Below, in pieces: positions 1 to 64,000 of a DNA stretch of 64,000 nt. Position 1 is the first letter of the stretch; the number at the start of each line of letters is the position of its first letter. The translations under genes were made by a program, and so were the position numbers. Origin of the DNA: Salpingoeca rosetta (taxonomy: Eukaryota; Protista; Choanoflagellata); assembly GCA_033442325.1 (NCBI GenBank), contig JAWQFM010000036.1, positions 381,501 through 445,500 of the forward strand, written 5' to 3'. The notes below the pieces were generated by a model. It worked only from the letters and a program-made list of their open reading frames with translations, had not been told where the DNA came from and ran no database searches.

Positions 1-3000
1 ACGTCCACCCGCGCGGAGGAAATGAGGGGCGAGTTGCCGCTGAAGGCAAGCACGCGGAACGAGTATGATGGCGTCTGCTCAAAGTCCAGTGGTGCCGCGA
101 GCGTCACCTCGCCCGTGGTGGCGTTGATGGCAAACGGGTTGTGAGAGCCTGTAATGTAGAGGTCATACGTGAGTGGGTCGTTGATACCCGTGTCCGGGTC
201 GCTTGCTGCGACGGTCACCAGCACCGTGCCCACGACAGCATCCTCAGCCACGGTGTGCGCGTACACGCCCTGCTGAAAGCGGGGTGCGTTGTCGTCGACG
301 TCGCCAACCTCAACCGTGACGTTGAGCGTCGCCGTGGCCTGGCGCACGCCCTGGTCTGTCGCCGTCACCATCAGGTTGTGCACAGCAACAGCCTCGTGGT
401 CCAGCCCTGGGCCGCGGGGCGCGACCGTGATGTTGCTTGCATACACCGTGACGGGCTCGGCAATGCCAGGTACGGCAACAACCACCACACGAGCAGGGGT
501 AAGTGCAAACGCGCCGGCATCGTTGCCCGTGGCGAACGCAAACGCAATCTCACCCTCGCTGCCGACGTCGCCGTCCACCGCATACACGGTACCGACAACG
601 GATCCCAGCGCCGCGTCCTCAAGCACATGCTGCGTGGTGGCGGATATGGGGCCCGCCTCTGCCGGTCCGTCATCACCGGACACAAACACGGGCACAAACT
701 TGTTGGTGGCGACCACGACCACGTCCAGCACGGCGCTGCCGGTCAGCTCGGGTGCAGCTGTGTTGGCGGCAACAAGCGACAGGCGAACCGTCATGGCCCC
801 GCGCACGGCCTCCGGCAGCGGACCAACAAACACCACGTCAAACACGTTCTCTGTTGCGGTCGTCGTCGTGTTGACTGCAAACGCGCCGGCAAGGGCGCTC
901 TCCACCGTCGATGATGGCGATGGTGGCGATGGGGCTGTGATGGCAACGGATGTGATGCGGTTGACAAGCGACACATCGCCGTCAACAACACTGACACGGG
1001 CCAGGGCGACTGGGCCCTCCTGCACGTCCGAGATGGTCACCGTGTACGTGCTCTGCTCAAAGCGCGGGGCAACGTCGTTGGCGTCCGTGACAAACACGCG
1101 CACATGTGCGGTGGAGGATCGGCTGCTGGCACCGCCGTCCCGCGCAGTCACTGACAGCATGTATGTCGCCTGCGCGTCCGTCTCCAAGTCGATGCTGCTG
1201 GTGCGGGTGGTGATCACACCCGTGGCCGCATCAATCGCAAAGAGCGCGCGCGAGGCCACATCAAGCTCATACTGCACTCGCGCATTGTCGCCGGCGTCCG
1301 CGTCCGTGGCGGTGACGGTGGCCACCACCACGCCCTGCTCGCCCTCCGCAATCGTGGCGTTGTACTGCGCAAACTCAAACACGGGCGTGTTGTCGTTGAT
1401 GTCGGCGATGGTCACCTGCATGGTGTGTGTGGATGCCAGGTCACTTCCCGGGTTGTATGCGGTCACCACGACGTCGCCCGTGATGGCCTGTGCAGCCAGG
1501 GCCTCGCGGTCAATGTCAGCAGCAACGGCAAGCGCCCCCGTCGTTGGCGACAGGGTGAAGAAGCGCGCAAACGCTCCGCCAGTGATGTTGTAGCGGACAG
1601 CAGAGGCCGGCGTGTTGGCCTGGTCGGCGTCCGTCGCCACAAGCTCTTGCACGACCGTGCCGACAGCGGTGTGCTCAGCCACGTCCAGGCGCGCCGGTGG
1701 CGGTCCCGTAAACACGGGGGCATTGTCGTTGATGTCCGCAATGGTGACGGCGACCGTGACATCAGCAGCGGCAAGCCCGTCTGATGCCGTCACCGTCACA
1801 GTCACGGCATCGCCATCCGTCTCCCTGTCGAGCGGACGTGCAAGCACAAGGGAAGCGTCGCCCGTGTCACCGTCCTGCACCACCGCAAACATTGTCGGCT
1901 CGCTCACGGTGTATGTGAGGGTGGAGAAGGCGGGCGTTGTGTCGGCATCGGAGAAGCCAAGCGAGGCAACCACGACAGTGCTGGCAGGCAGCTCCTCCTG
2001 CACCGTCGCCGCCAGGGATGACTGGAGCACGCGCGGTGGCTCGTCGTTGACGTCAACTACTGCAATCGTCACCGTGTGCTGCACCGTGTTCACGTCATTG
2101 GTGCTGGTACTGGTGGAAGCAGGGCGATCGCGCACTTGCACGCGAAGGGAGTGTGTCTGCTTCGCCTCGTAGTTGAGCGGTGCCACCAGCGTCACCTCGC
2201 CTGTGCGCGCGTCCACGGCAAACGCATCGCTGTCGCTAAAGTCCGACAGGAGCGCAAAGGAGAGGTTGGCGTTGGGCGGCGTATCTGTATCGACGGCAAC
2301 CACGCGCGTCACCAGCGTGCCAACCGGCGTGTCCTCGCTCACGTTCACAGCGGCGCGCGGTGCAGTGACGGTGGGCACCACGTCGTTCACGTCGGCGATT
2401 GTGATGGTGAGCAGCGTGGTGGTGTTGACGCCGTGGAACGGATCCTCAACAACGATCGTCACCTGCAGCGACGTCACGGCCTCGCGGTCAATGCTCTGCA
2501 CGAGCGACACGACGCCCGTCGCACGGTCAACCGCCAGCAGCGATTCTGCCGTTGTGGTGGCATCGCCGTTCGCCAGGTAGAAGCGTGGCGCGGTCGTGGT
2601 GGTGTCGGCGTCCGTGGTGGCGATGGTGGTGAGCACGGTGCCGGGTGCGTCTGCCTCGGAGACGGTCAGGGCAACGCGGTCCATTGCAGCAACAGCCGCG
2701 TTGTCGTCCACGTCACCAACTGTCACCGTGATGTTGAGCGATGCCGTCTGCGCAGGTGTGCCCAGGTCACTTGCCAGCACGATGAGCGTGTAAGCAGCGG
2801 TTGCCTCGCGGTCGAGTGGCGACGTCACTGTCACCGCGCCCGTCGTCGCGTCCACGTCAAACGCCGCGTCCGCGCTTGGTGTGCTGTCTGCAGAGACGAG
2901 CGAGTACTGCACCAGGTTGCTGGGCGACGTGTTGTCGGCGTCGGCAGCGCTGACGGTGGTGAGCAGGGTGGGCACGGCCACGTCCTCGGCCACGGCGAGC

Positions 3001-6000
3001 GACAACGCGGTGCCCTCGCGGAAGACGGGGGCGTTGTCGTTCGTGTCGCGCACGACAACAAACACCTTCGTGGACGAGGTGCGGCTGTTGGCACCGGCGC
3101 GGTCGCGGGCAAAGACGTCAAAGTTAAACAGCTGCTGCGATGCCGTGTCCTCCGCATCAAACGTGCGCATGGCTGTGATGGCGCCCGTGGACGCGTCAAT
3201 GGCGAAGGTCTGCAGTGCGGCGGCGTCACCCACGATGGAGTAGTCGATCACGCCGTTGCTGTTCGCGTCATCGTCCACAGCTTGCACCGTCAGCACGTGT
3301 GCGCCCACGGGCTGCCCTTCGTCCACCTCGACAATGTACATGCTGGACTCAAACTGCGGCGTGTTGTCGTTGACATCGAGCACGCTGATGACCACTTGCA
3401 TGCGGTCAGTCTGGCCCGTGGCTGTGTCCGTGGCAATGAGCGTGGCGACATACGTGCTCTGCGTCTCCCTGTCGAGGGGCGTGGCCGTGGAGATGGCGCC
3501 CGTGTCAGCATTGACGCTGAAGAGGGCTGAGGACACGCCTTGGATGGTAAAGGCCACGGCCGCATTGCCCCCGCTGACACCGCTTGTGTCCAGGCGCACG
3601 TTGCTTGCGGGCAACACAAGCGTGCCTGCACTGGCGTTCTCTTCCACGGTCGCGTTGACGCGCATGTCCAAGAGCATGTCCTTGGTATTGTCGAGCACGG
3701 TGAGGGACCAGGTGCGCAGCACAGTTGCGTTTGCATCCAGCAGCTGCAGCGTTGCTGTCTCGTCGCCCTCAACCACGGCATCGGCAACAGCCGTGATGCT
3801 CACGGCAAACGACGACGACGACGACGACGACGACGGTGTCAGGTGCACCTCCAGCACAGCTGCTGTTGCTGTTGCAACGGCAGGGAGGATGTCGCCCCGA
3901 TCGCCAAAGTAGAGGTCGGTGCTAGTCTCAGCAATGGGGGTGAGCGCCACGTCCTCAAGCGTGCCGTCCGAGGAGAGGGAGACGGAGCCGGCCGTCACCA
4001 CTGCCAGCTGCTGCGGGCTGCACTGCACAGCTGCAACCGCGTGCGTGATGGCAGACACCTCGCTCACGTCCACAAACGCATTCACGTCAGCGTCAAACTG
4101 GTACTCGATTGCAGCCAGCCGCTCCACAGACACAAACAGCCCAAGAGGCTGCTGTTGCTGTTGTTGCTGTTGTTGCTGCTGTTGTTGGGCCATTGGTGAG
4201 CCCACGGTGAAGAGGAGGGCGTGCACAGCCACTTTGTTTTCCGTGTCGAGAGCAATGGATTGGGTGTGGCCCACATGCATGGGTGCGGCAGTGGCCGTCG
4301 TGGCTGCAGCCGTGATGGCGGTGTGGGCGTTGAGAAGACGGAAGATGGCCACGGTGCTGCCTTGATCGGCAACAAGCGCAACTGTCAGGTCGCAGTCACC
4401 GGCAATGCTGGATGACGGCTGGCAGACAGCAGACACAGACTCTGCACCAGAGGTGGCGAGCGTGAGCATGGGCGCAAAGGTGCCGTCAGCCTGCATGCGC
4501 CACACGCTGCTTGGCGTGTCGAACGACGCCTGCTGCGAGTCGTACTTGTTTGCGAGCACAACCAGGACGTGATCCTGGTCATCGACAGCGCTGTTGGCGG
4601 GGACGTGGACGGCGGTGACGTCTGTCGCGCCCTGCGTCGCCAACTCCTGCACCTGCACGTATGCACCGAGCGTGGCGTTGAAGCGGAGCACGGGCGAGGC
4701 CAAGTTGGTGTTGCCGCTGTTGTCCTGCGAGTTGGAGAATATGAGCGTCGTCGCATCGCCCCGCTGCGCAAACGCACATGCGGATGCGCCCACCGTGGAC
4801 ACGCGCTGCAACAGCACAAACTGCTGCGTAGTCGTGTCCCACGCGTACACGTTCGATTTGGTCGCAAAGTCGTTGCCTGTTCGCGTGTTGGCGATAGCGA
4901 GATGCTCAACGCCACCCACGCGCGCGCGACACAAACCAGCGGGCTTGTCGGAGACGACAAGCGTCTGCACCAGCTCAAGCGTCGTGGCGTCGTACACGTT
5001 CACGGAACCTGTGCCCACGCCTTGCTCGGAGACAATGTGCAGTTGCGTGCCCGGCTCTGGCCACGAGCACACCACGCTTGCCGGGCTCCTTGCCGTGTTC
5101 ACCGATCTCAGTGGCACAACCGCAAAGTTTGAAGCTAACGATAAGAATGAAGTGAACAGTTGAGGACGGGTGAGTCAATTTGGTTGTGTGTGTGTGTGGG
5201 TGTGTGGGTGTGTGATTGTGTGTGTGTGTGTGTGTGTGTGGGACACAACAGACGGTTTGCAGGTCCCATGTTTCCTTTTTGTTCATGTGTGTTTGCGTCC
5301 GGAGTCCGTGTATAGGGGGTTTGTTTATTTTTTTTATTTTTTTTTGTGTTTGTATTGTATTTTATACATTTGAATTTGGATTTCTTCTCTTTCNNNNNNN
5401 NNNNNNNNNNNNNNNNNNNNNNNNNNNNNNNNNNNNNNNNNNNNNNNNNNNNNNNNNNNNNNNNNNNNNNNNNNNNNNNNNNNNNNNNNNNNNNNNNNNN
5501 NNNNNNNNNNNNNNNNNNNNNNNNNNNNNNNNNNNNNNNNNNNNNNNNNNNNNNNNNNNNNNNNNNNNNNNNNNNNNNNNNNNNNNNNNNNNNNNNNNNN
5601 NNNNNNNNNNNNNNNNNNNNNNNNNNNNNNNNNNNNNNNNNNNNNNNNNNNNNNNNNNNNNNNNNNNNNNNNNNNNNNNNNNNNNNNNNNNNNNNNNNNN
5701 NNNNNNNNNNNNNNNNNNNNNNNNNNNNNNNNNNNNNNNNNNNNNNNNNNNNNNNNNNNNNNNNNNNNNNNNNNNNNNNNNNNNNNNNNNNNNNNNNNNN
5801 NNNNNNNNNNNNNNNNNNNNNNNNNNNNNNNNNNNNNNNNNNNNNNNNNNNNNNNNNNNNNNNNNNNNNNNNNNNNNNNNNNNNNNNNNNNNNNNNNNNN
5901 NNNNNNNNNNNNNNNNNNNNNNNNNNNNNNNNNNNNNNNNNNNNNNNNNNNNNNNNNNNNNNNNNNNNNNNNNNNNNNNNNNNNNNNNNNNNNNNNNNNN

Positions 6001-6607
6001 NNNNNNNNNNNNNNNNNNNNNNNNNNNNNNNNNNNNNNNNNNNNNNNNNNNNNNNNNNNNNNNNNNNNNNNNNNNNNNNNNNNNNNNNNNNNNNNNNNNN
6101 NNNNNNNNNNNNNNNNNNNNNNNNNNNNNNNNGTTGTGTGTGTGTGTGGTGGTGTGGTGTGTGATGTGTGTGTGTGTGTGTGTGTGGCGAACACAACAGT
6201 ACGTTTGTCAGTGCACATGTGTGCGTGTGTACGTGTGTGTGTGCGTCCGTGTGTGTGTGTGTGTGCAGGCAAACGAGCTAGCATGTCGTCGCTTTGAGCT
6301 GCAACAGAAATAGAAACACGCACGAAGGTGCACACGTCATCTATCGCACGAAGGTAGGTGCTACACAAACACATTACATCCCCCTTATACCTTGCGCGCG
6401 GGTGCTCCAAGTTGCAGTTTGCGAGGTGCCGGTGAGGTACACTTGATCAAGGCCATCCACAAAGACATCGACGTCAGTGGATTCTCCTTCACGGAGCGAG
6501 ATGGCGATGGGGTCGTCTTGTGCATTGCATGCTGCTGTCGCCAGTAGCGTGCACACCAGAGTGGCGCCAAGCAGCAGCCGGGCAAACCGACCAACTGCTG
6601 TTCTCAT
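1..6607 (-). CDS. Large secreted/cell-surface cadherin-repeat protein with N-terminal EAR/EPTP-like repeats; 3' end lies outside the window. Exons 6607-6391 and 5134-<1
   Basis: Exon 1 encodes a signal peptide (MRTAVGRFARLLLGATLVCTLLATAACNAQ); phase-1 GT donor at 6390 matches AG acceptor at 5135-5136; the reading frame at 5132 equals that at position 140. Repeated cadherin motifs DxNDNxPxF (LDVNDNTPQF ~3360, RDTNDNAPVF ~3035, ADINDNAPVF ~1725, ADINDNTPVF ~1390, GDVDDNAPRF ~290), LDRE/LDFE and AxDxD; roughly 11-12 repeats. Missing from the ORF track because it has no stop in the window. An extra exon inside the gap cannot be excluded. Confidence 0.93.
5394..6131. other. Assembly gap (N run) within the cadherin intron
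   Basis: Run of N. Confidence 1.
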
Positions 6608-7755
6608 CCTGTTGACGTGTATGAGCGCTACACAGGCAGGGTAATGGGAAATGGGAATGTGAGCGTGAGAGCGGGTAATAGGGGGGGGGGGGCATGATCC
6701 TATGATCGGGTGGTTGGGTAGCGATTGTGCATGGCAGGATGATAGGTAACGCGTAGGGCGTGGCAATGGAGCAGCAGTTTGTGCGATGATGCGAGGCGGG
6801 CAAAACACCTCCGCTATATGCTCACCTTTCTTCCGAGAAGCGTCACCACAAAACAAACGGGACAACAAGCACCCAGTTGCTCGTGCGGCGCTGGGTGACG
6901 TCGGGATGGGGATGGGGATGGGGATGGATTGGTGGGTGTTGAAAGTGAGTGTGTGTCGTGGTATGTGTGTGTGTGTGTGTGTTTCGTGGTATGTGTGTGT
7001 GTGTGTGTTTGTGTGCGTGGCTGTGTTGTGTGTGATTGTTGTTTGTGGGTGGGGCGTCGATGGTTTTATTGCTCAAAGTTGGGGAATAGGGGAAGGGGCG
7101 AAGAGGAAAATTCACACACATCATTCACGAAAGGAGGGAGTGGGCTAACGGTAATTTGAAGTTGGCGGCAATAGTGTTGTTGTTGTTGTTCTGTTGTCGC
7201 TGTGGTGGTGCTGCGTTTCGTTGAGGTGAACACGAATGCGGCAGCACTACCAGCAAGCGCATCATGTGCTAGTTACATACTTCTTCTTCTCCATGTTGTT
7301 CAGACAGTGAGTGCTTGCCAATCGTTTTCCGAGTTGGCGACACCGCACCAACAATGTGTGCGTGTGACTGAACATGCAACGGGCTCTCTGGATTGCTTGG
7401 ATTGGGGGGTTCAATACGAAGAATAGAAAGCAAGATGGAAACCTGCGTTCAGATCGATTAGGAACGAAAAAGGGAAAGGGAAAGGGAAGAAACAGCGCAA
7501 GCAACAGTGAAGAGAGGGGAGGGGGGAGGCACGCCACCATGAGGGGCGTGAAGAAAGACAACGCGCAGCAGCGCAAAGCGAGAGAAAAAACGACGCAAAT
7601 GAGAAACACAACACCAACTAGTTGGAGGGGGGGGGGGAACGACATCCAATCACGCCAAATCTCGTCGTCTGTTCACATGTCGATACACACATACACACAC
7701 ACACACACACACACGAATGTAAAGAGACAACACAACGCATGTTTGACGCCAACAA

Positions 7756-8133
7756 TCACAGGTCGTCGTTGTCGTCGAGGGAGGATGGCACTCCAACGAG
7801 GCCGCATGTTGCATCCTGCATGTCATTGAAGATGTTCAAGGCGGCCGAGGCAGAAAATGGGGCTGCCTTGGCTGTCGCTGATGGTGCCGTTCCAAAGCAG
7901 AACGGGTCTGGTGCAAACTCATCCAGACTCAAGTCCAGCGCGTCATCCGAGCCGTTAGCATCACCAAACGCTCTGCACACACACACACACACACAAGTGT
8001 GCGTGAAGCAGTGTTTCATCCACGAATTGTGGAGTGGTGTTGCATGGCAGATGAGAGCGTGTACGTGTTGACATGTGGGATGCCTTCGCGTCGCCGACAC
8101 ACACACACAGACAGACTCACACGCACGCATACT

Positions 8134-8172
<39 letters not shown>

Positions 8173-9177
8173 TGCCAGCTTGTCCTGGAATGGGTCTGGG
8201 ATGTGCATGTCATCGTCGTTCATGGGCATCCTCTCAACAGGCTTGTCCCACCATGCTCGCGTTTCCTTCCGCTGCTGCTGTTGCTGTGTTGCTTTCATCG
8301 TGCTTGCAGGCATGGCCAGCCCCTTGGTGGCGTTGGCCTGCTTGAGGGCGCCTGGGCGGAGGGCGAGCTTGCTACTGCTGCTGGTGTTGGGGTTGATGGA
8401 ACTGTTGGTGCCTGACTGGTCAGCGCGCACACCAAGCTTCTTGGACGCCTTGCGCGCCGATGGGAAGCCGGGCGTCTTGCCGGCCTTGAGCACGTGGCTG
8501 TTGTTGCTCACATCGCCCAGTGCACGCCGCGGCGTCGCAGCCACAGTCTTGTTTGGGAAAGGAGTGGGTGAGGGGAAGGTGTTGAAGTGGAGGGAGTGAG
8601 AGACGCAGTATGTGGTCGCGTATGAAGTGCGTATATGTTTGTGGATGTCACGAAGCGAGAATGTTTGTGGATGACACAAACATGCGTTTCTCTCCATCTT
8701 CGTCTCTGTTTTCTTGTGAAGAGAGCAAACAACGAACAACACGCCACAAGTGGCGCCCGCCACGCGTTTGCGCACCATTGCTCAGTTGCCTACCTTGGCT
8801 GTAACTGGGGTCATGGACGGTTGTGTGTTGAGACCGTCCTTGCGAGACGCAAGCCCTGGTGAGTTGTATTGAAATGGCGCGCGCGTGCGTGTGCGTGTGC
8901 GTGTGTGTGTGTGTGCGTGTGTGTATGGTGTGTAGAATAGCAGCGGTGATGAACGGGTGTGAGCGAGGAGTGTTGGTTGACGTGAGGGAATGGCACACCG
9001 TAGAGAATAGTCCAAGGGTTGACAAGGAAAAGCGAAGAAACTCAAACGTACAGGGACACACTAAACACCAAACACATGGACACACGCACACACACCTTTT
9101 CTTGGGGAGCGCATCTTGTTGGCAGCGGTGCCTGGTCGCCCAATGTCTGGGTCGACAAATACGGTGAACGTGGACAT
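7756..9177 (-). CDS. Securin-like (PTTG1/Pds1/Cut2-type) D-box protein, ~245 aa. Exons 9177-9096, 8855-8794, 8547-8171, 7972-7756
   Basis: Four exons join in frame via GT-AG introns (phases 1,0,2). N-terminus MSTFTVFVDPDIGRPGT...RKDGL, D-box RRALGDVSN, basic N-half, KPVERMP motif, acidic C-half. Gene structure is well supported; the securin identity is inferred. Confidence 0.7.
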
Positions 9178-9356
9178 GGCGTTGCTGTTTCGTGGGGTTG
9201 CCTGAAAGGAGCGTGAGCGCCAACGACGGTTGTGTGGCAGCGCGCCAAGAGTAGCAGGTTGCACATGAGCACGCGAACTACACACAAACACACACACAGG
9301 CAGGCAGGCAGGCAGGTAGACAGACGACAGACGGACACACACACACACACACACAC

Positions 9357-9419
<63 letters not shown>

Positions 9420-9486
9420 ACACACAGACACACACACACACAGAGACACACACACACACACACACAGACACACACGCACTCGCTGG

Positions 9487-9502
9487 TTCAAAATTTGCCC
9501 GC
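9487..9502 (-). promoter_or_regulatory. Candidate CDE/CHR (DREAM/MuvB) cell-cycle element GCGGGC-AAAT-TTTGAA
   Basis: Exact TTTGAA with a G/C hexamer 4 nt upstream, adjacent to a putative 5'UTR intron donor (9479; acceptor 9202) of the securin-like gene. Confidence 0.5.
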
Positions 9503-9578
9503 CGACTGGCTTGTTGTGGTGACGGGAGTTGTGAGAAAATAAGGCAAATTTTCCCAACTTCGATCAAGAAAACCAACG

Positions 9579-10941
9579 ATGATGACGACTGCGCGCTGGC
9601 TCGCAGTTGTTGTTGCTGCGACTGCTGTGCTGCTAGCGTGCTGTGACAAGGCACTTGCGTCGAGCCCAAAGGACTACAACCAACACGTGAGTACAGCAAA
9701 ACGACGTGTGCGCGTACGTGTGCGTGTTTGTTTGTGTGAGTGCGTGTGCGAAACATGTATCTTTCCTTCCCGAACACACTGTTGTCCACACATACAAGCA
9801 CGCATGCATGGTTTTCGATGGTTTCCGTCTACTGATTCTCCATACTGCACAGGTAACCGTGTCCGTGCTTGGCGCACGCTGGAGTTATGACTCTGCCGTT
9901 GTGGCGGCAAGGGTAGTTCATGTCGTGCAGGCGCTCCACAGTAGGTACGGTGACTATTCCGTCTCTTCCTCTCTTTTTTGTTTGTTTTGTGTTGGAGAAG
10001 TACGCGCTCATCAGCATCGTTATTGCAGAAACAACATGTTGCAGCGTGTTCTATGTTTCAGCGCCGCGCAGCAACTTCCCGCGTTCACATCACAGCGTTG
10101 TTGTGCATGCACATATATAGAGGCCACAATGTCACGCTTCGATTGCAAGAGTGCTGGCGGGAGGATGGTGCGTGCAAGACGCGGCAGCGGCAGACTGGCG
10201 AGCCACCTCTGTGGTGGTACCCACGCGTGCTCATGTCAGCAGATGCAGCGCAAGGGGAGCCAATCACCTATTCAGGAGCGCTTACGACGCATGCACTGGA
10301 TGCATACATTACGCAGCTCGCACAGCCGCTCCAACCCATCGACTTCAACGCTGGTCTTTCGCGCACAAACGCAGATGGCAGCACAGAGAATGCGAAAGAA
10401 GCCGAGCAAAGTGCAGCGTATACAGAGGATGACAGGCACATGGTGGAGGTGGCGGGGTACGATGAAGGGCACGTGGTTGAGGAGGAAGAGGAGGAGGAGG
10501 AAGAAGTCGGTGCGCGCGAAGACACGGCAGCAGGCACCAGGCAGAAACTCAATGATCGTGATCATGCTGAGGACGATTATGGTGATGATGATGGTGATGG
10601 TGATGATGATGGTGGTGGTAATGAGTGTTGTACAGAGCAGAGGCGTGCAGACGAGTGGCAGCAGATGTGTGAGGACAAAGTGTGTATCGTGATATTTGAC
10701 GACGTGCATGACAGGGCTTCAGCTGCTGCTGGTGATGATGGCAATGACGACGACAGCAACGGGGGCGACGGGAGGTCCCATCCGACAAACCAGGCCAGTG
10801 TTGTGCGCGCACACCTACGCGCACACGCACACACACGCCCACGGCGCCCGCCTGTCATGCACATCGCGAGTCGTCTGATTGCGGAGTTTCAAGATGCGTT
10901 TCTGCCACGGCAGGTCGAACTGCTTGCATCACCGCTGGTGG

Positions 10942-11013
<72 letters not shown>

Positions 11014-11722
11014 GCAATAGTGGCGATACGAGGGACGAGCATTCGCGCATGGGCGCAAACAGCAGCAACGGCAGGGGTGATGGTGGCAGTGGTGGTGCGT
11101 CGTCGAAATCGTGGCTGCTGTCTCTTCATCAGCGGCCATCAACGACCCCTGTGGCCGTCTTTCCTCCAGGCACCAGCCGCCCGAGCAAAGTGAGCAAATG
11201 CTGTTTGCAAGTGTGTGCGTGTTGTTTGCACGTGTGTGCGTGTGTGGTGTATGTGTGTGTATGTGTGTGTTTTTCCCACTTTCGTCTTTGGTGATGAAGC
11301 ACGGCAAGTACGGGCCTGTCACCTCGTCAACCATCCATCCCCTCCGTTCATCCAATACCATCTGGTGTCTTTCCGTGTGTGTTTGTCTCTTCATGCACAT
11401 GTCCCTCTCTCCCCTCCCTCTCCCTCCTCCCTTGTACCTGTCGTCGTGTCAGGTTGTGCATTGTGGCGGCGGCACCAGCGGTGTCAGCGCGTGTGTTCAC
11501 GACATTCGCGCAGCAGCCGCGCCCTGGATCGCCACACTCGCGTCAACGCAATTCGACCAGGTGCCATGCGTGTGTGCAAGTGTGTGTGTGTGCATGTGTG
11601 TGTGCATGTGTGTGTGCATGTGTGCATGTGTGTGTGCATGTGTGTGTGCATGTGTGCATGACCTTTGCGTAACACGCCACACATGCTTGGTCCTGCTCAT
11701 GAGTAACAACACAACTTCCCAT

Positions 11723-11770
<48 letters not shown>

Positions 11771-12310
11771 CTGTTGGCTGCACATACATGTCAATGTTGA
11801 ACAAACAGATTGTGGGCAGTGACCAGGATGACTCATCAACACTGCACGTCGTTGGGTTTGTGTCATTCAAATCCATTCACACACGCACGCGCACGCGTAG
11901 TGGTGCTAGCGCTCACAACACTGCTGTTTCAGTTGACGGTGAGTGGTGGCGGTGGCTGTAATGATGATTGTGGTTGTGGTTGTGCCCCAACTGACTTTGG
12001 AAGTGGAGTGCATGGCTTTGGATGCAACGCTTGTTGGGTCAGTGCTGATGGAGGTTAGGCCATGCTTGAGAACATGCTGTGTATTTCGTTTCCATTCACA
12101 CACACACACACACATGGTCGTGCTCTTGCCAGAGGTTGGTGGTGATGCGAATTTCACGGCCGCAGCGACGGGCACTGGCGCAAGACAACAGCAGCAACAA
12201 CAACAACAACAACAACAGCAGCAGCAGCAGCAGCAACAACAACAACAACAGCAACAACAACAACAACAACAATTGCAGCAGCAGCAGCAGCAGCAACAAC
12301 AACAACAATT

Positions 12311-12347
<37 letters not shown>

Positions 12348-12356
12348 CAACAATTG

Positions 12357-12397
<41 letters not shown>

Positions 12398-12415
12398 GCA
12401 ACAACAACAACAATT

Positions 12416-12464
<49 letters not shown>

Positions 12465-12472
12465 CAACAATT

Positions 12473-12534
<62 letters not shown>

Positions 12535-13131
12535 AGCAGCAGCAACGCCTTCAGCCCGCGTTGGTTGGAAGCATGCTGTTTCCAGCACTGCCTTCCCTGC
12601 TTGACGTGGAGGGGGAGGATGCTGCCACACACGATGGCACCGCTGACGCTGATAGGGCGTGTGGGGAGGAGTGTGCGTTTGTGAAGGCATTCAAGACGCT
12701 GCACGCGATGCTTGCAAGCACGTGTGGCGACACCGCCCAACACCAACGCGGCCGCGAACAAGCGCAAACACCCGATTGCTCATTTCAGGTCAGAGCCTGG
12801 AGGTCAAGAGAGGTTGTGTATATGTGTGCATGAGTGAGGGGTGGGAGAGAGTGAGTACGTGTGTAAGTGTATTTGTGTGAGTGTGTTTGCAAATGTGTGT
12901 ATGTGTGCGTATGTCTGCAGGCAACGTGTTGTTGCTTGAATGCTTGCATGCAGTGAACCAACCAAACAAAGGCAGCTCTCCAACGCTCATCGCCCCCAGC
13001 TCCTGCTCCCCCCCCCCCATCTTCCATGTTCCATTGCAGCTTCACTTTGGAGATGCTGATCGACTCCGTCACATTGCGCGGCGGGCGCACGTGCCAGATA
13101 CGGTATGCGAGGTCGCTGTGGACAGAAGCAT

Positions 13132-13179
<48 letters not shown>

Positions 13180-13740
13180 CTGCTCTGCTTGTGAAGTGAT
13201 GAACACCTACAGACGCAAAACCAGCGCCACACACCCACACACCCACATACATACATAAAGACACACACGCACACACATTCACACGCACATGATTCTTCTG
13301 GTTGCTTGTTGTCTTTGCAGGCGAAGTGGGCAGTGGTGGTGTATGATCGCACACGCAGCGCCGTCACCACCCTGTGCAGCCATGACGATGTGGATGTTGG
13401 TGATGATGTGGATGTTGGTGATGATGTTGGGTGTCGTGATGGTGTTGGGTGTCATGGTGATGATGGTGACGGTGCGTGCAGCAGGGGCAGACGCGACCCG
13501 GACCGCCACGACAACGGCGATGACAACAGCGATGACAACAGCGATGACAACAGCGGCGCAGACAACACCGACAGCCAGCGTGTTCGTGACGAACATCATC
13601 GTGCTTATCTTCATGGCTACCGCCAGCATCTTGGCAATCAGGCGGCATGCAATGCAGCGTTTGCTGGTGGCGCACATGTGTCTGCAGTGTCGTTGCTGGC
13701 GTGGTTGCGCTGCACTCGTGATGCCGGTGGCGGTGGTTGA
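9579..13740 (+). CDS. Multi-exon secretory-pathway protein with redox-inactive thioredoxin-like folds (PDI/DNAJC16-like), acidic and polyQ inserts
   Basis: Signal peptide [27 protein letters not shown]; LGARWSYDS in place of FYAxWCxxC; downstream [11 protein letters not shown]...WYPRV...YSGAL resembles the thioredoxin C-terminal half; [15 protein letters not shown] resembles PDI b-type domains. Internal exon structure only partly resolved. Confidence 0.45.
12185..12546 (+). repeat. Compound CAG/CAA repeat with recurring CAATTG interruptions (about 120 codons of polyQ if exonic)
   Basis: Direct reading of sequence. Confidence 0.95.
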
Positions 13741-13747
13741 ATATGTA

Positions 13748-13778
<31 letters not shown>

Positions 13779-13779
13779 C

Positions 13780-13816
<37 letters not shown>

Positions 13817-14241
13817 CACGCATTGATTATTGCTTGTTTAGTGGCCCATTGAATATCACGTGGAATGGCGAGTATGTGGAAACGCAAAGGCGCAAAGAGA
13901 GACAACGAGTTGGAAACAGGCAAGCACACATACACACAGATACACGAATACGAATACGTAGGTACACAGATGCACACAGACACAGACACAGACACACACA
14001 CACACACACACACACAGACACACACAGACAGACAGACAGACAGACACACATACACACACACACACACAGACACGAGAAAGGGCGAATACGAACACGCAGG
14101 TACACAGATGCACATACACAGCTGCTCATAACCTATTTCTCCTCCTCCCCGCCCCCTCCATCATCCCAGAATCCACTATCGTTCTCATCGTTTGCACTGC
14201 CGTTCCGTACCATCACCCTTTACCGCCACCATCACAATTCC

Positions 14242-15195
14242 TTAACGTAACCCCGTGTCATCATCCCCACCACCACCACCACCACCACCACCACCACCAC
14301 CACCACCACTGCGCCTGCCACGTTCACTGCTCTCACCAAAGGATGCGAGGGTGCGGTCGAGCTTGGCGTTGGCGTGCCTGTACAGCTCCATCTCGTGCCG
14401 CAACACGCCGTCCAACACCTCCGCCCGCTGCGCTTCCGCCGGCACCGCGGACTTGTGCGCGTTCTGGTGCACGTGCGTGGTGCCTTCCACCAAGGCATCG
14501 GCCTGCTCGCGGCTCAGCCCCATGGTGAGCGCGAGCGCGCGGATCGTGTCTCCCATGCGTTCGGTCGTGCCGACAACGGCAAACGTGTCCAGGTTGTCCT
14601 TGGCCACGCGCAGCGCCAAGTCCATATCCTTGCGCACGGCCTTCACATCGTCGGGGTGCAGGTAGGTGGCCGGGAATGAGGGCAGAACGTCTGCATAGAA
14701 CTGAAACTGGTACACGTGTGCAAGGTTATCCTGCTGCAGCCAGCGCACGAAGTCGTTGTTGTGCTCGGCCGGGTCCACGTGCCAGTGCTTGTTCCACATG
14801 GACCAACGATGCTCTAGCGGGTGCCTCAGCAATGCAATGGTGCGGAAGTTGTTGCACGGTAAGCTCAGGTACACGGATATCGAGTCGTGGCTCGTCACAA
14901 AGTCGCACGTGTCCCAGCGTGTCAGGTTGGCCACGAGCTTGTCTTGGGCTTGCTTATCAATATAGAATTGCCCAAAACAGTTGCCTTTCTTGGATCCCAG
15001 CCGCATCGAATCCCTGTCGAAGAATGGGCGGGAGAGAGCGTGACATTGGGGGAGAGCGGGGACATTGGGAGAGAGCGTGACAGCGAAACAACAGGGGCAC
15101 AGAGTGAACTTGTGAGCATGCACACGCCAATCGCGTCCAGCGAAGGTGGTCACAACAGATGGCTTCAAACAAAACACAACCCGATCCCATGTGGT

Positions 15196-15273
<78 letters not shown>

Positions 15274-15791
15274 CTGAGGTCATGAGCTGATCGAAGCACG
15301 CACGCAAGCCGCAGGCAAGCATGCCACCAACAAACCCGCACCAATCTCGCCCTCCTCACCCACACCCCGTCCGCAATCCCCCCCCCTTTGTCTTTGTCGT
15401 ACGTGACGTAGTTTCCTGGACAAGGACGAGGTGTGCGATCGAGCGCTTTGTTTAGGACCTTGACGATACTTGCGTGAAGGCTTGTTCCACCGCTAAGCGG
15501 GAAGTGGACAAGAAAGAAAGGCGAGTTCTTGCAGGCGATCTTGGGGATCACGTGCGGTCGAAAGAAACACTGATCGCCCACGACAGCTGTCTTGGCATGC
15601 TCCAGCACGGCCTTGCCTACTCCACCACCACCACCTCTGGACGACGCCGTGTACGTATCCACCACCAGCAAGAACACCACAAGCGCAGCGAACGCGCCAA
15701 GCAACCGAAGGCGACTCCTTATCCTCTTGTCGCCGCCACCTCTGCCGCTCCCTGACTGTTGCTGTTGCTGTTGCTGTTGTAGCGTCGTCAT
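14242..15791 (-). CDS. Golgi-type (type II membrane) carbohydrate sulfotransferase-like protein, paralogue 1. Exons 15791-15403, 15013-14242
   Basis: N-terminal TM helix; 5'-PSB-like FFLVHFPLSGGTSL; 3'-PB-like LLRHPLEHRWS; C-terminal FAVVGTTERM and ELYRHANAKL typical of Sulfotransfer_2/Gal3ST-like enzymes; phase-2 intron shared with paralogue 2. Confidence 0.85.
14270..14637 (-). repeat. Copy A of a ~350 bp near-identical inverted duplicate (partner at 33289-33640)
   Basis: Reverse complement matches 33289-33640 with only a handful of substitutions. Confidence 0.92.
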
Positions 15792-15897
15792 CGTCCTTGC
15801 TGTTGTGGCTCCTCCTTCTCACTGCTGTTGTCGTGGCGAACAAAAAAGTAAAACTGAATTCAGTTGGATAGCACCGCAGCGACTGAATTCAGTGTGT

Positions 15898-15937
<40 letters not shown>

Positions 15938-15941
15938 GTGC

Positions 15942-16022
<81 letters not shown>

Positions 16023-16343
16023 TGTGTGTATGTGCGCGCATGTTTTGCGTTGCGTGAAAACGTCGCCTCTCCGGTCTCTCGGTTGTTGTCCACCAGCACA
16101 CACACACACACATGTACGTCTGGCACTTGCTTGCACACCTTCGTTGAAGGCTCGTTTATATCCTACGAGAGATGTGACCTGCCTTGTCACAAGAGCGCTT
16201 GAGAAACTGTGTAACATCATGTGACGTCAAGCAGTTGAACAAATGTACAAGCAAGAATAGATTACAGTAGTGCCATCACCCGAGCAAGCGGCTCCATCAT
16301 GCACGTTGCTTTTGCTTTCCAACCCTTCCATGGCGATGTCATA

Positions 16344-21749
<5,406 letters not shown>

Positions 21750-22054
21750 GAAGGATGGGAGCTCGTGTGCGTTCTTGCGTGTGTGCGTATGCGTTGTGCG
21801 TATGCGTTGTGCGTCTGCGTTGTGTGTGTGTGGGTGCGTGAACGTGGAGTGTGGGTGTGAATGGGCAGTGTGAACGGGCAGTGAGAACGTGGAGTGTGAG
21901 CGAGTGCTCGGTTTGGTCGGTGGCAAGTTTGGACGATTTGCGACTGCATTAACGTTTTTCTTCAACGCAGACAAGAAGGATTGAAAGTCGTCCCTTGCGG
22001 TGGCACACACACAGTCGCACGCACACACACACAGACAGACACACACACACACAC

Positions 22055-22165
<111 letters not shown>

Positions 22166-22201
22166 GTGCGCGCACGCGTAGGCGCAAAGGATCATGGGTT
22201 A

Positions 22202-23338
22202 TTAGTTGCCCGTGCGTCCACGCAGCCACCTGACGTATTCCTTGAGAGAGATGCTGCCATCGTGGTTGGCGTCCAGCTCAGCCAGCGCATCATCAAGCGA
22301 ACCAAGGTCATATCTACGCATGACACATGGGAGCAAAAGGTGTGTGAGGGAGAAAAAGCAAACGTTGGGCTGAATATTCGCGGTGCATACGCAACCAGTG
22401 TGGTGGCCTTGCGCAAACAGTTGCGCTTGTGAATGCACTTGTGTTTGTTGCATTTCTCTCAATCTCTCAAATCTCTCTCTGTTTCTAGCTCATCCCAACC
22501 CCCCAATCCCCATCGTTGTATCCTCCCTCTGAGTACCACGTACGATTGCTTGAGGTTGTCGTAGAGGGAAGCAAACTCTTCGCGCGAGATGGCGCCGTTG
22601 CGATCTTTGTCAAAGTAGTTGAAGTGGTCCGTCGTCACTTGCAGCCACTGCACACAGGTGCATGCGTGTGAGTGCATGCGTGTGAGTGAATGAGTGCGAG
22701 AGTGCGTGAATGAACGAGTGAGAGACAGAGAGAGTGAGTGTATGTTAGCGCAAGTAAAGCTGAGAGTGAGAGAGAGCGAGAGAGAGTGTGTGTGTGTGCG
22801 TGGCATTGGCTGTGTGGGTGTGTTAGCACAAGTGATGGCGAGAGCGAGAGGGCGCGTGTTCACATGGGTACATTGACTGATCAACAACGCAAACAAACAG
22901 TATCACATGGCTGCACAGCAAAGAAAACGCACCTGCGCCCACTCTTCGGCCTTCTTCTGGTTCTCCTGCTCATCCTTCAGCACCTATGATGGGTGATGAC
23001 ACATGTGTATATGCATGTGAGAGTGAGAATGGGCGGAGGGTGCATGAAGTAGTTGACGAGGCTGTGTGTACACACAAGTCACCAACAAGCAAAGCACACA
23101 CGCACACATGACGTGTGCCATTGCATGCGTGCCCGTGGTAAACGCACCTGGAACCTGTCCTTCTGTGCCCACCACTTCTTGAACTCGTCATATGTGATCT
23201 TTCCAGATTGATCCTTGTCGATGATGCGCAGGGAGGTCTCAATCTGTTGTGCGTGCGTGTGTGTGTGCGTGTGTGTGTGTGCGTGTGTGTGCGCGCGTGT
23301 ATGTGTGAATGTGTGTGAGTGTGAGTGTGTGAGTGTGA

Positions 23339-23383
<45 letters not shown>

Positions 23384-24010
23384 TTCGGAACACAATGCGT
23401 GGTGAGCGTGATGCAAGGATGCACGCGACAAAGCATCATCTTTGCGAAGGTGCGTGTTGGGTTACATCCAATTACAACAAAATGACTCGCCTCCTCATCA
23501 GACATGGGGTGTCCAAGTTTGTACACAATCTGCAAAGTGAGGTGTGGTGGGTGTGCGTGAGGATAGGGACGAAGCAGAAGGGAAGGACGTTCAAAGTTGC
23601 AACAAGAGAGACGTGACACGAACATGGCACATGGGAGGAGAAAGGTAGTGCGTGTATGATAGGCGCGGCATTGCAAGACACTTTGCACACCAACACACAC
23701 ACACACACACACCAACATCCACACACACACAGACACACGCACACATCCACACACACGTACTGACCGCCTTGAGCTCGCTGGCGTCGATGTTGCCCGACTT
23801 GTCTTGGTCGTGCGCGTCAAAGATGATCTGCACCCGTCCGTGTGAGCAAGAGAGTGAGGGGATGAGGGAGGAAGGCCCTGTCTCTCCGTCTCGCTTTCCC
23901 TCTCTGTTTGCGTGCACGGAAACGAAGGCAGATCTCCTACCACAAGCCCCCCACCCAAACAAGTCTACCCATCCACGGTTCCGTGTACCCACCCTTGAGA
24001 GCAGAGGCAT
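22202..24010 (-). CDS. Calmodulin-like protein with four EF-hands, multi-exon
   Basis: EF loops DQDKSGNIDASE, DKDQSGKITYDE, DKDRNGAISREE, DANHDGSISLKE; exons join in frame; the start exon (MPLLSR) is tentative. Confidence 0.88.
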
Positions 24011-24353
24011 GGCGAGGGTTACAGCTGGTCTTGTCTGTCACACTGTCAGGAACAAGACAGCAAGCAAGAGTAAGATGAACGCAAAGGCAGCAAGTCAGCA
24101 ACAGGCACCTGCTTGCTCGATGTGACAGGCAAACAAACAGACAACTCACAAAGAGTGGGAGGAGTTTGTTTGGATTTCTGCTCCGTGTTGTGTGTGTGTG
24201 TGTGTGTGAGTGCATTTTGCGGCAGTGGTGCTTGTTTGTGGCGTGCTGTTGTGTTGTGTTGTTGTCCTTCCACTGCACCAAGGTGACACCCATCCTCGTC
24301 CGCCACCTGTTCCACAGCACGGCCGCCCTCCGCCCTCGGCTGGACGCAAGGCC

Positions 24354-25641
24354 ATGTTCATCTTTGGCACGGAAACCTTCACCTTTGAGGTAAGGGAGTG
24401 GGCCAATACACACTCTCTCGTGCCACTGACTGGCGACACCATCTCCCGGTTGTCACTCACCAGGTGCTTTGTTCTGTAATGTCCTCCTGTCACGCTATGC
24501 ACGGCGCTGCTTCAGGGTCGCTTCCTTGGGACGGTTCCTATCAACTCTGTTCGGGCAGATGGCGAGGAGCGCCTCTCCGCAGCATGGCAGATGCTGACGC
24601 TCAAGCTCGACAAGCTGCACGTACGTTGGGTGTGTGTGTGTGTGTTTGTGTGTGTGTATGTATGTGTATGTTTGTGTGTGCGTGTGTGTATGTTTGTGTA
24701 TGTTCGTGCGTGTGTGTGTGCGTGTGTATGTTTGTGTATGTGTGTGCGTGTATGTGTGCATGTGCGCGTACATGCGCGCCCATCTGTCTGGTCTCTGTCT
24801 CCATCCGCGCTCCACTCTTCCTTCCTCTGTGCGTGTGTGCCATTGTGGACGTACGCCATGTCACGCGTGCACACCCTTGCACCGCCTATCAAACAGGAGC
24901 GGCTGATTGACGAGACTATGGCCAGCAAGCACGGCGGTAATGCAACCGACGCCCTTAGACGGAAGATTGATAAGGCGAGTCAGTGCACATGTGGTGTGGT
25001 GTGGTGTGCATGTGTGTGCATGTGTGTGTGTGCGTGTGTGCGTGTGTGCGTGCGTGCGTGCGTGCGTGTGCGTATGTGTGTATGCGTGTGTGTACGTGTG
25101 TGTGCATGTGTGCGTGCGTGTGGTGATAGTGGGTGTGGGGTTAACTTTTCCCCGTTCTCACCACTGCTGCGCTGCACCATCGCAACAGCAACTCCAAAAG
25201 CACGGTCGTGATGTGCGAAGAGGAGAAGCGTCGGTGTTGGACATATCGGCTACTCATGTTACAGTAAGCACGCATACGATGCTACACATGCGTGGATTGT
25301 GTGCGTGCGTGCACGTGTGTGTGTATCTTTGTCGCGCACCGCTGTGACACCTCTTGTTCACCTCCTCACGCACACACACATACACAACGTACGTGGCGTG
25401 CCCAGCTCAAGGCGCGATGGGACATCAGCGTGGAGCCGACGCGGTTCGCATCGCTGCGCATTGCGGAAGTCGGCGTCCTGCCATCAACGATACCGGATAT
25501 GGGCTGCGTTGGATTTGTCTACGAAGGTGCGATGATCGTCTGCACACGTGTGCATGTGTGTGTGTGTGCGCGTACGTGTCAATGTGTGTGCGTGCGTGTC
25601 AATGTGTGTGTGTGTGTGTGTCATCCACATCGAGCACCGCT

Positions 25642-25684
<43 letters not shown>

Positions 25685-26443
25685 CTCTGTCTGTCTCCCT
25701 GTCTGTCTGTCTCTGTCTCTCTCCCTGTGTGCTTTCAGGCCGTCGGTCCAAGTTCCACGCGATGCTCGTGCCAAAGGAGGAGAGCACAAAGTGCAGTGAC
25801 GCAATCAAGGAATCGGTGAGCGAGCCCGTGTGTGCAATGTCGTGTACAACATGTATGTGTGTGTGCGTGCGCGTGTGTGTGTGTGTGTGTGTACGTGAAG
25901 CAGCTGCAGGAGCACCAGCAGTAGCAGCAGCAGCAGCAGTAGTAGTGGCAGCAGCAGTAGCAGCAGTGGCACTGCCTCAGAACACGTTTGTGAACGAAGT
26001 CCACCATTTCCACCCAACATCCATCCCCCGCTCATGCACCCCTCTAACAATCACATGCCCTTTGCACATCACCACCCTCTCGCCGTTCGTAACAACTGAC
26101 GCACGCGCGCGTGTGTATATGTTGTTTTTTGGCTGCTGCTGCTGCGACTGCTGTTGCTGCTGTTGCCCTGAACAACAGGTTCGTCTTGCCCGCAAAGCGG
26201 AGCGCGAGGCCGAGGAAACAAACGTTCCAAACCCGGACTTGACTGCCGATACAGAAACATCGGCGAGTGTGGACTCATTGTCCACCCTCGCTCGCCGCGC
26301 CCGCACAAGCAGCAGCAGCAGCAGTGCTGATGGTGGCGGTGATAATGCAAACACGATTCGGTTTGGGATTGGATTTAAACGCCAGTCATCCATTCGGGTA
26401 ATTGAAAGGGTGGTGGTGGTGGTGGTGGGGAGTAAGTGTCGAC

Positions 26444-26480
<37 letters not shown>

Positions 26481-26920
26481 CGTGTGTGTGCATGCGTGCG
26501 TGTATTTTTGTATGTGCGTGTGTGTGTGTGTGTGTATGTGCGTGTTTGTAATACTCATGCTTCACCATGTTCGCCAACTTAACATCACAATCGTCACCAT
26601 GTACACCACGGCATTGTGCACGACCAGCTCAACGCACGGCTGCAACGAAAAGCGTCCATTGGTCTTCGAAGGAAAGGCCGAGGACAGGTATGTGATGATG
26701 ATGGTGGTGGTGGTGGTGGTCCAAATCGTGGTCGGCTCTCCAACAGCGTGCGTTGATTGTGCACACACTTCACCCTTCATGCCGTTTGCTTGCATGCACG
26801 TGCCTCACCATACCGTGCACACATGTCACATCATCTCCACGTTTGCAATCGCACATTTCATCAGCGGTCCTCCACCGTGTCCGCGTCATCCATGACGAGT
26901 CTTCGTAAGCGCCTCACGTG

Positions 26921-26955
<35 letters not shown>

Positions 26956-27664
26956 TGTGTATGTGTGTGTGTGTGTGTGTGTTGCTGTGTCATGGCATGT
27001 GTGCACAATGTGATGCAAATTCTTTGAGTGTTTGCACATTGAATGTCACTTCTTCTCCACATACGCACACACACACACACACACACTACCTGTCACACAC
27101 ACTCTCTCACTATTTCTTACACCCCCCCCCCACGTCTCTCTCTCTCTCACACACACACACACACGCTCACTCACACACACATCTACCTCTGCGCACGTCT
27201 TGCTTTTCAGCTGACAGCCGGGAGTCGAGTACATCAAACACACGCGTGAACAGCACCATCGATATCAGCAGCAGCTGCGGTGATAGTGGTGACAGTGGCG
27301 GCAGACGAGATCATGCCCGCGATTCAGCGGCCACATCAATGCAAGCAGCTACTACAACAACAACAGCAACAACAACAAGCGTGCCCGTAATGTCGGCGCC
27401 CATGCATGCCATGCCTGCAAGCAACAGTGAAACCACACGCAGCTGTGATGATGCATGCGACGGCACCGATGACGATGATTTGCTGGCTGATGTTGATGAA
27501 GGGCTCTTCGACGCTGTTGATGTTATTGCGGAGGTGAACAAGTGACGCATTGTGCTGTTGTGCTGTGCTGTGGTGTGTTGAGTTGCGTTGTGGTGTTCTG
27601 CATGATTTTCTTGTCTCAGAGTCTGGGGGGTGGGGAATTCTTGTTGCTTTTGCTCCCGATTGTA

Positions 27665-27723
<59 letters not shown>

Positions 27724-28040
27724 ATTTGCACATTTGCACATTGGCATGCGCACGCTCACGCGCACCCCCCCCCCCACACACACACACTCGTTGCATCGTG
27801 CCTGCCTCGTTGCACCACTCGTGTCTTCAGGAGGACGTGGGGGACATGGACGTGAGCGCGTTTGGTTTTGGATTTGATGGCGGCGAAGAATTGGAGCAGG
27901 TCGAAGAATTGGAGCAGGTTGAAGAATTGGAGGAGGCGGATGGATTTGCCCACATGTCAATCGACGATGAGGTCGACGACATACGCGCGCACAATGGTGA
28001 TGGTGATGGTGATGGCGATGATGATGTGTTTGGGTTTTGA
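24354..28040 (+). CDS. PTB/PID-like domain protein with Ser-rich and acidic tail, multi-exon
   Basis: Spliced [13 protein letters not shown]...[13 protein letters not shown]...LRIAEVGV...VGFVYEG...FHAMLV...SDAIKESV follows the PTB strand/helix pattern; ends DVFGF-stop. Confidence 0.6.
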
Positions 28041-28151
28041 GGGGAAAGGGGGCGGGAAGACCCGTGTGCAATGGGCGAATTCTTATGTATGACAAAAGCG
28101 CGTGGGTGAAAACGAACAAGGTGATGTCGCCGCAAGGACACCAACGAGACT

Positions 28152-28245
<94 letters not shown>

Positions 28246-28377
28246 GCACACACACACACACACACACAAAACAGGGATCGTACCCACACATACGTATAAT
28301 GAAAGGAACCAAAATACACGAACACAGCACCGCATGACGAGTTGCACAAGTTCATGGCATTGCGTCATGTCATTGCG

Positions 28378-31528
<3,151 letters not shown>

Positions 31529-32031
31529 CGTGACTGGTGCGTGCGTATGTTTTTGTTTCCCCTCCTCCTCAATCACACAGCGGCTCTGCGATGTCGTCGA
31601 GGCACACAGACGCAGCAGCCATAAAGTGTGAGGAAAGTGTGATCAATGTGACATGGCACGACCGGCCGGGACTCAGTGGTTCACACCGCGCACACGTACA
31701 CACGCCCGCACACATGCCAACAGCACGTCGCAGCCTCGAGCACAGCAGCCATTCTATCACGATGCAATCCCCTAGCACCACAATACCAGCACCAGCAGCA
31801 CGACTTGCTTCCCCCAACACCTCCCCACACCAACCACGCACAACACAACAGCAACTCTGCCTGCCTTTCGTTTTGCTTTTCGTTGTGAGGCGCGATAATT
31901 ACAGCAAGATATGCCAACCTGGCGTGTTTGTTATGATTCGCCACAAAAGACTTTCAAGGCAGACAAGCTTACGTCATTCCAGAGAATTCGTTGAAAACAT
32001 TTATTGAATTTCCGAAACCTACGCCGACACC

Positions 32032-33657
32032 ATGAACAGCACCGCTGCACGCCAGCAGCAACAGCGCCAGCGCACAACAGCCACAGCAGCGACTGGCGCA
32101 GCAGCCAACAAGAAGAAGACGCGTGCGTTCTATGGTGCGGTGGGGCTGGTGTTCCTGGCGCTGGTCACTGTGTTGATAACGTCGTCGTCGCCGTCGTCGT
32201 CTTCGTCGCTGCTTCCCTTCTCGTCATCGTCGTCGTCGTCGTCCAACCGCGCAGCGCAACGAGCCGCGTCGGACAAGGCAGCAGCAGCCACGTTCGACAA
32301 GGACGGCAAGGCAGCCACCAACGAAAACGTGGGCTGTGACGGTAGCGGTGATGGGACGCAGGAGAAGGGGGCAGGCGGGTGCAATCAGTGTGACCTGCGG
32401 CCCAGGGTGACGCCCAAGGTTGCGTGTCATAACGCGCCCATCTTCCTTGCGCATTTCCCCTTGAGCGGCGGCACCAGCTTGCACGGGCGCATCGCAAAGG
32501 CCTCGAAGCTTCTCCACGACGACGGCAAGCCTCGCCCTTGCCCAGGCAACCTTGTCACGTAAGCACATGTGTTGGTGTATGGAGTGGCGGGGTGGGGGAT
32601 GGCGAAGAAGATTTTTTTGGTTGATGTGGATGCGTGCCTCTTTTTGTCGCTGCTTGGAGAGCGAAGGAGGGTGGGGGCGTGTTCGCCAACGTTTCTACTC
32701 ACCGACACCCACACGCATATCCACTCTCATACACACACACACACACTACACTCGCACACGCATATCCACTCTCACATACACACACACTCACACTCACGCA
32801 CACTCACATACACACACACTCACACACACACACACACTCACACACACACACACACACTCTCTCTCTCTCCTTCTTCTCAACCTCAACGCTCATGCGGGCA
32901 TTCTCTTGTTAGGGAGTCGATGCGGTCGTGGGGAAAAACAAAGCAGTGTCCAGGGCAGGGCTACATGGACGAGAAGCGACAGGCCAGCTTTGCATCGAAT
33001 TTGACGCAGTGGGACAACTGTGACTTCTTCACCAGCCACGACCCCTCGTCCGTGCTTCTGTATCTGCCGTGCAGCAACTTCCGCCCCGTCGCATTGTTGA
33101 GACACCCGCTCGAGCATCGATGGTCCATGTGGAACAAGCAATGGCACGTGCACCCATACGAGCACCACCGCAACTTCACCTACTGGCTCCTGCACGACAA
33201 GCTGGCCAAGACATACCAGCTCTATTTTTACGCCGATGCCCTGTCCATCTTTCCCGTCACATACCTGCACCCCGGTGACCTGAACCCGGTGCGCAAGGAT
33301 ATGGACTTGGCGCTGCGCGTGGCCAAGGACAACCTGGACACGTTTGCGGTTGTCGGCACGACCGAACGCATGGGAGACACGATCCGCGCGCTCGCGCTCA
33401 CCATGGGGCTGAGCCGCGAGCAGGCCGATGCCTTGGTGGAAGGCACCACGCACGTGCACCAGAACGCGCACAAGTCCGCGGTGCCGGAGGAAGCGCAGCG
33501 GGCGGAGGTGTTGGACGGCGTGTTGTGGCACGAGATGGAGCTCTACAGGCACGCCAATGCCAAGCTCGACCACACCCTCGCATCCTTTGGTGAGAGCAGT
33601 GAACGTGACAGGCGCAGTGGTGGTGGTGGTGGTGGTGGTGACAAGTCACACAGTTGA
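32032..33657 (+). CDS. Golgi-type carbohydrate sulfotransferase-like protein, paralogue 2. Exons 32032-32558, 32913-33657
   Basis: TM AVGLVFLALVTVLI; IFLAHFPLSGGTSL; LLRHPLEHRWS; same intron position and phase as paralogue 1. Confidence 0.87.
33289..33640 (+). repeat. Copy B of the near-identical inverted duplicate (partner at 14270-14637)
   Basis: Direct sequence comparison. Confidence 0.92.
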
Positions 33658-33840
33658 CACAAGCAAGGGCATCATGAAAAGGGTTGGCGTGTCTGTGTCT
33701 GTGACGAATTTCACATAAAGTTATCCGTGAATTCTCAACAACCAAAACAAATCCCAGCAGCCAGTGGTTCTTGGTTGTGCGCACTCACTTTGCGTTCTTT
33801 GCTGTGGATGAAGTGTGGGTGACAAACCATCAACGACGAT

Positions 33841-34467
33841 ATGGGAACGCGAACTGTGGCCGTGCAGGCTGTGGCCATGCTGGTGTGTGCTGCTGCAGTG
33901 TTTGGTTCGGTAACAGGCGCCAGCGATGTTGGCTGCCGCAACAAGCTGGCTCAGACACCACCCATGGGGTAGGTAGGCGTTGCCGCCACGCCGTGTGCTG
34001 CTTGTTTGTTTGTTTGTTTGTTCGTTCGTTTGTTCGTTTGTTTGTTCGTGTTGTGCAATCCTTTGCGTGTGTGTGGGTGATCGGTGTGCGCCTGTCGTCA
34101 TTCCCCGTCACCCGCTGTCGTCTTCTTCGTTGGCTGTGCCAACATCAATGTGGCCAATCTCATTTGTGCTGTTGATTCGTGCAAACAAACGACGACGATG
34201 ACATCAATAACAACAACAACAACAACAAATGACAGGTGGATGAGCTGGGAAATCTTCCGCTGCCAGATGGACTGCAAAACATATCCAAACTCTTGCATCA
34301 ACGCTGATCTGTACAAGACTACGGCTGATGCTATGAAGGCCAAGGGCTTCCTCGACGCAGGCTACGAGTGAGACTGGGGGCGATCATTGTTGATGAGCAT
34401 TGTCGATGAACATGTGTGCCTGTGTTTATGTGTGCTTGTGTTTATGTGTGCTTGAATGCTCGTGTGC

Positions 34468-34557
<90 letters not shown>

Positions 34558-35683
34558 ATGTGTGCTCCCATCTCGTTGCATGTTACGACTCATGCCTGCA
34601 TGAGTGCATCTGCTGTTCATACCCGTTTGCGCATTCCGAACATCCCCTCACCTCAATGTTACTGCCGCAGCACGGTGCACATCGACGACTGCTGGGAGGC
34701 CGATGCCCGCGACCCCAACACCGGCCGCCTCGCCGCCAACGCCGACCGCTTTCCAGGCGGTATCGCGCCGCTTGCAGACTACATCCACAAGCTCGGTCTC
34801 AAGTTTGGCCTGTACACCGCAGAAAGCAAGACCACGTGCACGGGGCACGTTGGCTCGTATCTCAATGAGATTCTGGATGCGCAGACGTTTGCCGACTGGG
34901 GCGTCGACTACCTCAAGGTTCGCTCATGTGTGTTCACTTGTGCGTGTGTGTGTTCATGTGCGTGTGTGTGTTTCTGTGTGCGTGCGTGCATGTGTGTGTG
35001 TGTGTGTGTGTGTGTGCGCTTGCGTTTACATGTGTTTGCTCATCGAGTTGATCGATCGAGCGAGCGTTGTTTTCTCGGTTGTCCATTTCTTGACTCGTTC
35101 AGTATCACCAGCATTCTTCAGCCTCGTTCTCACTCCACGTTCTGTTCACCTTCAACATCTCCCCCCTTCCACACCTTCCACACCTTCCACACCTCACACG
35201 TTCAACACCACCACCACACCTCACACGTTCAACACCACCACCACCACACCTCACACGTTCAACACCACGTTCAACACCACCACCACCATCTCCTTCTGCT
35301 TTGCGTGGTAGGTGGACGGGTGCAACCCGAACAAGACGTACTACCCCACCGGCTACACCGCCATGGGCACCGCTCTTCAGATCTCTGGCCGTGACATTGT
35401 GTACTCGTGCTCGTGGCCCGCATATCTTGGCAGCAACGAGACAACGAAGCCATACAACACCATGATTGGCATTGGCTGTAACCTGTGGCGCAACTGGCAT
35501 GATATTCAGTGCAACTGGAAGTCCCTTTCAAGCATCATTGACCACTGGGGCGACTATGGACAGGTGCTTGCAAGCTACGCCGGCCCCGGTCACTGGAATG
35601 ATCCGGTAGGATGCTCGTCGGGGTTGTGATGCTGTCGTGGTGTTGTGCTGCGCTGTGTGTGTGTGTGCGCGCGTGTGTGTGTG

Positions 35684-35736
<53 letters not shown>

Positions 35737-36484
35737 GTGTCGTGTTTGGCCTTATTGCCGACGCTTCTTCACTCCATGATTACTTCTCCTCCCGTGTTCC
35801 GGCCTTAATTGAACACTTTTTTCACACACACACACACGCACACACACACATGCACACACACACACACGTTCACATGCATCTACACTGTATCAGGATATGC
35901 TGTTGATTGGCAACGATTGCATCACGGACGACCAGGCGCGCACGCAAATGGCAATTTGGTCCATTGTTGCTGCCCCGCTCATCATGGGCAATGACGTCCG
36001 CAACATCACCGCCTCCACACGCGCCATCCTTCTGAATCGTGACGCAATCGCCGTCAACCAGGATCCCCTCGGACAGGCCGGTTTCCGCATTTCGCCCAAG
36101 GGCGCCACGGAGGTGTGGGCGCGCAACATCACCAACGCCGTTGCTGTCGCTCTCCTGAACAAGGGATCGCAATCGTCGTCATCAGCCGACAGCGAGGCTT
36201 CGCGTGCCCAAACCATGCGTTTGGATTTGCCTGCAGGCAACGACGGCCAGGGTCCGGTGTTCACCCACGTCGACCGTGACGCTCAGCTGCGCGCACGCAG
36301 CGCAGCCGCCACCGCAGCCAACACCACCACCATCACCGTCAACTTTTCCGACATTGGCGTGTCTGGTTCCGCTGATGTGTATGACATCTGGGCGGGCAAG
36401 ACCGTTGGAACGTTCAGCAAGTCCTACTCTGCTCTCGTTCCGGAAGGCGGCACCGCTTTCCTGCGCATCACGCCCAAGAAGTGA
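33841..36484 (+). CDS. NAGA: GH27 alpha-N-acetylgalactosaminidase / alpha-galactosidase, 5 exons
   Basis: Signal peptide; LAQTPPMGWMSW, IDDCW, KFGLY, WGVDYLKVDGC, YSCSWPAY (NAGA-type), WRNWHDI, GPGHWNDPDML, AVNQDPLG. Confidence 0.93.
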
Positions 36485-36814
36485 CGCCCTTTGTTTGGTC
36501 CCTCGTGTTTGTTGACGTGTGCGTGTGTGTATGTGTGTGCGTGCGTGTGCGTGTGTGTGTGTTGGGGGAAATGGGATGGAGGTGGTGTGATCGGCTTGTC
36601 TTTTGAATGTGACGTTGCTTGTCGCTGAGTGGTTGACTTGCCTGTGCTGCTGCTGTTGCTGCTAAAGCATGTGATGGTGTGTTGATTGCTTTCCGTCACG
36701 ATTTACAATGAAAAGGGTGTTGGAGGAAGAATAAGTTTACATTCAGCGCAAACAACGCGTGTGCGCGTGTGCATACGTGTGCCTGTGAACTGTGTGTGTG
36801 CGTGCGTGTGTGTG

Positions 36815-50081
<13,267 letters not shown>

Positions 50082-50701
50082 CTTTTCTTTGCGCCTCAGG
50101 AGCCTCAAATCAACACCACCACCACCACCAACCACCAAACTTCGTGCAACAACACAACCCCAAACACAACCCAAAGGAAACGAACCAAATGTCGTATCAC
50201 CAACCAACCGACGCTCCGACCTACGGGACACCACCACAAGCCACAGCAAGCGGCAAATGAGGCACTGAGAAGTAATGAACTGAGAAGTGAGCACACAAAC
50301 AAAGCGCTGTCTTCCACCCACCACCCACAACCCACAACCGCAGCAATGCAACTGTCGTGTCTTGTTCTGTTGCCGAAAATCATCGAATGATACCATCTAT
50401 TCCTCCACAACCACAACCAACCAGCAACAAAGAACGAACGACTCACTGACTGCTGCGCGCACCGCACCACTCGCTTCCACGCTCTTTACACACATACACA
50501 CACATACACACACATACACACACACACACACACACACATACACACATACACACATACACACATACACACACACATACACACACACAGCTCACACACACAC
50601 AGCTCACATACACACACTTACCTGCACAAGCACACAACAACAACAACAAACAGCAACTACAAACAGCAACAAGCAACAACAGCACCAACAACAACAACAA
50701 C

Positions 50702-53206
50702 ATGGACGATGCCGCTGAACGCGATGCTGAGCTGCTGCAGGGTGACGCGCGGCGCAACAATCCAGCTGCGGTGCTGGTGGAGTTGCTGCAGATGATGGGG
50801 AGCAATGAGCCGACCATGTCCCATGCCGTGTTTGCCATGCTCAACATGGTTGCGCCGAGCTGTCCGTGGGTCTCTGTTGAAGAAGCACCAGCGGACGTCG
50901 TGCGTGAGATGTCACGGGTGATCACCTCCTACTTGCGCTGGCCGTCCGTGAGTAATCCCTTGCACCAGAATATCCTCTTCCTGCTGCTGGACAGGCCCAT
51001 TGGTGGAGCCGTCTGCGCACACATCGACGTCATCTCGCTCATCGTCAGCGAGCTGGACCGCGTGCGGCCAGGCCTGGTGCAGGGTGAGGAGTACAGCCGC
51101 CTGCGGGGCACCTACTTCGTGCTCATCTGTAACATGCTGCACTGCCCGCGCTCCCGCGACGCCATCTCCCGCCAGTTTCTGCAGAGTCCACTCTTGCAGG
51201 CGATATTGGACATCATCAACCCGCCCCGCAGTCGGCTCGAGGAGCAGCAGCAGCGGCGGCGGCAACAACGGCGCCGTCAGCGAGAGTTTGCATCCCAGTT
51301 TGCGGCCACCGCTCAACCCATGGACACGGACACCAGCAGCGGTGTTGCGCGTGATGCCAGTGACCGTGTTGACAGTGATGATGATCATGATGATCATGAT
51401 GGCAGTGGTGGTGAACGCCGGCAAGCGGCAGAGGAGGGCGACGGCTCCTCGTCTGATTCCGACGCGGCAGGGCGCGAAATGCGACTCAGTCAGCGTCGCC
51501 ATCACCGCGATCATCATCGTCGTCATCAGCATCATCGTTATCGTTATCGCGACTGGGATGGCGAGGAAGGGGCTGCCACAGACGACCCAGACACATACAC
51601 CAGCACCGACACAGACGATGGCGATGATGATGATGATGACGACGACGACGACGGCGATGGTGGCAACGCCCGCCGCGCAATCTTCTTGACTGCATCGGAC
51701 GGCGTGCTGTACGAGAGACACATGGCGTTTCTGACCCTCAACTGGGTTGGTGGGTGTGAGGTTGGCACGCACTTCCTTCTTGACCACCTCGACATGCTGA
51801 CACAGACGCTGGAGCGCTCACGCCACCGTGTGGAGATGGTGCTCACGCTGGCCAACCTCAGCTCGTATCTGCACGACGACACGCACGCGCTGCGACGGGT
51901 GGCGACGTGCGGCACGGTACCCATCCTCGTCACTGTCGTGCACCACGACAAGATTGACCGCGGGTCTGTCGGCGCACTCATGGGGCTGCTCAACATGTAC
52001 GTACACGTGCCACCGAGCCACCACAGGTACCTCGCCACGCCAACGGAGATGGGATTCCCGAGCACGTACAACCCCTCGGTCAAGTTTAGTGAGCGCAGGA
52101 CAGCGGCAACGCCCAGCGGCCGCGGGGGGCGCAGCAGTGGTGGTGATCAGCCATGGTACGGCAGGCTCTTACCCAGGGGGGCACCTCGCAACAGTGGTGA
52201 TGGTGGTGGTGGTGAAGATGCCATGGATGAACGACATGACTCTGCTGTTGACAACGACCGCGATGGTGATGATGATGATGGTGATGGTGATGTTGATGAT
52301 GATGGTGTTGATGGTGGTATGGAGGGTCATGGCAACACCGTGGCGGACAGGCCCGCGTTTCTTGTGACGGACCACCACATACAGCTGCTGTTGGACTGCC
52401 TCGACTGCTCAATCCGGAACGAAGCGCACGGCAACGTGCTGTGGTCGCCATGGCACCCCTGCCAGGCCCTCGCCGCACTCGCCTGCGTGCCCTCGTTCGT
52501 GCCCAAACTCATTGCGAAACGCACGCACGTGCGACTGGTGGAGGCATTGCGTGTGCCACGCACAGGACGGCAGGCCGAGCCCGTGTGCGACGAACGCTAT
52601 GCCCTCAAGGCATTGCGACAGCTCGTCCGCATGTCGTCTGCATTGCGCAACGACACCGACATTATGCAATGTGTGCGGCACGCGCTCGCCCGCGCGCAGA
52701 GCGAAGCAGCGCGCACACACGCGGTTGAGATTGCGGAGGTGATGTCCATGCACGGGGTGGCGCTTCCATCCCTCTCGCACATGTGTCGACGACGGCTGCG
52801 ACACCTGTTTGATCAGATGCTCACGGAGCGCATTGTCAGCGATGGCAGTGGTGATGGTGATGATGGTACGAGCGGAGAGATGCGGGAAGGACGACATCAA
52901 ACACAGCGGCCGACTGCAACTGCATCTGCATCAATCGACACTCCCACAACAGCACCAGCACCAGCAACAACGGCACCAACACCAGCAACAACGGCACCAA
53001 CACCAGAAACAACTGCAACAACGGCACCAACACCAGCAACACCAGCACCGCGGGCGGTGACCATTTCCCCACACGTGACGATTGTTCCGTCGCCGATGGA
53101 CGAGGACGAACGCGTGCGCGTGTATTCATTTCAAGCGGGCGGGCGGGAGAGCGACGTGCCCGTTCCCCTCATGTCAGAGGAGGATGATGAAGAAGAGGAG
53201 GAGTAC

Positions 53207-53285
<79 letters not shown>

Positions 53286-53512
53286 GCACTCGAAGCAGGG
53301 GTAGTAATGGTAGAAGAGGGTATGCTCGTGACGGTGGAAGCAGTCGTGGTGAGAGGGGTGATGGTATGGCTGAGCGGAGACGCGTGGCACGTGAGCGTGT
53401 GCTAACTGCGTGTCGGGGAACGTTTGAGACGAGTCACGATGCGTATGTGACGTTTGTTCGCGCCATGAACACGCCGCCCGCCATTGAGGCGTTTCTCTTG
53501 TACGAGGACTGA
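50702..53512 (+). CDS. Single-exon 936-aa helical (ARM/HEAT-like) protein with acidic inserts and a split C-terminal SOCS-box-like motif
   Basis: Long open frame; ARM-like segments (VLTLANLS...RRVATCGTVPILVTVV...LMGLLNM); BC-box-like LPSLSHMCRRRLR and terminal MNTPPAIEAFLLY. Confidence 0.75.
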
Positions 53513-53521
53513 TGTGCGCGC

Positions 53522-53616
<95 letters not shown>

Positions 53617-53865
53617 TCATGTCGCTTTTACCTCAGCTCGTACGTTTTGGTTCATTATTAGCGGTTCAGTAGGGCTTCGGCCCACAATGTAACAACCACA
53701 GTCACGCTGAAGAACGCGAGCATGTGCTCACGACAAAGGATAACAAGAGATTGTGACTGTGAAGGCGTGGTGAAAAATAGAGAAGAGCGAAACGGCAGTC
53801 ACATAGGAACACACAAACACACACAAACACACACACACACACATACACGCATACACACAGTGTCA

Positions 53866-56275
<2,410 letters not shown>

Positions 56276-56586
56276 CACCAACACCACCACGGGGTTGTTC
56301 CAATTTCAAAAGTATCTTAGGCAGAAATGGCTGTTTCAAGATCTGCTGAGGCGATCTTGGCGTTGTATGGGTGTCAAACCATGATTTGCAGCCCTGCGTG
56401 TGCCCTGTCCATTGCACCCCTTGGGTTGACCATACACCTTGCCTGGACCGAGTTTGAGCGATTTTATTGGAAAGACATGGTGGGGGTAGGTGGTCGGTTA
56501 TGCAGGCCAGGGGGGGGGGGGGTTCAGGTAAAACTGTCAAGAAGAGGCTACAGCGCATCCATGCGCTTGCTTACACAAGGCACACG

Positions 56587-57727
56587 TTAGGTGGCGTTAT
56601 CGTGAGTAGCTACATGCCGTGTGACTGCTGATTGGTGAGGTGATGGCGGTGGTGGTGGTGGTGGTGGTGGCAGGGGCGGCAGGAGCGGCGACGCTTGTGC
56701 ACGCACGTCGTTGAACTGGGCCTCGTAGCCATCTGGGAAGAAGTTCTGCTGGTCCTCATGTGACAGATGAGTAAGGTGCTTGTCACGGAGGGCACGCAAG
56801 TCTTGCTGGCGCTCTTTAGATATGTGGAAGCGCTCGAGAGGTGCAACGTGGCTGAACAGGTCCTCGCTGATGCTGGATGGGCGGAAGAGGGTCGTGTATG
56901 CATACCACTCCTCTGATGCTCGGGCGCGAAGCTGTACGGCCCCCGGCGCGGAGGGCCGGAACCAGAAATGGTGGAAGTCGCTGATGCCCGCGATCCTTCG
57001 AGCACCCGCGCGCTCAAAGGACTGCGAGAATGCGGACTGCTTGACGGTGGACGCGTCCACAGCGCTGTTTGTTCGGCTCGATCCGTCAATAACTTCCATA
57101 AACTGTCGCGGGTTGTACACGTCCTTGTTCTTGAGGGCATGCTTGAACACGCCAAAGTGGGCGTCGTTGGCAGCTTTGGTGTGGCCCGGGATCATAAAGT
57201 GCAGGATAATCTCCTGATGACGCAGGACTGAGCGCGCGCTGAGGTACTGCATCACACAGTTGTTCTTGTTCTGCGCCGCCGTGCTGTCCGCCAGGATGTA
57301 CACACGCTCAGCCTCTGGGTAGCCCTCCAGCACGTGGTGCAGAAGCGACACCATGAAGTCTGCGCCCTGCACCATGGCGCGTTGTGTCTCAGGAACAACG
57401 TAGTTGACTTGATGCGCCGTGCCCAAGTTGGCAATGCCGAAAACATCGACAGCCAAGCCGGTGGTGTAGCAGATGTCTTTGGGCTCTTGGGTGAGATGTG
57501 GCAGCCTGCACGTCCCAGCCTTGTCCATGCTCAATGCCAAGGTGTTGGCGTGAAGGGCGGCGAAGCGTGCGTGGGCGTGGTAGAACGCACGCTCCAGTCG
57601 AGTGGGCAGCAAGTGCAGCTTGAGCTGGACGTGGTTCTGCAAGTCAGCAACCAGCACCGTGTCGGAAGCGTTGGGCAAGATGAGTGTGTGGGACCACCGT
57701 TGCAAACAATGCCTTCAACATGATGCA

Positions 57728-57814
<87 letters not shown>

Positions 57815-57815
57815 C

Positions 57816-57847
<32 letters not shown>

Positions 57848-57865
57848 GCGTGTGTGTGTATGTGC

Positions 57866-57914
<49 letters not shown>

Positions 57915-58192
57915 CGTGTGTGTGTGCGTGCGTGTGTGTGTGCGTGCGTGCGTGCGTGCGCGCGTGTGTGTGTATGTGCGGGTGGGTGTATGTGTATATG
58001 TGTGACAGCCCACCTTGGTTCGCCGCAACTCCATGCAGCGGTTGCACAAATCCGTGCGGAGCTTGTCGCTGACAACCCAGGGCATATGCCGACGCCAGAC
58101 GTACACAAAGTCCCCGTAGGACAGGGCATCCCCTTGAACAACAAGCAGCACGACATGGGCCAAGCTGAGTGAGCGCTCGCTCGAGTTTGAGT

Positions 58193-58270
<78 letters not shown>

Positions 58271-58952
58271 CGTGCGTGTGTGTGTGTGTGTGCGTGTGTG
58301 TGCGTGTGTGTGTGTGTGCGTGTGTGTGCGTGTGTGTGTATGTGTGTGTGCGTGTGTGTGTATGTGTGTGTGTGTGTGTATGTGTGTGTGTGTGTGTGTN
58401 NNNNNNNNNNNNNNNNNNNNNNNNNNNNNNNNNNNNNNNNNNNNNNNNNNNNNNNNNNNNNNNNNNNNNNNNNNNNNNNNNNNNNNNNNNNNNNNNNNNG
58501 CGCTGACCTCCAGTAGTGCTTGGAGACGTGTCCTTATGCACTCTCAGGTAGTCCTCGTGCATTGCCTTCTTGGTCTTGTCAACGGGGAGGAGCAGCATCG
58601 GGCCCCGCTGTCCAGGGTTTGGCAGGCCATCCACCCGCGCGATGGCGTCAATCACTGCGAGGGCAAACTTGGTGCGAGGGTGCTTCACATTCTTCGTGTT
58701 GCCCGGGCGCTTCGTTGGAGTCGGCACAACGTGCTCGTTGCGCAGGTCTTGAAGTGCGTTGGCAATCATGCGAGAGCCCATGCCCGTGACTTTCATGAAC
58801 GACGTCTTGCACAAAGTTGCGCCTGACCATGGCACGCAGGGCATGTGTGCATAAAGCTGCGAGAATGAGGAGTGCTTTGGGAGCAAGTGGCGCGGCTTGC
58901 AGTGCCACTCATGTACGTGGCACCGACAAAACATGACCTTCGTCAGCACGCA

Positions 58953-59033
<81 letters not shown>

Positions 59034-59791
59034 ACACACACGGACAGCCCTCAGCAATCACGCACCTAACACGCACCTAACACACAGTACTTGGGGCGGA
59101 GTCGGTGTGCTGTGACGGGGACGGAGTCGTCATGATGCCGTTTGGCGCGGCTCTTGCGGGGCTTGCCTTTGGGGGGTGTGCCTGCCGCTCCAGAGACACA
59201 CGTCGCCAGGAGGCTCTGGCATGCAATGCGCTTGGCATGCTGTGACAGTCTGTCGTACTCTGCCCTGATCTGCTGCACGGTAGACCGCGGCAGAGAATCC
59301 AAGCATGTGCCCGAGGCGCACTTGCACTTCTTCTCAATGGCATGCGTGGGTGGAGCTGTGCGCTGTTGCCGGTAGATGCGTGCGTGTTCAGCTGATGTGT
59401 CGGCGTCGTCATCCTCATCGTCCACCATTTCATCGTGATCGTCGTCCTCACACGCAGAGCTGTCGTGTGACTCGTCCTGCGTGCAGTGCGTGGCATCGTG
59501 CAGTGCTGTGGACGATTTGGGCCGTGCATCGAATGCTGAGGTGCCCGATACCGTGTAGGACGTGCGCATGTGCTGCAGGGCATGCCTCAGCTCATTGACC
59601 AGCGCTGCATCCACGCCGGGCAAGTCTGGCAGATCAAACTCCGTGTCCGTGAGTCGATGCACCAGCTCATCCACCGATTGTGCGATCTCTCCCGACGGCG
59701 GGAGGGCCACGTCTGGCCACCTCTCTGCACCCTCACCGCGCTCCCCATCAGATCCACCCAAGGGCAAACGGAGCGCGGCGCTGTCCATCAT
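56587..59791 (-). mobile_element. Sola-like DDD transposase gene, 4 exons, apparently intact; no clear terminal inverted repeats seen
   Basis: CKC...CL, YCVLGATLCKTSF, LLLP, RTDLCNRC, LSMD...LP, ADSTAAQNKN, FMIPGHTKAANDAHFG; exons join in frame (phases 1,1,0). Confidence 0.8.
58400..58499. other. Assembly gap (100 N) in a transposase intron
   Basis: Run of N. Confidence 1.
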
Positions 59792-60172
59792 TGGTGTGGT
59801 TGTGTGCGATTGGTATGTGGCATTTCCAGTGGGCTTTCAAATTTTAGTGACATGGTCAACCACCTCAACTTGCGTCAACCCCATATACATCCCTGAGGCT
59901 CATCCGGGGCTCATTCGAACCGCCTCTCTGTGCTCTGTTCGCTCACGACATTTGCAGCAAGTGTGTGTGTGTGTGTGTGTGCGTGCGTGCGTGTGTGCGT
60001 GTGTGTGTGTTGTGTGTCTGTGTTGTGTGTCTGTGTCTGTGTTGCGTGTGTCGTTTGCTTGCTCCGGAACTCTCTTCGCCCCGATGATCCTGCCGTGTGA
60101 CGTGGCTCGCGCAGGTGTATGCCCAAAAGAACTCAACAGTAGAACAAAACACAAAACAAGTCATCGTGTCAT

Positions 60173-62760
60173 TCAAGCACATGATTCCTCATCATCGTCA
60201 TCAGCGGCAACATCACCGTGTGCAGGTGCTGCCTGGGTGCCGGATTCAAAGGCATGGATCAGGCGAGCAGCGGCACCAACGGGCACGCCAGTCAGCGCTT
60301 CTTCCTTCAGGCGCCCCCTCTCCTTCATCGCGCGCAACACCTCAAAGCTGGCCACCCCCAAGGCTGCGAGCGCGCCACGCGCATCGGCAGAAAGACTCAG
60401 CGACGAAAGCCACTCCTCAAATGAGACGATATCACGTTTAGCAGCGGCCACAGCCATGCGCACGTGCTTCGCCATCCTCGCCGCATCGGCTGCGCGGTCA
60501 GCGTGGTGCTGGAGTGACATCATGCCGTCCATGTCAAACAGCGACAGCACCACTTCACGCACGCTCTTGTGCTGCTGTGGAGGCCGCAGGTGCAGTACTT
60601 GTGTGAAGTACTCGTCGAGCGCTGCTGTTGTCTCCTTGCTCACCACATCCGGCAACTTCATCGCCAGCCGCTTCATGTACTCGGGCGAATCGTACTCGCT
60701 CGCTGATGCCACACTCATGGTATGGTTGCCGTCGTGCCAACCACTGCCAACGAAGAGTGGGACGATGCGGCGGAGGCGGATCTTGTCTGGGTGCTGGCGA
60801 GCAAGCTGTTGCAGCTCAAGCATGGCCATCCACTCCAACAACACGTTGTCGCACGTGTCATTGTGGCCGAGCGAGCGCATCTGATGGATTGCAGCGACGG
60901 CCACGACGGGACAGGCGACCACGCTGTGTTGAAGAGCTGTCAGGCACGCATGCTTGAAGTTGACGCCTGCCTCGAGGTTGTTGGCATCCACAAAGACCAC
61001 CAAGCCATGGTGCTCCAACTTTGGGTGAAGGGTCAACACCAGGCCGGTGTTGCCGCGTTGCCTGTGACGTGGTGATGTGGGGTGGTGGTGGTAAAGTGAG
61101 GAAATTAGAGGGATAGAAATACAATCACTTTGCATCCATTGCACACACACACACACACACGAGCACACAAAACTCTCACCTGTAGCTGATGAAGGCGTCG
61201 TACTTGTCCTGCAGCCCGAGGACTGGCAGCAAGGGGCGGTACTTGGTGCTCAGATCACTCACCCTCACCAAGTCATCACCCACCCACATGTCCTGCTTGC
61301 TCTTGTGGTGGTGCAGCACGTCCTCAAATAACAGTAATTTCTTCTTGTTGTATGGCAACAACAGGTTGGCCTTGAGGTCAGGATAACGCTGTAAGGCGGC
61401 GGTGGTGATGATGTCGTACAGCACGTGCAGCAGTGTGCGCGGTCGGTCGCTTGTGATCTTGATCTTGATGCCGCCGACTGCGGGCACAAGCTGCAGCTCC
61501 ACTTTCGTCGTGTTGATGAAGAGGATGACGTGGGTGCGGCTCAGCTGCGGCTCCTGTGCTGCTGTTGACTGCATACCTTCCAGCACACGTGCCAACACAA
61601 CTGTGAACAGTCCTTCTGGCAGGAACGATGCTTGCTGTGCATCTTCAACTCCCACGCTCGCGGTCTTCTTGAAGTCATTCAGGCTGAACGTGATGTAGGC
61701 TGTTTTCTCCTCATACGCGCCGTAGGTGTGGGCATCTTTGGCTGCAGTGGTACTCAGTATCACCGAGGATGTCTCTTTTCCCTTCAGGGTCATGGGCAGG
61801 TTGGACGGAACCAAATACTGCTGCTGTTGCTGTTGCTGTTCTTGCTGTTGCTGCCCGGCCTGCATCGTCGCGTGGGAATATTCCGCACACAACCCGTACT
61901 CCATCATGAGTTGGAGGAAGGGCTCAACCATGTCATCCCGCACATCCTTCCACAGCACACCCAGCAGACGGCGGTGCAAGATACCGCGATCAACGAGATC
62001 GTCCCACACGCCAGGGCCGAGTGCCCTCGCCTTGCCATCACGCACATCGCGGTGCAGATCAAAGTTGCGGATGACGCGCGTCATCGTGTCTACCGCCCAC
62101 TGCGGACTCAGGATCACATAGTCCTCCATGCCAGGCACGTGGTCGTAGTACAGCACCATGGAGTACAGGTGCAGGAACTGGAGGCAGGCTCTCGTCTCCT
62201 CACGTGTGTGCAGCCCACACGTGCCCGCAATCTTCACCACCTCGTCAAAGGTGAGCAGCGGGCGCTTCTCGTCGCGGGCGATGGCGTTGAGCTTGTCGTA
62301 GAGGTGGAGGTATGGCACGGCCACCTCCTGGCTCACGTATTCCTGCGCTAAGGCTATGGAGGAGATGGTCTGGCGCAGGTCCTGGATCATGGGGTCATTG
62401 ATGGACTTGGTGTTGTTGACAGGCCAGAACCACAGACCATGCTTGTCGTTGTGAATGACGCCAGGAAAGGCCGGGTTGTAACGCAGATGACTGTGGATGT
62501 CACGGGAGAGCTGTGTGTGCAGCGTTCTGCTGCGCACTTTGTCGGCGTGCGTGCCGACGATGAGGACGGGTGCGCCCTTGGCGTGGAGGTGGAGCGAGGA
62601 GAGCCAGTGCTCCATAAACTCCCACGTCTCTGCCCGCTTGCTGGCATCTTGGTGCAGCAGGTCCTCCATCGAGAACACCAGCAGGTACACCGCGTACCTG
62701 GTGTGGGTGTGCGGTGATGAAGGGAGAGGTGAATGAAGGAGAGGTGGTGGAGGGACTGCA

Positions 62761-62796
<36 letters not shown>

Positions 62797-64000
62797 GACA
62801 CACACACACACAGACAGACACACACACACACAGACAGACACACACACATGCAACACACACAATTACACTACACTCACTTTGTGAGGAAGAAAGGGTGGAA
62901 GATGTAGAATGTGGACTGGCCGCCCAGGTCAAACACCTTGAACGTGACCTGCGCTTCGTCCAATGCTCCGTCCAAATCCATCTCCCTGATGGCCTTTTCA
63001 ACATCTCCTGGCGACGGCGAGTACGCAGCAGAAGCCGATGATGGGGTCGGTCGTGGCTTTGGGACAGTGGACGGTTTCTTCGCGGTGCTGGTCGTCGATG
63101 GTGAAGAAGATGGGCTGGCGGAAGTGGTACGCTGCGTGCACTGCGACGGCGTGGGCTGCACTGGCGACTGCTTCGCTGTGTCGGTGGCACTCCCCTGATC
63201 TTGTTCCTCACCGCGCGGTGTGTGTTGGCACGTTGCTTCTTGCTGTTCTCGTTGTTGCTGTCTCACGCGCTGCTGGTGCTCAGCCGCTGCCCTGTCTGCA
63301 CGCTGTCTCATTTTCTTGGCCAACTTGGTCTTTCTCGCCAGCGCCGTGTCTCGCAGCGTACGCAGATACTCCGACAGCCTGCCATCCGTGGCCTATGAAA
63401 AGGTGTGTGTGTATGTGTAAGTATGTGTGTATGTGTGTATTTGTGTGTGTGTGTGTGTGCTGGTGGAATGCGGAGGTGCGCGGTGCAGGGGTGCATTCAC
63501 TCTCGGTCACGCACGCGCGCGCACACACACACACAATGCGCACCTTCCAGCTGAAGACATCCTTGGTGTTGACAATGACTGCAGTGTCGTGGGCTGTAGC
63601 GCCTCGGGTCGAGTCTTGCGTCCGCTGGAACCTCTTCCCCATCAACGAGCGAAGCGTGGTTGTCTTGCCAGCCCGCCCCTCACCAACAAACATCAGTTTC
63701 GCGCGTGCCGCCATCCGCGTGCCGGAGCGCTCAGCGATATCGCTCATGATGGACGTCATCTCCGCATAGTGGCGGGGCTGAAAGGAGTAGAGAACAGGGG
63801 AGTTGGTATACATGACGCGATGCATTCAAAACCTTGTGGTCAGTTGTGACACTGCACACGCGCCCACGCACACACATACATTCACACGCGTGCATGCACA
63901 CGCACGTGCACGCCCAAGCAACCTATCACACACGCATGACTCGCTGACCTGAGGATGCGAGAGAAGCGTTACAATGTCGCTGTTCCCACGCTGCCAACGA
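60173..64000 (-). CDS. ROCO-family protein: Roc GTPase-COR-TIR-SAM-like; 5' end lies outside the window
   Basis: Roc KLMFVGEGRAGKTT, STRG, FDLGGQSTFY, IVGTHAD; COR LQFLHLYSMVLYY...ILSPQW, YLVPSNLP, FLPEGLF; TIR YDAFISYR...VFVD...DNVLLEW; SAM-like SFEEWLSSLSL...GVPVGAAARLIHAF. Confidence 0.9.

What the first reader, a model, noticed from the sequence alone, without database searches (positions are those of the whole stretch)
7756..9177. Probable choanoflagellate securin, visible only after splicing four small exons
Seen: ~245-aa spliced product MSTFTVFVDPDIGRPGTAANKMRSPRKGLASRKDGL...TPRRALGDVSN...WDKPVERMPM...acidic tail. Known: human securin starts MATLIYVDKENGEPGTRVVAKDGL, has a D-box (RKALGTVN) in a basic half, then the separase-blocking segment PEIEKFFP and an acidic half; securins diverge too fast for routine homology detection. 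Inference: same motif order, size and charge polarity suggest a true securin bridging fungal and animal forms. The KEN box is absent (VDPD instead of VDKEN).
Basis: partly seen in the sequence, partly recalled or inferred. Interest (0 to 1): 0.72.

Follow-up and report, generated by a model that had tools for sequence, protein, structure and literature searches.

The report
Probable choanoflagellate securin gene
A small, expressed, spliced gene of a choanoflagellate (public name PTSG_11236, labelled only "hypothetical protein") encodes a disordered protein whose conserved motifs, in order, match those of securin, the protein that holds back chromosome separation. It is therefore the best candidate for the securin not so far reported in the closest relatives of animals, but binding to separase is untested.

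Summary
A minus-strand gene with four coding exons plus one 5'UTR exon encodes 245 aa. RNA reads and transcript contigs show every splice junction. The product is letter for letter the public Salpingoeca rosetta protein PTSG_11236, "hypothetical protein".

The securin reading is plausible but not proven; I put it at about 0.6.
- **For:** the gene is single copy and the protein is disordered.
- **For:** its only relatives among 1.84 billion representative proteins are two choanoflagellate orthologues and metagenome fragments.
- **For:** the most conserved block, D-[KR]-P-[VI]-E-x3-N-D-D-[DE], has an invariant Glu and no Arg three residues on, as expected of a separase pseudosubstrate.
- **For:** an L-x-G-V-P-x-x-L-D-D motif matches the human hydrophobic stretch, and the protein has a basic N-terminal part and an acidic C-terminal part.
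- **For:** language-model neighbours include two securin clusters.
- **Against:** there is no Pfam Securin hit, no match to solved securins and no KEN box. The residue at P1 is small (Pro, Gly or Thr), not a large hydrophobic one.
- **Untestable here:** separase docking.

I class it as a new member of a known kind, of moderate interest.

The parts
9480..9509 (-). 3' end of a non-coding 5'UTR exon. The transcript start lies further upstream and is not mapped. The exon contains a CHR-like TTTGAA (9487-9492) after a GC-rich element.
   Evidence: Loose ends at 9201 in X22, X6 and X8 read on into 9480-9509. Sequence.
9202..9479 (-). 5'UTR intron of 278 nt, GT..AG on the minus strand, holding a long (CA)n tract.
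   Evidence: loose ends; sequence.
9096..9201 (-). Exon with the 5'UTR tail and coding exon 1 (ATG 9177; residues 1-27 plus the first base of G28).
9151..9168 (-). ABBA motif FTVFVD (residues 4-9), consensus Fx[ILV][FY]x[DE]. Proposed Cdc20-binding degron.
   Evidence: regex: present in all three full-length orthologues and in 0.5% of shuffles. Consensus from PMC5717348. Cyclin A2 instance PAFTIHVDE from PMC6712056.
8856..9095 (-). Intron 1 (240 nt).
   Evidence: Joint in reads and contigs.
8794..8855 (-). Coding exon 2 (residues 28-48).
8548..8793 (-). Intron 2 (246 nt).
   Evidence: Joint 8547/8794.
8171..8547 (-). Coding exon 3 (residues 49-173 plus two bases of R174).
   Evidence: The same exon limits are seen in metagenome fragment P0006.
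8500..8529 (-). D-box RRALGDVSNN (residues 55-64). It fits RxxLx[D/E][hydrophobic]xN[N/S] at every specified position. It is preceded by the Cdk-type site T53-P-R-R.
   Evidence: 5e-5 of shuffles. Identical in M. roanoka and P0006. B. monosierra has Leu at P1. Consensus from PMC5717348.
8209..8253 (-). Most conserved block, WWDKPVERMPMNDDD (residues 147-161). D149, P151, E153, N158, D159 and D160 are invariant across the four sequences aligned. Proposed separase pseudosubstrate, with E153 at P4 and P156 in place of the P1 Arg, followed by an N-x-x-D-hydrophobic element.
   Evidence: Alignments; regex. Human 113-EIEKFFP and NPLDFE from PMC6858450 and PMC10317155.
8173..8202 (-). IPD (164-166, LPE-like) and the amphipathic stretch PFQDKLA (167-173). 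Proposed exosite contacts.
   Evidence: Only partly conserved: LPN in P0006, none in M. roanoka or B. monosierra.
7973..8170 (-). Intron 3 (198 nt). It is in frame and free of stops, with low-level retention in run X21.
   Evidence: 340-aa read-through ORF; 16-letter gap in the contigs; depth about 0.8 inside the intron in X21.
7756..7972 (-). Coding exon 4 (last base of R174, residues 175-245, TGA 7758-7756). The 3'UTR runs to about 7724.
7900..7932 (-). Conserved acidic-hydrophobic motif LSLDEFAPDPF (188-198).
7771..7800 (-). LVGVPSSLDD (232-241). It resembles human securin LSGVPLMILDEE, part of the hydrophobic stretch aa 136-146.
   Evidence: Human sequence as printed in PMC11524581. Role of aa 136-146 from PMC10317155.

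Best explanation
PTSG_11236 is most likely the securin of Salpingoeca rosetta, and its orthologues the securins of other choanoflagellates. Securin is a disordered stoichiometric inhibitor of separase that the APC/C destroys at anaphase onset.

Shown:
- The gene is real, spliced as modelled, expressed and single copy.
- The family conserves an N-terminal ABBA motif, a canonical D-box next to a Cdk-type TP site, a central block with an invariant Glu, and acidic-hydrophobic C-terminal motifs.
- The N-terminal part is strongly basic and the C-terminal part strongly acidic.

Inferred mechanism:
- The ABBA motif and the D-box dock on Cdc20 and the APC/C. There is no KEN box.
- Phosphorylation of T53 next to the D-box may tune the timing of destruction, as in yeast securin.
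- The block P-V-E-R-M-P lies in the separase active site as an uncleavable mimic of the (S/D/E)xExxR site. E153 sits at P4 and Pro156 replaces the P1 Arg.
- The following N-D-D-D-M, I-P-D, PFxxKLARAF, EFAPDPF and L-V-G-V-P-S-S-L-D-D elements run antiparallel along separase exosites, as in human securin residues 111-202.
For: - **Gene and expression:**. Single copy. Separase is present in the genome.
- **Family and conserved blocks:**
- **Motif statistics:** the full D-box occurs in 5e-5 of shuffles and an ABBA motif in 5e-3. The ABBA motif is in 3 of 3 full-length orthologues. There is no ExxR in the S. rosetta protein.
- **Charge:** residues 1-148 have net charge +19 (pI 11.8) and residues 149-245 have net charge -15 (pI 4.05). 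The orthologues show the same polarity.
- **Disorder:** Atlas model pLDDT 0.44 and no Pfam domain.
- **Language-model neighbours:** clusters named Securin (Mollusca, score 0.90, 183 of 256 features) and securin with PF04856 (Chordata, 0.90, 176 of 256) are the only function-named clusters listed.
- **Defining securin features in the literature:** N-terminal degrons plus an invariant Glu in a conserved patch (PMC6690013); pseudosubstrate EIEKFFP with a non-Arg P1, and an LPE motif (PMC6858450); NxLxΦE and the hydrophobic stretch 136-146 (PMC10317155).
- **Comparison with human securin as printed in PMC11524581, by eye, collinear:**
  - LIYVDKENGEPGT against FTVFVDPDIGRPGT;
  - RKALGTVN against RRALGDVSN;
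  - IEKFFPFNPLDF against VERMPMNDDDM;
  - LSGVPLMILDEE against LVGVPSSLDDND.
- **Host cohesin:** Rad21 carries P-I-E-P-G-R, sharing P-[IV]-E at P6-P4 with the candidate block.
- **Prior surveys:** none found a securin in choanoflagellates (PMC3195147), and no paper in the library names PTSG_11236.
Against: - No Pfam Securin (PF04856) hit at E up to 10 for any family member or in the six-frame genome search.
- No solved securin chain was matched by sequence or by family profile.
- Exhaustive phmmer and the word search with the family profile reach no animal, fungal or plant securin.
- There is no KEN box.
- P6 is Pro, not S/D/E. P1 is Pro, Gly or Thr, whereas solved securins place a large hydrophobic residue there.
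- The LPE-like motif is not conserved across the orthologues.
- B. monosierra lacks the P1 Arg of the D-box.
- Local alignment of the candidate to the Rad21 cleavage region is no better than shuffles: 82% of shuffles score as high.
- The Atlas tool itself warns that hits near 0.90 are leads only.
- The comparison with human securin was done by eye on short motifs. Separase binding was not tested.
Confidence: 0.6

Rival explanations
1. It is an APC/C-Cdc20 substrate or regulator with another job. Examples are an Acm1-like pseudosubstrate inhibitor of the coactivators, or a lineage-specific mitotic or cohesion factor. On this reading the central acidic block binds some partner other than separase.
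For: The ABBA motif and D-box are shared by cyclin A, Acm1 and BubR1, not specifically by securins. No profile or sequence link to securin was found. The P1 residue and P6 Pro depart from solved securins.
Against: - There is no cyclin box and no Sororin, Shugoshin, Geminin or any other Pfam domain.
- The strongest conservation lies outside the degrons, in a Glu-centred block followed by acidic-hydrophobic motifs, as in securins.
- L-x-G-V-P..LDD matches the human separase-binding stretch.
- The nearest named language-model clusters are securins.
- The genome has a separase but no other securin candidate turned up.
Confidence: 0.28
2. It is a fast-evolving disordered protein unrelated to cell-cycle control, and its degron-like and securin-like motifs are chance resemblances.
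For: Short linear motifs arise easily in disordered sequence. All resemblance to securin rests on short motifs. Formal searches are negative.
Against: A perfect ten-residue D-box occurs in 5e-5 of shuffles and an ABBA motif in 5e-3. Both are kept at the same place in orthologues that are only 37-48% identical overall. Five motifs are collinear with human securin.
Confidence: 0.1
3. It is not a real protein-coding gene, that is, a mis-spliced or non-coding transcript.
For: Nothing beyond the low-complexity introns and low-level retention of intron 3.
Against: Spliced RNA in runs from three studies. The same model appears in the public annotation. Protein-level orthologues exist in two other choanoflagellates.
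Confidence: 0.02

Closest known systems
Human securin PTTG1 (O95997, 202 aa) and metazoan securins (Pfam PF04856)
   Same: - Small disordered protein with a basic N-terminal part and an acidic C-terminal part.
- The N-terminus has hydrophobic-V-D...G-x-P-G-T.
- The D-box is of the R-x-A-L-G-x-V type.
- A [IV]-E-[KR] patch lacks a P1 Arg and is followed by N-x-x-D-hydrophobic.
- L-x-G-V-P...L-D-[DE] is present.
- All of these occur in the same order.
   Different: - No KEN box; a canonical ABBA motif is present instead.
- P6 is Pro and P1 is Pro, not Phe.
- Linkers are longer: 98 residues from D-box to Glu against 54 in human.
- The protein ends right after the GVP..LDD motif, whereas human securin continues for about 50 residues.
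- No PF04856 hit.
Plant securins PATRONUS/RSS1 (PMC6690013)
   Same: These were identified in spite of extreme divergence by the same logic: N-terminal degrons plus an invariant Glu in a conserved patch. The monocot-to-alga patch W-A-[KR]-[DEG]-G-[VI]-E resembles the choanoflagellate [WYF]-[WYF]-D-[KR]-P-[VI]-E.
   Different: The plant proteins have experimental proof (separase interaction, genetics) and a PSI-BLAST chain to animal securins. Neither exists here.
Fungal securins Pds1 and Cut2
   Same: The same functional plan of N-terminal degrons and a C-terminal separase-binding pseudosubstrate. Yeast securin has Cdk sites next to its degrons (PMC4195823), and here T53-P abuts the D-box.
   Different: No sequence-level resemblance was tested or seen here.
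Cyclin A2 N-terminal degron module, and Acm1
   Same: An ABBA motif (cyclin A2 FTIHVD against FTVFVD here) combined with a D-box.
   Different: There is no cyclin box and no KEN. The ABBA motif sits at the extreme N-terminus, upstream of the D-box. The conserved acidic C-terminal part has no counterpart in cyclin A or Acm1.

Membership tests
Securin (functional class) | Small, intrinsically disordered protein | tested here: met
   245 aa. Atlas model pLDDT 0.44 and pTM 0.11. No Pfam domain. 18% order-promoting residues.
Securin (functional class) | N-terminal D-box degron | tested here: met
   RRALGDVSNN at 55-64 fits all specified positions of RxxLx[D/E][hydrophobic]xN[N/S]. It is conserved in M. 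roanoka and P0006. B. monosierra has Leu at P1.
Securin (functional class) | N-terminal KEN box | tested here: not met
   No KEN in any family member. An ABBA motif occupies the N-terminus instead.
Securin (functional class) | Conserved patch with an invariant Glu, in an ExxR-like site that lacks the P1 Arg | tested here: met
   E153 is invariant within the most conserved block. The residue three positions after it is Pro, Gly, Thr or Pro in the four sequences. That this patch actually occupies the active site is inference.
Securin (functional class) | P6 acidic or Ser, and a large hydrophobic residue at P1 (solved securins, PMC10317155) | tested here: not met
   P6 is Pro151 (invariant). P1 is Pro, Gly or Thr.
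Securin (functional class) | LPE-type docking motif 11-14 residues after the pseudosubstrate | tested here: inconclusive
   IPD at 164-166 in S. rosetta and LPN in P0006. Absent in M. roanoka and B. monosierra.
Securin (functional class) | Hydrophobic stretch after the docking motifs (human aa 136-146, IAHLPLSGVPL) | tested here: met
   LVGVPSSLDD in S. rosetta and LLGVPDSLDD in B. monosierra, against human LSGVPLMILDEE. Compared by eye with the sequence printed in PMC11524581.
Securin (functional class) | Direct binding to and inhibition of separase | not testable with these tools
   Separase is present, but its catalytic domain is split over at least four exons. No full-length protein id could be obtained, so no complex job could be set up.
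Securin (functional class) | APC/C-dependent destruction at anaphase onset | not testable with these tools
   Only the degron motifs can be read from the sequence.
Pfam PF04856 Securin (sequence family) | Match to the family profile | tested here: not met
   No hit at E up to 10 for P0001, the separate exons or the orthologues. No hit in the six-frame genome search. A profile-profile comparison could not be run because no securin alignment was available by reference.
ABBA-motif APC/C ligands (cyclin A, Acm1, BubR1, Bub1) | Fx[ILV][FY]x[DE] | tested here: met
   FTVFVD, FTVFVD and FPVFRD at residues 4-9, 4-9 and 5-10 of the three full-length orthologues.
Cyclins, sororin, shugoshin, geminin | Their Pfam domains | tested here: not met
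   No such hit at E up to 10.

The most novel reading that the evidence does not exclude
Choanoflagellate securin is an ABBA-plus-D-box substrate with no KEN box. On this reading the N-terminus of vertebrate securin (T-L-I-Y-V-D followed by KEN) is a decayed ABBA motif. The securin of the last common ancestor of animals and choanoflagellates would then have bound Cdc20 through ABBA, as cyclin A does. That predicts different timing or checkpoint sensitivity of securin destruction in choanoflagellates.
Probability: 0.25. Interest if true: 0.6.

Novelty: new member of a known kind. Interest (0 to 1): 0.45.

Why it matters
Securins diverge so fast that they are missing from the annotation of most eukaryotic lineages. 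A published survey found none in choanoflagellates (PMC3195147). The plant securin was recognised only in 2019.

A credible candidate in S. rosetta would complete the separase control circuit in the sister group of animals. I know S. rosetta as a choanoflagellate laboratory model; no tool result here bears on that. The candidate gives a concrete gene to tag and mutate, and it offers an outgroup for how animal securin acquired its KEN box.

It is an expected component rather than a surprise, so the value lies in annotation and enabling experiments.

Tried and rejected
- **Pfam scans.** I scanned each exon, the 340-aa read-through ORF, P0001 and all family members. Only noise came back (DUF3460, E 0.08-0.3).
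- **Solved structures.** phmmer and a family profile against PDB sequences gave EGFR tail, KaiA and histone-like noise, and no securin chain.
- **Sequence searches.** The word-index search with exon 3 and with the family profile returned only the family itself. Exhaustive phmmer gave three relatives, all choanoflagellate or metagenome. PF04856 in the six-frame genome gave nothing, and the control genomes cannot validate that search.
- **Mimicry of the host cohesin site.** I built the Rad21 linker in a script from L020. The P-I-E-P-G-R site shares P-[IV]-E with the candidate, but local alignment is no better than shuffles (82% of shuffles score as high), so it counts only as a three-residue motif match.
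- **Separase docking.** This was abandoned. The catalytic domain is split over at least four exons. The upstream 689-aa ORF matches no solved separase. Length limits kept the annotated full-length protein out of reach, and the four-chain limit rules out exon pieces. No complex-prediction job was sent.
- **Cdc20 docking.** I considered this and dropped it.
- **Joined exons.** Full-length searches used P0001, the public protein returned, which equals the exon model.
- **Whole human securin.** The only copy is text in a paper and has no reference, so I did not feed it to any tool. The comparison is by eye on short motifs.

Full report
**1. What is there**

The finding lies on the minus strand. 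Reading it directly and translating the pieces gives four coding exons:
- 9177-9096, residues 1-27 plus one base;
- 8855-8794;
- 8547-8171;
- 7972-7756, with TGA at 7758-7756.

They are separated by GT..AG introns of 240, 246 and 198 nt. The CDS is 738 nt, or 245 aa.

RNA data confirm the model. Raw stranded RNA reads from two runs and transcript contigs from two further runs of other studies show the joints 8547/8794 and 8855/9096. The 852- and 874-nt contigs cover 7724-9201 in spliced form. The 16 contig letters left unlaid between 7965 and 8180 are exactly the 7+9 nt expected from the third intron. That area was masked as repeat by the tool.

First mates lie on the + strand, as expected for a minus-strand RNA. 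The contigs and reads continue from 9201 into 9480-9509.

A word search with exon 3 returned a 245-aa public protein, P0001, "hypothetical protein PTSG_11236 [Salpingoeca rosetta]". Its sequence equals my exon model. The genome size, 55.4 Mb, fits that organism as I recall its size; the assignment rests on the protein record. The gene is single copy.

**2. Relatives**

Pfam gives nothing for the exons or for the whole protein. PDB sequences give only noise.

An exhaustive phmmer over 1.84 billion representative proteins found just three relatives:
- P0002, Microstomoeca roanoka, 214 aa, 48% identical in the alignment;
- P0004, Barroeca monosierra, 198 aa, 37%;
- a metagenome exon fragment, P0003, with a longer member of the same cluster, P0006.

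A profile of these found nothing more in the word index, in PDB or in Pfam. So this is a small, fast-evolving choanoflagellate family without any detectable HMM-level link to known families.

**3. Anatomy of the family**

Five blocks are conserved against a poorly conserved background.

- **(i) N-terminal ABBA motif.** Residues 4-9 are FTVFVD. M. roanoka has FTVFVD and B. monosierra has FPVFRD. This is a complete match to the ABBA motif Fx[ILV][FY]x[DE] (PMC5717348). It is nearly the cyclin A2 instance, PAFTIHVDE (PMC6712056). An ABBA match anywhere occurs in 0.5% of shuffles of the protein.
- **(ii) D-box.** Residues 55-64 are RRALGDVSNN. This fits the ten-residue D-box RxxLx[D/E][hydrophobic]xN[N/S] at every specified position, seen in 5e-5 of shuffles. 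It is preceded by the full Cdk consensus T53-P-R-R. B. monosierra has Leu at P1, a departure comparable to the Val-P1 D2 box of cyclin A2.
- **(iii) Central block.** Residues 147-161 are WWDKPVERMPMNDDD. This is the best conserved block: D149, P151, E153, N158, D159 and D160 are invariant across the four sequences aligned.
- **(iv) Acidic-hydrophobic motif.** Residues 188-198 are LSLDEFAPDPF.
- **(v) C-terminal motif.** Residues 232-241 are LVGVPSSLDD.

No member has a KEN box. Residues 1-148 carry net charge +19 (pI 11.8) and residues 149-245 carry -15 (pI 4.05). The orthologues show the same polarity. The ESM Atlas model is disordered (pLDDT 0.44).

**4. Comparison with securin**

The literature defines securins by four things:
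- N-terminal KEN and D boxes plus an invariant Glu in a conserved patch (PMC6690013);
- a pseudosubstrate that mimics (S/D/E)xExxR but lacks the P1 Arg, human 113-EIEKFFP, where changing FP to RE makes it cleavable (PMC6858450);
- downstream NxLxΦE and LPE motifs and a hydrophobic stretch at aa 136-146 (PMC10317155);
- extended antiparallel binding along separase.

The human sequence is printed in PMC11524581. By eye, the choanoflagellate blocks are collinear with it.

| Human securin | S. rosetta protein |
|---|---|
| LIYVDKENGEPGT | FTVFVDPDIGRPGT |
| RKALGTVN | RRALGDVSN |
| IEKFFPFNPLDF | VERMPMNDDDM |
| LPE | IPD |
| LSGVPLMILDEE | LVGVPSSLDDND |

In the third pair the [IV]-E-[KR] core is shared, and the N then D-hydrophobic follows at nearly the same spacing. 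In the last pair, LSGVPL lies inside the human hydrophobic stretch 136-146.

With E153 at P4, the P1 residue is Pro in S. rosetta, Gly in M. roanoka, Thr in B. monosierra and Pro in the metagenome fragment. It is never Arg. The S. rosetta protein contains no ExxR at all.

The monocot-to-alga securin patch W-A-[KR]-[DEG]-G-[VI]-E also looks like [WYF]-[WYF]-D-[KR]-P-[VI]-E.

A protein-language-model search lists a Mollusca cluster named Securin (score 0.90, 183 of 256 features). It also lists a Chordata securin cluster carrying PF04856 (0.90, 176 of 256). These are the only function-named clusters shown. The tool warns that such scores are leads only.

**5. Context**

The genome encodes a separase, with Peptidase_C50 pieces at C1:3267246-3270127. 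It also encodes two Cdc20-family coactivators; the one on C22 is Cdh1/Fzr-like.

The Rad21 gene lies at C11, about 496600-500700, on the minus strand. Its only frame-compatible GT..AG junction gives ...DDMAPIEPGR-APELGR-DDTTDIS...ALPDE.... This is a tandem pair of ExxR sites. The first shares P-[IV]-E at P6-P4 with the candidate block, as expected of a pseudosubstrate.

This support is weak. It is a three-residue match, the junction has no RNA check, and a local alignment of the two regions is no better than shuffles.

**6. What speaks against**

- All formal homology tests are negative.
- KEN is absent.
- P6 is Pro rather than S/D/E, and P1 is small rather than a large hydrophobic residue.
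- The LPE-like motif is not conserved in the family.
- The human comparison is by eye on short motifs.
- Separase binding was not tested.

I could not set up a complex prediction. The separase catalytic domain is split over at least four exons (one search shows the Cys exon, LMMGCSSG, as a piece of about 30 aa). No full-length protein id was obtainable, and exon pieces exceed the chain limit.

Full-length work used the public record P0001. The whole human securin has no reference, so no alignment statistic with it was computed.

**7. Verdict**

The best explanation, at about 0.6, is a choanoflagellate securin that uses ABBA plus D-box degrons and a P-V-E-R-M-P pseudosubstrate.

The main rival, at about 0.28, is another APC/C-Cdc20 substrate or regulator. 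Chance motifs in an unrelated disordered protein take about 0.1.

A 2011 survey found no securin in choanoflagellates (PMC3195147), and the paper library does not mention PTSG_11236. So this is a new member of a known kind: useful, testable in a laboratory model, but expected rather than surprising.

Noticed in passing
window 7973-8170 (-): Intron 3 is 198 nt, in frame and free of stop codons, so a 340-aa ORF reads straight through it. Run X21 shows low depth (about 0.8) inside it. Retention would insert 66 Cys/Val-rich residues between the pseudosubstrate block and the C-terminal motifs.
   Followed up: partly
window 9480-9509 (-): The 5'UTR exon holds TTTGAA (a CHR-like element, 9487-9492). 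It follows a 4-nt spacer after the GC-rich GCGGGC, 7-12 nt before the 5'UTR splice donor. It is inside the transcript, so it lies downstream of the transcription start. This could mark G2/M regulation; it was not tested.
   Followed up: partly
window 9579-9690 (+): A divergent neighbour gene starts at most about 70 bp beyond the mapped part (9480-9509) of the 5' exon of the securin-like gene, whose true start is unmapped. Its first exon encodes a signal-peptide-like start ([22 protein letters not shown]...). This suggests a very short bidirectional promoter.
   Followed up: no
window 9072-9095: A 24-nt stretch at the start of intron 1 is also laid by many reads and by a 797-nt contig. These carry C instead of G at 9079 and continue into unrelated sequence. 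It is probably a short repeat shared with another transcribed locus, not a variant of this gene.
   Followed up: no
L020 = G000:C11:496001-501200 (-); exons at L020 3537-3685 and 3032-3183: S. rosetta Rad21 has tandem ExxR motifs straddling an exon junction (PIEPGR then APELGR). They are followed by an acidic run and an LPD motif about 30 residues on. These are candidate separase cleavage and docking sites.
   Followed up: partly
G000:C1:3264289-3266355 (+) (L005 2289-4355): A 689-aa open frame just upstream of the separase catalytic exons matches no solved separase. It carries a weak SAP-like stretch (residues 482-519, E 0.03 to THO1 SAP). It is unclear whether it is part of the separase gene.
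   Followed up: no
P0005 (ENA metagenome fragment, 121 aa): This fragment carries ATPRRALRDVQNT, the family's D-box context, but not the DRPIE...NDDD block. It may be an exon of a more distant relative.
   Followed up: no
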